Below, piece by piece: positions 1-64,000 of a stretch of 64,000 nt of DNA (positions are counted from its first letter, which is position 1; the number at the start of each line of letters is the position of its first letter). A model generated the notes under the pieces. That model made no database searches, had not been told where the DNA came from, and saw only the letters and a list, made by a program, of their open reading frames with translations. Source of the stretch: an uncultured Coriobacteriaceae bacterium (GTDB lineage Bacteria > Actinomycetota > Coriobacteriia > Coriobacteriales > Atopobiaceae). The stretch lies in the NCBI GenBank assembly GCA_902795065.1, contig CADBJR010000011.1, forward strand, positions 2,090 through 66,089. The letters are read 5' to 3'. The position numbers and the translations under genes are program-made.

Positions 1-1233
1 TTCTCGCGGGCAGTCATCGCGATAGTCGCGCCGTCAGATGATGGTGCGTCGGGGCTGGCCTCTCTCGGAGCGCCGATCGGCATCTCGTTCTACACGATGA
101 TGGCGCTGTCCTACCTCGCCGATGTGTACCGCGAGACCATCCCCGCCGAGCACCACCTCGGCCGCCTGACGCTGTTCCTCTGCTTCTTCCCCCAGATCAT
201 GGAGGGCCCGATCTGCCGCTATGGACAGACCGCCTCGGCGCTCTACATCGGCGAGCCGCTCAAGCGTAGGAACCTGTACGAGGGTGCGCTGCGCATCCTC
301 TACGGCATGGCCAAGAAGATCGTTGTGGCAGACCGTCTGAACATCCTCGTCGAAACCGTGTTCGACGGCAAGGCCGATTACGACGGCGGCATCGTCGCGT
401 TCGCAGCCATCCTCTACACCGTACAGCTCTACTGCGATTTCTCGGGTGCCATGGATGTTGCCCTGGGCATGGGACATATCTTCAACGTGGAATTGCCCGA
501 GAACTTCAAGCAGCCCTTCTTCTCCAAGACGGCCTCCGAGTTCTGGCAGCGTTGGCACATCACGCTGGGCACCTGGTTCAAAGACTACGTGTACTATCCC
601 GTGTCGTTGTCGAAGGGCTGCAAGAAGGTCACCGCCGCAGCGCGCAAGGCGCTCGGGAACCGCTATGGGCCGCTGCTCGCGGGCGGTATCGCCCTGTTCT
701 GCGTGTGGTTCCTGAACGGGCTGTGGCACGGAGCCGGCTCGCAGTACCTGTTCTTCGGCATGTACTACTTCGCGATGATCTTCGCGGGGGGCTTCGTCGA
801 GCCCCTTGCGCAGAGCCTCTCCGAGCGCTATCGCATCGACCGCTCCTCCTTGCCCTACCGCATCTTCCGGACGGTCCGCACGCTCATCGTCGTATTCGTG
901 GGCGAGCTGTTCTTCCGAGCCCCTGGGCTTAGGCGCGGCGTCGAGTTGTTCTCCACGATGGTCAAGTCGTTCTCGCTGGCTTCGTTTGCGGACGGCACGT
1001 TCCTCACCCTCGGACTCGATGCGTACGACCTGGTCCTTGTCCTGATCGTGTTCGCAGGCGTGATCGCCGTGGACGTGGCGCGCGAGCGCGGCGTCTCCCT
1101 CTGCACGGAGCTGGGGGCGCGCCGCATCCCGCTGCGATGGACTGCGCTCGTCGCGCTCTTCCTCGTCGTCGTCATCTTCGGAGCATACGGACACGGCTAT
1201 GCGCCCGTGGACCCGCTCTACGCGCAGTTCTAA
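1..1233 (+). CDS. MBOAT-family membrane-bound O-acyltransferase (AlgI/DltB-like); 5' end lies outside the window
   Basis: Frame 1 is open from nt 1 (..GISFYTMMALSYLADVYRE..). FFPQIMEGPICRY, WQRWHITLGTWFKDYVYYP (conserved His) and many hydrophobic segments are MBOAT hallmarks. The listed ORF 97..1233 is only the part after the first Met. Confidence 0.85.
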   Translation, partial: FSRAVIAIVAPSDDGASGLASLGAPIGISFYTMMALSYLADVYRETIPAEHHLGRLTLFLCFFPQIMEGPICRYGQTASALYIGEPLKRRNLYEGALRILYGMAKKIVVADRLNILVETVFDGKADYDGGIVAFAAILYTVQLYCDFSGAMDVALGMGHIFNVELPENFKQPFFSKTASEFWQRWHITLGTWFKDYVYYPVSLSKGCKKVTAAARKALGNRYGPLLAGGIALFCVWFLNGLWHGAGSQYLFFGMYYFAMIFAGGFVEPLAQSLSERYRIDRSSLPYRIFRTVRTLIVVFVGELFFRAPGLRRGVELFSTMVKSFSLASFADGTFLTLGLDAYDLVLVLIVFAGVIAVDVARERGVSLCTELGARRIPLRWTALVALFLVVVIFGAYGHGYAPVDPLYAQF

Positions 1234-1243
1234 GGAGGCGGGC

Positions 1244-2215
1244 ATGGAATCGAGGAGCGAGGCCCTCAAAACGATCGGCAGCGTATGTGCACTCGTAGTC
1301 ATCTCGCTGCTTCTGCTTCTGGGCCTCTCCCCGCTTTTCCAACCCAAGGACACCTCCAAGGAGGCGGGCATGATCGACGCCTCCGCTAACGCCATCATGG
1401 CGGAGCCCGCAGGTACCATCGACGTGCTCTTCATCGGTGACAGCGAGGCGTACTCCTCCATCTCCCCCTTGCAGCTCTGGGGCGAGCACGGAATAACCTC
1501 GTATGTCTGCTCATCAGCGGGCACGCGCCTTCCCTACGCGAACCAGCTGCTCCGGCGTGCGACGCAGAACCAGCAGCCCCGTGTGGTCGTCATCGAGACC
1601 AACATGTTCTTCACGCTATTCTCTATCGACGACCTCGTGACCAAAGAGCTCGAGGGGCTGCTCCCCATCGTCAGGTTCCACGACCGCTGGAAGAGCTTCA
1701 CGTCGGAAAACCCGTTCGGGGCTTCCGCGTACACGTGGACCGACGACCTGAAGGGATTCCGGATCAACGCTACGGTCTGCAATAAGCCTGGACCCGGCAG
1801 CGTCAGAGACCCGAGAGTCCGCTCCCTCCAGGTTACGTCAAGGGGAATGCTGTATCTGTCGCAGATGGTCGACTACTGCCGTTCCATCGGCGCGACGCCC
1901 GTGCTCATGAGCACGCCGACGTCCCTCAACTGGAATCCCGAGCGCCAGGCATCGATACAAGCAGCTGCCGACGAGCTGGGCGTGGAGTTCATCGACCTCA
2001 ACACCGAACCGTACAAGGTAGACATCAACTGGGACGAGGATACGCTCGACGGCGGAGACCACCTCAACCTGTCGGGCGCCCAGAAAGCCACCGCGCGCAT
2101 CGGGGAATGGCTCTCGTCGACCTTCGAACTCGAAGACCACCGCGGCGATGCATCCTATCAGCGGTGGCAGACCCTCTACGAGAGTTATCAAGCCAAGCTG
2201 GAAGATCTCGGCTAG
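1244..2215 (+). CDS. SGNH/GDSL-like hydrolase-fold protein with N-terminal membrane anchor, probable partner of the MBOAT acyltransferase
   Basis: ATG 1244 follows AAGGAGG (1232-1238). N-terminal TM helix (ALVVISLLLLLGLSPLF), FIGDSEAY (GDS block) and GGDHLN (Dxx-H block). Immediately downstream of the MBOAT gene, the usual pairing for polymer O-acylation systems. Confidence 0.6.
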   Translation: MESRSEALKTIGSVCALVVISLLLLLGLSPLFQPKDTSKEAGMIDASANAIMAEPAGTIDVLFIGDSEAYSSISPLQLWGEHGITSYVCSSAGTRLPYANQLLRRATQNQQPRVVVIETNMFFTLFSIDDLVTKELEGLLPIVRFHDRWKSFTSENPFGASAYTWTDDLKGFRINATVCNKPGPGSVRDPRVRSLQVTSRGMLYLSQMVDYCRSIGATPVLMSTPTSLNWNPERQASIQAAADELGVEFIDLNTEPYKVDINWDEDTLDGGDHLNLSGAQKATARIGEWLSSTFELEDHRGDASYQRWQTLYESYQAKLEDLG

Positions 2216-2239
2216 TGCGTAGAAAGCAGCCGACGGGCG

Positions 2240-3208
2240 CTACCGCTCGACGTAGGAGCAGATGAGCTCCATCTCGCCCGAGAAACGCAGCGTGCCGGCG
2301 CCTGAGAGCGCGATGAAATGCGCGCCCTTGGCGAGAGGGCGCGCCTCCCCCTCCAGCTCGACGGCTCCCGCACCGTCGACAACGCTCACGCAAAGGTAAT
2401 CCCAGCGCTGGTCGATGGCGATCGGCGCGCCCTCGTGAACGCGGACGCGCAGCACGTCGAAGCTGTCGTTGTGGAGCAGGTGGGTGATGCCGTCGACCTC
2501 CGGGGTGCGGATCGCACCATCGGCAGGGGGTTCGGCGCTGTAATCGACCACGTCGGCGGACTGCCGGATGTGCAGGTCGCGCGCGTTGCCTGCGGCGTCA
2601 ACGCGGTCGAAGTCGTACACGCGGTAGGTCACGTCGCTCGACTGCTGGGTCTCGAGGATGAGCGTGCCCGCAAGGATGGCGTGCACGGTGCCGGGCTCCA
2701 CGGGGAAGAAGTCGCCTGCGCGGATCGGGACCTCGTTCAGCAGGCTGTCCCAGCGGCCTTCGCGCACCATCTGCAGGAACTCCGCACGGTCGTGCGCATG
2801 CTGGCCCACGATGATCTGGGCGCCTTCGTCTGCATCGAGCACGTACCAGCACTCGCGCTTGCCCAAGCTGCCGTCCTCGTGCTCCGCCGCATAGGCATCG
2901 TCGGGATGCACCTGGACGGAGAGGTTGTCGCATGCGTCGAGGATCTTCACGAGCAAGGGAAAGCGATCGCCGGGGGCGCTGCCGAACAGCTCGCGGTGCG
3001 TATCCCAAAGCTCGGAGAGCGTCGTCCCCGCGAACGGGCCCTCGGCCACGCGGCAGTCGCCGTGGGGATGGGCGGAGATGGCCCAGCACTCCCCTATCGG
3101 CCCGTCGGGAATCTCATAGCCGAACTCGGTCTCGAGCTTGCGGCCGCCCCAGATCTTCTCGACGAAGACGGGGTCGAGGAAGAGCAGCTTGCTGGAGGAG
3201 GTGCCCAC
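2240..3208 (-). CDS. manA: Mannose-6-phosphate isomerase, class I
   Basis: LFLDPVFVEKIWGGRKL, GECWAISAHPHGD, LSVQVHPDD, ECWYVL and GTVHAI are typical type I PMI cupin motifs. Lies 9 nt downstream of the aminopeptidase gene on the same strand. Confidence 0.85.
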   Translation of the reverse strand: MGTSSSKLLFLDPVFVEKIWGGRKLETEFGYEIPDGPIGECWAISAHPHGDCRVAEGPFAGTTLSELWDTHRELFGSAPGDRFPLLVKILDACDNLSVQVHPDDAYAAEHEDGSLGKRECWYVLDADEGAQIIVGQHAHDRAEFLQMVREGRWDSLLNEVPIRAGDFFPVEPGTVHAILAGTLILETQQSSDVTYRVYDFDRVDAAGNARDLHIRQSADVVDYSAEPPADGAIRTPEVDGITHLLHNDSFDVLRVRVHEGAPIAIDQRWDYLCVSVVDGAGAVELEGEARPLAKGAHFIALSGAGTLRFSGEMELICSYVER

Positions 3209-3217
3209 GGTCCGTCC

Positions 3218-4495
3218 CTACTCCCAGGCCCACTGGCCGTTGACGAAGAACCTCGTCTCGGTGCCGTCGGCGGCGATACCCACGATGTTGAGGTCGTCGG
3301 ATCCGATCATGAAGTCGACGTGCACGGCGCTCTGGTTGACGCCGTGCGCCATGATCTCGTCCTTGCTCATGTCGAGGCCTCCCTGCAGGCATTCGGGGAA
3401 GCCCGTGCCCAGCGCCAGGTGGCAGCTCGCGTTCTCGTCGTAGAGCGTGTTGAAGAACAGGATCCCGCTCTGGCGGATGGGCGTGTTCTTGGAGATGAGG
3501 GCGCACTCGCCCAGGCGGACCGCGTTCTCATCGCGCTCGACGATGGACTTGAGCACGTCGACGCCCTGTGCCGCTCCGTAATCGACCACGGCGCCGCCCT
3601 CGAAGCGGAACCAGAAGTCGCGGACCACCTGGCCGGCGTGCACGAGGGGCATCGCGGAGTGCACGATGCCGTCGACGCGCATGCGGTCCGGCGAGGTGAA
3701 GACCTCCTCGGTGGGCATGTTGGGGAAGAACACCGTGCCATCGACCGTGCGGGCGGAGCCGCCCTCCCAGATATGGCCCTTGTTCATGCCCACGGTGAGG
3801 TCGGTGCCATTGGACGAGGAGTAGTGGATGGCGTCGAAGCAATGCTCGTTCATGAAGCGCTTGATCTTCTCGAAGGATGCGTTGTGCGTCTCCCAATCGC
3901 TTTCGGGGTCCTCGCCGTCGGCGCGCGCGGTGGAGAGGATCGCGAGCCACAGACGATAGACCGCCTCGGCCTCGGAGAGCTCGGGGAAGATGGTGGTCGC
4001 CCACTTGGCCACGGGAACGCCGACGATGCACCAGACGTTCAGACCGAACTCCATGCCCTTCCGGTAGGTGTCGCACTGCGTGTTGATGGTGCGGGCGCGC
4101 ACGACGGGCTTCATGGGGTCGATGCCCTTGAGCTTCATGGGGTCCTCGCCCTCAAGGCGCAGGAACGCCGCGCCCGACTCGGCGAGCGAGTTGAGCTGGA
4201 TGCGCTTCCACTCGGGAACGCTCTCGAAGAACTCGAGGTCGTTGTGCTCGAAGGTGAGGCGCGTGATCTCGTCGTCATCCCAGATCACGGTCACGGGACC
4301 GGAACCCGATTCGTATGCGGCGCGCACGACACGGCGCATGAAGTCGGCGCGCTCGATGGGACCGGTCACGACCAGCTGCTGCCCCGGTTTGATGGCGCAG
4401 CCCTTGCGCACGATCAGGGCTGCATAGCGGTCGAGCTGCGGGGAGAGGGCCTCGGTTGCGATGCGGCACTCCTCGTCGGTCATGGGAACGGTCAT
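3218..4495 (-). CDS. M29-family aminopeptidase (PepS/AmpS/aminopeptidase T-like)
   Basis: Start placed at ATG 4495 (GGAAGG RBS just upstream). The longer ORF to 4591 would run into tRNA-Gly. NGTDLTV, NMPTEEVFTSPD and YDENASCHLALG resemble M29 aminopeptidases. Confidence 0.8.
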   Translation of the reverse strand: MTVPMTDEECRIATEALSPQLDRYAALIVRKGCAIKPGQQLVVTGPIERADFMRRVVRAAYESGSGPVTVIWDDDEITRLTFEHNDLEFFESVPEWKRIQLNSLAESGAAFLRLEGEDPMKLKGIDPMKPVVRARTINTQCDTYRKGMEFGLNVWCIVGVPVAKWATTIFPELSEAEAVYRLWLAILSTARADGEDPESDWETHNASFEKIKRFMNEHCFDAIHYSSSNGTDLTVGMNKGHIWEGGSARTVDGTVFFPNMPTEEVFTSPDRMRVDGIVHSAMPLVHAGQVVRDFWFRFEGGAVVDYGAAQGVDVLKSIVERDENAVRLGECALISKNTPIRQSGILFFNTLYDENASCHLALGTGFPECLQGGLDMSKDEIMAHGVNQSAVHVDFMIGSDDLNIVGIAADGTETRFFVNGQWAWE

Positions 4496-4579
4496 GGCGG
4501 TCCTTCCATCGGGGCGGGTCATCCCCGCCGGTCCTATGCGTTTCAGAAGAAAAGGCCCCGCGAGGGGGCCGGGAAGTCC

Positions 4580-4654
4580 TGGAGCGGGCAACGGGATTCG
4601 AACCCGCGAATACCAGCTTGGGAAGCTGGGGCCTTACCACTTGGCGATGCCCGC
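4580..4654 (-). tRNA. tRNA-Gly (anticodon CCC)
   Basis: Reverse complement GCGGGCATCGCCAAGTGGTAAGGCCCCAGCTTCCCAAGCTGGTATTCGCGGGTTCGAATCCCGTTGCCCGCTCCA folds as a cloverleaf. Anticodon arm CCAGC/TTCCCAA/GCTGG, T-loop GGTTCGAATCC, encoded CCA. Confidence 0.9.
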
Positions 4655-4664
4655 ACGTGTGGAG

Positions 4665-4673
4665 ATTCTATCA
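4665..4673 (-). promoter_or_regulatory. Putative extended -10 promoter element (TGaTAGAAT) for tRNA-Gly
   Basis: Minus-strand TGATAGAAT ends about 10 nt upstream of the mature tRNA 5' end. No clear -35. Confidence 0.35.
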
Positions 4674-5051
4674 TAACCGCTCCTGCGCCGAAAATCGATG
4701 TCCCGGCCAAACGGGATGTTTCGACACATTCCCTCCGCTGGCAGACGGGGTGCTGCCCGCGCACGCTGAAAGCTAGCCGACAGGCAGGTGATAGGCACGG
4801 GTAAACCACCCGCAAGCGCCGTTTCCTAGCATGTCCGCACCATTCGACGGATTTGGAGGTGCGCGATGCGCGAGACGGCAATTCCCATCCCAAGTCTCCC
4901 GAGCAGGGAGGCACCCAAGCAGCCCACGGCCACGGCGGTCTGGTCCCCGCCCCCGCGTTGCCGGCTCTTCGGCGGCGACCCGTTGCGGGGCGGGGAACCG
5001 TTCGGCATCGGCCATGCGGGCCTGGCCCTGCACCAACATCGGCTTCTGCAG

Positions 5052-8000
5052 ATGGTGCTGGCGATCATCGCATCGCTCTTCGTTCTGACCACCTGCGCGC
5101 AACCGGCGTATGCCGCCACGGTGATCACCTTCTCGAACGGGGGAACCGCGACGCTCAACGATGACGGCTCCATCGATGGCACCTGCCAATCGCAGCGCAG
5201 CACCGATTTCGCGCTCTACCGCGACGGCGACCCGAACGACCCGGGCCCGAGCGTCCCAACGCCCTTCTATGTCACCATGCCGGACGGCCAGCGTATCACG
5301 GCGTACTGCCAGGATGGCGAGAACTTCGCCCCACGCGATGGCAGCATCCCGTTCACCGCCTACCCACACGACGGAAGCTACACCGTGTGGATCTGGGGAA
5401 ACCGCGTCGATGCGAACGCGGGCGAGGTGGCGGCATGGGCGGCAGCCGGACGCAGCCTCTACTATCCTGCCCAGCGCCTGTATTCGTCCTATTGGAAGCC
5501 GTCGATCCAGGGCGACATCACCCTCTCGAAGTCCAGCACCGACACCGTGCTGTCATCCGACAATTCGAGCTACAGCCTCGCGGGCGCCGTCTACGGCATC
5601 TTCTCCGACAGCGGCTGCGCCCACGAGGTAGGACGTATCACGACCGACGCGTCCGGCCGCGCGAGGTCGGGCAAGCTCGATGCGGGGGCCTATTGGGTGA
5701 GGGAGCTCGCTCCGAGCCCCGGCTTCGCCCTCGACGAGACCGTTCACAGGCTGGAGGTCTCCTCCGGCACGACCACGAACCTCGGCGTCGATGAGGAGCC
5801 GCAACGCCATCCCATCGCGCTCCTTCTCACCAAGGTGGACGCCGATCTCCACGAACCTGCGCCCCAAGGAGAAGCCTCGCTTGCAGGTGCGCGGTTCCTC
5901 GTGCGGCTGTACGGCAACGCCGACGGAGACGTGACGGGAACACCGCTGCGCACCTGGCTCTTCGAGACCGACGATGACGGCAAGATCGTCATGGACGAGG
6001 ACCATCTTGTGTCGGGTGATGATTTTTTCCTCGACGGATCGGGGGCGATCGTGCTTCCGCTCGGGACGCTCTCGATCCAGGAGCTGACCGCGCCGGCAAC
6101 GTACTACCTCGAGGGAGCGGACACCTCCTCGGACACGCCGTCCGACGCGCCGCTGCACGTCTGCTCGATTCTCTCTGACGGTACGGCTGCCGAGGTATCC
6201 GGATACGAGCCGGTCGTCGTCGAAGAGCAGGTCAAGCGCGGAGGCGTTTCGCTCGACAAGGATGACGACGCCACCGTTTCGCACCAAGGTGACGCCCACC
6301 TCGACGGCACCGTGTTCGAGGTCATCAACCGATCGGCGAACGATGTCGTGGTAAGCGGAACGCGCTTCGCGCCGGGCAACGTCGTGACCACGCTCGTAAC
6401 GGACCGTTCGGGCCATGCTGCCACCGCATCCGATCTGCTTCCCATCGGAACCTACGAGGTTCGAGAGGCTCAGCCCGGCGCAGGGTATCTCGACACGTCC
6501 GAGCCCCAGCTGATCACCATCGAGGCGTCTGGAACGGTCGTCGGGGTCGCATCGCCCTTCACCGACACCGTCATCCGCGGTGGCCTCCGCATCGGCAAGG
6601 TCGATGCCGAGACCGGAGACGGGGTGCCCCAGGGAGCTGCCGCACTGGGCGGGGCGCGCTTCGGCGTGTGGTCGTGCTCCGAAGCCCCCGTCCTCGTGGG
6701 CGGCGCACTCTACAGCCCGGGCTCGCTCGTCTGCACGCTCGTCACCGATGCCGGCGGCACGGCGGAGCTGGCAGCGAGCACCCTCCCCTATGGCACATAC
6801 GAGGTCCGCGAGATCGAGGCGCCCGAAGGCTATCTGGTGAACGAAGGCTGGTCGCAGAGCATATCCATCCGCGAGGACGGGGTCGTGGTAGACATCTCGG
6901 AGCCCGAAAATGCCGCTCCCGACCAGGTGAAGCGCGGCGGACTGACCTTCAACAAGGCGGCTGAGGAGACCATGGCGGGGATGCCGGGCGTCCCGTTCCT
7001 CGTGACCGCACTCGACGACCCGGATGGCGACGGCGTGTTCGAGCAGCACATCATCGTGACCGATGCCAACGGAGTCTTCGATTCCGAGTTCCCCGTCCAT
7101 TCTTCTGCGACCAATGCGAGCGACGCCGCCTACGACTCCGAGACGGGGGCGGTCGACGAGACGCTCCTCGATCCAAGCGCGGGCGTCTGGTTCAGCGGCA
7201 GGACCGACGTCGCCACCGAACCCGATGATGCACGCGGCGCCCTCCCCTACGGCAGCTATGCGGTGGAGGAGCTCGCATGCTCGGCCAACGCCGGCCGCAA
7301 GCTCGTGGAGTTCACCGTGTCCATCATGCACGACGGCAGAACCGTCGACCGCGGCACCATCGATGACAAGCCTGGTCCGCGCATCGCGACGGAGCTCGTA
7401 TCGGAGGCCGGCAAGGTCGTCCCCGCCTCGGGAGGTCCCACCGTCCTCACCGACCGCATCCATTTCGCGAACCTCGACGCAGGCGAGACCTATCGGATCT
7501 CAGGCGGGCTCGTCGACGGAAGGAGCGGGGAGCCGCTCGGCATCACCGCAGACCGCACGTTCACCGCATATGCGGAGTCAGGCACGGTCGAGCTCGAGTT
7601 CCCCGTCGATCCCGAAGTCCTCTCGACCGATACGATCGTTGCCTTCGAGGAGCTGTGGTTCGGGGACGAGCTCATCGCCACGCATGAGGAGCTCGACGAT
7701 GCCGGTCAGACGGTGTTTGTGCCCTCCATCAGCACGACGCTCGCCGATTCCGAGGGCTCTTCGGTGGTGAGCTCTGCGAACGAGATGGTTTCGCTTGTAG
7801 ATACCGTCTCCTTCCGTGGGCTCTGGCCCGGTGAGAGCTACCGCGTCGAGGGCTCGCTCCACGACCGTGAGACCGGAGAGGCGCTCGGCGTGACCGCCGC
7901 CACCGGATTCGTAGCGGAAAGCTCCGAGGGGTCGGTCGAGGTCGCCTTCGAGGTTCCGTCGGACCTGCTCGCAGGCAAGACCGTCGTCTGCTTCGAGACG

Positions 8001-9311
8001 CTCGCTCGCGAAGGCAACGTGCTCGCCGTCCACGCCGATCTCGAGGACGTGGCGCAGACCGTGACGGTTCCCGCCATCGGAACCACGCTCACCGATAGCT
8101 CTGGCTCTCATGAGGCGGCAGCCGATGGGAGTGGCATCGCCCTCGTCGACACGGTCCTCTACCAGGGGCTCGTTCCCGGCGCCGAGCACCGTCTCGTGGG
8201 CACGCTCGTCGATAAGGCCGATGGCTCGGAGCTTGCCGTCGAGGAGCTGTGCTTCGTTCCCGACGAGTCGGCTGGGACGGTCAAGGTCGCATTCAACGTC
8301 GATTCCGTGCTCGTCTCGGGTCGATCCGTCGTCGCATTCGAGGAACTCTATTGCGGCGATACGCTCGTCGCACGACATGCGGACATCGACGACGAGGGAC
8401 AGACCGTCCGCTTTCCCGAGCTGAGGACCTCCCTCGCGGATGCAGATGGGAATACCGGGCTCATCCCGTCCACCGACCCGCTCGTCCTCATCGACATGAT
8501 CGCGTATCGCGGTCTTACCCCGGGCAGCACCTACCTGCTGACAGGATCGCTCGTAGACAAGGACGGCGGTGCTGCGCTCGGTCTGGAAGAGCAGGCGGAA
8601 TTCGTCCCCGAGTCGGAGGATGGCTCTGCAGAGGTCGTGTTCGTGTGCGACGGAACGCTTGTCTCAGGTAAGGACATCGTAGCGTTCGAGACGCTCTCGC
8701 ACGAGGGGAAGGACATCGTCGTCCACGCCGATCCCGAGGACGCCGCCCAGACCGTGTCGATTTCCGCGCTCAGAACGCGGCTTGCCGAGAAGCACGGCGG
8801 GCGGAAGGCGGTCGAGAAGGGGCGTTTCGTGCTCGAGGACACCGTTTCCTATGCGAATCTTGCAGCAGGAAGGCGATACACCGTGACGGGTCGGCTCATG
8901 GATGCCCGAACCGGCGAGCCGTTCCTCGATGCGGGCGGAAAACAGGTGTGCGCAGAGACGACGTTCGAGGCAGAAGCATCGGACGGCACCTGCAGCGTCG
9001 TTTTCACGGTCGACGCATCCGCCATCACCGCAGATACGCAACTAGTTGCTTTTGAATCTCTGGCGAACGACGACGGTATGGTCCTCGCTTGCCATGAGGA
9101 TCTCGGAGACGCGGACCAATCCGTCTCGGTCTGCATACCGAAGGCATCCGAACGCGCACCCGTTCCGCGGACCGGAGACGGAAACGATTCGGCTACGCTG
9201 CGCCTCGCAGCAGCAAGCGGTGCCGCGATCGCAGCTGCAGCAACGCTCGTGAGCATCCGTACGAGCGCTCCCCTGCGCAGGCGCGCACATAAACGCCACG
9301 ATGGGCGCTAG
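5052..9311 (+). CDS. Cell-wall-anchored adhesin: signal peptide, about 5 SpaA/Cna-B-like (prealbumin-fold) domains, 5 VaFE/ester-bond repeat domains, LPXTG-like VPRTG sorting signal
   Basis: MVLAIIASLFVLTTCAQPAYA signal-like start at ATG 5052. The ORF is open from 4866, so the true start is uncertain. Repeated G(A/T)xYxVxE(x)xAPxGY modules. Five units end in (V/I)VAFE..HxDxxDxxQ(T/S)V. C-terminus is VPRTGDG + hydrophobic stretch + RRRAHKRHDGR. Confidence 0.85.
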   Translation: MVLAIIASLFVLTTCAQPAYAATVITFSNGGTATLNDDGSIDGTCQSQRSTDFALYRDGDPNDPGPSVPTPFYVTMPDGQRITAYCQDGENFAPRDGSIPFTAYPHDGSYTVWIWGNRVDANAGEVAAWAAAGRSLYYPAQRLYSSYWKPSIQGDITLSKSSTDTVLSSDNSSYSLAGAVYGIFSDSGCAHEVGRITTDASGRARSGKLDAGAYWVRELAPSPGFALDETVHRLEVSSGTTTNLGVDEEPQRHPIALLLTKVDADLHEPAPQGEASLAGARFLVRLYGNADGDVTGTPLRTWLFETDDDGKIVMDEDHLVSGDDFFLDGSGAIVLPLGTLSIQELTAPATYYLEGADTSSDTPSDAPLHVCSILSDGTAAEVSGYEPVVVEEQVKRGGVSLDKDDDATVSHQGDAHLDGTVFEVINRSANDVVVSGTRFAPGNVVTTLVTDRSGHAATASDLLPIGTYEVREAQPGAGYLDTSEPQLITIEASGTVVGVASPFTDTVIRGGLRIGKVDAETGDGVPQGAAALGGARFGVWSCSEAPVLVGGALYSPGSLVCTLVTDAGGTAELAASTLPYGTYEVREIEAPEGYLVNEGWSQSISIREDGVVVDISEPENAAPDQVKRGGLTFNKAAEETMAGMPGVPFLVTALDDPDGDGVFEQHIIVTDANGVFDSEFPVHSSATNASDAAYDSETGAVDETLLDPSAGVWFSGRTDVATEPDDARGALPYGSYAVEELACSANAGRKLVEFTVSIMHDGRTVDRGTIDDKPGPRIATELVSEAGKVVPASGGPTVLTDRIHFANLDAGETYRISGGLVDGRSGEPLGITADRTFTAYAESGTVELEFPVDPEVLSTDTIVAFEELWFGDELIATHEELDDAGQTVFVPSISTTLADSEGSSVVSSANEMVSLVDTVSFRGLWPGESYRVEGSLHDRETGEALGVTAATGFVAESSEGSVEVAFEVPSDLLAGKTVVCFETLAREGNVLAVHADLEDVAQTVTVPAIGTTLTDSSGSHEAAADGSGIALVDTVLYQGLVPGAEHRLVGTLVDKADGSELAVEELCFVPDESAGTVKVAFNVDSVLVSGRSVVAFEELYCGDTLVARHADIDDEGQTVRFPELRTSLADADGNTGLIPSTDPLVLIDMIAYRGLTPGSTYLLTGSLVDKDGGAALGLEEQAEFVPESEDGSAEVVFVCDGTLVSGKDIVAFETLSHEGKDIVVHADPEDAAQTVSISALRTRLAEKHGGRKAVEKGRFVLEDTVSYANLAAGRRYTVTGRLMDARTGEPFLDAGGKQVCAETTFEAEASDGTCSVVFTVDASAITADTQLVAFESLANDDGMVLACHEDLGDADQSVSVCIPKASERAPVPRTGDGNDSATLRLAAASGAAIAAAATLVSIRTSAPLRRRAHKRHDGR
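7371..9132 (+). repeat. Five tandem domain repeats of about 115 aa (VaFE-type, putative Thr-Gln ester-bond domains) inside the adhesin gene
   Basis: Units end with HEELDDAGQTV, HADLEDVAQTV, HADIDDEGQTV, HADPEDAAQTV and HEDLGDADQSV. Each is preceded by xVAFE(E/T/S)L and starts with a (S/T)T(L)xD segment. Confidence 0.7.
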
Positions 9312-9320
9312 GAGAGGACT

Positions 9321-9773
9321 ATGGTCATCTGCGAATTCGAGTTCGTCGAGGATGAGGGTTCCTACATATGCCGACCGTTCCTACCGGGGTGCACGACGTT
9401 CATACGGGGCGAGGGCTACCAAAACGCCGTGGAGCTGTCTGCCAGCTGGTTGAAGGCCGCCATCCTCGAATCGCTCGCGCATAACGGAACGGCACCGAGG
9501 CTCATGCTCGGTCACGACGCACGGGAAGACGGCCAGATCGTGACGATAGCGGTCGACGCAAGCCTTTCCGAGCTTCCCTCAATCACCGGAAAGGAGGCGG
9601 CAGAGCGGCTGGGCGTCTCGCATGCGCGCATCTCGCAGCTCTGCAGCGACGGCTCCCTGGACAGCTGGACGGTCGGACGCACGCGCATGGTGACGGAGGC
9701 GAGCATCGAGCTGCTCCTTTCCGAACGATCAGAAGCGAGACGGCGGAGAAGGCGCACCGGTATCTCCGCCTAG
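9321..9773 (+). CDS. HicB-like antitoxin-fold domain fused to a C-terminal helix-turn-helix; no HicA partner visible
   Basis: N-terminus VICEFEFVEDEGSYICRPFLPGCTTFIRGEGYQNAVE is the HicB/UPF0150-type fold pattern. C-terminus ITGKEAAERLGVSHARISQLCSDGSL is a classic HTH. Confidence 0.65.
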   Translation: MVICEFEFVEDEGSYICRPFLPGCTTFIRGEGYQNAVELSASWLKAAILESLAHNGTAPRLMLGHDAREDGQIVTIAVDASLSELPSITGKEAAERLGVSHARISQLCSDGSLDSWTVGRTRMVTEASIELLLSERSEARRRRRRTGISA

Positions 9774-9800
9774 CCGTATTCCCCGGCAAACGCACATAAA

Positions 9801-9830
9801 GAGAACCGCCCCTCGCAAGGGGCGGTTCTC
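9801..9830. terminator. Bidirectional stem-loop terminator between convergent genes
   Basis: GAGAACCGCCCCT-CGCA-AGGGGCGGTTCTC, a 13-bp perfect stem, flanked by A-rich (5') and T-containing (3') sequence. Confidence 0.7.
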
Positions 9831-9848
9831 GCTTCATGGCTTCGGCTG

Positions 9849-11810
9849 CTAAGCGCGGCGGATAAGCTCGGTGACGAGCGACGCGACGAGCGACGCCTGT
9901 GCGGGGTCGACGTTCTCGGGGACGTCGTCGGGTGTGTGTGAGAGCGCCGGAAGACCGAGCTCGTTCACGCCCATGATCGTCGCGGCGCGCATCGAGGCGC
10001 GCATGGCGGGCGTCGCATCCGTGGAGCTCCAGTCGAACGGAGTCTCGACGAGGTCGACATGCAGGTCGGCTGCAGCGCCCTTGAGCAGGCGGTTGATGCG
10101 GCGGTCGGCACGGCGGGTATTGCCGATACCCTCGGAGGAGAGGACCGACAGGGTGCCGGCGCCGACGCAGTCGAGGTTGACGACGAACGCGCCGCGCAGC
10201 TGGGGACGGTGCTTGGCGATGAAGGCCTTCATGCCCGCATGGTCGAGGCCGTTGGCACCGAGCGCGACGAACCAGATGTCATGGCAGAGCAGCTCGTCGA
10301 TGGCAAGCGACTCCGCAGCCTCGACCAGCTCGTCATCGGAAGGAGCATCCGCGTCTGATTCACGCAGCTCCTCGCTGACGGCGGCACCGCCCTTCCAGCG
10401 AGGGCTGTTCTTGCGGCCGCGCGTGGAAGCGCTGTCCTGCGACTCCAGGTCGTCCCACGTGCTGTCATCATCGACGGCGTACTCCTCCTCGCGTTTCTTG
10501 CGATCGAAGAGGCTGAAGCGCTTGGGCTTGTCCTCCGCGGGGGCAGGCTCGTCGTAGGAGGGCACGGGCACATCGAGGCCGTCGGGCTCGTCGTCGAAGG
10601 TGCCGAGGTGGTCGGAGATACGGCGGGCATTCTGACGGTCGGCATGGCCGAGACGGTCTGCCATCGAGGTGGGCGCCGCGGCAGGCGCGAACGGGTCGTT
10701 CGCCTCCTCGCTCGGATCGGGCAGGTCGAAGAGCGCGGCGCGGCGCGCGACATCGGCGACCTGCGGACGGTACAGCTGCGTCGCACCGGGATCGGGCAGC
10801 TCGTCGCCGACGACGCGGAACGCAGGCTTCGCTGCGGGAGCCGCCGCGGGCTCGGCTGCCTCGGGCTCCTCGGCGGTACCGAGGTCTGCGGTCGCCTGAG
10901 CGGGCTCCTCCTCGACCTCGGGCTCCTCCTCGACGGGCTCCGGCTCGTCGATGTACTCGATCTCGCAGCTCTCGGGAAGCACGCCGAGGGTGCGCAGGAC
11001 CTCCTCGCCATGGCGCACGGGACGCGCTGCGAGCTCGGCGGCCTCACGCTTCTGTGCAAGACGCGCGACGAGGCTCTCCGCGGAATCGGACGGGAAGACC
11101 GCCTCGAGCACGCCGAGCAGGGCTGCGATGGAGGACTTGTTGTCGTTGGCTCCGAGCGAGCAGCTCGAGAAGCGCTCGACGATGGCGCCGATGCCCACGA
11201 CCAGCGGCGGGATGGCAGCGAGGAAGCCGAGGACCCAGAACACGCGGCGCAGGGCCTCGGGCAGGAAGGCGAGGATCTGGATGAAGGAGCTCGCACCCGC
11301 GATGACCACGCACAGCGGCGTGTAGCGACGCAGCATCGGAAGGTACTTCGCGATACCGGAGCTGTAGAGGAAGCTCTCGCGCGGGGAATCGTAGTGGGCG
11401 ACCACGACGACGGGACGGTTGCCCTTGGCCACGAGCGGACCGGACGCCTCGTGCACGGCGACGACGTTCTGGCTGCGCGCGACGGGCCCGAAGTTCTCGA
11501 AGATGTTGTTGCCGAGGTGGTCGAGAATGATGACCGCGACGGAGCCGATCGCAAGCAGGCCGCCGATGAAGGCAAAGGGCAGGCCGCCGATACCGGCGAT
11601 GAAGGTGCCGATGAAAATGATGACGAGCAGGAGCGCATAGGGAAGTCGTCCGAGCGAGGCCGTGTCGAACTCCTCGGTCTTCACCTCGATGCCATGCTCG
11701 CCCATGAGCTCGGCGATGGTGGTGGCTGCATTGAGCTCCTCCTGGCTGTTGGCAGGGGAGATGTCCACGTGGTCGGTCAGATACTCAAAGTAATCATGCG
11801 CGTTCGCCAT
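9849..11810 (-). CDS. M28-family metallopeptidase-like membrane protein interrupted by TM helices and a long acidic/Pro-rich disordered insert
   Basis: The N-terminal part with VVVVAHYDSPRE (His-x-Asp ligand pattern) and the C-terminal part FVALGANGLDHAGMKAF..VVNLDCVGAG resemble M28. Between them are 4 or more hydrophobic helices and a low-complexity E/P/A/D region. Confidence 0.65.
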   Translation of the reverse strand: MANAHDYFEYLTDHVDISPANSQEELNAATTIAELMGEHGIEVKTEEFDTASLGRLPYALLLVIIFIGTFIAGIGGLPFAFIGGLLAIGSVAVIILDHLGNNIFENFGPVARSQNVVAVHEASGPLVAKGNRPVVVVAHYDSPRESFLYSSGIAKYLPMLRRYTPLCVVIAGASSFIQILAFLPEALRRVFWVLGFLAAIPPLVVGIGAIVERFSSCSLGANDNKSSIAALLGVLEAVFPSDSAESLVARLAQKREAAELAARPVRHGEEVLRTLGVLPESCEIEYIDEPEPVEEEPEVEEEPAQATADLGTAEEPEAAEPAAAPAAKPAFRVVGDELPDPGATQLYRPQVADVARRAALFDLPDPSEEANDPFAPAAAPTSMADRLGHADRQNARRISDHLGTFDDEPDGLDVPVPSYDEPAPAEDKPKRFSLFDRKKREEEYAVDDDSTWDDLESQDSASTRGRKNSPRWKGGAAVSEELRESDADAPSDDELVEAAESLAIDELLCHDIWFVALGANGLDHAGMKAFIAKHRPQLRGAFVVNLDCVGAGTLSVLSSEGIGNTRRADRRINRLLKGAAADLHVDLVETPFDWSSTDATPAMRASMRAATIMGVNELGLPALSHTPDDVPENVDPAQASLVASLVTELIRRA

Positions 11811-11955
11811 GATGGAAGCCCTTCGACGTAGGAAAAGTATGTCGTTGAGACATAATCTCCGAGATTATACAGCTTTTGGGCATCCCGATGCCTACGCTCC
11901 ACGATTGCGCTATCTTTGACCCAGCGGAAAAGACGACGTATCTTCCGGAGGCACC

Positions 11956-12981
11956 GTGCGCGCACCCGATTCCCAGAGCAACGACCCCTCGGCCCCCGAA
12001 CGACCGGAGTTCAGGCGCGCGCATCTCGCGACGATCTTCCTGCAGGCAGCCTATCCGCTGACGACGTCCGAGGTCGTTGCCCAGGTCTACAACAACCCCA
12101 CCAACCTCGAGCTCGGTAGGAAGCCGCTCTCGCTCGACAGCGCACGGCGCGCCATGAAGCGCGATATCGATGCCCTCAAGGCGTGCGGCCTCATCATCGT
12201 CCCCGCGGGCAAGACCGACGACGGCCAGGCGCTCTGGCAGGTCGACCGCGCCCACTCATTCACGCAAGGTGTTGCCCTTTCCGAGGTCGATGCCGTCATC
12301 CTCGACATCGCCTGCCTCCCGCTGCTCGACGATCCCGGCTTCGCGGAACGAGACGAGCTGCGCCTCGCCCTCGCCAAGATCGACCGGCTTTTCGATGCCG
12401 CGGCGAGCGACGCCCTCACGGCGAGCTCGGAGCGCGATTCGAAGGTGCTCGTCACCGTCCGCGACGCGCTCAACGCGCGTCGGGCGCTCGATATCGTCTA
12501 CACCACGCGCGACGGTTCCGAGAAGCAGCGCCGCGTCGCACCGCTCGCCTTCTTCGACGTTCGCACGATCCTCTACGTGGTCTGCGCGACCGTCGATGAT
12601 GCGGGCGAGCTCGTCGCGGGTTCGGAGCGGACCTATCGGATCGACCGCATCCAGCGCGCGCAGCGCGTCGACCACGTCGCCTTCGAGATTCCGGACGGCT
12701 TCGACCTGGGTTTCTTCAGGAAGCTCCCCTTCCAGATCGGTCCCACCGTAGCCACCTGCACCTTCTCCATCCCCGAGAGGAGCCTCAGGCCCTTCCAGCG
12801 CGTACGCTGCGGAAAGGGCACCCTCTCCCCCGCCGATGACGGCATGGTATGGGAGGTCGAGGCATCCGATATCGACGCGGCTGCAGGCTGGGCGATCGCC
12901 AACGGAATCGCACCGCTTGCTCCCAAGGAGCTCGTGGACGCCTGGCGCTCGCGCCTCGAGGGGGCGATGCGCCATGGCTGA
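11956..12981 (+). CDS. wHTH + WYL-domain transcriptional regulator (PafB-like)
   Basis: GTG 11956 follows GGAG. N-terminal wHTH (YPLTTSEVVAQVY) and WYL-type core (RRVAPLAFFDVRTILYVVCAT..RTYRIDRIQRAQ). Confidence 0.75.
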   Translation: MRAPDSQSNDPSAPERPEFRRAHLATIFLQAAYPLTTSEVVAQVYNNPTNLELGRKPLSLDSARRAMKRDIDALKACGLIIVPAGKTDDGQALWQVDRAHSFTQGVALSEVDAVILDIACLPLLDDPGFAERDELRLALAKIDRLFDAAASDALTASSERDSKVLVTVRDALNARRALDIVYTTRDGSEKQRRVAPLAFFDVRTILYVVCATVDDAGELVAGSERTYRIDRIQRAQRVDHVAFEIPDGFDLGFFRKLPFQIGPTVATCTFSIPERSLRPFQRVRCGKGTLSPADDGMVWEVEASDIDAAAGWAIANGIAPLAPKELVDAWRSRLEGAMRHG

Positions 12982-13885
12982 TGCCGGCCGCCCCCTGAGC
13001 ACCGAGCAGACCCGCCTGCTCGTCACGCTGGTCGGAGCCCTCTCCGCAGGAGGGGACGCGCTCGTCCTCTCCTCCATCATCGCCCGCCTGGGCATCTCCG
13101 AGACCGACGCCCGCGGCATCCTCGACGAGCTCGTCGACCTCGGCGCGATCAGCCCGAGCTTCGCGGTGGCGGAGCTCGACGGCACGGAGGGCGTCGAGAT
13201 ACCCCGTACCATCGGCAGCCATGGCAAGGTGCTGCGCCTCACCCCCAGCGAGACCCTCGCGATCGACAGCGCGCTCAAGCGCCTCGGAACGCTCGACGAC
13301 GATCCCCTGCGCGGCTCGATCCTCGAAGCGCTCGCCTCCCCCGACATCAGCGAGAAGGACCTCGACCGCGCGACGCTCCAGCTCTCCGACCCCGCGGTCG
13401 CTCCGAGGATCATGCAATGCTCCCAAGCGCTCTTCTACGGCTCAGGCCTGCGCTTCCGCTACCAGGGCGATGCGGACGCCGCCCCACGCGAGCGCGCCGC
13501 GCGGCCGATCTCGCTCGAGGAGGCGGAGGGTCTCTGGTACCTCGAGGCGGCCGATGCCGAGACAGGCGCCCACAGGAGCTTCCGCCTCGACCGTATGGAC
13601 GGCATCGTCGAGGATCCAGACCTTCCCGAGCTCCCGGTGCACGAGGAGCCCGCACGCGAGATCGGCCTCATCTTCCACGACGCGTCGATGCTCGACCTGC
13701 TCGAATGGCCGCATCTCGTCCGCATCTCCGAACCCGACGCGATGCCGGTGGAGGCGCGCATCCCCTACTACGGTGGGTTGTGGCTCGTCCGCAGGCTCGC
13801 GGCATGCGGCGGCACCGTCGACATCCTCGACGGCGACCTCGCGCAGGCCGTGCGCGCCTATGCGGAGCGGGAGCTCGCCGGGTAA
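12974..13885 (+). CDS. Second WYL-domain regulator (PafC-like), translationally coupled to the first
   Basis: ATG 12974 overlaps the upstream stop (ATGGCTGA). WYL core RPISLEEAEGLWYLEAADAETGAHRSFRLDRMDGI. Confidence 0.7.
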   Translation: MADAGRPLSTEQTRLLVTLVGALSAGGDALVLSSIIARLGISETDARGILDELVDLGAISPSFAVAELDGTEGVEIPRTIGSHGKVLRLTPSETLAIDSALKRLGTLDDDPLRGSILEALASPDISEKDLDRATLQLSDPAVAPRIMQCSQALFYGSGLRFRYQGDADAAPRERAARPISLEEAEGLWYLEAADAETGAHRSFRLDRMDGIVEDPDLPELPVHEEPAREIGLIFHDASMLDLLEWPHLVRISEPDAMPVEARIPYYGGLWLVRRLAACGGTVDILDGDLAQAVRAYAERELAG

Positions 13886-13890
13886 GCCGC

Positions 13891-16833
13891 TCAGCGGCGG
13901 TGCGAGCGGCGCCACATCTCGATATAGCGCTTGAGCGATGAGGTCTCGAGCACGCTGATGCTCTGGGACGGCAGCGAGCGCAGGAACACCTTCCCATACC
14001 CCTTCGACAGCAGGCGCGTGTCGGCGAGCACGAGCACGCCCGCGTCGGTCGCCGTGCGGATGAGGCGGCCGGCGGCCTGCTTGACCTCGAGCACCGCCTC
14101 GGGCAGCGAGTAGTTGCGCCAGGCGTTGCGGTCGCGTCTCCCGCGCTCGCATGCGAGCGGGTCGGTCGGGCTCGAGAAGGGCAGGCGCGGGATCACGACG
14201 CAGCGGAGCGTCTCACCTGCGGCGTCGAAACCCTCCCAGAACGCCTTCAGCGCGAACAGCGACAGCTCCTTCTCGGCCATGAAGCGCTCGCGCAGGCGCC
14301 GCGGGGACGACCCGCGCTCCTGCTGGGCGAGCTCGAGGCCGACGGCGGCGAGCCGCGGGGCGAGCAGGCTGTGGACGCGCGACATCTCGCGGCGGTTGGT
14401 GAACAGCGTGAGGACCGAGCCGCCCATGGCGACATGGATGTCGTAGAGCGCGTCGGCCAGCCGCTCGGCGAAACCGGGGGCACCTGGAGCGGGCAGATCG
14501 CGGCAGACGATGACCTTCATCGCGTCGTCGAAGTCGAAGCTCGAGTCGAGCTGGCGCGCGCTGTGCGTTCCCGAATCGAGCCGATCGAGGCCCACGGCAT
14601 GCTCGAAGTGCTCGAAGCTCGAGCCGATCGCCATCGTCGCCGACGTGAAGATGACGCTGTGCATGTCGGAAAGCCATTTGCCCGCGAGATCATCACCCAC
14701 GTCGATCTTCTCGGCGACGAGGCTCTCCTGCCCCATGCGCCGCTTCGAGCGCGAGAGCTGCGCGGAGTAGACGTAGGAGTCATCCTCGCCGAGGCAGATG
14801 AGGCGCAGCGCATCCTGGAGGCGCCCGAGGAACGCCGCGGCGTCGGCGAGGTTGGCGGCCTCCTGCTGGTCGTGGTCGGCGAGCATCTGGACCGCCTCGG
14901 CAAGCGTGCGCGACGCCTCGTCGAGGCGCTCGAGGCCGGTCTCCCCCGCCTCGAGGATGGCAGCCCACTCGGGCGTCTGCCTGATGCCCTCGTCGATCCA
15001 GAGCGTGACCGTATCGTAGTCGCCCTGGTCGCGGACGGTGTTCGCAAGGTCGTGGAGCACCACGAAGAAGTCGCCCATCGCGAGCGAGGCGCGCGAGGTG
15101 GCTGCAGCCGCCTGCGCGAGCAGGCGCAGCACCGGGTTGGCCGCCTCGAGCCTGTTGGCGTGCGCCATCGCCGTGTGGATGGCACCTGTCTGAAGCCCGC
15201 CGAGCAGCTCGAATGCGGTGCGCGAATCCTGGCCCGACACCTCGCAGGACCACTGGCGGCGCGCCTCGGCCTCGAAGCCGTGCGCCTCGTCGACGACCCA
15301 ATGGCGGATGGGCGGGAGGATGCGGCCGTCGGTGTCGACGTTGCGCAGCAGGAGCGAGTGGTTGGTCACCACCACGTCTCCCGACGATGCGCGGCGGCGC
15401 GCGCCATGCACGAAGCAGGCATGCGGGTAGAACGGGCAGCGCTGCTTCTGGCACTCGTGCGGCGTGCACGTGAGCAGGGCGCGCGGAACGGAGCGCCAGC
15501 GGATGCCGAGCGCGTCGAGGTCGCCCTCGGGCGACTGGCACGAGAAGGCCAGCGTGACGGCGAGCGCGTTGAGCATGTCCGACGCGATCGCGTTGTCGCT
15601 GCGCCCGTCGGCGGGGACGAGCCCGATCGGCAGGTCCTCGGAGCAGGCGCGCTCGACGCGCGCGAGGCACGGGTAGTGATCGTAGCCCTTGAGCGAGAAG
15701 AATGTGACGCCGCCGGGGATGACCCGGTCGAGCGCGGGGAGCTCATGGGAGACGAGCTGGTCGGTGAGTGCGTTGGTCTTGGTGGCGATGCCCACCGTCA
15801 GGTTGTTGCGCTTGGCGAAGAGGATCTCGGGCAGCAGGTAGGCGATCGACTTGCCCACGCCCGTGCCCGCCTCGAGCGCACGGTGCGTCGAGGTCGCGAT
15901 GGCGTCGCGCACCTCGCGCGCCATGGCGAGCTGCTCGGGCCGGCGCTCGTAGGACTCGTACATCCTGCCCACGCAGCCGTCCAGCTGGAACGCCGCGTCG
16001 ATCTCCTCGCGCGCGGGCACGATAGGCGGATGCCCCAGCTCCGAGGCATCCTCGCGCGGGGTGACGTCGACCGTCTCGATGAGCTGCTGGCGGCACACCT
16101 TGAGCGAGAAGCCCAGCGGGTCCGCCGACCCCGCGAGCGCGGAGAAGACCGGACGGTATGACCAGTCGACCTCGGGGTGGAGCGCGGCAAGCTTGGCGAG
16201 GAAGCCCTTGGGATAGTCGGAGAGCGCCGTGAGCAGGATGGGCCACATGCCCGCGAGCGCGTCGACGTCGTCGCCGGCGCGGTGCGTGACCGAATCGCAG
16301 CCGAACAGCGCGGCAAGGTCAGCGAGGCGGTGGGTCGTGAGGCGCGGCAGCGCGATGCGCGAGAGCGCGAGCGAGTCGATCCAGATATCGGAGACCGCCC
16401 CTCCTCCCGGCACGCTCTCGATGAAGGTGCGGTCGAACGAGGCGTTGTGCGCGATGATCGGCAACCCGCCCACGAACTCCGCGAGCGCCGCGACAGCATC
16501 CACGGGCGACGGCGCGCCGGCGACGTCGAGGTCGCCGATGCCGGTCAGGGCCTTGATCTCGGGCGGGATGGGCCTCCCCGGGTTCACGAAGGTCTGGAAG
16601 CGTTCGGCCTCCCCTTCCGCGGACAGGCGGGCGGCGCAGATCTCGATGAGCTCGCAATCCTTGAAGGAAAGCCCGGTCGTCTCGGTGTCGAGCACGACCA
16701 CATCGGTCGCCAACGGTCCGAACGACATACCGCGCGAGCGCTCGGCGAGCGTCGCGTACGCGTCTCTGACCTGCGGCGGCGTCCCCGGGAGCAGCAGCTC
16801 GTCGAGGGTGGCGCCCGCTCGTGCACCTGCCAT
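13891..16833 (-). CDS. dinG: Bifunctional DEDD 3'-5' exonuclease / DinG-family ATP-dependent helicase
   Basis: VVVLDTETTGL..IAHNASFDRTF (DnaQ-like exonuclease), AGTGVGKS (Walker A), VVDEAH (DEAH box) and a Cys-rich segment CLARVERAC..CTPHECQKQRCPFYPHAC. Start is either ATG 16833 or 16902, which overlaps ddl. Confidence 0.85.
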   Translation of the reverse strand: MAGARAGATLDELLLPGTPPQVRDAYATLAERSRGMSFGPLATDVVVLDTETTGLSFKDCELIEICAARLSAEGEAERFQTFVNPGRPIPPEIKALTGIGDLDVAGAPSPVDAVAALAEFVGGLPIIAHNASFDRTFIESVPGGGAVSDIWIDSLALSRIALPRLTTHRLADLAALFGCDSVTHRAGDDVDALAGMWPILLTALSDYPKGFLAKLAALHPEVDWSYRPVFSALAGSADPLGFSLKVCRQQLIETVDVTPREDASELGHPPIVPAREEIDAAFQLDGCVGRMYESYERRPEQLAMAREVRDAIATSTHRALEAGTGVGKSIAYLLPEILFAKRNNLTVGIATKTNALTDQLVSHELPALDRVIPGGVTFFSLKGYDHYPCLARVERACSEDLPIGLVPADGRSDNAIASDMLNALAVTLAFSCQSPEGDLDALGIRWRSVPRALLTCTPHECQKQRCPFYPHACFVHGARRRASSGDVVVTNHSLLLRNVDTDGRILPPIRHWVVDEAHGFEAEARRQWSCEVSGQDSRTAFELLGGLQTGAIHTAMAHANRLEAANPVLRLLAQAAAATSRASLAMGDFFVVLHDLANTVRDQGDYDTVTLWIDEGIRQTPEWAAILEAGETGLERLDEASRTLAEAVQMLADHDQQEAANLADAAAFLGRLQDALRLICLGEDDSYVYSAQLSRSKRRMGQESLVAEKIDVGDDLAGKWLSDMHSVIFTSATMAIGSSFEHFEHAVGLDRLDSGTHSARQLDSSFDFDDAMKVIVCRDLPAPGAPGFAERLADALYDIHVAMGGSVLTLFTNRREMSRVHSLLAPRLAAVGLELAQQERGSSPRRLRERFMAEKELSLFALKAFWEGFDAAGETLRCVVIPRLPFSSPTDPLACERGRRDRNAWRNYSLPEAVLEVKQAAGRLIRTATDAGVLVLADTRLLSKGYGKVFLRSLPSQSISVLETSSLKRYIEMWRRSHRR

Positions 16834-16840
16834 GGAGCCG

Positions 16841-17794
16841 TCAGCCCTCGATGGCCATCTCGATGAAGCGGGTGCAGAGCTCGGGGAACTCGATGCCGGC
16901 ATGGCGCGCGGAATCGGGCAGGAGGCTCGTCTCGGTCATGCCGGGGATGGTGTTGGTCTCGAGGATGATGGGCTCGCCCTCATCCGTGACGATGAAGTCG
17001 CTGCGCGAGCATCCGCGGCAGCGGAGCGCCTTGTGCGCGGCGACCGCGCGGGCCTGTGCGAGCTCCGCGACCTTCTGGGGCAGGCGCGCGGGGATGACGT
17101 GGTGCAGCGCCGAGGGCTCGTACTTGACCTTGAGGTCGTAGAACGCGGCGCCTGTGACGATCTCGACGATGGGGAGCGCGACGGGGTCGTCGTTGCCGAT
17201 CACGGGGACGGTGATCTCCATGCCGGCGATGCGCTTCTCGACGAGCACGGGGCCGCCCGTCTCGCCGGCGAGGCGCACGGCGTCGGGGATCTGGCTCGCC
17301 TCGGTCACGCGGGTGATACCGTAGCTCGAGCCGTTCGCGGCGGGCTTCACGAAGAGCGGAAGGCCGAACTGGCCCACCAGGAACTCGCTCTCCTCCATGC
17401 TGGGGATCTTGCCCGGGGCGAGCGTCGTGCCGCGCGGGCAGGGGATGTTCGCCGTCTGGTAGAGGAGCTTGGAGACGTCCTTCTCGGTGCCGGCGGAGGA
17501 GCCGAGCACGCCGGAGAAGGTGTGGGGGATGTGGAGGATCTCGAGGAAGCCCTGGATGCAGCCGTCCTCGCCGTAGCGGCCGTGCATGGCGACGAACGCG
17601 ACGTCGTAGCCGCCCTCCGAGATGGCCTTGACGAATCCCTCGTCGGCGACGTCGAGCAGCGTGACGTGCTCGAAACCGGCCTCGCGGAGGGCCTTCATGC
17701 ACGCGCGGCCCGAATCCATCGAGATCTCGCGCTCGTCGGACCAACCGCCCGAAAGGACCACCACGTTGAGTTTGTGCAGCTCATCCCTCGTCAT
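16841..17794 (-). CDS. ddl: D-alanine--D-alanine ligase
   Basis: LNVVVLSGGWSDEREISMDSG, HGRYGEDGCIQG, PLFVKPAANGSSYG and ILETNTIPGMTETS are canonical Ddl/ATP-grasp motifs. Confidence 0.92.
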   Translation of the reverse strand: MTRDELHKLNVVVLSGGWSDEREISMDSGRACMKALREAGFEHVTLLDVADEGFVKAISEGGYDVAFVAMHGRYGEDGCIQGFLEILHIPHTFSGVLGSSAGTEKDVSKLLYQTANIPCPRGTTLAPGKIPSMEESEFLVGQFGLPLFVKPAANGSSYGITRVTEASQIPDAVRLAGETGGPVLVEKRIAGMEITVPVIGNDDPVALPIVEIVTGAAFYDLKVKYEPSALHHVIPARLPQKVAELAQARAVAAHKALRCRGCSRSDFIVTDEGEPIILETNTIPGMTETSLLPDSARHAGIEFPELCTRFIEMAIEG

Positions 17795-17898
17795 ATCCGC
17801 CCCTTGCCACGTTGCGCCTGCTACACTGGATGCACTGGTTCGCTAGATTAGGATAGCGCACCTGCTGGACGCCAAGGCTAGAAGGACGGTATTTGGAC

Positions 17899-18954
17899 AT
17901 GGCAGAAGAGAACCTTCACGACTCCCCCGCCACCGCGCTCGACCTCCATTCCTGCACGCACGGGCAGCTGCTCGCGCTCATGGAGGAGCTCGGCCAGCCG
18001 GCGTTCCGCGCCAAGCAGATCGAGGACTGGGTGTGGAGCAAGGGCGTCGGCGACCCAGCCCAGATGACCAACCTCTCGAAGGCCCTGCGCGATGCGCTTT
18101 CAGAGCGCGTCGGGGCCGCGGGCGCATCCGAGCTCGCGCGCCAGGTCTCCGAGGACGGCAGCCGCAAGTACCTGCTCGGCTTCTCCGACGGTGCTGCGGT
18201 CGAGTGCGTGGGCATGCCCAGCCCGCGCAAGCTGTCGGTGTGCGTCTCGACGCAGGCTGGTTGCGCAATGGGTTGCGCTTTCTGTGCCACAGGCAGGGCG
18301 GGACTTGTACGTTCGCTCACCGCAGGCGAGATCTACGAGCAGGTCATGCATGTGCGCAACGACTTCAACAGCCGCGTCACGAGCGTCGTATTCATGGGCC
18401 AGGGCGAGCCCTTCGCCAACTACGACGAGACCCTCAAGGCGCTCCGCAAGCTCAACGATCCCGATGCCCTCGGCATCGGCGCGCGCCATCTCACGGTCTC
18501 CACGTGCGGCCTCATCCCGCAGATCCTCAAATTCGCCAACGAGCCAGAGCAGTTCACGCTCGCCGTCTCGCTGCACTCCACCATCCAGAAGACGCGCAAC
18601 GTGCTCATGCCGGGCGTCCGCCGCTTCTCGCTCGTGCACCTCTATGCGGCGCTCGGCGAGTACGTCAACAAGACCGGAAGGCGTCCGACCTACGAGTATG
18701 CCCTGATAGGAGGCGTGAACGACACCGAGGAGGAGATCGACTCGCTCTGCGATTTCTGCCGCGGCACGCTCTGCCACGTCAACATCATCCAGCTGAACGA
18801 GGTCTCGGGCTCCCCCTTCAAGCCGTCGACGCCCGAGAAGGCCCAGCAGTTCGTCGAACGTCTCGCCCGTGTGGGCGTCGAGGCGACGATCCGCAACTCC
18901 CGCGGCGCTGACATCGATGCCGCCTGCGGCCAGCTGCGGCAGCGCGTCAGATAG
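17899..18954 (+). CDS. rlmN: 23S rRNA/tRNA (adenine-C2)-methyltransferase, radical SAM
   Basis: CVSTQAGCAMGCAFCATG (CxxxCxxC), FMGQGEPFANYD and LAVSLHS. ATG 17899 (or TTG 17893) follows GAAGGA. Confidence 0.9.
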   Translation: MAEENLHDSPATALDLHSCTHGQLLALMEELGQPAFRAKQIEDWVWSKGVGDPAQMTNLSKALRDALSERVGAAGASELARQVSEDGSRKYLLGFSDGAAVECVGMPSPRKLSVCVSTQAGCAMGCAFCATGRAGLVRSLTAGEIYEQVMHVRNDFNSRVTSVVFMGQGEPFANYDETLKALRKLNDPDALGIGARHLTVSTCGLIPQILKFANEPEQFTLAVSLHSTIQKTRNVLMPGVRRFSLVHLYAALGEYVNKTGRRPTYEYALIGGVNDTEEEIDSLCDFCRGTLCHVNIIQLNEVSGSPFKPSTPEKAQQFVERLARVGVEATIRNSRGADIDAACGQLRQRVR

Positions 18955-18962
18955 CCCCTGCC

Positions 18963-19937
18963 GTGGAGAAGCAGGGGCGCACGCCCTTCCTTGCGACCAC
19001 GCCGGGTGTCGTCCTCGGCTGCCTCATCTGCTGCGCGCTCTGGGGTTCCGCGTTCCCCTGCATCAAGATCGGATACGCGCTGTTCGGCGTTGATGCTGCG
19101 GATACGGCATCGCAGCTGCTCCTTGCAGGTGTTCGTTTCACGGCTGCGGGCATCATAGTCATCATCGGTACGAGCCTCGCGCGGCGGACCCCTCTGCTCC
19201 CCTCCCGCACCGACATCGGCCCCATCCTCACCCTCGCGGCATTCCAAACCGTCGGCCAGTACATCTTCTTCTATATGGGGTTGTCTCGAGCATTCGGCAC
19301 GACGAGCTCCATCATCGAGTCGAGCTCGAACTTCATGGCAATCCTCTTCGCTGCCTCGATCTTCCGGACCGAGCGCTTGACCAGCAGAAAGATTCTCGGC
19401 TGCCTCATCGGGTTCGCCGGGGTGGTGCTTATCAACCTGGGAGGAGCGGGTACGGCGCGGGGCATCTCGTTTACGCTCGACGGGGAGGGGTTCGTGCTCA
19501 TCTCGTGCGTCTCGGCAGCCCTTTCCACCTGCCTGATCGGCATCTTCTCGCACGACCACGACGGCGTGCTTCTTTCCGGTTGGCAGTTCCTCGTCGGCGG
19601 CATCGTGCTCATGGCAGCCGGGGTGTTGTCGGGCGGCCACCTTGCACCGCAAACACCGGCTCACGCGTTCACCCTTCTCGCCTACATGGCTTTCATCTCG
19701 GCCATGGCGTACTCGATGTGGGCGCGCCTGCTCGCCGTGAACCCGGTCAGCCGTGTGAGCGTGTTCGGGTTCATGAATCCCGTCTTCGGCGTCATCCTTT
19801 CCGCACTGCTGCTCGGAGAAGGCCGCAACGCCAACCCGCTCGTCCTGCTCACCGCGCTCACCTTGGTATGCGCCGGAATCATCGTGGTGAACAGGCCCGG
19901 TGCCGCACAGGAGAAGGCCGGCTCCCCCACTGCGTGA
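18963..19937 (+). CDS. DMT-superfamily (EamA-type) transporter
   Basis: About 10 predicted TM helices in two EamA-like halves. N-terminal LWGSAFPCIKIGY is typical of the family. Confidence 0.8.
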   Translation: MEKQGRTPFLATTPGVVLGCLICCALWGSAFPCIKIGYALFGVDAADTASQLLLAGVRFTAAGIIVIIGTSLARRTPLLPSRTDIGPILTLAAFQTVGQYIFFYMGLSRAFGTTSSIIESSSNFMAILFAASIFRTERLTSRKILGCLIGFAGVVLINLGGAGTARGISFTLDGEGFVLISCVSAALSTCLIGIFSHDHDGVLLSGWQFLVGGIVLMAAGVLSGGHLAPQTPAHAFTLLAYMAFISAMAYSMWARLLAVNPVSRVSVFGFMNPVFGVILSALLLGEGRNANPLVLLTALTLVCAGIIVVNRPGAAQEKAGSPTA

Positions 19938-19981
19938 AGCCTGCCTTATTGTTCAATATAGAACGTGTGTTCTATGCTTCT

Positions 19982-20224
19982 CTAATACCCGAGACGCTCC
20001 CACTGGCTGATCGTCGATGCGCGGTTGGGCAGGATGGACTCCTCCATCGTCACGCCGCTGACCTCCGAGAGCACCGACTCGATGGTGCTGTATGCCCTCT
20101 TCGTGGACCTGATGACCTTCTTGACGCTCTCACGTGCCTCACGCGTCAGACCGAACCGGTAGAGAAACGCTCCTCCAGCGGCAACGAGCAGAAGGGTGAT
20201 GAGCCTGTTCCTGAGCTTGACCAT
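19982..20224 (-). CDS. Small membrane-anchored hypothetical protein, translationally coupled to parB
   Basis: The ATG directly abuts the parB stop (TAGATG). One N-terminal TM helix (LITLLLVAAGGAFLY) followed by an amphipathic helix. No family recognised. Confidence 0.4.
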   Translation of the reverse strand: MVKLRNRLITLLLVAAGGAFLYRFGLTREARESVKKVIRSTKRAYSTIESVLSEVSGVTMEESILPNRASTISQWERLGY

Positions 20225-21082
20225 CTACGCCTTCCCTCCAGTCATGAGGTCGACCAGACGTGCCAGCTCATCCTCGGAATCGAACTCGATCTCGATCTTG
20301 TTCTTGCCGCGCACCTTCTTAACGCGAACCTGAGCCTCTAGTGCAAGCTTAAGCTCCTTAGCTGCGCGTTTGAAAGACTTTGGAAGGGGTTCGCGATGGG
20401 TAGGTACAGGATTGTTGCCAGAAAAGAGCGGAGCGAGGGATTCTGTCTGACGTACGGAAAGTTTCTCATCGACCACCTTCTTGGCAAGGCGGACCCTCCC
20501 CTCCTCTCCTGCCACGGCAAGGATGGCCCGGGCGTGCCCTGCTGTAAGCTTACCCTCGGCCATGAGGTCCTGTACCTCCTCGGGGAGGTCAAGGAGCCTC
20601 AGGGCGTTTGCGATTGTGGGGCGGGACTTGGAGACGATCTTCGCAAGGGCATCCTGGGTGAGTTTGTTCTGATCGATGAGGGTCTTGAATCCCAATGCCT
20701 CTTCGATGGGATTGAGGTCGCTCCTCTGGAGGTTCTCGATGAGGGCGAGCTTGAAGACGTCCTCATCGCTCACCTCGCGGATAATGACAGGGATTTCCTT
20801 GAGGCCTGCGATCTTCGCAGCCTGGTAACGGCGCTCCCCTGCCACGATCTCATAGGAATTGCCCTTCTTGCGCACCATGATCGGCTGTAGGACACCGTTC
20901 TGCTTGATCGAGTCTGCGAGCTCGGCGAGCGGCTCAGCTTCGAACGACTGGCGCGGCTGGTTCTGATTCGGCTTGATTGCGCTCAGCGGTAGCTTCGCAT
21001 CGCTTGCCACTGCTCCAACCTCAGCGGTAGCCTCTCCCATCAGCGATTCGAGGCCTTTCCCAAGACCGGACTTCTTAACCAC
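20225..21082 (-). CDS. parB: Chromosome partitioning protein ParB (Spo0J)
   Basis: GLGKGLESL, IKPNQNQPRQSF, GVLQPIMVRK, YEIVAGERRYQAAK and LIENLQRSDLNPIEEA are ParB box motifs. Confidence 0.93.
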   Translation of the reverse strand: MVKKSGLGKGLESLMGEATAEVGAVASDAKLPLSAIKPNQNQPRQSFEAEPLAELADSIKQNGVLQPIMVRKKGNSYEIVAGERRYQAAKIAGLKEIPVIIREVSDEDVFKLALIENLQRSDLNPIEEALGFKTLIDQNKLTQDALAKIVSKSRPTIANALRLLDLPEEVQDLMAEGKLTAGHARAILAVAGEEGRVRLAKKVVDEKLSVRQTESLAPLFSGNNPVPTHREPLPKSFKRAAKELKLALEAQVRVKKVRGKNKIEIEFDSEDELARLVDLMTGGKA

Positions 21083-21917
21083 GGCGATTCACTTCCTTTG
21101 CGAGTTTCGAATATGCGACGGATCCCTTGCTGGTCGGTGCATAGAGCGTTACGGGCAAACCGTGACTCGGCGCCTCGGAAAGCTTGATATTGCGTGGAAT
21201 GAGTGTTTTGAATACGAGATTGCCGAAATAGTTCTGCACTTCCTCGACAACCTGCTTGGATAGCGTTGTTCGCTTGTCGAACATCGTCATAACGACACCG
21301 AAGATCTCGAGGTCGCTGTTAAGGCGCGCTTTGACCATCTTCATCGATTCCAGGAGCTTGGTGACTCCTTCAAGCGCGTAGTACTCGCATTGAATCGGAA
21401 TCAGCAGCGATTTCGCAGCAACAAGTGCATTGACCGTCAGAAGTCCAAGTGAAGGCGGACAATCAATGAAGATGTAGTCGAATTGATCGGCTATCGCATC
21501 GAGTTTGCTCGCAAGCACGCTTTCTCGCGCCATTGCTGATACAAGCTCTATCTCAGCACCGGCAAGTTGGATTGTCGCAGGCACAACAAATACGCTCTTG
21601 ACTGGCGTTTCGCATATTGTGTCTGCTATATCAGCGTCGTGCAGCAGAACGTCGTAGATATCCTGCTCGAGCGCCTCTTTCTCGATACCGAAACCGCTCG
21701 TCGTGTTTCCTTGCGGATCAAAATCTATGACGAGAACCTTCTTCTTGAGATCGCCGAGTGCTGCACCGAGATTGATCGCGGTCGTCGACTTACCGACACC
21801 GCCTTTTTGGTTGATCACAGCGATAATCTGGGTTTCTTTCTTCGGATTCCCGCGTTTTACATCTGTATACGCCACCGGTCCTCCTCGATGCGTCGACGAT
21901 TCATCTGCAGTGTGCAT
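21075..21917 (-). CDS. parA: Chromosome partitioning ATPase ParA (Soj)
   Basis: IIAVINQKGGVGKSTTAINL deviant Walker A, VLVIDFDPQGN. Overlaps the parB start by 8 nt. The N-terminal about 25 aa may be an over-extension. Confidence 0.92.
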   Translation of the reverse strand: MHTADESSTHRGGPVAYTDVKRGNPKKETQIIAVINQKGGVGKSTTAINLGAALGDLKKKVLVIDFDPQGNTTSGFGIEKEALEQDIYDVLLHDADIADTICETPVKSVFVVPATIQLAGAEIELVSAMARESVLASKLDAIADQFDYIFIDCPPSLGLLTVNALVAAKSLLIPIQCEYYALEGVTKLLESMKMVKARLNSDLEIFGVVMTMFDKRTTLSKQVVEEVQNYFGNLVFKTLIPRNIKLSEAPSHGLPVTLYAPTSKGSVAYSKLAKEVNRRG

Positions 21918-21943
21918 CAGAGCACGTACCCATCATAGAGGAT

Positions 21944-21959
21944 TGTTTCACGTGAAACA
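21944..21959. promoter_or_regulatory. parS: parS centromere site (TGTTTCACGTGAAACA)
   Basis: A perfect 16-bp palindrome matching the parS consensus TGTTNCACGTGAAACA, in the parA-rsmG intergenic space. Confidence 0.88.
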
Positions 21960-21974
21960 CTGGGATTTTGAAGT

Positions 21975-22697
21975 TTACAAGCCTAAAGGACGCTTTGTAG
22001 CCATACCGTTGCGACGGGGGAGCTTGATCTTCGGTTCACCGGTCTTCTCTATATATATAATCTCGCGATGGCCAAAGCTCTTCGGAAGCTCATATGTTTC
22101 ACGTGAAACAATGCTCATCCCACATATCGTTGCAGCACGTTCTGCGGCAGCGATCTCATCATCGTCGATATTCGCTTTCCATGTGCAAAGCATGCCGCCA
22201 TCGATGAGCAAAGGAGCTGCGTATTCGACGAGGACGTTGGTCTGGGCTACAGCACGAGCAACGATGACATTGAAACTGCAAGGCATCTTAAGTGCAAGCT
22301 CTTCGGAACGAGAACAGATGGCATGGCAGCGATCGTCCAGACCGAGCTCATGAATGAATGATGAAACAGCAGCTACCTTCTTGCTGATCGAATCAAGGAG
22401 CGTTGTCTCGGAGCCAAGCATGATCGCAAGGGGGATGCCAGGGAAGCCGCCTCCGGTACCAAGATCGAGAACAGACTGGTGATGGGGGAGAGCGCCTATG
22501 CTCCGCGAGCAGATGATCGAATCGATGAGGTGAAGATAGACGCCCTGTTCGAGCGTATCGATACGTGTCAGGTTGGTGGTCTTGTTCGTCTCGATGACAA
22601 GCCCGAGATGCTTGAGGAGCAGAGCTGCCTGATCAGAGGTACAGGGGATGCCGAGGGCATCCAACTCATCTACCAGCAGAGAGGTGTAGGTTTCCAT
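21975..22697 (-). CDS. rsmG: 16S rRNA (guanine527-N7)-methyltransferase
   Basis: Start at ATG 22697 (GGAG upstream). NLTRI, VLDLGTGGGFPGIPLAI SAM-binding motif. Confidence 0.9.
   Translation of the reverse strand: METYTSLLVDELDALGIPCTSDQAALLLKHLGLVIETNKTTNLTRIDTLEQGVYLHLIDSIICSRSIGALPHHQSVLDLGTGGGFPGIPLAIMLGSETTLLDSISKKVAAVSSFIHELGLDDRCHAICSRSEELALKMPCSFNVIVARAVAQTNVLVEYAAPLLIDGGMLCTWKANIDDDEIAAAERAATICGMSIVSRETYELPKSFGHREIIYIEKTGEPKIKLPRRNGMATKRPLGL
22095..22110. promoter_or_regulatory. parS: Second parS site (TGTTTCACGTGAAACA) inside the 3' part of rsmG
   Basis: Identical perfect 16-bp palindrome, 151 nt from the first copy. Confidence 0.85.
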
Positions 22698-22802
22698 TTT
22701 CCGCTCCTGACAAAACCTTTCGATACAAGAAGTATTGTCATACAAATAGGGGAGGGTAGCTTCTAGACTACCCTCCCCAAGGAGAAAAACACGAGGAAAA
22801 GC

Positions 22803-23417
22803 TTAAAGCACGTCTTTAAGGGCTGTGATGATGACACGACGGTTGGGATCCTCACCCTCGGAGTGAGTGGTCACGCTGTCATCGTTGACCAGGGCGAGGT
22901 GGACGATCCTGCGCTCGTACGCGTTCATGGGAGCAAGAGCCACACGGCCCTGCTTGCGAGCACGCTCGGCAGCAGACAGAGCGATGCTGCGAAGCTTCTT
23001 CTTGCGGCGCGTCTTGTAGCTCTCGATATCCACGACGACCGGATAGTAGAAGTGGATGTGGGAGCTCATGAGCGAGGAGAGGACCATCTGAAGAGCATCG
23101 AGCGTGCGACCGTGGCGGCCGATGAGCACGGCGAGGTTGCCGCCGTTGACGTCGAGGATGAGCTCGCCGTCATCGCCATCGTACTCATCGATGGTCGAAT
23201 GCTTCTCACCAAAAAGGGCAAGGATTTGCCTAAGATAGCCAACTGCCACGTCGGCGATCTTATCCATCTCGTCGTCGGTCAGGGTCCCGCCAGCCTCGTA
23301 GCGCTGCCTGATGGACGCGAACTCGTCATCCTCCGGAGCATTGCCGATGTACTCCTCGACTGAAAACTCCTCGGTGGCCTCGAAGACGTCGTCTTCCATG
23401 CCGTCCTCCTCATACAA
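22803..23417 (-). CDS. jag: Jag/KhpB RNA-binding protein (Jag_N, KH, R3H domains)
   Basis: GGNLAVLIGRHGRTLDALQ (KH-like) and APMNAYERRIVHLAL (R3H). Conserved position after yidC. Confidence 0.85.
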   Translation of the reverse strand: MYEEDGMEDDVFEATEEFSVEEYIGNAPEDDEFASIRQRYEAGGTLTDDEMDKIADVAVGYLRQILALFGEKHSTIDEYDGDDGELILDVNGGNLAVLIGRHGRTLDALQMVLSSLMSSHIHFYYPVVVDIESYKTRRKKKLRSIALSAAERARKQGRVALAPMNAYERRIVHLALVNDDSVTTHSEGEDPNRRVIITALKDVL

Positions 23418-23461
23418 AACCCAAGGGCGCCGAAGCGCCCACGATAGAATCTACGGGATAG

Positions 23462-24220
23462 CTAGTCCTTCTTGCGGGGACGCTTCTTGCGCTCGCGGCG
23501 GACGACGTCGACCTCGACCGGCGCGTCGATCAGGCGCGCCTCGGCCTCCTCACGCGCCTGCTTCATGACACGGGAGGTGATGAAGCGCTGCTGGATGACC
23601 TGCCAGATGGCGGAGGTGTTGTAGTAGAGCAGCACTGCGGAGGGGACGGACCAGCCGAACCACACCATCATGACGGCCATGACGCCGCCCATCATGATGG
23701 TCTGCGAGCGGTTCTCGTTCGACTGCGCCTGGGTGTTGAACAGCATCGGGATGAATGTGAGTACACCGAAGAGCAGGTCGAAGAGGATGTAGACGATGGC
23801 ACCGCCGAAGCCGGACGATGCGACCATATCACGCACGGATGAGGGCAGCGAGGGGAGGATGTTGAAGAAGCAGGCATCAGCGGGAACCTGCTTCATCACC
23901 GTGAAGAGCGCGAAGAAGATGGGCATCTGCAGAAACATCGGCAGACAGCCCATGATGGGGTTGAAGTTCATCTGGGCATAGACCTTGCGCGTCTCCTCGC
24001 CCATACGCTGCGGATCGTCTGCGTAGCGCTCCTGGATCTCCTGGAGCTTGGGCTGCGCGAGCGACATGCGCGCGGTGGAAGCCGTGCTCTTGGCCATGAG
24101 CGGGGTGAGGAGGATGCGGATGATGAAGGTCAGCACGATGATCGCGAGACCCCAGTCGCCGGTCCAGCCCTGAAGCGCTGCCAGAACATTGGTCAGAAAG
24201 TTAACGAACCATTCCCACAT
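23462..24220 (-). CDS. yidC: Membrane protein insertase YidC (short Gram-positive type)
   Basis: LAIIVLTFIIRILLTPL, KLQEIQERY, MNFNPIMGCLPMFLQMPIFFAL and a basic C-terminal tail RRERKKRPRKKD. Confidence 0.92.
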   Translation of the reverse strand: MWEWFVNFLTNVLAALQGWTGDWGLAIIVLTFIIRILLTPLMAKSTASTARMSLAQPKLQEIQERYADDPQRMGEETRKVYAQMNFNPIMGCLPMFLQMPIFFALFTVMKQVPADACFFNILPSLPSSVRDMVASSGFGGAIVYILFDLLFGVLTFIPMLFNTQAQSNENRSQTIMMGGVMAVMMVWFGWSVPSAVLLYYNTSAIWQVIQQRFITSRVMKQAREEAEARLIDAPVEVDVVRRERKKRPRKKD

Positions 24221-24243
24221 GATTCCTCCTGTGCCCCGTATCC

Positions 24244-24483
24244 TTACGGAACCGGGTCATATCCTCCCTCATGGAAGGGATGGCAGCGCAGGATGCGCTT
24301 GACCGCCAGATACCCTCCACGAAGACAACCGTACTTGCGGATGGCCTGCACCGCGTACTCCGAGCAGGTGGGCGTGTAGATGCACGTCCTGGGCAGCAGG
24401 GGAGAGATGAACCGCTGGTAGAACCGTATGCACGCCATCATGGCGCGCGCGACGATCCCCGGATCTTTCCCGTCAGCGGCCAT
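24244..24483 (-). CDS. yidD: Membrane protein insertion efficiency factor YidD
   Basis: [52 protein letters not shown] 24483 overlaps the rnpA stop. Confidence 0.85.
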
Positions 24484-24805
24484 CGGTCGCTCCAGCCCGG
24501 GATAGCAGCGTGGCAAGCGCTCGGGCAACCTCGGGGGTGTGCGCGGGCGCAGTCTGATCGGTGGCGAGCAGGATCACGCTGTATCCATCGTAGGGAAGCC
24601 CGCAGCTGCGGGCAGCTTCCCTCAGTACACGCTTGCCTCGGTTGCGGATCGGCGCATTGCCCAGCCGTTTAGGCGCAACGAAGGCGACCTGACCACAGCC
24701 GCCTTCGTCATGATGCAACACACGGATTCGCAAGAGGGGATGAGAGAGCCTCTTCCCCGCTTTGAAGACCTTCTCAAATGCCTTCTTGGATTTGATGGTC
24801 TTCAC
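24473..24805 (-). CDS. rnpA: Ribonuclease P protein component
   Basis: GTG start with AGGAG upstream. [37 protein letters not shown] is the RnpA signature region. Follows rpmH. Confidence 0.88.
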
Positions 24806-24817
24806 GATCGCCGTCTC

Positions 24818-24952
24818 CTAGACGGTCAGGCGCTTGCGGCCCTTGGCGCGGCGACGGGACAGGACGGCGCGGCCGCCCTTGGTGGCCATACGGGCACGGA
24901 AGCCATGGGTCTTGGCGCGCTTGCGCTTGTTGGGCTGATACGTACGCTTCAT
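24818..24952 (-). CDS. rpmH: 50S ribosomal protein L34
   Basis: [44 protein letters not shown], 44 aa, with a GGGAGG RBS. Confidence 0.96.
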
Positions 24953-25267
24953 TTCTATTCCTCCCGGGCTGGGTGTAACGTCCTCAATGCAGATAAGCCT
25001 AAGAATTGTAAAGGTCAACGGCGTAATCTGTCAACAACGATTCTTGGAAAACCTGTGCGCATTCCGCAGAATCCCTACCGCACGCGGAACTGAAAGTTTT
25101 CATCTGCTGTGAAATAGAGGCGTACGTGGTAGTATTCTTACTCCGCGCATGATTCGAAGAACCACATTTCAACATGTATTCTTCGAGTGTTGAAAACTTT
25201 CTTTCATTTCTTTCAGACTTCTGAAAGTTTTCAACAAAGGATGAAATGGTGTTGAAAGGAGGTTGCT
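24953..25267. promoter_or_regulatory. A/T-richer intergenic region with clustered TGTTGAAAAC-type (DnaA-box-like) motifs and a 13-bp inverted repeat; candidate oriC part and/or promoter region
   Basis: TGTTGAAAAC at 25188-25197, its complement GTTTTCAACA at 25227-25236, TGTTGAAAG at 25250-25258, and degenerate copies at 25096-25104 and 25166-25174. GTTGAAAACTTTC (25189-25201) and GAAAGTTTTCAAC (25223-25235) form a perfect inverted repeat. Confidence 0.4.
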
Positions 25268-26014
25268 GTGTCGCATACGTTCTATCCCTTCGTCGAGCAG
25301 GACGCCGGCGATGCGGGGACCTCCCTCGAGGATCTCGTGCGCTATCCCGCGCGCATCGCGGTCTACGACGATGCGGCAGCAGCGCCGCGCGTGGTCATCA
25401 TCGACCCCCAGGATGTGCGCTCCTACCTCGAGGAAATCACCCGCGAGGTGACACGTCTTTCGCACGAGCAGGGCGGCACCATCCCGTTCATGGTCATCCG
25501 CGAGATCGTCGAGAATTACATCCACGCGTCGTTCGTCTCGCCCACGATCTCGATCCTCGACGACGGCAACACCATCCGCTTCTCCGACCAGGGTCCCGGC
25601 ATCGCATCCAAGGAGCGCGCGCTCGAGTACGGCACCACCTCGGCGACCGAGGAGATGAAGCGCTATATCCGCGGCGTGGGATCGGGGCTGCCCTACGCCC
25701 AGCAGTATATGGTCGACAAGGGCGGCTCGCTCGACCTCGAGGACAACATCACGCAGGGTACCGTGGTCACCATCTCCACGCGCACGAGTGCGAAAGAGCA
25801 GGTCAAGGCCCATGCGAAGCCCGCAGCGGACATCGCGGGGCTCTCGGAGCGCAAGCAGCTCGTCATCGGCTACATCGAGGAGCACGGCTCCGCCGGCCCG
25901 ACCGATTTGCAGGAGGCCTTCGGGAAGTCGCTCCCCACGTGGTCGCGCGAGCTCTCCGCCCTTGTCGACGAGGACATCCTCAAGAAGAACGGCCGCAGGT
26001 ACACGCTCGCCTAA
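25268..26014 (+). CDS. GHKL (HATPase_c-like) ATP-binding domain fused to a C-terminal winged-helix DNA-binding domain
   Basis: GTG 25268 lies 5 nt after AAGGAGG. N box EIVENYIHA, G1 DQGPGI, G2 GVGSGLPYA. C-terminus KQLVIGYIEEHGSAGPTDLQEAFGKSLPTWSRELSALVDEDILKKNGRRYTL resembles a MarR/wHTH. No HisKA domain or TM segments. Confidence 0.7.
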   Translation: MSHTFYPFVEQDAGDAGTSLEDLVRYPARIAVYDDAAAAPRVVIIDPQDVRSYLEEITREVTRLSHEQGGTIPFMVIREIVENYIHASFVSPTISILDDGNTIRFSDQGPGIASKERALEYGTTSATEEMKRYIRGVGSGLPYAQQYMVDKGGSLDLEDNITQGTVVTISTRTSAKEQVKAHAKPAADIAGLSERKQLVIGYIEEHGSAGPTDLQEAFGKSLPTWSRELSALVDEDILKKNGRRYTLA

Positions 26015-26020
26015 CCTGTA

Positions 26021-26072
26021 ATTGGGGACGGTTCCTTTTTCGCGGTTTTTCCTGAAATAGGAACCGTCCCCA
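26021..26072 (+). terminator. Long stem-loop after the GHKL-wHTH gene
   Basis: TTGGGGACGGTTCCT (26021-26035) pairs perfectly with AGGAACCGTCCCCAA (26058-26072). The 22-nt loop is T-rich. An atypical terminator geometry. Confidence 0.5.
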
Positions 26073-26126
26073 AAGCGCGGTCCGCGCTCGGGTGCGCTAC
26101 GTTACCGTTCAGCGACACACGGAAAA

Positions 26127-26149
26127 TGTAGATAACCTCTGTTGAAAAC
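26127..26149 (+). promoter_or_regulatory. DnaA-box-like pair upstream of dnaA
   Basis: TGTAGATAA (26127-26135, 8/9 to TGTGGATAA) is followed by TGTTGAAAAC (26140-26149), about 50 nt upstream of the dnaA ATG. Confidence 0.4.
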
Positions 26150-26200
26150 TCTGTACAATACGTTCTTACCCAAATTCGACGTACCTCGGATGGAACGTAT

Positions 26201-27664
26201 ATGGACAATGCCATCGAAACCGATGCGGAGGCCCTCTGGGCCGACACGCTCGACCTGCTCGAGGAGCAGGAGATCAGCGAGCCGCTCGCCGCGATGCTCA
26301 GGAGCTGCAAGCCCGTCTCCCTCGACGACGGCACCTTGAGGCTCTCGACCAGCATGCGCCTCGTGCAGAAGACCGTGCTCAAGAACAGCGCGGCCATCGA
26401 GGACTGCCTCGCACAGGCCGCTTTCCAGAACATCTCGCTCGAAGTCGAGCTCGTGCCCGCCGGCGATAAACCCGCCGTGCGCCAGGTGGCTCCCGAGCCC
26501 CAGCGCGACGAGGACATCTGGGACAACCCCGAGCCGACGAAGAAGGTCAAGAACCCGCTCGTCGAGACCATCACCGACAATGACTCGCGCCTCACCTTCG
26601 ACCGGTTCATCCAGGGCGACGAGAACGTCTTCGCATACCAGGCGGCGCTGCAGGTGGCGGAGGGCGTGAACAAGCAGGCGTACAACCCGCTGTTCATCTA
26701 CGGCAAGAGCGGACTCGGCAAGACCCATCTGCTCCGCGCGATCCAAAACTACATCGCGCAGAACGATCCCGACCGCCTCTGCGTCTACAAGGACGCCTCG
26801 ACGTTCATGAGCGAGTACGTGAACGCCATGCAGAACCGCGACAACGGCGATTTCGAGGCGCTCAGGAACAACTACCACGGGATCGACGTGCTCATCATCG
26901 ACGATATCCAGACCTTCCTGAACAAGACGAGCACCATCACGTTCTTCTTCGACCTCTTCAACTACCTGTCGTCGAACGGCAAGCAGATCGTGCTCGCCGC
27001 GGACCGCTCCCCGGCGCAGCTCGGCATGGGCAAGAGCGGCTTCGACGAGCGCATCACGAGCCGTCTGGGCTCGGGTTTCTCCATCAGCATCCAGGTCCCG
27101 AGCTTCGAGCTGAAGCTGCTGCTCATCAAGGAGTTCTACCGCCGCCAGAAGGAGGACGCGCTGCGCACGCACATCCCCTACATGAACGGCACCATCACGG
27201 ACGACGACCTGCATTTCATGGCCGAGCGCGCCGGCAACAACATCCGCGATATCGAGGGCTTCGTCCAGTCGTGCATCATCATGGCATCGCGGCGCAATGG
27301 AGCGCGCGAGGTCATCACCCGCGACGATATCCTGCGCATCGCGAGCGAGAAATGGCCCATGAGCAAGAAGCAGGTCACCATCGCGCAGATCCAGCGCCTC
27401 GTGGAGACCTACTACGACGTCTCGCACAACGATCTGGTGGGCGACAAGCGCAACAAGGAGCTCATGGAGCCGCGCCATATCGCCATCTGGCTCTCACGCG
27501 AGCTGACCGACTCGACGCTCGCCGACATCGGCAAGCGCTTCGGCGGCCGCAGCCACGCCACGATCAAGCACAGCATCTCGTGGGTCGAGCGCCAGAAGAA
27601 GGAGGACAAGACCTTCTACGACCAGATCTCGCGCATCCAGGACACCATCATCGAGGGTTCGTGA
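26201..27664 (+). CDS. dnaA: Chromosomal replication initiator protein DnaA
   Basis: NPLFIYGKSGLGKTHLL (Walker A), VLIIDDIQ, the domain IV signature HATIKHSISWVE and RHIAIWLSRELT. Confidence 0.97.
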   Translation: MDNAIETDAEALWADTLDLLEEQEISEPLAAMLRSCKPVSLDDGTLRLSTSMRLVQKTVLKNSAAIEDCLAQAAFQNISLEVELVPAGDKPAVRQVAPEPQRDEDIWDNPEPTKKVKNPLVETITDNDSRLTFDRFIQGDENVFAYQAALQVAEGVNKQAYNPLFIYGKSGLGKTHLLRAIQNYIAQNDPDRLCVYKDASTFMSEYVNAMQNRDNGDFEALRNNYHGIDVLIIDDIQTFLNKTSTITFFFDLFNYLSSNGKQIVLAADRSPAQLGMGKSGFDERITSRLGSGFSISIQVPSFELKLLLIKEFYRRQKEDALRTHIPYMNGTITDDDLHFMAERAGNNIRDIEGFVQSCIIMASRRNGAREVITRDDILRIASEKWPMSKKQVTIAQIQRLVETYYDVSHNDLVGDKRNKELMEPRHIAIWLSRELTDSTLADIGKRFGGRSHATIKHSISWVERQKKEDKTFYDQISRIQDTIIEGS

Positions 27665-27900
27665 GCGGTGTAGACAGGCTTGCGAGAAGCGCTGCAAAAC
27701 CTGTGCAAAACCGGAGCCCGCGTGTTGAAAAGTTTTCAGGGGAGTAGGGGAGATGTTCAGAGCCGTGAAATCCAACCAATTCTCGAGTGGTGCGGAATAG
27801 CGCGGCTAGCTGCGGCGGAGTGCAGTTATAAGCCGTTTCGACAGACGTTATTGCTATGATTGGGATATATAAGAAGAGATAAGCAATAGAAGGGGCAGAA
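27665..27900. promoter_or_regulatory. dnaA-dnaN spacer: candidate oriC/DUE segment
   Basis: TGTTGAAAAG (27723-27732) lies within the palindrome TGAAAAGTTTTCA (27726-27738). Repeated CAAAACC elements. An A/T-rich stretch GTTATTGCTATGATTGGGATATATAAGAAGAGATAAGCAATAGAA sits just before dnaN. This is the usual oriC position in actinobacteria. Confidence 0.4.
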
Positions 27901-29004
27901 ATGAAATTCTCAGTCAGCCAGAGCTCGCTCGCAACCGCTCTTTCTATCGTGGGCAAGGGGATGAGCGGCAACTCGACCATCCCGCTGCTCTCGGGCATCT
28001 ACATCAAGGCCGACAACGGCATGCTCGAGTTCCAGACCAACAACCTCACCATCTCGATCCGCCACAAGATCACCGCCAACGTGGAGGAGCCGGGCGAGGT
28101 CGTGGTCTCGGGCAAGCTCCTCACGGGCATCGTGAAGAACCTTCCCGATGCGGCCGTCACCTTCGAGGGAGGCGAGCGCACGCTTACGATCACCTGCCTC
28201 TCCTCGCTCTTCAGGCTGAACACCCTCGACGCCAAGGATTGGTCGGAGTTCCCCGAGGTCGCCTTCGCGAGCGCCTGCGAGCTGCCGAGCGAAATCCTCT
28301 CCGAGATGGCGAACAAGGTCTATAAGGTCACCTCGAAGGAGAACTCGCGTCCGATCCTCCAAGGAGTCCTGCTCAGCGCGCATGACAACACTCTGCGCCT
28401 CGTCGCGACCGACTCGTACCGCCTTGCCATGTGCGAGACCTACGCGGCCTCCGAGTCGACGGTCGATGACTTCTCGCTCATCATCCCCGGCACCGTCTTC
28501 CACGACGTCCTCACGATGCCGTCGATGACCGAGAAGATCCTCATCGGCACCACCGCGAACCAGATCGTCTTCTCGTTCGGCACGACAACCTACGTCTCAC
28601 GCAAGACCGAGGGCACCTATCCCGATTATCGTCAGCTGCTGCCCAAGACCTATGCGACCGCGGTCACCGTCGATACCGAGCAGTTCCTCGCAGCGCTGCG
28701 CCGCGTGGCGACGATTGCAACCACGATGCCCATCATGCGCATCGACATCGACGCCGACGGGCAGATGATGAAGCTCTCGATCAACACGCGCGACCAGGGT
28801 GAGTCCACCGAGTACATCCCGGCGAGCGTCGAGGGCTCCTCGATGGCCCTCTCGCTCAATCACCATTACGTGGCGGAGTGCCTCGTCTCCGCACCCGACC
28901 GCGAGAAGATCCTCATCGAGCTCCAGAGCCCCACGCTGCCGACCGTCTTCAAGTCGTCCGACAAGATCAACTACCTGTATCTTGTCATGCCCTCGCTGCT
29001 CTAA
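27901..29004 (+). CDS. dnaN: DNA polymerase III beta sliding clamp
   Basis: MKFSVSQSSL..IPLLSGIYIKA..LVATDSYRLA..; length and position are canonical. Confidence 0.96.
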   Translation: MKFSVSQSSLATALSIVGKGMSGNSTIPLLSGIYIKADNGMLEFQTNNLTISIRHKITANVEEPGEVVVSGKLLTGIVKNLPDAAVTFEGGERTLTITCLSSLFRLNTLDAKDWSEFPEVAFASACELPSEILSEMANKVYKVTSKENSRPILQGVLLSAHDNTLRLVATDSYRLAMCETYAASESTVDDFSLIIPGTVFHDVLTMPSMTEKILIGTTANQIVFSFGTTTYVSRKTEGTYPDYRQLLPKTYATAVTVDTEQFLAALRRVATIATTMPIMRIDIDADGQMMKLSINTRDQGESTEYIPASVEGSSMALSLNHHYVAECLVSAPDREKILIELQSPTLPTVFKSSDKINYLYLVMPSLL

Positions 29005-29005
29005 C

Positions 29006-30088
29006 GTGGGACTTGCGGTCTCAGAGCTCCATCTCGCCAGCTTCCGGAACCTCAAGGACCGGGATTTAGCGTTCTCGCCCTCGACCACGATACTCGTGGG
29101 CGAGAACGCGAGCGGCAAGACCAATACCGTGGAGGCGCTGCAGCTCCTCACCTCGGGATACTCGTTCAGGCACCCCACCCCCTCCCAGCTCATCTCGGAA
29201 GGGGAGGAGAGGAGCCTCATCAGCGCCCGTCTTAGAGGAGACGGGCGCGTGGTCGACGTGGCATGCGAGATCGAACCCAAGCGGAAGGTCTTCTACAAGA
29301 ACGGGAAGAAGTGTGCCTCGAAGGACATGCCAGGGACGCTCTTCTCCGTCCTGTTCAACCCCGACGACCTGTTCCTCGTGAAGCGGGGGGCGTCGTACCG
29401 TCGCGACGAGATCGACTCGTTCGCACGGCAGGCCAACCCCAACTACGACAAGGTGCTCTCGACGTACCTGCGTACGGTCGAGCAGCGCAACCACCTCCTC
29501 AAGGAGGAGCGGCCCGACCCGGCGCTGCTCGACGTCTGGGACGAGTCCCTGGCGCTCGGCGGTGCCACGCTCCTTCTCGCGCGGCACCGGCTCTTCGAGC
29601 GCCTCCAGGAGAAGGTCGTGGCGGCGTATGTGCGGATCGCCTCCGGCGAGGAGCTCTCCATGCGCTATGCCGCAACCATGGGAGACGACCTTCTGTACCT
29701 GTCGCGCGAAGAGGTGCGCGACAGGTACAGGGAGATGCTGCGGGCGGGCCGCGCCGACGACCTGCGGCGCCAGCAGACGCTCATCGGCCCGCACCGCGAC
29801 GATATCGAGTTCTCGATCGCGGGCCGTGAGGCCCGCGCGTACGCCAGCCAGGGCCAGCAGCGCTCGGTCGTGCTCGCACTCAAGCTCGCGGAGGTCGTTC
29901 TTGCCCGGGAGCTCGTCGACGACCAGCCGCTGCTTCTGCTCGACGACGTGATGAGCGAGCTCGACGCACAGCGCAGGGCCGCGGTCGTGTCGTTCATCAA
30001 GGAGGGCATCCAGACGATCATCACGACCACCAACCTCGGGTATTTCTCGCAGGAAATGGTGGACGCGGCGAAGGTGGTGGAGTTCTGA
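29006..30088 (+). CDS. recF: DNA replication/repair protein RecF
   Basis: GTG 29006 lies 1 nt after the dnaN stop. FRNLKD..ILVGENASGKTN (Walker A), ASQGQQRSVVLALKLAE (signature), LLLLDDVMSELD (Walker B). Confidence 0.93.
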   Translation: MGLAVSELHLASFRNLKDRDLAFSPSTTILVGENASGKTNTVEALQLLTSGYSFRHPTPSQLISEGEERSLISARLRGDGRVVDVACEIEPKRKVFYKNGKKCASKDMPGTLFSVLFNPDDLFLVKRGASYRRDEIDSFARQANPNYDKVLSTYLRTVEQRNHLLKEERPDPALLDVWDESLALGGATLLLARHRLFERLQEKVVAAYVRIASGEELSMRYAATMGDDLLYLSREEVRDRYREMLRAGRADDLRRQQTLIGPHRDDIEFSIAGREARAYASQGQQRSVVLALKLAEVVLARELVDDQPLLLLDDVMSELDAQRRAAVVSFIKEGIQTIITTTNLGYFSQEMVDAAKVVEF

Positions 30089-30089
30089 G

Positions 30090-30572
30090 ATGGCCGGCGA
30101 GCCCGAGAAGATCGGCGGCGTGCTGGGCGGGATGTTCGGCGATGGCGGCGCCTTGCGCATGAACGCGCACAAACGCGCGCTCGGCATGTGGATGCGCGTG
30201 AACGGCGACGTCGAGCGCAAGCACACCTGCGGCGCGTTCATCAAGCCGATGCCACACGCGGACCCGTCGCTCACCATCTACCTCGACTCGCGGTCGCGCG
30301 TCGTGGACTTCAACGCCAACCGCGAGCTGTACCTCCAGCGCCTCGCCTACGGTGGCCTGCCCCTCTCCCGCATCGAGTTCCGCCTCGCGAAGGATGCCGC
30401 CGCACGCTCCTCCGCCGATGAGGAGGCGGAGGAGCGGGAGCTGCCCGAGCTGTCCGACGAGGAGCTCGAGCTGGTGCGTGCAGCCACGGCCAACCTCGCC
30501 GAACCGCTCAGGTCGAGTGTTTCTAAGGCGATGATTGCGTCGATGAGGCGTGGGAAGGCCTTCCCCTCTTAA
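30090..30572 (+). CDS. dciA: DUF721/DciA-family protein (ancestral DnaB-helicase loader family)
   Basis: Conserved recF-DUF721-gyrB position. ALGMWMRVNGDVERKHTCGAF..SLTIYLDSRSRVVDFNANRELYLQRL fits the DUF721 pattern (W..v.G..i..hT..v....g.L.v.vdS). Acidic C-terminal tail. Confidence 0.7.
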   Translation: MAGEPEKIGGVLGGMFGDGGALRMNAHKRALGMWMRVNGDVERKHTCGAFIKPMPHADPSLTIYLDSRSRVVDFNANRELYLQRLAYGGLPLSRIEFRLAKDAAARSSADEEAEERELPELSDEELELVRAATANLAEPLRSSVSKAMIASMRRGKAFPS

Positions 30573-30641
30573 ATATCGAAAGTCGGCCTCAAATCGGCTT
30601 GTAGCGCCTCCTAGGGGCATACCAAACAAATGTACGTATAG

Positions 30642-32678
<2,037 letters not shown>

Positions 32679-32716
32679 CGAGCAACTGACGAAGCACTGA
32701 CGAGAAAGGCCCAGCA

Positions 32717-35452
<2,736 letters not shown>

Positions 35453-35471
35453 CTTCACGCGATAACGATGC

Positions 35472-35511
35472 GAGCGCCCCGAACTCCACGTGGTTCGGGG
35501 CGCTCCTTTTT
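35472..35511 (+). terminator. Intrinsic terminator of gyrA
   Basis: GAGCGCCCCGAAC-TCCACGTG-GTTCGGGGCGCTC (13-bp stem) followed by CTTTTTC. Confidence 0.8.
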
Positions 35512-35518
35512 CAGGATT

Positions 35519-35561
35519 CCAGTTGTTTGTAGTTTTGCGGCACGGAAATACAAACAACTGG
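35519..35561. repeat. Palindromic repeat copy 1 (CCAGTTGTTTGTA ... TACAAACAACTGG)
   Basis: 13-bp perfect arms with a 17-nt loop. Shares the CAGTTGTTTGTA core with copy 2. Confidence 0.75.
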
Positions 35562-35603
35562 AGGGTGCGACAGCGTTTGCCCAGTTGGGCCGCGACGGGC
35601 GTT

Positions 35604-35655
35604 CAGTTGTTTGTACTTTTCCACAGCAGCGATGCCTGAAAAGTACAAACAACTG
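35604..35655. repeat. Palindromic repeat copy 2 (CAGTTGTTTGTACTTTT ... AAAAGTACAAACAACTG)
   Basis: 17-bp perfect arms with an 18-nt loop. A/T-rich arms in a G+C-rich genome. Lies between the convergent gyrA and nuclease-family genes. Confidence 0.75.
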
Positions 35656-35694
35656 GATAATCGGGCAATTTCTAACAGCAAAGGGATGGAAAGC

Positions 35695-36135
35695 CTACTC
35701 CGCGGTTTCTCCGAAGTCGGCGGGGGAGAGGTTCTCCACGAACGAGTGGAACTCCTCGAGCGAGTGCTGGCGCTCCGCCTCCTCGACGCCGCCGAAATCG
35801 GGCAGCGTGGCGGTATCGACCACATCTTCGGTCGCGAAGATGGGTGCTCCTGCGCGGACGGCCAGTGCGATGGCGTCGGAGGGACGGGCGTCGATGTTCC
35901 GAACGCTCTCGTCGGGCAGGCGCAGGGTGATGCGCGCGTAGAACGTGGTGCCCTCGACCTTGCGCTTCGCCGGCGCGCCGTTGACGCCCATGCTGATCGC
36001 CGTCGCCTCGACCGTGCCGATGCGGATGGGCAGCTGGACATCGCGTCCATCCGCGCGGGTGCGCAGGATGACGAGCGATGTGATGTTGCCGCCGCCCACG
36101 ACGACTGTCTGGATGTCCATGCGAATGAGCGCCAT
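35695..36135 (-). CDS. Bifunctional nuclease (BFN/DUF151) family protein
   Basis: ATG 36135 follows GGAGGGAG. LVILRTRADGRDVQLPIRIGTVEATAI..NIDARPSDAIALAVRAGAPIFATEDV matches the DUF151 pattern. Confidence 0.7.
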   Translation of the reverse strand: MALIRMDIQTVVVGGGNITSLVILRTRADGRDVQLPIRIGTVEATAISMGVNGAPAKRKVEGTTFYARITLRLPDESVRNIDARPSDAIALAVRAGAPIFATEDVVDTATLPDFGGVEEAERQHSLEEFHSFVENLSPADFGETAE

Positions 36136-36239
36136 GCTCTCTCCCTCCGTACTGCGTATCCTACCCAAGATCGGGGCCCGCGCAACCCGGGATCGCGATT
36201 AGTCGGCGAATCGCAACGTTGGAAATCGAAAAAAACCAG

Positions 36240-36268
36240 TTGACCCCGCGCCGACCGCGTTGTATCAT
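36240..36268 (+). promoter_or_regulatory. Sigma-70-type promoter for tRNA-Ile
   Basis: TTGACC (36240-36245), a 17-nt spacer, then TATCAT (36263-36268). The tRNA starts 14 nt downstream. Confidence 0.5.
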
Positions 36269-36281
36269 CAGTTTCTGCGTT

Positions 36282-36358
36282 GGGCCTGTAGCTCAGTTGG
36301 TCAGAGCGTCCGGCTGATAACCGGGAGGTCACAAGTTCGAACCTTGTCAGGCCCACCA
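36282..36358 (+). tRNA. tRNA-Ile (anticodon GAU)
   Basis: GGGCCTGTAGCTCAGTTGGTCAGAGCGTCCGGCTGATAACCGGGAGGTCACAAGTTCGAACCTTGTCAGGCCCACCA. Anticodon loop CTGATAA, encoded CCA. Confidence 0.92.
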
Positions 36359-36373
36359 CTTCCTGACAATAGT

Positions 36374-36413
36374 CGCCCCAGCGTGAGCCGAGTCGCCGCT
36401 GGGGCGTCTATTT
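36374..36413 (+). terminator. Stem-loop between tRNA-Ile and tRNA-Ala
   Basis: CGCCCCAGCG (36374-36383) pairs with CGCTGGGGCG (36397-36406), followed by TCTATTT. Confidence 0.45.
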
Positions 36414-36430
36414 GTAGGAAGGCAGCATAC

Positions 36431-36506
36431 GGGGATGTAGCTCAGCTGGGAGAGCGCGGGCTTTGCAAGCCTGAGGCCGAGGGTTCGAGCCCCTTCATCT
36501 CCACCA
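36431..36506 (+). tRNA. tRNA-Ala (anticodon UGC)
   Basis: GGGGATGTAGCTCAGCTGGGAGAGCGCGGGCTTTGCAAGCCTGAGGCCGAGGGTTCGAGCCCCTTCATCTCCACCA. G3:U70 identity pair, anticodon loop TTTGCAA, encoded CCA. Confidence 0.92.
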
Positions 36507-36513
36507 CATTCTC

Positions 36514-36539
36514 CGAGCCGCGTTCCTGCGGCTCGTTTC
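36514..36539 (+). terminator. Stem-loop after tRNA-Ala
   Basis: CGAGCCGC-GTTCCT-GCGGCTCG followed by TTTCG. Confidence 0.5.
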
Positions 36540-36558
36540 GTATCGCTGGGAGGCTGGC

Positions 36559-36975
36559 ATGGCAGATCGCAAGACGGGCGTATCCCCCGAGCTCGACGAG
36601 CTTTCGGGGAACCTTATCGGAGAAGCCCTGGACATGCTCGCCGACGGCGAGGAGTTCGGCATCCTGGTCGCGGTCGAGGACGTCGACGAGGAGGTCGAGA
36701 CGCTCGACTTCTCCGACGACGGTCCCGAGGAGTGCCTCGAGGCCGCCCGCGAGTACGTTTCCGACCTGCGCGATTCCCTCGTGCGCTATACCATCTGCTA
36801 CGTCGGCGCCGTCGCTGTCGAGACGGACGCCTACGACGACGCCCTCATCTTCGAGTTCGGCGAGCGCGGATATGAGCACTTCTCCGGCTACATGCTGTTC
36901 GAGGGCAGGGGAGAGGGCGAGAACTTCGCCTGGGGAGACCCCGAGCCCGCCGGCGAGATCGAGCCGCTGCTGTAG
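36559..36975 (+). CDS. Small highly acidic hypothetical protein
   Basis: 138-aa ORF with genome-typical codon usage (G/C third positions). D/E-rich. No motif that I recognise. Confidence 0.5.
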   Translation: MADRKTGVSPELDELSGNLIGEALDMLADGEEFGILVAVEDVDEEVETLDFSDDGPEECLEAAREYVSDLRDSLVRYTICYVGAVAVETDAYDDALIFEFGERGYEHFSGYMLFEGRGEGENFAWGDPEPAGEIEPLL

Positions 36976-37000
36976 GTCGAGGAACATGGGCGGCATAGTG

Positions 37001-37179
37001 GAGCTTTTCCGCCCTGCATCGTTGATTCAGCCGCGTACGTGCCGCAAATGGTAACGCTGGTGTGCAGAAGGACCTCGACGAAGGCCTGTTCTCCAGCGTT
37101 TGTCCAGCTGATCATGGGAAGCAAAGGACAGCTATTCCAGGTGCGTTACCATTTGAGGCCCGTACGCGGCGAAAAGCTC
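37001..37179. repeat. MITE/REP-like inverted-repeat element, copy A
   Basis: 28-nt arms GCCGCGTACGTGCCGCAAATGGTAACGC (37030-37057) and its near-complement at 37143-37170 (26/28), plus outer 9-bp arms GAGCTTTTC/GAAAAGCTC. The same arm family recurs at 47049-47188. Confidence 0.55.
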
Positions 37180-37278
37180 GATTTCAGCACCCCAACTGCA
37201 AAGGTTTTGTAAACACGGCCGCTCGGCGGTCCGTCCGTGCTACAGTTTTCCGGGCAAAATCTCGAGATAGGGACCGCT

Positions 37279-39067
<1,789 letters not shown>

Positions 39068-39071
<4 letters not shown>

Positions 39072-40312
39072 CCGATATAGCTTCCCGAATACTTGATGTA
39101 GGCGTCCGAATACCCGGCGTCCTGAGCCTGCGCGAGCAGCGTCTGCGCGGCGCCCTCGCTGTCGGGGCAGCCGAGCGTGACCACGTACCAGGGGCTGCTG
39201 TTGAGGTTGTCCCAGTCGGTCGTGAGGAAGACCTCGACGGCGAAACCGTTCGTGTCGGCATCGCGCGCGAAGGCGAGCGCCTCGTTGAGATCCTGCGAGG
39301 CGGATGCCCACACACCCCAGAACGGCGTCGTCCTTTCCGACACCCCGGTCGGAGCGGTGATCGCGCCGACGCCCGTGTAGATCGAGATCCAGGAGCGCAC
39401 GACGTCTCCCTCGACGGCGAGCCACCGCTCGCAGGCCAGAACGTCGCTCTCCTCGGGGCTGTTCCAGTGGAGGGGGTTCCCGCCTGCGCCGACGTAGGGG
39501 ATGTGCAGCCAAACATCACGCTTCATGCCGTTGTAGATGGCGGTTCCGATGAGCCACTTCTCCTCCTTCGCCTCGGAGGAGTGCTCCGCACGCTCGGACC
39601 AGTCGATGTTCGCCACGACGCGGATGCCGTCGTTGGGAACCTCGAGGTTCATCCCCTCGTCGTAGGCGACCCAGCGGGCGCCGCGCCCAGCGTACAGCCG
39701 CGGGACGGTGGTGATCACGCCGCACGGCACCTGCACGGTCTGGTCATCCTCGAGGGCATCCTCGACGAACGCCTCTTCCTGCGGTGTCTCTTCCGCTGCA
39801 GCCGCGTCTTCTGCAGGCTGCTCTTCCGGTGCGCCCTCCTCGGCTGCGGGTTCTTCGGGGGCCTCCTCCACCTCGGTCTTTTCGAATGTGAAGGTGGTGA
39901 CGGTCCCGCGCGCGTCGTCGAACCTCAGCACGAGGGTGCTGCCGTCGAACGAGACCGTCTCGAACACCGCTTCGTTGCGGGCCGTGAAGCTGAGGCGGTT
40001 GCCGGAGAGGGTGTAACCGAGGTCGGTGATCGCCTCGGAGCCGAAGCGGCCGCTGTACTGGGTGCGGACGAGGGCCGCGCTGCTGTCGTCGGGGAACTCG
40101 AGGCGGTACTCGATGCCGTTCGCCGCGAGGTACTCCTCGGCGGTGCAGTCCGCGACCGCGCCGTCGCCCTCGACCGAGATCGCGGTCAGCTGCCACACCG
40201 TGCCCGCGACGCTCTCCGCGCTCGTGCTCCCGCCGCATGCCGCGAGGGTGAATGCGCAGAGAAGCGCCAGTGCGAGGGTGGCGATGGGGGAGTGCTTCCG
40301 CGGGCGTTCCAT
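39068..40312 (-). CDS. Lipoprotein with acidic linker and C-terminal SPOR-like domain
   Basis: ATG 40312 (GGAG upstream). The lipobox in LALALLCAFTLAAC|GG suggests a signal peptidase II substrate. E/P/A-rich linker. The C-terminus FWGVWASAS..EALAFARDA..WYVVTLGCPDSEGAAQTLLAQAQDAGYSDAYIK resembles SPOR. The longer ORF to 40579 overlaps the tRNA genes. Confidence 0.65.
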
Positions 40313-40443
40313 CAGTGCTCCAGACGCGAGAGGTGCGGTGCTTGTCCGAATAATCGTAGCATCGCGGGATAACGTGCGGAAACCACCAATTCCTTCTCGA
40401 CAAGGAGCTGGGAAAGTGGCTATAATACCCCTTGCGTTTCTTT

Positions 40444-40535
40444 GGAGAGTTGTCCGAGCTGGCCGAAGGAGCACGATTGGAAATCGTGTAGGCGCCGAAA
40501 GCGTCTCCGGGGTTCGAATCCCCGACTCTCCGCCA
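40444..40535 (+). tRNA. tRNA-Ser (anticodon GGA)
   Basis: GGAGAGTTGTCCGAGCTGG...CACGATTGGAAATCGTG...GGGGTTCGAATCCCCGACTCTCCGCCA. Long variable arm, anticodon loop TTGGAAA. Confidence 0.9.
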
Positions 40536-40583
40536 GATCTTCCCGTGGCGTCCCGCGATACGGGGCGCCACGTTGCCACTAAT

Positions 40584-40673
40584 GGAGAGGTGGCAGAGTG
40601 GTTGAATGCGGCGGTCTCGAAAACCGTTTGGCCTTTTCAGGTCACGGGGGTTCGAATCCCCCCCTCTCCGCCA
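40584..40673 (+). tRNA. tRNA-Ser (anticodon CGA)
   Basis: GGAGAGGTGGCAGAGTGG...GCGGTCTCGAAAACCGT...GGGGGTTCGAATCCCCCCCTCTCCGCCA. Long variable arm, anticodon loop CTCGAAA. Confidence 0.9.
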
Positions 40674-40716
40674 GAAAACAAGACGGGCAGCCCGCGCGGC
40701 TGCCCGATTTGTTTTC
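40653..40716 (+). repeat. Direct repeat copy 1: last 21 nt of tRNA-Ser(CGA) plus its hairpin terminator
   Basis: CGAATCCCCCCCTCTCCGCCAGAAAACAAGACGGGCAGCCCGCGCGGCTGCCCGATTTGTTTTC. Identical over 64 nt to 40820-40883. Confidence 0.9.
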
Positions 40717-40819
40717 TTACAGTTCGGGGGATTCGAACCCCGTTGGGGGCGCGAGGCTCCAGTGGAGCCTCGCGGGCCGAGCGAAGCGAGGCCAAGGAGC
40801 GTTGCCGCAGGCAACGCGG

Positions 40820-40883
40820 CGAATCCCCCCCTCTCCGCCAGAAAACAAGACGGGCAGCCCGCGCGGCTGCCCGATTTGTTTTC
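40820..40883 (+). repeat. Direct repeat copy 2 (orphan tRNA-Ser 3' end plus terminator); att-site-like
   Basis: 64/64 identity with 40653-40716. The upstream sequence cannot complete a T-stem or acceptor stem, so it is a tRNA 3' fragment and not a gene. Confidence 0.9.
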
Positions 40884-41006
40884 CGGCGGAGGGATGTTCC
40901 GCCCCCTAAAATGCCGAATCGTGAGCCGTCCCCAAATCGACAAGTTACGGAACAGCCCTTCGATGTGGGTATACTGTGAGCAGGTCTCTCCCACGAAAGG
41001 ACGATC

Positions 41007-42029
41007 ATGGCGTCATACGTGAACACCCAGGGCTTCCAGCCCGACAGATACTTCGCGCGCTCTTGGGCGCTGTTCACCCGCGAGCCCGGCTGGTTCCTGA
41101 GGCTCTTCGTCTTCTGGATCGCCGGCCTCGTGCCCATCGTCGGCCCTGTCGGCGTAGGCGGCTATTTCGCCGAGTGGAGCCGTCTTACCGCATGGGGCGT
41201 CGAGACGTCTCCCACGAGCAACGGCGGTACCGTCGGCGGCTACCTCAGGAGCGGCTGGCGCAACGTCGGCATCATCATCGTCTGGAGCCTGGCGTGGGGC
41301 GCGCTCGCGTCCCTCGTCGCCATGATCCCGATCATCGGCGCCGCGGTCGCGCCGATCATGTCGTTTGCCGGCATCGCGTTCGGCATCATCGTCACGGTCG
41401 CCTGCGTGCGCGCTGCCATCTACCAGAACATCGGCGGCGGCTTCAAGGTCTCGACCATCTGGACCATGGTCGAGCGCGACCCCATGGGCCTGCTGCGCAT
41501 CTTCGGCATCCGTCTCGTCGGCGGCCTCATCCTCGCCACCATCGGATCCATCATCTTCATCGTCGCGCTCGTCCCGCTGATGGGGACCGTCAGCGCCATC
41601 GCGAACGAGATCGTCTCCTACAGCGTCAACGGATCGGTGAACTACGAGGACGTCGAGCCGGTCCTCGAGCTCACGGCACGGCTGATCGTCGCCATGCTCC
41701 CCGCGATGCTCATCACCGGGGCGATCGCCTCGTTCTTCGGCAACGCCGTCGAGGCCCTCACCTATATCGCGACCGGCCTGTGGATGCGCCAGTTCAACGT
41801 GCCGCTGTGGGGCGACAACGACGCGCCGCTGCCCGGCGATGCGCCTGCATACAGCCAGGAGTACTACCCGCCGCAGTATCCGCAGCAGCCCTACGATCCC
41901 AATGCGTACCAGGCGCCCAACCAGACGCCCTACGCCTACGGCGACACCGATTACGGCACCCAGACGCACGGCGAGGTCGGCCAGAGCTACCCCAACCGGC
42001 AGGACAACCAGTACCCGCCGCAAGGCTAG
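41007..42029 (+). CDS. Multi-pass membrane protein with a P/Q/Y-rich C-terminal tail (DUF4013-like guess)
   Basis: About 6 hydrophobic helices. The tail is PAYSQEYYPPQYPQQPYDPNAYQAPNQTPYAYGDTDYG. The family assignment is tentative. Confidence 0.6.
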   Translation: MASYVNTQGFQPDRYFARSWALFTREPGWFLRLFVFWIAGLVPIVGPVGVGGYFAEWSRLTAWGVETSPTSNGGTVGGYLRSGWRNVGIIIVWSLAWGALASLVAMIPIIGAAVAPIMSFAGIAFGIIVTVACVRAAIYQNIGGGFKVSTIWTMVERDPMGLLRIFGIRLVGGLILATIGSIIFIVALVPLMGTVSAIANEIVSYSVNGSVNYEDVEPVLELTARLIVAMLPAMLITGAIASFFGNAVEALTYIATGLWMRQFNVPLWGDNDAPLPGDAPAYSQEYYPPQYPQQPYDPNAYQAPNQTPYAYGDTDYGTQTHGEVGQSYPNRQDNQYPPQG

Positions 42030-42052
42030 CAGCCGCGCCTATGTGATTCCTG

Positions 42053-42087
42053 CGGAGGCCCGTCCGGACGCGAAACGGACGGGCCTC
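42053..42087 (+). terminator. Stem-loop after the membrane protein gene
   Basis: GGAGGCCCGTCCG-GACGCGAAA-CGGACGGGCCTCC, a 13-bp stem with no clear T-tract. Confidence 0.55.
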
Positions 42088-42335
42088 CATCGTATGCGTC
42101 CGCGACCTGCGGATTCCCGTCTCAGCCGTCAGCCAGCCGATAGGTGCGGGTAAACCAGCCGCAAGGACCGCCTGATACGCTCGTTTCAGGGGAAAAATGC
42201 GTGGAAAGGCAGGAAATCGCGGGTTTTTACGCATCGTGCGCGAAAGACCTGTGATACAGTAGTTGGCCGTTACCTTTCCTGCTTCGGGTGCAACCTTCAC
42301 GTCCCGAAGCCATTAGCCCAGAGGAGGTGAACCAC

Positions 42336-42629
42336 ATGAAGGCTTATGAACTGCTGTTCTTTGTCGATCCTTCGTCTGATGAGGAGACCCGCGCTGGCGT
42401 TATGAAGCGCATCGATGTCGCACTCGTCCAGGAGGGCGCCGTGATCGACAGCGTCGAGGATTGGGGCAAGCGCAAGCTCGCTTTCGAGGTCGACCATCTC
42501 ACCGAAGGTGATTACACTCTCATCAACTTCCACGCAGATCCCACGCAGATCGCAGAGCTCGACCGAGTCCTGCGCATCAACGATGCCGTGAAGCGCCACA
42601 TGATCGTGCGCCGCAGCGACAGGGACTAG
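42336..42629 (+). CDS. rpsF: 30S ribosomal protein S6
   Basis: ATG 42336 follows GAGGAGG. MKAYELLFFVDPS..WGKRKLAFEV..GDYTLINF. Confidence 0.93.
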   Translation: MKAYELLFFVDPSSDEETRAGVMKRIDVALVQEGAVIDSVEDWGKRKLAFEVDHLTEGDYTLINFHADPTQIAELDRVLRINDAVKRHMIVRRSDRD

Positions 42630-42697
42630 CACAGGAAGCAGCGGATCTTCTCCGCGCAAACGCGGGCATGGCCCGCACAGAGAGGCAGTGATCACAA

Positions 42698-43225
42698 GTG
42701 AGCATCAATCGCGTCAACATCTCCGGTAACCTCACCCGTGACCCGGAAATGCGTCAAACCGCAGGCGGAACGCAGATTCTGCAGTTCGGCGTCGCGGTGA
42801 ACGACCGTCGTCGCAACCCGCAGTCCGGCGAGTGGGAGGATGTCCCCAACTACGTCGATTGCGTCGTGTTCGGCGGTCGCGCAGAACCGCTTTCGCGCTT
42901 CCTCTCCAAAGGCTCCAAGGTTGCCATCGAAGGCAAGCTCCGCTACAGCACGTGGGAGACCAAGGATGGCCAGCGTCGCAGCAAGCTCGAGGTCGTCGTG
43001 GACGACCTGGAGTTCTTCTCCCCGAGGAACGACCAGGGCGGCTACCAGCAGACCTCCGGCTACCAGCAGGGCGGCTACCAGCAGCAGTCCTACCAGCAGC
43101 CGAGCTACCAGGCCTCCGCGCCCAGCTACGCCGCTCCCGCCTACCAGGCCTCCGCGCCTTCCGCAACCGCGCCTGCCGTGACGCCGCCTCCCAGCGACGT
43201 CTACGACGAGGACATCCCGTTCTAA
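42698..43225 (+). CDS. ssb: Single-stranded DNA-binding protein
   Basis: INRVNISGNLTRDPEMRQT OB-fold start, a G/Q/Y-rich linker and the C-terminal acidic tip DEDIPF. Confidence 0.93.
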   Translation: MSINRVNISGNLTRDPEMRQTAGGTQILQFGVAVNDRRRNPQSGEWEDVPNYVDCVVFGGRAEPLSRFLSKGSKVAIEGKLRYSTWETKDGQRRSKLEVVVDDLEFFSPRNDQGGYQQTSGYQQGGYQQQSYQQPSYQASAPSYAAPAYQASAPSATAPAVTPPPSDVYDEDIPF

Positions 43226-43266
43226 TGGATCTGGCGGCATCCGCCGCCGAATGAAAGGCAACTGAC

Positions 43267-43539
43267 ATGGCTCAGCAAAAGCAGGATTTTTCACGCCAGC
43301 TGCGTCGTAAGTACTGCCAGTTCTGCAAGGAGGGCACGGACTTCATCGATTACAAGGACGTCCAGCTCCTCCGCAAGTACATGACCGACCGCGGCAAGAT
43401 CAAGCCGCGCCGCGTCACTGGCGCCTGCACGCAGCATCAGCACGACATCGCGCTCGCCATCAAGCGCGCCCGCGAGATGGCGCTCGTGCCCTACACCGTC
43501 ACCGTCGTCTCCAGCCGCGGTGGCCGCAGCCGCGGTTAA
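43267..43539 (+). CDS. rpsR: 30S ribosomal protein S18
   Basis: [46 protein letters not shown]. Confidence 0.95.
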
Positions 43540-43572
43540 GCGGCTCGACTCGAGAAAGACCCTGAACCGCTC

Positions 43573-44637
43573 GTGAACGATCAGACAGGCAACAAGGTTC
43601 CCCAGCTGCCCCAGGACCCGAGGCGTCCCGAGGACGTCCGCGGCGCCGGGAATGCCCCGCAGGGCATGACCCCGTACACGCCGGCGGCGCCCGTCATCAA
43701 GCCGCTTCCGTTCTGGGCGGGCATCGTGTGGTGCGTGGCCGCGGGGGCGTGCGCGGGGCTCTCGCCCCTCATCGCGCCGCTCTTCGCCGGCTTCGGCTTC
43801 GCGCTGCTTGCGGGGAACCGCGGCGCGCGCGAAAGCGCCCTCGCCTCCGTCTGCCTCATCCTGCCCGCGATCGCGACCTCGCTCCTCTTCAAGGCCACCG
43901 GCTACGAGGACTCCGTGTTCGCCTGCATCGCGGGTATCGTGGGCGCCGACCTCTACCTCCGCAACAAGCTCACGCCCGGCACCGCATGCATGGCGGTCGC
44001 CGTCCTGGGCACCGTCCTGCTCGTGTCGTCCGAGCTCGTAGCGCGTGCGATGGGCACCTCGATGGCGACGCTGGTCGACGGCGTCCTGGCGAGCTACCAG
44101 GAGGCGTTCGGCGCGACCTCGATGGACATGCGCCTGGTGTTCGAGCAGATGCGCGGCATCGTCGCAGCCATCTGGCCCACCGCGTTCTATATGATTGCGT
44201 TCTGCGGGTTCGTCCTCGCGCAGCTCGGCGCCTTCGTGGCGGCCAAGCGCCAGAGGATCGACCTCGGCATCCGCGTGCCCTTCACGCAGTTCGACCTCCC
44301 GCTCTGGGTGGTCGCCCTGCTCATCGTCGCCCTCGTGCTCCTCGCGTTCTCGCGGGCCCTCCCCGCGTTCGAGGGGATCATCACGATGGTCGGCGGCACG
44401 CTGCTGGGGACGCTCCGCCTCGCGTTCGCGACCCAGGGCTTCGCGTGCCTCTCCTGGTTCAGGAGCACGAAGCACCTGCGTGGCATCATCGGCCTGATCA
44501 TCACCGTGGTCGCGGCCTATCTCGAGTTCAACCTGTTCGTTTTGACAATCGTCGGAATCCTGGATGTGTGGGTCAACTTCCGCCGCCTCCCGCGCGGCGT
44601 GAAAGTCACCGTTCAGGACAGCACCGACCGCAGCTAG
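43573..44637 (+). CDS. DUF2232 (YybS-like) membrane protein
   Basis: Polytopic membrane protein in the conserved rpsR-yybS-rplI position seen in Firmicutes-like operons. GTG start. Confidence 0.65.
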   Translation: MNDQTGNKVPQLPQDPRRPEDVRGAGNAPQGMTPYTPAAPVIKPLPFWAGIVWCVAAGACAGLSPLIAPLFAGFGFALLAGNRGARESALASVCLILPAIATSLLFKATGYEDSVFACIAGIVGADLYLRNKLTPGTACMAVAVLGTVLLVSSELVARAMGTSMATLVDGVLASYQEAFGATSMDMRLVFEQMRGIVAAIWPTAFYMIAFCGFVLAQLGAFVAAKRQRIDLGIRVPFTQFDLPLWVVALLIVALVLLAFSRALPAFEGIITMVGGTLLGTLRLAFATQGFACLSWFRSTKHLRGIIGLIITVVAAYLEFNLFVLTIVGILDVWVNFRRLPRGVKVTVQDSTDRS

Positions 44638-44650
44638 AGAGGGAGTACCC

Positions 44651-45172
44651 ATGAAAGTTATTCTTCTGGGCGAGCTCCGTGGCAAGGGCGGCGAGGGCGA
44701 CGTCGTGGACGTCGCTCAGGGCTACGCGGAGAACTACCTGTTCCCCCGCAGGCTCGCTCTGCCGGCCACCCCGGGCAACATCAAGCAGCTCGAGGAGCGT
44801 CGCCACAACATCGCCAAGCGCGAGGAGAAGCGCCTCGCCGGCGCCGACGAGACCAAGGCCGCCCTTGAGGGCAAGGTCGTCACCGTCGAGGCCCGTGTGG
44901 GCGACGAGGGCCAGCTGTTCGGCTCCGTCACCTCGGGCATGATCGCCGACGCCATCAAGGCCCAGCTCGGCATCGAGATCGACCGCAAGCGCATCGCCCA
45001 CGAGGGCAGCATCAAGCGCGCCGGCATCCATGAGGTCGAGGTCGACCTGTACCGCACCATCAACGCCAAGGTCGCCGTCGAGGTCGTGCCCGAGGGCACC
45101 CTCGCGACCCGCGCCGCCGAGACCGCTGCCGCCGAGACCGCCGAGGAGGCTGTCGAGGAGGTTGCCGAGTAA
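44651..45172 (+). CDS. rplI: 50S ribosomal protein L9
   Basis: MKVILLGELRGKGGEGDVVDVAQGYAENYLFPRRLA is the canonical L9 N-domain. Confidence 0.93.
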   Translation: MKVILLGELRGKGGEGDVVDVAQGYAENYLFPRRLALPATPGNIKQLEERRHNIAKREEKRLAGADETKAALEGKVVTVEARVGDEGQLFGSVTSGMIADAIKAQLGIEIDRKRIAHEGSIKRAGIHEVEVDLYRTINAKVAVEVVPEGTLATRAAETAAAETAEEAVEEVAE

Positions 45173-45634
45173 CCGTTTGCGACTTTTATCAGCTTCGGTC
45201 CGTTTACCTGCGGTTTTCAACAAAGGTCGCAAAACACGGACAAGCTGGTGAAACCGCGGATACGTTTCTCGTACCGTCCAAGGACCCCACAACCCGGAAA
45301 CCGGGGGTGGGGTCTTTCCGTTAGAAATGTATGCAATAGGGCGTTTACCTGCGAAAACACATGTTCTTGCGGATAAAACAGCGGTATTATTCCGCGTTTA
45401 TCCACGGTGTTTTGCATAATCGGGTATAACGATGAATTGTTGAAAACTCCGCTCACGGATTTCTTCCAAATTTGTTGAAAACGTTGAAAACCAGCAAAAC
45501 CGCAGGAATCGCAGAGGTTCTATCGACAATCGCTGTTGAAGAAACAAGCGGGCAATAATTCACGTTCCCGCAGGTGCCGCGATTGGGGTAGTATCCTCTC
45601 ACACTTTGCCAGAATTCTGCCGACAGGACACTCC
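45173..45634. promoter_or_regulatory. Unusually long, A/T-richer rplI-dnaB spacer with a DnaA box and clustered TGTTGAAAAC motifs
   Basis: TTATCCACg at 45398-45406 (8/9). TGTTGAAAAC at 45438-45447 and 45473-45482, CGTTGAAAAC at 45482-45491, GTTTTCAACA at 45213-45222. CGTTTACCTGCG occurs twice (45201-45212 and 45342-45353). Confidence 0.4.
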
Positions 45635-47047
45635 ATGCCCAGCCCCAGCCTCGACGTCAACCTCGCCCAGACGCCCGCACAGATCGATCGCCCCATGCCC
45701 CAGAACCTCGAGGCGGAGGCCGCGCTGCTTTCCGCCATGATCTGGAACCAGGAGGCTCTCCAGGAGTGCCTCATCGAGCTCGTGCCGGAGGATTTCTACA
45801 ACCCCGCGAACCGCCTGATCTTCAATGCGATCAAGCGCATGTTCGACGAGGGGCGGCCCATCGACATCATCACGCTCGCCGACGTGCTCAAGAGCGAGGG
45901 CAACCTCGAGAAGGCGGGCGGTCCCGGCTACCTGGTGGGTCTCTCGGAGAACTACGTCGCCGACGTGTGGCCCAACCACATCGAGATGCTGCGCCGCGAT
46001 GCCGTGCTGCGCGCCATGATCAAGACCTCGGCGAGCATCTCCGCCCTTGCGTACAACGCGCCCGAGGACACCAAGGAGGTCATCGACCGCGCCGAGCAGA
46101 TGCTGTTCGAGGTCACGGGCCGCGCGGTGCGCTCGAGCTACGACGGCCTGTCCAATATCATGTCCGACTATTTCGTCTCGCTCGAAGAGATGAGCAAGAA
46201 CAAGGGCATGCGCCAGGGCATCTACACCGGCTTCCCCGACATCGACCGCAGCCTGCTCGGCATGCGTCCGGGCCAGATGATCGTCATCGGCGCCCGGCCC
46301 GGCGTGGGCAAGACGTCGTTCGCGCTGAACATCGCGGTGAACGCCGCGCGCGAGGGCGCCTCGATCGCGTTCTTCTCGATGGAGATGAGCAAGGTCGAGA
46401 TCGCGCAGCGCCTGCTCGCGAGCGAGACCACCGGCGTGCACATGCGCGAGATCCGCGCGGGCATGATCCGCGATGCCAACTGGATCAACATCATCGAGGC
46501 CACCGACAAGCTCTCGCAGCTCGACATCACGATCGACGATACGGCCGGTACCACGGTCACCGAGATCCGCGCGAAGGCCCGCCGCATCCTGAACGGCAAG
46601 AAGGACGGCCTCGTGATCATCGACTACATGCAGCTCCTCTCGCCGTCGGGCGGCCGCCGCTCCGACAGCCGCGCGACCGAGGTCTCCGAGATGAGCCGCG
46701 CCATCAAGATCCTCGCGAAGGACCTCGGCGTGCCCGTGATCGCGCTCTCGCAGCTCAACCGCCAGGTCGAGAGCCGTGGCGGCGGCAGGGGAGAGGAAGC
46801 GCGCGCCAAGCGCCCGCAGCTCGCCGACCTGCGCGAGTCGGGCTCCATCGAGCAGGACGCCGACATCGTGCTGCTGCTCGACCGCTCGCTCACGAAGGAG
46901 GAGGCCGAGCGCCAGAACAGGCCCGACTGGGGCGTAGCGGACTGCATCATCGCCAAGAACCGCTCCGGCGAGACGGGCACCGTGCGCTTGGCCTTCATCT
47001 CCGAGGACACCAAGTTCATCTCGCTCGACTCCCGCCACGAGGAGTAG
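45635..47047 (+). CDS. dnaB: Replicative DNA helicase DnaB
   Basis: PQNLEAEAALLSAMIW, GARPGVGKTSFALN (Walker A), LVIIDYMQLL, ALSQLNRQVE and DLRESGSIEQDAD. Start at ATG 45635. Confidence 0.95.
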   Translation: MPSPSLDVNLAQTPAQIDRPMPQNLEAEAALLSAMIWNQEALQECLIELVPEDFYNPANRLIFNAIKRMFDEGRPIDIITLADVLKSEGNLEKAGGPGYLVGLSENYVADVWPNHIEMLRRDAVLRAMIKTSASISALAYNAPEDTKEVIDRAEQMLFEVTGRAVRSSYDGLSNIMSDYFVSLEEMSKNKGMRQGIYTGFPDIDRSLLGMRPGQMIVIGARPGVGKTSFALNIAVNAAREGASIAFFSMEMSKVEIAQRLLASETTGVHMREIRAGMIRDANWINIIEATDKLSQLDITIDDTAGTTVTEIRAKARRILNGKKDGLVIIDYMQLLSPSGGRRSDSRATEVSEMSRAIKILAKDLGVPVIALSQLNRQVESRGGGRGEEARAKRPQLADLRESGSIEQDADIVLLLDRSLTKEEAERQNRPDWGVADCIIAKNRSGETGTVRLAFISEDTKFISLDSRHEE

Positions 47048-47048
47048 C

Positions 47049-47188
47049 GCCGCGTAGAAGCTCCGAATGGTAATGCGCCGGCCGCGGGATGCCACATCGG
47101 GGCATGGAGCGGCGCTGTATTCCCAGTTGAGCGCTGTTCGCGGTGCGGCAATCTACGGAAGCGTTACCATTCGGGGACTCTCCGCGGC
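47049..47188. repeat. MITE/REP-like inverted-repeat element, copy B
   Basis: Arms GCCGCGTAGAAGCTCCGAATGGTAATGC (47049-47076) and GCGTTACCATTCGGGGACTCTCCGCGGC (47161-47188), 23/28 complementary. Arms are homologous to copy A (GCCGCGTA..AATGGTAA.GC). Exactly fills the convergent intergenic gap. Confidence 0.55.
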
Positions 47189-47190
47189 GG

Positions 47191-47676
47191 CTAACTGTTC
47201 AGCTGCGTGGCAAAGGCGTCGAGCTGCGCTGCGAGGTCGGCGGCACCCATCTTCGTCGGGCTCCTGAGGCTCAGAAGCGGAAGCTCCTCGGTCGTGCGCC
47301 CGAGCTTGGCGGCTGCGTCCTGCGCGCACTTCGTCGCATCGCCGCCTGCGCTCGAGATGAGCAGCGCGAGGCTTTTCCCGCCCAGGTCCCGGCCCTTGAG
47401 GAAGGTGTTGATCGGCGCGGCGACCTTGTCCGCCCACACGGGCGTGCCGAGCACCACCTGGTCGTATGCTGCGAGGTCGATGTCGAGCGGCTGAATCGCG
47501 GGACACTTGTCGAACGTGGCGTCTTTGCCGCCGACGAGGATCTTCAGCGGGCCCTTCGCGGGATACGGCTTCACGGTGCGGATTTCGAAGGCGTCGGCGC
47601 CGAGGCGCTCCGCGAGCCCGCAAGCAGCGAGACGCGTGTTGCCGTCGAGCGAGAAGAAGACGACAGCGGTTTTCAT
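47191..47676 (-). CDS. Flavodoxin-family module (may be translated separately from internal ATG 47676)
   Basis: MKTAVVFFSLDGNTRLAA..VVLGTPVWADKVAAPINTFL is a typical short flavodoxin-fold protein (161 aa). GGGAAAGGA lies upstream of the ATG, but there is no in-frame stop between it and the TIR/TPR ORF. Confidence 0.5.
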   Translation of the reverse strand: MKTAVVFFSLDGNTRLAACGLAERLGADAFEIRTVKPYPAKGPLKILVGGKDATFDKCPAIQPLDIDLAAYDQVVLGTPVWADKVAAPINTFLKGRDLGGKSLALLISSAGGDATKCAQDAAAKLGRTTEELPLLSLRSPTKMGAADLAAQLDAFATQLNS

Positions 47677-50600
47677 TGCGGTCCTTTCCCTAGGGACATC
47701 GCCGCCCCATGCATGAAGCTCGCGCGCGACGATATCGACGAAGAGCTGATCGTGCTCGGTCCCGCTCAGCTCGATGCAGCGCTTTCCGTAGTCGAGGGCT
47801 TCTTCGAGATAGGCCACCCGCTTCTCGAGCGAGCTGGTGGATGCTGCACTCTTATAGCACAGCATCGCCACTATCCGGATCGGCCAGAGAGTCGGGTCCT
47901 TCTTGGCGAGCTTGAGTCTGATCTTGAGGGCATCCTCTAAGTTCCATTCCAGCGCTTCCAGCACCTCCGCACGGTCTTCATCGGAGACGCTGTAGAGGGG
48001 CTCGTAACGCTCTCCGTCCTCATCCATCCAGCCCCCTGATGCCCACAGGGCATCGATCTTATCGATCCGTACGCTCGCCATTACGTAGTACGCGAAGGCG
48101 TTATCGGCGTCGCCGAGGACGCGGTACATGCGACCCGCACGGATGTAGTCGTATAGCGGCTCTGCCGTCTCGTACATGCCCGATCTCTCGATGAGTACGG
48201 AATCAACCTCGCCGAGCCGCTGGAACCAGTCCGCCATCGAGGGGTAGTCGTGCGCAGCTTCCAGCCGGTTGATGTAGCGCGTGTAGTCTTCGCTGAGCGT
48301 GCGAAGGGCGTCGAGGGGAAGCGACCCCAGAGATCCTGCGTCGTACACCGGCGGCTCGGGACCCACCTCCGCCAGCTTCCCGGGATCGACCTCGCGCGAG
48401 ATGTACGTCTCATCCAGGCCGCGCAACGCGCGTTCCTGCAGCTCCTGCACGTCGTCCGAACCGTCCGTCTTCGAGAGCGCCCCGAGCACGCTGAGCTCAC
48501 GCTCGTACCAGTAGATGGCGTCCACGCGGTCTCCAACCTTGCGGTACTGCCGGGCGATTGCATCGTAGCGGTCGACAAGCTCACGGAACGCGGCGATGCC
48601 TGCGGCGTCTTTGGGCAGGGTGTAGACCGTATCGGCGAGCAAGCGGTCGTGCCAGCGCTTCCTGCGCGCTTCGGATTCTGCAATCTCAGCCCGCAGCTCA
48701 TCGATAGCCGCCTTGGCATCTGTGATGTGTTCTTTCCAGGACGAATCGGGATTCTCGGCGACGACTCGCTCGAACTCGGCGACGGTCTTCTCGAAGGACG
48801 CAATGGAATCCTTCGGCCGATGTTCGATGCGATGGACCAATGCCATGCGCTCATAGGCGACGCCGAGGGCCTCGTGTGCCTCGTACGTATCGGATTCCGC
48901 TGCTGCCTGCTCGGCCGCGGCTACCGCTTTCTTCGCAGAATCCCATGCCTTGTCGTACTCGAAGCGGTCGAGGAAGAGGTCGACGAGATGAGAGCGGAAC
49001 AGCGACAGATCGATGCGAACTTCCGCGCTGCCGGTCTCCTCGATAAGACCCTCGGACTGGACGCACGCCTGCGCATAGCGCTCGCAGGCGCCGACAAGGT
49101 CGTGCGCCTCCTCGCATGCCGAGGCGGATTCGATGAGTAGGTCGATAGCCCTCCTCCGGCTCAGGATTTCGGTGTCTCCGGCAGCCGATGCGGCCGCCGC
49201 GCGATACGTGCGCACCTCCTCGTGGGAGCCTTCGGCCTCGCAGATGGACGCCATCGCGTCGTTGAGAGACATAAGACAATCTCTTGCGTTCTTCTCATCC
49301 AGCTCCTCGGCAGCCGCAATGCCCTTCGAGCACCAATGACGCGCTTCCGCGGTGCTGCCCTCTCCAAGCTCGAGCCGTGCCATAAGCTCATAGACCAGCA
49401 CGAGATGCCGCGCCGAGGCGAAGGAGCCCTCCTCCGCGGCAAGACCCTCGAGCAGGTCGATGGAGCGCAGGAACCACGCGCGTGCCTCGTCGACATTGTC
49501 CTCCGCGGCGTACGTGTTGCCGATGTGTGCGGAGCACGCGACGAGCGCCTGCCTGACCAGCTTCTTGTCGACGAAGCCGCCGAAGGTCCTGATGTCCAGT
49601 CCGTTGGGGCCATCCACGAACGAGAACGCCTCGCCCTGCTCTTCCGCGAGAACCGCCTCCAGATACGCGCGACCCTTGTCGAGCCACGCCCTGGCCGTGG
49701 AAGGATCGCCGCTGCCGAGGAGCTCGGATCCCAGCGCAATGCACGAGGTCGCGATGTCGAACCTGCCGTCGAGATTGCCTGAATCGACGATCCTCATGGC
49801 CTGCTCGAGCGCTTCTACCTGCGCTTTCCGCGATCCGACGGCATCGCCGGCAATCTTCTTGAGCATCGCGAGGCTATCGAGCGCCTTGTGGAGTCTGGCC
49901 GAAGGGAAGCGCAGATCGCCTTCCCGCCCTTTCAGGATCTCGATCAGCCGCTCCTGCCACGCGATGGCGGTGCGATAGCTGCGCACGACGCCCTCGCCGT
50001 TGCGGTACATCGCGACCAGCCGCTCGCATGCCTCTGGCAGATCAGCCTCGGCGGCGGCGGTGATGAGTCCGAGCGCCCGATCGCGGTCGACCTCCACGTC
50101 GATGCCCGAGAGGTACGCAAGGCCGATGAGGTAGTCGTGCGTGGGCTCGCCGGCGCGGCGTTTGAGCGCGATGCCGCGAAGCACCTCCTCGAGGCGCTTT
50201 CCGACAGCATCGCGATCCTTAGCGGAAATGGTTCCGCCCAGCCCTAGGTAGAGGGACGCGAGTTGGCCGGGGTCGGTCGGCAGCGCCTCGATGGGCAGCG
50301 TCGGCTTGCCCGCATCGCGCGCTGCCGGCCACTCGGTGGTCATCACGTAATTGGGGTTCTGCAGCAGGCTCGGAGTCACCACCAGCGTGAATACGGCGCT
50401 CTTCTGCAGCGCGTCCATGATGGCCTGGTTGAAGCTCTCGCCCGGCACGAGGAACTCGTCGTACCAGATGGCGATGTCGCGGCAGAGCGGGTTCGCGTGG
50501 ATGAGGCGCATGACCTGCTGCGCCTCGGCGCGGTCGCGTTTGCGGTAGCTCAGGAAGACGTACGCGTCGAATGCGGCGCGCACGCGGGCGGCGAGGTCGT

Positions 50601-51072
50601 CGTCGACGAGCACCGACCCGAGGAAGCGCGCGAGCCGCTCGCGGTAGGGGAGCGCCGTGGGGTCGTGCTCCTGAGCGTGGCGGTCGAGGCACTGCAGGTC
50701 GCCGCAGAGGCGATTGAACTCGGACGCCAGCGCGATGTCGTCGAGGACGGGCAGCACCGGGACATGCTGCTCTACCGCGCATGGGAGCTCCTCGAGGCGC
50801 GCGGCGCAGTCCTCGTGCAGGAACCGCTGCGTCACGGGCACCACGACAAGCTGCATCTGCGCGAGCTCGTCGGGCGAGAGGGCGGCGTCCGGCCCATATG
50901 CAGGGTCGCGGTACCAGATCGCAGCGTTGGCCTGTAGGCCGAGGATCTCGTCCGCGATAACCTCGAGCTGCCCCGCGAGGTCGTCCGGGTGGCCGCACAG
51001 ATACACGCGCGGGCGTCCCTGCGGGCTGGCGTTTCCCCGAGTGCGGTACCCGAGCGTGTTGTTCCCCGACAT
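47191..51072 (-). CDS. Large cytoplasmic protein: TIR-like module + TIR (TIR_2-type) domain + Sel1-like repeats + long TPR-like helical-repeat region, reading without a stop into a C-terminal flavodoxin module
   Basis: ATG 51072 follows GAGGAG (the ORF upstream of it is antisense to purA). YVFLSYRKRDRAEAQ..IAIWYDEFLVPGESFNQAIMDALQKSAVFTLVVTPSLL..TTEW is a TIR pattern. RVYLCGHPDD..AAIWYRDP..LVVVPVTQRFL is a second TIR-like unit. YLIGLAYLSGIDVEVDRDRALGLITAAAE..LVAMYRNGEGVVRSYRTAIAWQERL matches Sel1 repeats. About 750 aa of helical repeats follow. Confidence 0.75.
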   Translation of the reverse strand: MSGNNTLGYRTRGNASPQGRPRVYLCGHPDDLAGQLEVIADEILGLQANAAIWYRDPAYGPDAALSPDELAQMQLVVVPVTQRFLHEDCAARLEELPCAVEQHVPVLPVLDDIALASEFNRLCGDLQCLDRHAQEHDPTALPYRERLARFLGSVLVDDDLAARVRAAFDAYVFLSYRKRDRAEAQQVMRLIHANPLCRDIAIWYDEFLVPGESFNQAIMDALQKSAVFTLVVTPSLLQNPNYVMTTEWPAARDAGKPTLPIEALPTDPGQLASLYLGLGGTISAKDRDAVGKRLEEVLRGIALKRRAGEPTHDYLIGLAYLSGIDVEVDRDRALGLITAAAEADLPEACERLVAMYRNGEGVVRSYRTAIAWQERLIEILKGREGDLRFPSARLHKALDSLAMLKKIAGDAVGSRKAQVEALEQAMRIVDSGNLDGRFDIATSCIALGSELLGSGDPSTARAWLDKGRAYLEAVLAEEQGEAFSFVDGPNGLDIRTFGGFVDKKLVRQALVACSAHIGNTYAAEDNVDEARAWFLRSIDLLEGLAAEEGSFASARHLVLVYELMARLELGEGSTAEARHWCSKGIAAAEELDEKNARDCLMSLNDAMASICEAEGSHEEVRTYRAAAASAAGDTEILSRRRAIDLLIESASACEEAHDLVGACERYAQACVQSEGLIEETGSAEVRIDLSLFRSHLVDLFLDRFEYDKAWDSAKKAVAAAEQAAAESDTYEAHEALGVAYERMALVHRIEHRPKDSIASFEKTVAEFERVVAENPDSSWKEHITDAKAAIDELRAEIAESEARRKRWHDRLLADTVYTLPKDAAGIAAFRELVDRYDAIARQYRKVGDRVDAIYWYERELSVLGALSKTDGSDDVQELQERALRGLDETYISREVDPGKLAEVGPEPPVYDAGSLGSLPLDALRTLSEDYTRYINRLEAAHDYPSMADWFQRLGEVDSVLIERSGMYETAEPLYDYIRAGRMYRVLGDADNAFAYYVMASVRIDKIDALWASGGWMDEDGERYEPLYSVSDEDRAEVLEALEWNLEDALKIRLKLAKKDPTLWPIRIVAMLCYKSAASTSSLEKRVAYLEEALDYGKRCIELSGTEHDQLFVDIVARELHAWGGDVPRERTAMKTAVVFFSLDGNTRLAACGLAERLGADAFEIRTVKPYPAKGPLKILVGGKDATFDKCPAIQPLDIDLAAYDQVVLGTPVWADKVAAPINTFLKGRDLGGKSLALLISSAGGDATKCAQDAAAKLGRTTEELPLLSLRSPTKMGAADLAAQLDAFATQLNS

Positions 51073-51246
51073 AGCCTGCTCCTCTCGTGCGCATTCACTG
51101 CTCACATCATCGCATAATCGGCGCATTTCGCGGCAAATGTGACGGTCCCTTCGACAGGTTTGTGTGGGTCGGCCGAGCGGAACCCTTACGGTACCCGCAT
51201 CACGTATACTTAAAGGGTTGACGGCCATCGATAGAAGGAGCGCATC

Positions 51247-52527
51247 ATGCCTGCTTCCGTGCTTGTGGGAACCCAGTGGGGCGACGAGGGCAAGGGTAAG
51301 GTCACCGATCTGATCTCCGGCGACTACGACGTGGTCTGCCGTTACGCCGGTGGCGCGAACGCCGGCCATACGGTCATCGTGGGCGGCACCAAGCTGGCGC
51401 TGCACCAGGTCCCGTCCGGCGTCATGTACGAGGGCACCGTGCCCATCATCGGCAACGGCTGCATCGTCGACCCCGAGATCCTGCTCTCCGAGATCGACAT
51501 GCTCGAGGACCAGGGCATCTCCTGCGAGCGCCTTAAGATCTCGGGCAACGCGCACATCGTCATGCCGTACCACAAAGACCTCGACGGCGCGCACGAGAAG
51601 AAGCTCGGCAAGAACCTCATCGGCACCACCAAGCGCGGCGTCGGCCCCACCTACATGGACAAGATGAACCGCACCGGCCTGCGCATCCAGGACATGCTCG
51701 ACGAGAAGATCTTCCGCGAGAAGCTCGACGCGGCGCTCGCCTATACCAATCCCATCCTCGAGAAGGTCTACGAGATGCCGACCTACACCGTCGAGCAGAT
51801 CTGCGAGACCTACCTACCGATGGCCGAGCGCATCCGCCCGTACATCTGCGAGAGCTCGCTGTTCCTGAACGAGCAGCTCGAGAGCGGCAAGAACATCCTG
51901 TTCGAGGGCGCCCAGGCCACGATGCTCGACATCGACCACGGCACCTACCCGTTCGTGACCAGCTCCAACTGCACCGCGGGCGGCGCCGTCACCGGCTCCG
52001 GCGTGGGCCCGACCCACATCGACCGCGTCCTCGGCATCGCCAAGGCGTACATGACGCGTGTCGGCAGCGGCCCGTTCCCCACCGAGCTCGACGACGAGAT
52101 CGGCGAGACGCTCTGCGAGGTCGGCCATGAGTACGGCGTCACCACCGGGCGCAAGCGCCGCTGCGGCTGGTACGATGGCGTCATCGTCAACTACGCCACG
52201 CGCGTCAACGGCCTCACCGACCTCGCCATCACCAAGCTCGACGTGCTCGGCGCGCTCGACACCATCAAGGTCTGCGTCGCCTACGAGTGCGACGGCGTGC
52301 GCTACACCACCGTCCCCGAGCACCAGAGCGTGTTCTACCACGCCGCGCCCGTCTACGAGGAGCTCCCCGGCTGGAAGTGCGACATCTCCGGCGTCCGCAA
52401 CTTCTACCAGCTCCCGCGCGAGGCCAAGGACTACATCGACTTCCTCGAGCAGCTCGCCGGCGTGCGCGTCTCGATCATCACCGTCGGCCCGGACCGCGAC
52501 CAGACCATCAACAGGTATTGGAAGTAG
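51247..52527 (+). CDS. purA: Adenylosuccinate synthetase
   Basis: VLVGTQWGDEGKGKVTD, GGANAGHTV, GTTKRGVGPTY and TTGRKRRCGW. Confidence 0.96.
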   Translation: MPASVLVGTQWGDEGKGKVTDLISGDYDVVCRYAGGANAGHTVIVGGTKLALHQVPSGVMYEGTVPIIGNGCIVDPEILLSEIDMLEDQGISCERLKISGNAHIVMPYHKDLDGAHEKKLGKNLIGTTKRGVGPTYMDKMNRTGLRIQDMLDEKIFREKLDAALAYTNPILEKVYEMPTYTVEQICETYLPMAERIRPYICESSLFLNEQLESGKNILFEGAQATMLDIDHGTYPFVTSSNCTAGGAVTGSGVGPTHIDRVLGIAKAYMTRVGSGPFPTELDDEIGETLCEVGHEYGVTTGRKRRCGWYDGVIVNYATRVNGLTDLAITKLDVLGALDTIKVCVAYECDGVRYTTVPEHQSVFYHAAPVYEELPGWKCDISGVRNFYQLPREAKDYIDFLEQLAGVRVSIITVGPDRDQTINRYWK

Positions 52528-52529
52528 CC

Positions 52530-53345
52530 GTGCCCGCAGATCGCGTGACGATACCGACCTGCGCGGTCGTGGCTGACACCTGCTGCGACGTCCCGTCCGA
52601 GCTGCTCGCGCAGCTCGGCGTCGCCGTGTGCCAGCGCCGCCCCGATGTCGACGAGCTCGTGAAGCTCTACCGCGGGCTGCTCGCGCAGGGCTCCGAGGGC
52701 ATCGTCTCCATCCACAAGGGCTCGGAGGCCGTGGCCGCCTGCGCCGCCGCCGCGAAGATGGACGAGCCGGGCCGTGTGACCGTGGTCGACGTCGGCCTCA
52801 CCTCCGCGGCGCTCGCGCTCGCGGTCGAACGCGCCGCGTACGCAGCGGGCAACGGCGGAACGCCGATAGAGGTCGCCGCGCGCGCCGATGCCGTCGCGGA
52901 TGCGACCGTGCTGCTCGTCATCTCCGACCCGAGCGCGCCGCGCCAGGGCCACGGCGGGCTCTTCGACCGATTCGCCTATCTGCGCCGCCGCGCGCTCGGC
53001 GTGAGCCACCTCGTGCGTCTCGACCGCTCGGGCTACAAGGTCCTCGCGGAGTCGGACGACCTCGCCAACCTCGCGGGGCTCGTCGCGCACGCCTTCGGCA
53101 CCCGCGCGCGCACCGACGGGGCGCTCTGCTACATCGAGGCCGCGGGCAGCGTGCCCAACGGCCTCGCCCAGCTCGACAAACCCTTCGATACCAACGAGTA
53201 CGTCTCGTATCGCCTGGCGACGCTTGTGCCGGCGACCGAGCTCGTGCGCTATTCCGGACCTGGCGCCCTTGCCGTCGCCATGGTCCCGGAGGACGTGTAC
53301 GGCGGCCACGAGACAGCGCTCTTCGATAGCAACCTGACCGTGTAA
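52530..53345 (+). CDS. Divergent DegV-like protein
   Basis: GTG 52530 lies 2 nt after the purA stop. The N-terminus CAVVADTCCDVPSELL resembles the DegV start (VTDSTCDLP). The rest is weakly DegV-like and appears to lack the usual SxxSGT segment. Confidence 0.5.
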   Translation: MPADRVTIPTCAVVADTCCDVPSELLAQLGVAVCQRRPDVDELVKLYRGLLAQGSEGIVSIHKGSEAVAACAAAAKMDEPGRVTVVDVGLTSAALALAVERAAYAAGNGGTPIEVAARADAVADATVLLVISDPSAPRQGHGGLFDRFAYLRRRALGVSHLVRLDRSGYKVLAESDDLANLAGLVAHAFGTRARTDGALCYIEAAGSVPNGLAQLDKPFDTNEYVSYRLATLVPATELVRYSGPGALAVAMVPEDVYGGHETALFDSNLTV

Positions 53346-53356
53346 GGAGTACAACC

Positions 53357-54655
53357 ATGGCTTCTACCAGCGAAAAGACCAACATCCTGCTTCTGGGCTC
53401 CGGCGGGCGCGAGCACGCGCTGCTCGACAAGCTCAGCCAGTCCCCGCGCGCGGGCAAGCTCTACGTGGCGCCTGGCAACGGCGGCATGCTCGCCCTCGCC
53501 GAGCGCGCCGACGTCAACCCCGAGTCTCCCGTCGAGGTGGCTGCCTGGGCACTCGCCCACAGCATCGGCCTCGTGGTGATCGGCCCCGAGGCGCCGCTCA
53601 TGGAGGGCGTCGCCGACGCGTGCCGCTCGGTGGACATCCCCGTCTTCGGCCCCAACCTGAGCGCAGCGCGCATGGAGGGCTCCAAGAAGTTCGCCAAGCA
53701 GGTCATGGGCCGCGCCGGCGTTCCCACCGCCGCGTGGCGCTCCTTCACCGACGAAGCCGAGGCTGCGGCATACGTCGCGCGTCTCAACGGCCCCTGCGTG
53801 ATCAAGGCCGATGGCCTCGCCGCGGGCAAGGGCGTCATCGTCGCCGCCGACGCCGCCGAGGCTGCGGCCGGCGTGCACGAGTGCTTCAACGCGTTCGGCT
53901 CCGCGGGCAACGTGGTGCTCGTGGAGGAGACCCTCTCAGGCCCCGAGTGCTCGCTGCTCGCGCTCACCGACGGCAAGACCGTCGTTCCGCTGGCCACGAG
54001 CCAGGACCACAAGCGCGCCTACGACGGCGACAAGGGCCCCAACACCGGCGGCATGGGCGTCTACAGCCCGGTCCCGATGGTCACGCCCGAGGAGCTCGCG
54101 ACCATGACCGGCATCATGGAGCGCGTCGTGCGCCAGCTCGCCAAGGACGGCACGCCGTACTCCGGCTGCCTCTACGGCGGCTTCATGCTCACGCCCGAGG
54201 GCCCCAAGGTCCTCGAGTTCAACGCCCGTTTCGGCGACCCCGAGACGCAGGTCGTGCTGCCGCGCATGCACGCCGACCTCGTCGAGGTCATGCTCGCGTG
54301 CGACAACGGCACGCTCTCGGCCGACATGGTGTCGTGGGAGGACGACTGGGCCGTGGCCGTCGTGCTTGCGAGCGCGGGCTATCCCGGCAGCTACGAGAAG
54401 GGCAAGGTCATCACCGGCATCGAGCAGGCCGAGACGCTTCCCGGCGTCACGGTCTACCACGCCGGCACGAAGCTGCTCGACGACGGCACGCTCGTGACCT
54501 CGGGCGGCCGCGTGCTCGCCGTGACCGCGGTCGCGGCCACGTTCGAGGCTGCGCGCGAGCGCGCGTACGAGGCGGCCGAGCTCATCCGGTTCGACGGGCG
54601 CTTCTTCCGCACCGACATCGGCATGAAGGCGATCATCGGACGCGAGAACCTCTAA
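53357..54655 (+). CDS. purD: Phosphoribosylamine--glycine ligase
   Basis: ILLLGSGGREHAL, VIKADGLAAGKGV, DHKRAYDGDKGPNTGGMG and FNARFGDPE. Confidence 0.95.
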   Translation: MASTSEKTNILLLGSGGREHALLDKLSQSPRAGKLYVAPGNGGMLALAERADVNPESPVEVAAWALAHSIGLVVIGPEAPLMEGVADACRSVDIPVFGPNLSAARMEGSKKFAKQVMGRAGVPTAAWRSFTDEAEAAAYVARLNGPCVIKADGLAAGKGVIVAADAAEAAAGVHECFNAFGSAGNVVLVEETLSGPECSLLALTDGKTVVPLATSQDHKRAYDGDKGPNTGGMGVYSPVPMVTPEELATMTGIMERVVRQLAKDGTPYSGCLYGGFMLTPEGPKVLEFNARFGDPETQVVLPRMHADLVEVMLACDNGTLSADMVSWEDDWAVAVVLASAGYPGSYEKGKVITGIEQAETLPGVTVYHAGTKLLDDGTLVTSGGRVLAVTAVAATFEAARERAYEAAELIRFDGRFFRTDIGMKAIIGRENL

Positions 54656-54666
54656 GGGGAGACGCC

Positions 54667-55437
54667 ATGGCCAAGAAGAAGAGCGACACCGATATCCAGA
54701 CCGCAGGCGCATCGCCCGACACGATCATCGAGTCGGACGCCTACACCGCGCCGTCGCTCGACGACCTGCGCGATGCGGCGCAGGGCATCCAGGACTCGGC
54801 CCGCGCGTTCACCTATGACGATGGGGGAGAGGGGTCGGTCGGCGCACCCGAGGCCCGCGACCTGGTGCTGGGCGACGACGACCCGCGCGATGCCGAGCTC
54901 TCCGAGGTCATCACCGCCGAGGACACGATGTTCTCGGGGCTGATCTTCGACGTGAACCGCATCCACGTGACGCTGCCCAACGGGCATGAGTCCGCGCGCG
55001 ACGTCGTCCGCCATCGCGGCGCCGTCGCCGTCGTGGCGCTGACGGACGATGGGCGGATCTGCCTCGTGCGCCAGTACCGCACGGCGCTCGACCGCGTGAC
55101 CGTGGAGATCCCCGCGGGCAAGCTCGATCCCGGCGAGGATCCGCTCACCTGCGCGAAACGCGAGCTGCTCGAGGAGACGGGCATGGTCGCGGACCGCATG
55201 GCGTTCCTCACCACGCTCGCGACCACGCCGGGCTTCACCGACGAGCGCATCCACCTGTATATGGCGACCGGGCTCACCTTCGGACCCGCGCATCCCGACG
55301 AGGACGAGTTCCTCAACGTGGACCTCGTTCCACTCGACGAGCTCATCGATGCGGTGCTCGACGGCCGCATCGAGGACTCCAAGACCGTGTGCGGCGCGCT
55401 TATCTGCGACGCCGTGGCGCACCGTCTGGAGCCGTAG
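54667..55437 (+). CDS. NUDIX hydrolase (ADP-ribose pyrophosphatase-like) with an N-terminal disordered extension
   Basis: ATG 54667 follows AAGGGGAG. Nudix box GKLDPGEDPLTCAKRELLEETG. Confidence 0.85.
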   Translation: MAKKKSDTDIQTAGASPDTIIESDAYTAPSLDDLRDAAQGIQDSARAFTYDDGGEGSVGAPEARDLVLGDDDPRDAELSEVITAEDTMFSGLIFDVNRIHVTLPNGHESARDVVRHRGAVAVVALTDDGRICLVRQYRTALDRVTVEIPAGKLDPGEDPLTCAKRELLEETGMVADRMAFLTTLATTPGFTDERIHLYMATGLTFGPAHPDEDEFLNVDLVPLDELIDAVLDGRIEDSKTVCGALICDAVAHRLEP

Positions 55438-55464
55438 GGGCCGGAGTTATATCTGGGAATGTTG

Positions 55465-55493
55465 CTGAGGCGGTGTCTTGCACACCGCCTCAG
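55465..55493 (+). terminator. Stem-loop after the NUDIX gene (hairpin family CTGAGGCGGTG/CACCGCCTCAG, copy 1)
   Basis: CTGAGGCGGTGT-CTTGC-ACACCGCCTCAG, a 12-bp stem followed by TTGCTGTT. Confidence 0.6.
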
Positions 55494-55572
55494 TTGCTGT
55501 TGGGGCGGTGTACGTGAGAGCAGCAACTCTCTGAGCTGGAGTTTTGTCTCAATGAGGCCGCTGCGGGGGAAT

Positions 55573-55599
55573 TGAGGCGGTGTCATGGGCACCGCCTCA
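55573..55599. repeat. Second copy of the GAGGCGGTG hairpin
   Basis: TGAGGCGGTG-TCATGGG-CACCGCCTCA. Same arm sequence as 55465-55493, about 100 nt downstream. Confidence 0.5.
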
Positions 55600-55936
55600 G
55601 CGAACGTGGCGGCACGAATTTGAACGCATATATATAAAGAACGCGAGAGCTGGATTCCGCGAACGGTCAGAAACTTGCATGCTTCGAAAAAGCGGAATAT
55701 GCATAGCAGTTAATACGGCTGCAGATGAAATGTATCATCAGCGCATATTGTCGAGAAGTTGAATAATTGCAGCTTAATTGCGGAAAAACCGCTGAAAGAA
55801 TTCGTCGAAAATTAGTTGAATCCACGGTTAACAACCGTTCAGATTCCTCTACCATGTTGAATGGTGCTATATGCGACCATGGGACAGCTGTATCGATTTT
55901 TCCGTCATCCCGTGGTCCGAAGGAAAGGTGCTGGTC

Positions 55937-58900
55937 ATGGGTAAGAAGTTCCGCAGGTTCTGCAAGAGCGCGCGTGGTCCGCTTGCATGGATCCTCTCGC
56001 TCATCCTCGTGTGGCAGATGTTCCCCGCGCAGGGGATGGCATATGCCCTCGAGGAGGCGGCGGAAGCGTTCACGTCCAACGACGTGGATGCAGTCGTCGT
56101 CGAGGATACGGCTGCCGAGCCGGAGGTTGATCTTGTCTACGATGAGGACGCCGCTGAGCCGGAGGTCGTGATCGAGGAGGAACCCGTCGTTGAAGACGAG
56201 GCTATCCCCGAAGAGGAGACTGTTTTCGAAGAGGATGCTGTCCCCGAGGAGGAACCTGTCATCGAAGACGAGGCTATCTCCGAAGAGGAGCCCGCGGTCG
56301 AGGAAGAGGCCGTTACCGAGGAGGAGCCTGAAGTTGAGGCTGAGCCTGAGGAAGAGCCCGCTCCTGCGACCCCCATGCTCGCCGGCGCCAAGAGCCTTAC
56401 CGTCGACGGCGTGACCATCACGGTCGGCGTGGGCGATGGCGTGCTGCCCGAGGGTTGGTACTTCACTGCAGAGCCCATCACGGGCTACCAGCTCACCCAG
56501 GTTGAGGACGCAGTTACCGAGCAGCAGGCTGACGCACAGGTCGTCGTCGCGTTCGACATCACCCTCTACGACGCCGATGGCAACGAGATCCAGCCCGTCG
56601 ACGGCACCGCTGTCAGGGTGACCTTCCGCAACACGGGAGCCGAGACCGATAACGTGAGCGTCTACCACGTGTCCGACGAGATGGTCGCCGAGTACGTCGA
56701 CACCGCTTCCGCTTCCGCCAACAGGCAGAGCTTCGACGCCGACCAGTTCTCCATCTACGTCGTCGTCGAGAGCGGTGCGGATGCGCGCCTGGTCGTTCAG
56801 TTCATGAATGGCACGACCGAGGTCGCCTCGATGATGATCACCGAAAACCAGATCGAGCAAATTGAGGAGTACCTCTATGACCCCGGAATGGGAGAGCTGG
56901 CCGAAGGCGTCCAGTTCCGCGGTTGGACGACCAACCCGAACTACACGACTGAGACTACGGGCATGACCATCGAGGAGGTCCGCGAAGACGTAACCAAAAA
57001 ACTGAACGCTGGCGTGGAAGACGGCGATACCGTTACCTACTACGCCATGGCTTTCAAGACCTATACGGTTACCTATCTGGACGAGAAGGGCGTCCTGCTC
57101 AAGACGGACCAGATCTTGGCACCCGCAACGAGCACTGATGACCAGACGTACACGGTCAACCTTTCCTATACGCCGTATCCGACAGATGAGCCCGGTGTCG
57201 TGGCCGACTTTGTTGGCTGGCAGCAGATCAGCCCAGAGGTTGAGGGCACCGAGGTGCTGTACCAGAACGACGACACGATGACGCTGAGCGAGACGACGTA
57301 CGTCCTCAAGGCGAAGACCCAGAAGGGTCACTGGCTTACCTTCGAAGAGAACCTCTCCAACGCTACTTACACAGAGCCTCAGTTTGTGGCTATCGGCGCT
57401 AATCCTACTGAGCCCACGACCGCTCCGACCCGCTCGGGATACACCTTTGACGGCTGGTACACCGAGGATGCGTCCGACGCACGCGACGGCCAGGTGAGCG
57501 GATCCGCGTTTGACTTCAACCAGGAGCTGACCGCCAACACCACGGTCTATGGAAAGTGGACGGCAGCGTCGACGGCGAACTACAACGTCGTTGTCTGGCA
57601 GCAGCAGGTCGACGGTGATGGCTATGACTACAGCGGCACCACCGTTACTGTGACCGGCGCAACAGTGGGTCAGAACACCTATGCCGTCAACGGAACAGCT
57701 GGCGGTTCGTCTGCACGCGTTTACACCGTATCGGGGCAGCGTTATCAGGACGTCAGCTTCCGCGGTTTCCACTTCAGCCGTGTTGACGCCACCACGACGG
57801 TGAAGCCCGACGGCACCACGGTCATCAACGTGTACTTCGACCGCAACGAGATTACCTACAACTTCGAGGGGTACACCTATACCGAGACAACGGCTACGGG
57901 CGGCACCCAGTACGGCCTTGTTGATGGTGAGTACGTTGAACTCTCCTATAGCCGGTACTACGAGAGGTGGTACTACGGTTATTACAACTGGTATGACGAC
58001 ACCCGCTATACCAGAACTACGGAGACTCAGTCCTTCAGCGGTCTGTACGGCTCCGCATTCACCCAATGGCCCGATCCGGGCAATGGTTCTGTGTGGAGTA
58101 TTGGCGACATCAGTTATCCTCTGCCTTTGACGGAGTTCAAACCTGAGGCCGTGAATGAGACTTCCTCGTCGAACGAGTTCACGTTTGAACTTGACGACAT
58201 GAATAATAACTACAGCCTTGTTGTCTACAAGCAGACGGAGACCGGAGCTTGGAGCTACACCAACGCGTACACGATTACGACGGGACGCTGGTCGGGTGGC
58301 ACTTGGACTCCCTCTGAGACCTACACCGGCTTCACTATCGACGCATATCGCAAGGGACAGGGCGGAAGCTGGACCAGTTGTACGCCGAGCACTAACATTA
58401 GAGATGCTTATAATCTCTATCTCCGCTATTCGCGCAACCAGTACAACATCACGTACAGCGACGGTGTTTTTGTCGCTGGTGCGGACGAAACCCCGGTAAC
58501 CGATGCGCCTTCGGCACGCACGAATTTCGTCTCGAAGAACGGCGTCTACTACGAGGCGAACATCAATACCGCGGACTACAACATCACGCCCGAGCTCAAT
58601 GGCTACGTGTTCCTCGGCTGGTACGACAATGCGCTCTGTGCAGGCGATCCCTATACATTCGACAAGATGCCCGCTCACAATGTGACCCTCTACGCCAAGT
58701 GGGGACTTCGCGAGTATGCGGTCAACCTGCATCCCAATGACAGCACCTCCGACCCCATCGTCTACACCAAGGAAGATCAGGCTGCGACGTTCTACGTCGA
58801 CGAGGGCGACAAGATCGGTAACGTCGGCGGCGAGAGGATCTACTATGACCTGGTTGGTTGGTATACCGACGAGGATATGACGCACGTCTTCAACTTCGAG

Positions 58901-60595
58901 TCCTTCCGTCTCAATGCGACGACGGTGGGCAACTACGGTCACCTGTACACCGAGAGTGAGATTGACCCGCAGTACCCCACCACCGTCGGTGAGCTCAACC
59001 TGTACGCCAAGTGGCGCAGCCACCTGATCGGCGCTGAGGGGATCAAGGTCGAATACGACGCCACCGATAAGGGTACCAATGCACCCGAGGACGTCAACTA
59101 CTACGTGGATGGCGCGAAGGCCATTGCTGGCTCCGCTGCTACCGCCAATGATGCTGACAACTACGTGTTCAGCCACTGGGCAGTCATGAAGTGGAACGGG
59201 ACCGAGTACGTTGAGTCCGATGTCACGGTCTTCCCAGGCGAGACCTTCGATGTCAACGCAGCTGATGCGAGGATTACCGATGCCTACAACATCGTTGTTG
59301 CGCCCGATGATCTTGAGAGCGACGGTACCTACACGTACACCATCCAGCTGAAGGCCGTGTACGTGGAGAAGGACCAGGAAGTCAAGACCCACATCTATTG
59401 GTACGACAACCATGGTGGTGTCGTCCGTGAGGATACCGGCCTCTCGATTAACCAGGCCGTGGATGTGCCTGCCGCTCCCACCCGCCCCGGCTATACCTTC
59501 AAGGGATGGGTGCGTGATGTGGAGAACACCAGCACCAAGACCACTTCCTCGACCGAGCTGTTCATCACCTATACCAATGGGGCATACAGCGCCAGCCAGG
59601 TTGCCGCTGACGAGAATTGGGCATCTACGGACAACCAGTATCACGCCATGTATGCACTGTGGGAGGCTAATACCTACACGGTGAAGTTCGATAAGAACGC
59701 CGACGATGCTACTGGCACCATGGCGGACCAGACGTTCACCTATGACGTCGAGCAGAACCTGACCGCCAATGCGTATACACGCCCGAATTACAAGTTCCTC
59801 GGGTGGAGTACTGAGAGCGATGCCACTGCCGCGACCTATACGGATCAGCAGAGCGTCAAGAATCTGACTGCTGAGCCCAATGGCGTCGTTACCCTTTATG
59901 CGGTGTGGGAGCTCGATGTTGCAACCGTCACCGTGCACCACTACCTCAAGGGCACCACGACGAAGGTTGCCGATGATGTGACAGAGTCGAAGACCATCGG
60001 CACCGAAATCGACCCGAGCACTGTCCCTGCGGCTACTTTTTTCCTGAGCCCTTACGACAGCTATCCCATGACCAAGGACAGCACCAATCCGACTACGCCC
60101 GTCACGGTGACGGCCGATGGTGCTGAGATCATGCTGTACTACACGCTGCCGCTGACCATCGAGGCCTCGACCGTTAGCAAGACCTACGATGGAACGCCTC
60201 TCGCTGGAGAGTACACCGTCGAGGGAACGCTGCCCGGAGATGGTGGAGAGGACGGTGTGGTCAGGCAGGCCCTCGGCGAGGCTCCGTCGATCACTAACGT
60301 TTCTGAGAGTCCGAAGGAATACCTGACCGAGTCTGATCAAGCTGCAATCACGGGTATTCCCGAGTACTATGACGTTTCTTTCACTCCCGGTACCCTCACC
60401 ATCACCGCCCGCCCGGCCTCCTTCACCGGCGTGTCCGAGACCAAGGACTACACCGGCTCCGAGATCGAGATCACGACCGTCACGCCCGACGGCACGCCGC
60501 CTTCTCCGCCAAGGGCACGAACGTGGGCACCTACCCCGGCACCATCACCGACGCCGCGGACGTCAAGATCACCGACGCCGCCGGCAACGACGTGA
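55937..60595 (+). CDS. Giant surface adhesin, 5' portion: signal peptide, E/P-rich acidic repeats, Listeria-Bacteroides (Flg_new) repeats, first MBG domain; reading frame breaks at about 60500
   Basis: MGKKFRRFCKSARGPLAWILSLILVWQMFPAQGMAYA signal peptide (ATG 55937). EEPV(V/I)EDEAI(P/S)EEE repeats. RSGYTFDGWYTE..TVYGKW, GYVFLGWYDN..VTLYAKW and NYKFLGWSTE..VTLYAVW. The last about 30 codons (PPSPPRARTWAPTP..) are out-of-frame translation. Confidence 0.8.
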   Translation: MGKKFRRFCKSARGPLAWILSLILVWQMFPAQGMAYALEEAAEAFTSNDVDAVVVEDTAAEPEVDLVYDEDAAEPEVVIEEEPVVEDEAIPEEETVFEEDAVPEEEPVIEDEAISEEEPAVEEEAVTEEEPEVEAEPEEEPAPATPMLAGAKSLTVDGVTITVGVGDGVLPEGWYFTAEPITGYQLTQVEDAVTEQQADAQVVVAFDITLYDADGNEIQPVDGTAVRVTFRNTGAETDNVSVYHVSDEMVAEYVDTASASANRQSFDADQFSIYVVVESGADARLVVQFMNGTTEVASMMITENQIEQIEEYLYDPGMGELAEGVQFRGWTTNPNYTTETTGMTIEEVREDVTKKLNAGVEDGDTVTYYAMAFKTYTVTYLDEKGVLLKTDQILAPATSTDDQTYTVNLSYTPYPTDEPGVVADFVGWQQISPEVEGTEVLYQNDDTMTLSETTYVLKAKTQKGHWLTFEENLSNATYTEPQFVAIGANPTEPTTAPTRSGYTFDGWYTEDASDARDGQVSGSAFDFNQELTANTTVYGKWTAASTANYNVVVWQQQVDGDGYDYSGTTVTVTGATVGQNTYAVNGTAGGSSARVYTVSGQRYQDVSFRGFHFSRVDATTTVKPDGTTVINVYFDRNEITYNFEGYTYTETTATGGTQYGLVDGEYVELSYSRYYERWYYGYYNWYDDTRYTRTTETQSFSGLYGSAFTQWPDPGNGSVWSIGDISYPLPLTEFKPEAVNETSSSNEFTFELDDMNNNYSLVVYKQTETGAWSYTNAYTITTGRWSGGTWTPSETYTGFTIDAYRKGQGGSWTSCTPSTNIRDAYNLYLRYSRNQYNITYSDGVFVAGADETPVTDAPSARTNFVSKNGVYYEANINTADYNITPELNGYVFLGWYDNALCAGDPYTFDKMPAHNVTLYAKWGLREYAVNLHPNDSTSDPIVYTKEDQAATFYVDEGDKIGNVGGERIYYDLVGWYTDEDMTHVFNFESFRLNATTVGNYGHLYTESEIDPQYPTTVGELNLYAKWRSHLIGAEGIKVEYDATDKGTNAPEDVNYYVDGAKAIAGSAATANDADNYVFSHWAVMKWNGTEYVESDVTVFPGETFDVNAADARITDAYNIVVAPDDLESDGTYTYTIQLKAVYVEKDQEVKTHIYWYDNHGGVVREDTGLSINQAVDVPAAPTRPGYTFKGWVRDVENTSTKTTSSTELFITYTNGAYSASQVAADENWASTDNQYHAMYALWEANTYTVKFDKNADDATGTMADQTFTYDVEQNLTANAYTRPNYKFLGWSTESDATAATYTDQQSVKNLTAEPNGVVTLYAVWELDVATVTVHHYLKGTTTKVADDVTESKTIGTEIDPSTVPAATFFLSPYDSYPMTKDSTNPTTPVTVTADGAEIMLYYTLPLTIEASTVSKTYDGTPLAGEYTVEGTLPGDGGEDGVVRQALGEAPSITNVSESPKEYLTESDQAAITGIPEYYDVSFTPGTLTITARPASFTGVSETKDYTGSEIEITTVTPDGTPPSPPRARTWAPTPAPSPTPRTSRSPTPPATT

Positions 60596-63500
60596 CCGCC
60601 AACTACGACATCACCACCACGCCCGGCACGCTGACCATCCAGCAGTCCGACGCCGAGCTGACCGTCTCGCTCGAGGGCAAGTCCTACACCTACGACGCCG
60701 AGGCCCACGCCCTGCCGACCGCCGCGACCACCAACGCCGCCTCCGGCACCACCACGATCGAGTACTCCAAGGACGGCGAGAACTGGACCGAGGACCTCTC
60801 CAGCCTGACCGCCACCGCCGTGGCCGACAGCTGCACCATCCAGGTCCGCGCCTCCAACCCGAACTACAAGAACACGGCGACCGACGAGGCCGAGCTCACC
60901 ATCACCGCCCGCCCGGCTACTGACGAGAAGCCGTATGACGGCACCCCGCTCACCAACGACACCGTCACCGTTGCTGGAGACGGCTGGGCAACTGGTGAAG
61001 GTGCCACGTACGACGTCACTGGCTCTCAGCTTACGGTTGGCAGCTCTGCTAACAAGTTCGAGTACACGCTGAACGAAGGCACTGACGCCAATAACTACAA
61101 CATCACGAAGGCTGAGGGTACGCTCACGGTTACCAACCGCGACGCCAAGTACGAGATCACTGTCGAGGCCAACTCTGCAACTGCTACATACGATGGTCAG
61201 TCGCATAGTGCCACCGGAGTGAAGACCCTTGAGTTTACTGTTGATGGTAATGCCTATACCGTCTCTGGTCTCACCACTGAGGACCCGACTCAGGTTAATG
61301 CTGGAACCTACACCAACAACATCACAGGCACTCCGGTTGTGAAGGACGCTGCCGGAAATGACGTGTCGAGCGAATTCAGTGTCAAGACTGCCAATGGTTC
61401 GCTCGTTATCGACAAGGCTACTGCCACCTTCGAGGGTGAGGCCAAGACCGAGACCTACACTGGTGAGGAGATCGAGCTTACCGGCGTTACCGTCACCGGT
61501 GTCGTGAGCGGCCAGACCAACAACGTCGAGTACTCCGCCAAGGGCACCGAGGTTGGCACCTACCCCGGCACCATCACCGCTGCTGCTAACGTCAAGATCA
61601 CCGACGCCGCCGGCAACGACGTGACCGCCAACTACGACATCACCACCACGCCCGGCACGCTCACTATCGAGCAGACCGATGAGGAGCTCACCGTCACGCT
61701 CGACGATGACGAGTACAAGTACGATGGCAAGGCCCACGCGATTGAGACGCCCGCAACCACCAATGCGGCTTCCGGTGTCACGACCATCGAGTACAGCAAG
61801 GACGGCACCACCTGGACGACCGATCTGAGCACGCTGACCGCGACCAACAAGTCCGACAGCTGCACCATCCAGGTCCGCGCCACCAACCCGAACTACAAGA
61901 ACACCGCGACCAGCAGCGCTGAGCTGAAGATCACCACGCGCAACGTCACCCTGACCTCCGCTGACGGCGAGAAGGAATACGACGGCACGCCGCTCGTGAA
62001 GAACGCCCAGACCGACATCACCGTCGGCGGCGACGGCTTCGTCTCCGGCGAGGGCGCGACCTACGACATCACCGGCACCCAGACCGATGCCGGCGAGTCC
62101 AAGAACACCTTCTCGTACACCCTCAATGAGGGAACGCTTGCCGAGAACTACGTCTTCGCCAGCACCCCCGGCACGCTCAAGGTGACCAAGAGCACTGCTG
62201 AGCTCTCCGTTGCCTCCGCCGACGGCGAGTGGACCTACGACGGGTCCGCCCACACCAAGCATCAGTACACCGTCACCTACGGCGAGGAGACGATCGAGGG
62301 TACCGAGGGCCAGACCGAGTTCACCCTCTCCACGGGCGACAAGCTGACCGTCACCCCGGCAACCACCGCAACCATCACCAATGCAGCCGACTCCACGGTC
62401 GACAACGCCTTCACCTGGACGATCGCGAATGAGTCCTTCTACACCAAGGGCGAGGATTCGGTCGGCACCCTCACCGTCAACCCGAAGGACGTCACCATCT
62501 CCACCGGCTCGGCCGAGAAGAAGTACGACGGCACGCCGCTCACCAAGGACGAGGCCACCATCGACGGCCTGGTCGAGGGCGAGTCCGTGACGCTCAAGGC
62601 CACCGGCAGCCAGACCGAGGTCGGCTCCTCCAAGAACACCTACAGCATCACGTGGGACAAAGCTACGGCCAGCAACTACGACGTGACCGACGAACTCGGC
62701 ACCCTCAAGGTCACCTCGACCGACGTCAAGGTCACCCTGACCGCCGCCAGCGACACCCAGGTGTACAACGGACAGGCGCTCGAGAACGCCGAGGTCACCG
62801 CCACCGGCCTGCCCGAGGGCATCACCGCCGAGGCTACCGCTTCCGGCAGCCAGACGAACGTCGGCACGAGCGCCAACGTCGTCAACGACGGCTACGTGTT
62901 CAAGGATGCCAGCGGCAAGGATGTCACCGCGAACTTCACCAACGTCGAGAAGGTCGACGGCGAGCTCGAGGTCACCCCTGCGCCCGTCACCATCACGACT
63001 GGATCCGCCGAGAAGCCCTACGACGGCACGCCGCTCACCGAGTCCACCGCCTCCATCACCGGTCTGGTGAACAACGAGACCGCCACCGTCACCGCCACCG
63101 GCGCCCAGATCGAGGTCGGCGACTCCAAGAACACCTACAGCATCGAGTGGGGTACCACCGACGCGAAGAACTACAAGGTTACCGAGGAGCTCGGCACCCT
63201 GAAGGTCACCAGGAACACCGCCGAGGTCACCCTCACCGCCCCGAGCGACACCAAGGTCTACGACGGCACCGCGCTCACCTGCGACGGCACCGGCGAGAAG
63301 AAGGTCACCGCCACCGGCCTGCCCGAGGGCTTCACGGTCGAGGCGACCGCGTCCGGCAGCCAGACCAATGCGGGCAAGAGCGACAACGTCGTGAACAGCG
63401 GATGGGTCATCAAGGATGCCTCCGGCGCCGACAAGACCGCCAACTTCACCAACGTGACAACCGAGAAGGGCACCCTCGAGGTCACCAAGCGCCCGGTTAC

Positions 63501-64000
63501 TCTCAAGTCTGCCACGCTTTCTCGTGAGTACAACGGCGCCGCCCTCATCAACGGCTCCACGCCGCTCGAAATCGAGGAAGGCTGGGTCGAGGGCGAGGGT
63601 GCGACCTACACCTTCACGCGCAGCCAGACGATCCCCGGCAGCACGGACAACGTGTTCACCTACAAGCTCAACGAGGGGACCCTCGAGAACAACTACGACA
63701 TCTCCGTCAGCTATGGCTCCCTCATCGTCACCAACCGCGAGAGCAAGTACGAGATCACGCTCGTGGCCAACTCCGGCGAGTACACCTACGACGGCAAGGA
63801 GCACAGCGCCGTTGGCGTCGAGACCGACAAGTTCACGTTCGACGGCGTCGAGTACACCGTCTCCGGCTTCACCACCGAGAATCCGGCGCAGACCAACGCC
63901 GGCACCTACACCAACAACATCAGCGCCGAGAACGGCTTCAAGGTCACCGACCCGCAGGGCAACGACGTCTCCTCCGAGTTCAAGGTCACTCCGAAGAACG
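60502..64000 (+). CDS. Giant surface adhesin, continuation in a different frame: tandem MBG-type domains; 3' end outside the window
   Basis: The frame beginning FSAKGTNVGTYPGTITDAADVKITDAAGNDVTANYDITTTPGTLTI stays open to nt 64000 when read by hand. It carries repeated ..YDGTPLT..G..EGATYD..G.Q...G...N.F.Y.LNEGT...NY.....GTL.V modules. Confidence 0.75.

What the first reader, a model, noticed from the sequence alone, without database searches (positions are those of the whole stretch)
47191..51072. Tandem-TIR / Sel1 / TPR giant protein wedged between dnaB and purA: candidate NAD-consuming sensor/effector of unknown type
The 1,293-codon ORF starts with a TIR-like unit (aa about 22-110). A textbook TIR_2-type domain follows (aa about 170-262: YVFLSYRKRD..IAIWYDEFLVPGESFNQAI..SAVFTLVVTPSLL..TTEW, the last Glu sitting where bacterial TIR NADases have their catalytic Glu). 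Then come Sel1-like repeats and about 750 aa of TPR-like helical repeats. Bacterial TIR domains are established NADase or signal-generating effectors in anti-phage systems (Thoeris and others). Long repeat arrays are typical sensor modules of STAND- or Avs-like single-protein defence genes, but I see no NTPase (Walker A) here. The gene is a non-core insertion between housekeeping genes. It is transcribed divergently from purA and is bordered by a MITE-like element. TIR-TIR-SLR-TPR(-flavodoxin) is not an architecture I can assign to a described system.
Basis: partly seen in the sequence, partly recalled or inferred. Interest (0 to 1): 0.7.

Follow-up and report, generated by a model that had tools for sequence, protein, structure and literature searches.

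The report
Tandem-TIR repeat protein with flavodoxin tail
This is a real 1,293-residue gene from an Atopobiaceae gut or rumen bacterium that joins a probable NAD-cleaving TIR enzyme to a fast-evolving helical-repeat arm and a flavodoxin tail. It is most likely a one-protein sensor/effector of an already described kind (TIR plus TPR), in a new and untested variant.

Summary
The ORF is real: window 47191-51072, minus strand, 1,293 aa, with an RBS.

**Domains**
- Pfam finds TIR_2 (aa 172-261) and Flavodoxin_4 (aa 1135-1253), both above their curated cut-offs.
- Two Sel1 repeats (aa 302-378) match solved Sel1 proteins.
- TPR hits are below threshold here but strong in homologues.
- The N-terminal "TIR-like unit" is confirmed by an AF2 model whose best fold matches are TIR domains, and by an hhalign match to the second TIR (97.5%).
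- There is no NTPase.

**Active site**
- The second TIR keeps SYRK and WYDEF motifs and an invariant Glu247.
- Glu247 aligns with SARM1 E642, but not with AbTir E208.

**Family**
- The tandem-TIR/Sel1/TPR core covers about 1,500-2,300 clusters in gut and rumen anaerobes, annotated only generically.
- The flavodoxin fusion is restricted to a few Atopobiaceae lineages.

**Locus**
- The gene sits between dnaB and purA in the closest relatives, once inverted.
- The junction is empty in five more distant relatives and holds other cargo in two.
- The repeat arm diverges to 10-32% identity while PurA stays at 95%.

**Caveats**
- I found no defence-island enrichment, no partner gene and no phage or plasmid carriage.
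- TIR+TPR single-protein defence (E. coli TIR-II) and NIR+HEAT (Vulcan) already exist.

Verdict: a new variant of a known kind, of moderate interest.

The parts
47191..51072 (-). Complete CDS, 1,293 aa plus stop: tandem TIR, Sel1, degenerate TPR, flavodoxin
   Evidence: ORF list and translation. A 99%-identical full-length protein (P0001) heads a 90% cluster of 90 members, with many full-length copies among those read.
51079..51086 (-). Shine-Dalgarno-like GAGAGGAG, 6 nt upstream of the ATG at 51072
   Evidence: Read directly from the sequence.
50698..51015 (-). Domain 1 (aa 20-125): diverged TIR-like domain. It lacks the SYRK motif; Glu95 is conserved in 54/67 homologues
   Evidence: No Pfam hit. 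AF2 pLDDT 89-92. Foldseek best hits are TIR domains. hhalign against domain 2 gives 97.5%, with E95 aligned to E247.
50569..50697 (-). Conserved helical linker (aa 126-168) between the two TIR domains
   Evidence: AF2 helices 133-136, 143-154 and 158-167. Near-invariant residues D137, T139, A140, L147, L151, V154, L155, D158.
50248..50568 (-). Domain 2 (aa 169-275): canonical TIR_2 domain and putative NADase. Motifs: FLSYRKRD, IAIWYDEFLVPGE, NYVMTTEW
   Evidence: Pfam TIR_2 E=1.9e-10, above its cut-off. Best PDB sequence match is the AbTir TIR domain, 7uwg, E=4.8e-4. Invariant residues are listed.
50332..50334 (-). Codon of Glu247, the candidate catalytic glutamate
   Evidence: Invariant in 67/67 homologues. 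Aligned to SARM1 E642, with Y242 opposite W638. The alignment register with AbTir is ambiguous.
49939..50169 (-). Two Sel1-like repeats (aa 302-378)
   Evidence: Pfam Sel1 24.6 bits, below its cut-off. Solved Sel1-repeat proteins match, e.g. 6ok3 at E=9e-20. AF2 shows helix pairs.
47698..49938 (-). Fast-evolving helical-repeat arm (aa 379-1125), degenerate TPR; the presumed sensor
   Evidence: Only sub-threshold TPR hits. Identity to orthologues is 10-32% here, against 60-92% in the N-terminal module. Homologues have strong TPR_12-type repeats.
47194..47679 (-). C-terminal flavodoxin domain (aa 1132-1293) with an SLDGNT phosphate-binding loop
   Evidence: Pfam Flavodoxin_4 E=5e-12 on the isolated fragment. 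PDB 4ici E=4.7e-10, with conserved FS..G.T and P(I/V)W motifs.
47048..47190 (.). 143-nt spacer between the convergent dnaB and this gene, forming one long hairpin. Possibly a bidirectional terminator; not shown to be a mobile element
   Evidence: Fold -83.1 kcal/mol, z=-6.4. Single copy. 92% identical in the sister strain L083.
51073..51246 (.). 174-nt divergent promoter region shared with purA
   Evidence: Coordinates. No sigma-70 consensus match. 99.4% identical in L083.

Best explanation
The gene encodes a cytoplasmic single-chain sensor/effector, built from four parts.

- **Enzyme.** The second TIR domain (aa 169-275) is an NAD+-cleaving enzyme of the SARM1/AbTir type.
- **Regulatory unit.** A diverged first TIR domain (aa 20-125), a conserved helical linker and two Sel1 repeats pack against the second TIR as one rigid, strongly conserved unit. 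This unit probably keeps the enzyme autoinhibited, or supplies the second half of a composite TIR-TIR active site.
- **Sensor.** The long, rapidly diverging TPR-like solenoid (aa 379-1125) is the ligand-binding arm. When it binds a trigger, most likely a phage protein, molecules would assemble through their TIR domains and switch on NAD+ hydrolysis or cyclisation. That would deplete NAD+ and abort the infection.
- **Accessory tail.** The flavodoxin tail is a lineage-specific addition in a few Atopobiaceae. It may be a second sensor or bait linked to FMN or redox state.

What is shown: the domain identities, the conservation pattern, the lack of an NTPase or partner gene, and the locus variability. 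What is inferred: NADase activity, autoinhibition, the nature of the trigger, and the defence role.
For: **Domains and active-site motifs**
- TIR_2 and Flavodoxin_4 are above Pfam cut-offs.
- The tandem-TIR fold is supported by a confident model of aa 1-420 (pLDDT 91.9, pTM 0.89), TIR fold hits for domain 1 and an hhalign match between the two domains at 97.5%.
- Residues S175, Y176, R177, D180, W203-E206, P210, G211, T233, N241 and E247 are invariant in 67 homologues of 45-77% identity.
- A domain-2 profile aligns SYRK with SARM1 SYRR, Y242 with W638 and E247 with the catalytic E642.
- The WYDEF BB-loop motif is shared with the NADase AbTir.

**Evolutionary pattern**
- Conservation is mosaic. 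Against orthologues, identity is 60-92% in the N-terminal module, 10-32% in the repeats and 54-84% in the flavodoxin. In the same genomes PurA is 95% and DnaB 87% identical.
- Presence at the dnaB-purA junction is variable, the gene is inverted in one lineage, and other cargo occupies the junction elsewhere.
- Some relatives show paralogue expansion: three tandem copies in L088 and a protein with two complete modules in P0005.

**Precedents**
- E. coli TIR-II is a TIR+TPR single-protein defence that requires the TIR active site (PMC11350192).
- Vulcan is an NIR+HEAT single protein that depletes NAD+ after sensing a phage protein (bioRxiv 10.64898/2026.09.04.749371).
- In BcTir/Tpr, an inactive TIR regulates an NADase-TPR protein (bioRxiv 10.1101/2023.05.26.542521).
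Against: - There is no biochemical or phage data for any member of this family.
- Context does not point to defence. Of 148 proteins flanking 28 family loci, only isolated ones hit PADLOC models (MTase_II, mREase_IV, LmuA, one each). The commonest neighbours are LRR_5, AMP-binding and ABC proteins.
- In the window itself the neighbours are ribosomal, replication and purine genes.
- PADLOC has no model for the protein beyond weak TIR-level hits.
- The module is absent from 50,697 phage records and from plasmids apart from Sel1-level matches. It occurs on only 2 of 2.9 million viral contigs.
- The gene is syntenic in the nearest relatives, and its GC3 (0.82) lies inside the window's range of 0.70-0.96. 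It is therefore an old resident, not a recently mobile island.
- The equivalence of the catalytic Glu is ambiguous against AbTir (E208 falls opposite V243 or T245). I could not superpose coordinates.
- TPR hits in this particular protein are below their cut-offs.
Confidence: 0.5

Rival explanations
1. The protein is a non-immune NAD+/redox signalling or regulatory enzyme of anaerobic gut bacteria. The TIR domain would make ADPR or a cADPR isomer, or tune NAD+ levels, in response to a cellular cue read by the repeat arm. In Atopobiaceae the flavodoxin (FMN or redox state) would add to that cue. Phage would play no part.
For: - Neighbourhoods are ordinary metabolic or housekeeping genes with no defence-island enrichment.
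- The gene is retained at one locus in the closest relatives.
- It is not carried by phages or plasmids.
- The fusion is to a genuine flavodoxin with an intact FMN-phosphate loop.
- Gut commensal TIR domains are known to produce NAD-derived metabolites (PMC9092222).
- BcTir/Tpr was reported to affect ROS homeostasis.
Against: - A housekeeping regulator would not be expected to let its ligand-binding arm fall to 10-32% identity between species whose PurA is 95% identical.
- It would also not be expected to be absent from sister genera, to flip orientation, or to occur as tandem paralogues or a doubled module.
- The flavodoxin is present in only a handful of clusters out of more than 1,500.
Confidence: 0.25
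2. The protein is a non-catalytic scaffold or adaptor. Both TIR domains would act only as protein-protein interaction modules, as in TLR adaptors. The Sel1/TPR solenoid would assemble a complex, and no NAD+ would be turned over.
For: - Domain 1 has lost the SYRK motif.
- Sequence alignment to the proven NADase AbTir does not put Glu247 at the catalytic position.
- Sel1 and TPR repeats are classical scaffolds.
- BcTir is a naturally inactive TIR.
Against: - Domain 2 keeps every motif expected of an NADase: SYRK, WYDEF and the invariant Glu247 aligned to SARM1 E642.
- Absolute invariance of polar pocket residues across 67 diverse sequences is hard to explain for a mere interface.
Confidence: 0.12
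3. The protein is a host-directed Tcp-like effector. In this reading a TIR-containing protein from a gut or rumen commensal interferes with animal TLR/MyD88 signalling, and the Sel1 repeats mediate host interaction.
For: - Fold hits include TcpB/BtpA.
- Sel1-repeat proteins of Legionella and Helicobacter act on hosts.
- The family is confined to host-associated anaerobes.
Against: - There is no signal peptide or transmembrane segment (maximum Kyte-Doolittle 19-residue mean 1.1).
- The protein is a 1,293-aa cytoplasmic-type protein with no adjacent secretion system.
- A C-terminal FMN flavodoxin makes little sense outside the cell.
Confidence: 0.05

Closest known systems
E. coli TIR-II system (TIR + TPR single-protein antiphage system; Nat Commun 2024, PMC11350192)
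   Same: Both have a TIR domain and a TPR array in one polypeptide. Most TIR-II members lack an ATPase, and no partner gene is required. Defence depends on the TIR active-site residues. TIR-II is reported as the most widespread TIR system.
   Different: This protein has two TIR domains (one degenerate), a Sel1 bridge and a flavodoxin tail. It comes from Actinomycetota and Bacillota gut anaerobes. I could not test sequence-level homology to the tested E. coli protein. No defence data exist for this family.
BcTir/Tpr of Bacillus cereus (bioRxiv 10.1101/2023.05.26.542521)
   Same: A catalytically degenerate TIR is combined with an NADase joined to a TPR array, and the TPR part tunes the enzyme. 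This parallels degenerate domain 1 plus catalytic domain 2 plus TPR.
   Different: BcTir/Tpr is a two-gene operon whose NADase is described as a glycosidase domain at the N-terminus of the TPR protein. Here everything is fused, and both N-terminal domains are TIR homologues. Homology was not tested.
Vulcan (NIR/DUF4062 + HEAT repeats; bioRxiv 10.64898/2026.09.04.749371)
   Same: Vulcan is a single protein with an N-terminal TIR-like NADase, a C-terminal helical-repeat sensor and no NTPase. It senses a phage protein directly and then depletes NAD+.
   Different: The effector family differs: there is no DUF4062 hit here. The repeats are HEAT rather than Sel1/TPR. Vulcan has no tandem domain and no flavodoxin.
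SARM1 / AbTir-type TIR NADases
   Same: Shared features are the TIR fold, the SYR(R/K) motif, the aromatic-plus-Glu pair in alpha-C (Y242/E247 against W638/E642) and the WYDEF BB-loop identical to AbTir.
   Different: Regulation in SARM1 is by ARM and SAM domains, and in AbTir by a coiled coil. Here it would be by a second TIR plus Sel1/TPR. The spacing between the aromatic residue and the Glu is 5 here, not 4.
Avs / bacterial NLR-like STAND proteins with TIR effectors
   Same: The layout is an N-terminal effector followed by a C-terminal TPR sensor, with a conserved effector and a hypervariable sensor.
   Different: There is no STAND NTPase module. The oligomerisation switch must therefore differ.
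Thoeris (ThsB TIR + ThsA)
   Same: A TIR domain is present, with a weak ThsB1 HMM hit (E=7e-4).
   Different: There is no ThsA (SIR2/SLOG or Macro) neighbour. The TIR is fused to its own presumed sensor.

Membership tests
TIR domain superfamily (Pfam TIR_2, PF13676) | Profile HMM match above the curated gathering score | tested here: met
   aa 172-261, 41.7 bits against a cut-off of 28, E=1.9e-10.
TIR domain superfamily (Pfam TIR_2, PF13676) | Flavodoxin-like beta-alpha TIR fold for the N-terminal unit, which no HMM detects | tested here: met
   The AF2 model of aa 1-160 has pLDDT 89.3. Top Foldseek PDB hits are SNC1, SARM1, RPS4 and TcpB TIR domains, with TM 0.48-0.61. hhalign against domain 2 gives 97.5%. 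TM scores are modest, and DNPH1/NDT folds also appear among the hits.
Catalytic TIR NADases (SARM1, AbTir, plant TIRs) | Catalytic glutamate in helix alpha-C | tested here: inconclusive
   Glu247 is invariant in 67/67 homologues and aligns with SARM1 E642. HMMER aligns AbTir E208 with V243 and the 7uxr Glu with T245. No coordinates were available for superposition.
Catalytic TIR NADases (SARM1, AbTir, plant TIRs) | NAD-pocket motifs: SYR(R/K) after beta-A, and a BB-loop | tested here: met
   FLSYRK(R/K)D is invariant and aligns with SARM1 FISYRR. WYDEF is identical to AbTir. The role of these residues in NAD+ binding comes from the SARM1 literature as I recall it, not from a test here.
Catalytic TIR NADases (SARM1, AbTir, plant TIRs) | Measured NAD+ hydrolase or cyclase activity | not testable with these tools
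   This needs a biochemical assay.
Thoeris | Adjacent ThsA effector gene (SIR2/SLOG or Macro) | tested here: not met
   The neighbours are dnaB and purA. No SIR2, SLOG or Macro family appears among the 25 families most often matched by the 148 family neighbours; only those 25 of 120 matched families are listed.
Avs / STAND NLR-like | Central STAND NTPase with Walker A and B motifs | tested here: not met
   There is no NTPase Pfam hit. The only G....GK[ST] string lies inside the flavodoxin, and there is no hhhhD[DE] motif.
E. coli TIR-II (TIR + TPR) | TIR and TPR domains in one protein or operon | tested here: met
   TIR_2 is present, with TPR below its cut-off here but strong in homologues. 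This is a match at domain-composition level only.
E. coli TIR-II (TIR + TPR) | Sequence homology to the experimentally tested E. coli protein | not tested
Vulcan / NIR | DUF4062 (NIR) effector domain | tested here: not met
   aa 1-150 has no Pfam family at E<=10, and the full protein has no DUF4062 hit.
Flavodoxin_4 (PF12682) | HMM match above the cut-off, and the FMN phosphate loop S/T-x-x-G-x-T | tested here: met
   39-46 bits against a cut-off of 24. SLDGNT aligns with SATGTT of 4ici, and TPVW with YPIW. FMN binding itself was not tested.
Sel1-like repeats | Profile or sequence match to Sel1-repeat proteins | tested here: met
   Pfam Sel1 is below its cut-off (24.6 against 30.7). However, 6ok3 matches at E=9.4e-20 and several other solved Sel1-repeat proteins also match.
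MITE (for the flanking element) | Multiple copies, terminal inverted repeats and a target-site duplication | tested here: not met
   Single copy in the window and in 170 loci. No flanking direct repeats. The whole genome was not available.

The most novel reading that the evidence does not exclude
The flavodoxin tail could be an integrated bait or redox sensor on an NTPase-less TIR immune receptor. The protein would guard the cell's flavodoxin-dependent radical-enzyme activation (anaerobic RNR, PFL), or its FMN redox state. It would fire its NADase when a phage factor binds or perturbs the flavodoxin. The internally duplicated, degenerate TIR would serve as a built-in inhibitory partner, as in RRS1/RPS4. 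That would be a bacterial counterpart of plant NLR integrated decoys, built without any NTPase.
Probability: 0.08. Interest if true: 0.8.

Novelty: new variant of a known kind. Interest (0 to 1): 0.45.

Why it matters
If the inferred mechanism holds, this family would be a widespread, uncatalogued single-gene NAD-depleting immune sensor of human-gut and rumen anaerobes. It covers about 1,500-2,300 clusters at 50% identity. Phage defence in these organisms is almost untested experimentally.

The fixed pairing of a degenerate and a catalytic TIR in one chain offers a natural model for how TIR-TIR contacts gate NADase activity without an ATPase switch.

The Atopobiaceae flavodoxin fusion would link that switch to flavin or redox biology.

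TIR products of gut bacteria (ADPR, cADPR isomers) have also been detected in hosts, so the family may contribute to NAD-derived metabolites in the gut.

The general principle of a TIR plus a helical-repeat sensor is already established, which limits the surprise.

Tried and rejected
1. **Longer ORF.** I rejected the longer ORF starting at GTG 51594. It is antisense to purA, has no RBS, and homologues start at the ATG 51072 equivalent.
2. **First neighbour annotation.** My first pass used wrong-strand ORFs in this 64% GC DNA and gave no Pfam hits. I corrected it with GC3 frame analysis.
3. **Fold search with the 420-aa model.** The two-domain model gave uninformative multi-domain matches (EngA, Sel1). 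I therefore modelled domain 1 alone.
4. **Sequence search of domain 2 against the PDB.** As a single sequence it was marginal (AbTir, E=0.08). A family profile improved it to 4.8e-4 but left the Glu register ambiguous.
5. **PDB 9m0n.** This "Tetratricopeptide repeat protein" gave a weak N-terminal match (E=0.14). It is not a significant homologue of a TPR-rich family member, and no paper was found for it.
6. **Phage, plasmid and viral-contig searches.** All were essentially negative.
7. **Rfam and promoter/terminator scans of the locus.** Nothing credible turned up.
8. **Transposon-type boundaries.** There are no direct or inverted repeats flanking the gene.
9. **Compositional evidence for horizontal transfer.** GC3 of 0.82 is lower than in the adjacent housekeeping genes but inside the window's range. 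I rejected it as evidence.
10. **Defence-island test.** Bulk scanning of neighbours showed no clear enrichment. I had no matched background set, so the result is only qualitative.

Full report
**What is there**

The minus-strand ORF 47191-51072 encodes 1,293 residues. It starts at an ATG preceded by GAGAGGAG. The mechanical ORF list extends it to a GTG at 51594.

GC3 frame analysis was needed to identify the true neighbours in this DNA of roughly 60-70% GC. In order they are:
- rpsF, ssb, a DUF2232 membrane protein, rplI and dnaB (45536-47047, +);
- the target gene (-);
- purA (51247-52527, +) and purD;
- a large Listeria-Bacteroides-repeat surface protein.

**Domain anatomy**

- Pfam places TIR_2 at aa 172-261 (41.7 bits, cut-off 28) and Flavodoxin_4 at aa 1135-1253 (39 bits, cut-off 24).
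- Sel1 is below its cut-off in Pfam. Solved Sel1-repeat proteins match aa 302-378 strongly (6ok3, E=9e-20).
- TPR families never reach their cut-offs in this protein, even on fragments (best TPR_12, 27 bits against 30.1). Homologues contain clear 42-residue TPR_12-type repeats.
- The first 150 residues have no Pfam hit at all.
- An AlphaFold2 model of aa 1-420, built on 67 homologues, is confident (pLDDT 91.9, pTM 0.89). It shows two units of identical beta-alpha topology (aa 22-123 and 170-274) followed by helical hairpins.
- A model of aa 1-160 alone (pLDDT 89.3) has TIR domains as its best PDB matches: SNC1, SARM1, RPS4, TcpB/BtpA, SPARTA and RUN1. TM scores are about 0.5-0.6. The related DNPH1 and deoxyribosyltransferase folds come next.
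- A profile-profile comparison of the two units gives 97.5% probability, E=7e-12.

The "tandem TIR" observation is therefore correct. The first copy is a diverged duplicate.

There is no NTPase. The only Walker-A-like string sits inside the flavodoxin, and no transmembrane segment or signal peptide is apparent.

**Is the TIR catalytic?**

Across 67 homologues (45-77% identical in the N-terminal module), domain 2 has invariant S175, Y176, R177, D180, W203, Y204, D205, E206, L208, P210, G211, T233, N241 and E247.

The best PDB sequence match of a domain-2 profile is the NADase AbTir (E=4.8e-4), which shares the WYDEF BB-loop motif. In that alignment, however, AbTir's catalytic E208 falls opposite V243. 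In the related 7uxr chain the catalytic Glu falls opposite T245.

Against the SARM1 TIR sequence, which I verified against PDB chains, the same profile aligns FLSYRK with FISYRR, Y242 with W638 and E247 with the catalytic E642. The spacing to the beta-D GK...PI motif is identical.

I could not superpose coordinates, so the catalytic-Glu test is formally inconclusive. The only invariant acidic residue of helix alpha-C does align with the catalytic residue of the best-studied TIR NADase. Domain 1 lacks the SYRK motif and keeps a Glu at the equivalent position (E95) in 54 of 67 sequences. It is more likely regulatory than catalytic.

**Family and distribution**

- The N-terminal 300 residues, searched against 1.84 billion cluster representatives, find 2,327 proteins at E<=1e-3 and 1,513 at E<=1e-30. 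Among the 150 listed, nearly all match across the whole tandem module in one stretch.
- Where named, members are annotated "TIR domain-containing protein", "tetratricopeptide repeat protein" or "hypothetical". They come from Atopobiaceae, Oscillospiraceae, Ruminococcaceae, Eubacterium, Solobacterium, Mogibacterium and Ruthenibacterium.
- Where the source is visible, contig names indicate human gut metagenomes; a rumen or other host-associated origin for the rest is inferred from the taxa.
- The flavodoxin fusion occurs only in P0001 (this species, 90 near-identical members), P0003, P0004/P0259 and P0007.
- The module is absent from the phage collection. Plasmid hits match only the Sel1 region. 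It occurs on 2 of 2.9 million viral contigs.

**Locus history**

A purA-anchored scan of species representatives shows ssb-rplI-dnaB-purA-purD conserved in Atopobium spp., another Atopobiaceae and a Coriobacteriaceae genome. In these, a spacer of only about 100-210 bp separates dnaB from purA, and there is no TIR gene. These genomes are fairly distant (DnaB 53-59% identical).

Two others carry different cargo at the same junction:
- a Schlafen/AlbA_2 + HATPase_c_4 protein in Collinsella stercoripullorum;
- an SbcCD-like pair in a Coriobacteriaceae MAG.

In contrast, the closest relatives found do carry an orthologue next to dnaB (PurA 95% in L171; DnaB 87-88% in both).
- In L081 it is convergent with dnaB, as here, but with a PP2C phosphatase and a kinase on the other side.
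- In L171/L172 it lies between dnaB and purA in the opposite orientation.

These orthologues are only 43-58% identical overall. Identity is 60-92% over aa 1-350, 10-32% over aa 400-1000 and 54-84% over the flavodoxin.

The gene is thus an old resident of a variable slot, not a recent insertion, and its repeat arm evolves far faster than anything around it. Its GC3 (0.82) is lower than that of the flanking housekeeping genes (0.91-0.96) but within the window's range. No transposon-like boundaries exist.

**Context across the family**

No partner gene is conserved. Among 148 proteins flanking 28 loci, the most frequent Pfam families are:
- LRR_5 (10, several from one array);
- LRR_8 (5);
- AMP-binding (4);
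- ABC transporter domains (3);
- RyR (3);
- DO-GTPase2 (2).

PADLOC hits are sporadic. Three of 87 loci hold more than one copy, including three tandem paralogues in L088. P0005 contains the whole N-terminal module twice.

This is a single-gene system without the classical defence-island signature. I had no matched background set, so this result is only qualitative.

**Mechanism proposed**

The most economical reading is a single-chain sensor/effector.
- A conserved enzymatic head consists of a degenerate TIR, a linker, a catalytic TIR and the Sel1 repeats, modelled as one rigid body.
- A hypervariable TPR-like arm binds the trigger.
- Trigger-induced TIR assembly turns on NAD+ cleavage.
- The flavodoxin is a clade-specific accessory sensor or bait.

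The steps that are shown are the domain identities, the conservation, the absence of an NTPase or partner, and the variability. The steps that are inferred are NADase activity, autoinhibition by domain 1, the trigger and the outcome.

I put 0.5 on this. About 0.65 applies to "regulated NAD-cleaving enzyme" and less to "antiphage". The main rival is a non-immune NAD/redox signalling role (0.25). It draws strength from the bland neighbourhoods, the local synteny and the flavodoxin. A purely scaffolding role (0.12) and a host-directed Tcp-like role (0.05) are less likely.

**Comparison with known systems**

The principle is established.
- E. coli TIR-II is a TIR+TPR single-protein system, mostly without an ATPase, whose defence needs the TIR active site. 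It is described as the most widespread TIR system (PMC11350192).
- BcTir/Tpr pairs an inactive TIR with an NADase-TPR protein.
- Vulcan is an NIR+HEAT single protein that senses a phage protein and depletes NAD+.

This protein is not Thoeris (no ThsA), not Avs/STAND (no NTPase) and not Vulcan (no DUF4062). PADLOC gives only weak domain-level TIR hits.

What is new is the fixed tandem of a degenerate and a catalytic TIR with a Sel1 bridge, the size of this uncharacterised gut-anaerobe family, and the flavodoxin fusion. I classify it as a new variant of a known kind, interest 0.45.

**Flanking element**

The 143-nt spacer between the convergent stop codons of dnaB and this gene folds into one long hairpin (-83 kcal/mol, z=-6.4). 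It is 92% conserved in the sister strain but unique in all sequence available here. It may be a bidirectional terminator. The MITE label is unsupported.

Noticed in passing
window 47048-47190: The whole 143-nt spacer between the convergent dnaB and the TIR gene folds into a single long hairpin (-83 kcal/mol, z=-6.4) with no T-run. It is 92% identical in the sister strain, whereas the purA-side spacer is 99.4% identical. It is single-copy in all the data held here.
   Followed up: partly
L005 4213-5834; L007 1947-5533 (dnaB-purA junction of other Coriobacteriia): The same dnaB-purA junction holds a Schlafen/AlbA_2 + HATPase_c_4 protein in Collinsella stercoripullorum and an SbcCD-like Metallophos + AAA_23/SMC pair in a Coriobacteriaceae MAG. 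It is empty in five other genomes. The junction looks like a variable cargo slot.
   Followed up: partly
L171 7072-11187 and L172 7119-11234: In a close relative (PurA 95%, DnaB 87%) the orthologue lies between dnaB and purA but in the opposite orientation. An extra 153-aa ORF of unknown function lies between it and purA.
   Followed up: partly
P0005 (1,903 aa; Eubacterium sp. MAG): One family member contains the complete tandem-TIR/Sel1 module twice (at the N-terminus and around aa 890), each followed by its own TPR array.
   Followed up: no
L088 1455-9436: Three tandem paralogues (872, 868 and 811 aa) of the family sit between iscS-nifU-Rrf2 and HD/rsfS/leuS housekeeping genes.
   Followed up: partly
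L087 9415-10839, plus two other family loci: Proteins with RyR domains flank the family in 3 of 28 loci. Double-GTPase 2 (DO-GTPase2) proteins do so in 2. These are possible weak associations that I did not test against a background.
   Followed up: no
L084 5577-16814: In a Solobacterium-like contig the family member is embedded in an array of at least six BspA-type LRR_5 genes, next to hsdM and sbcCD.
   Followed up: no
window 52528-53356: The 829-bp interval between purA and purD has no ORF with a coding GC3 signature or a convincing Pfam hit (only a weak DegV fragment in an overlapping frame). A gap of similar size exists in the relatives L001-L003.
   Followed up: no
window 55871-60595: A 1,574-aa protein with Listeria-Bacteroides repeat (Flg_new) domains has a low GC3 (0.74), second lowest of the genes in the window, in a region where GC drops to 0.57-0.60. 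It may be a horizontally acquired surface protein.
   Followed up: no
PDB 9m0n/9umd: A recently deposited 824-aa "Tetratricopeptide repeat protein" gives a weak N-terminal match (E=0.14) to the domain-2 TIR profile. No paper was found for it. It may be another TIR-like/TPR protein with a solved structure.
   Followed up: partly
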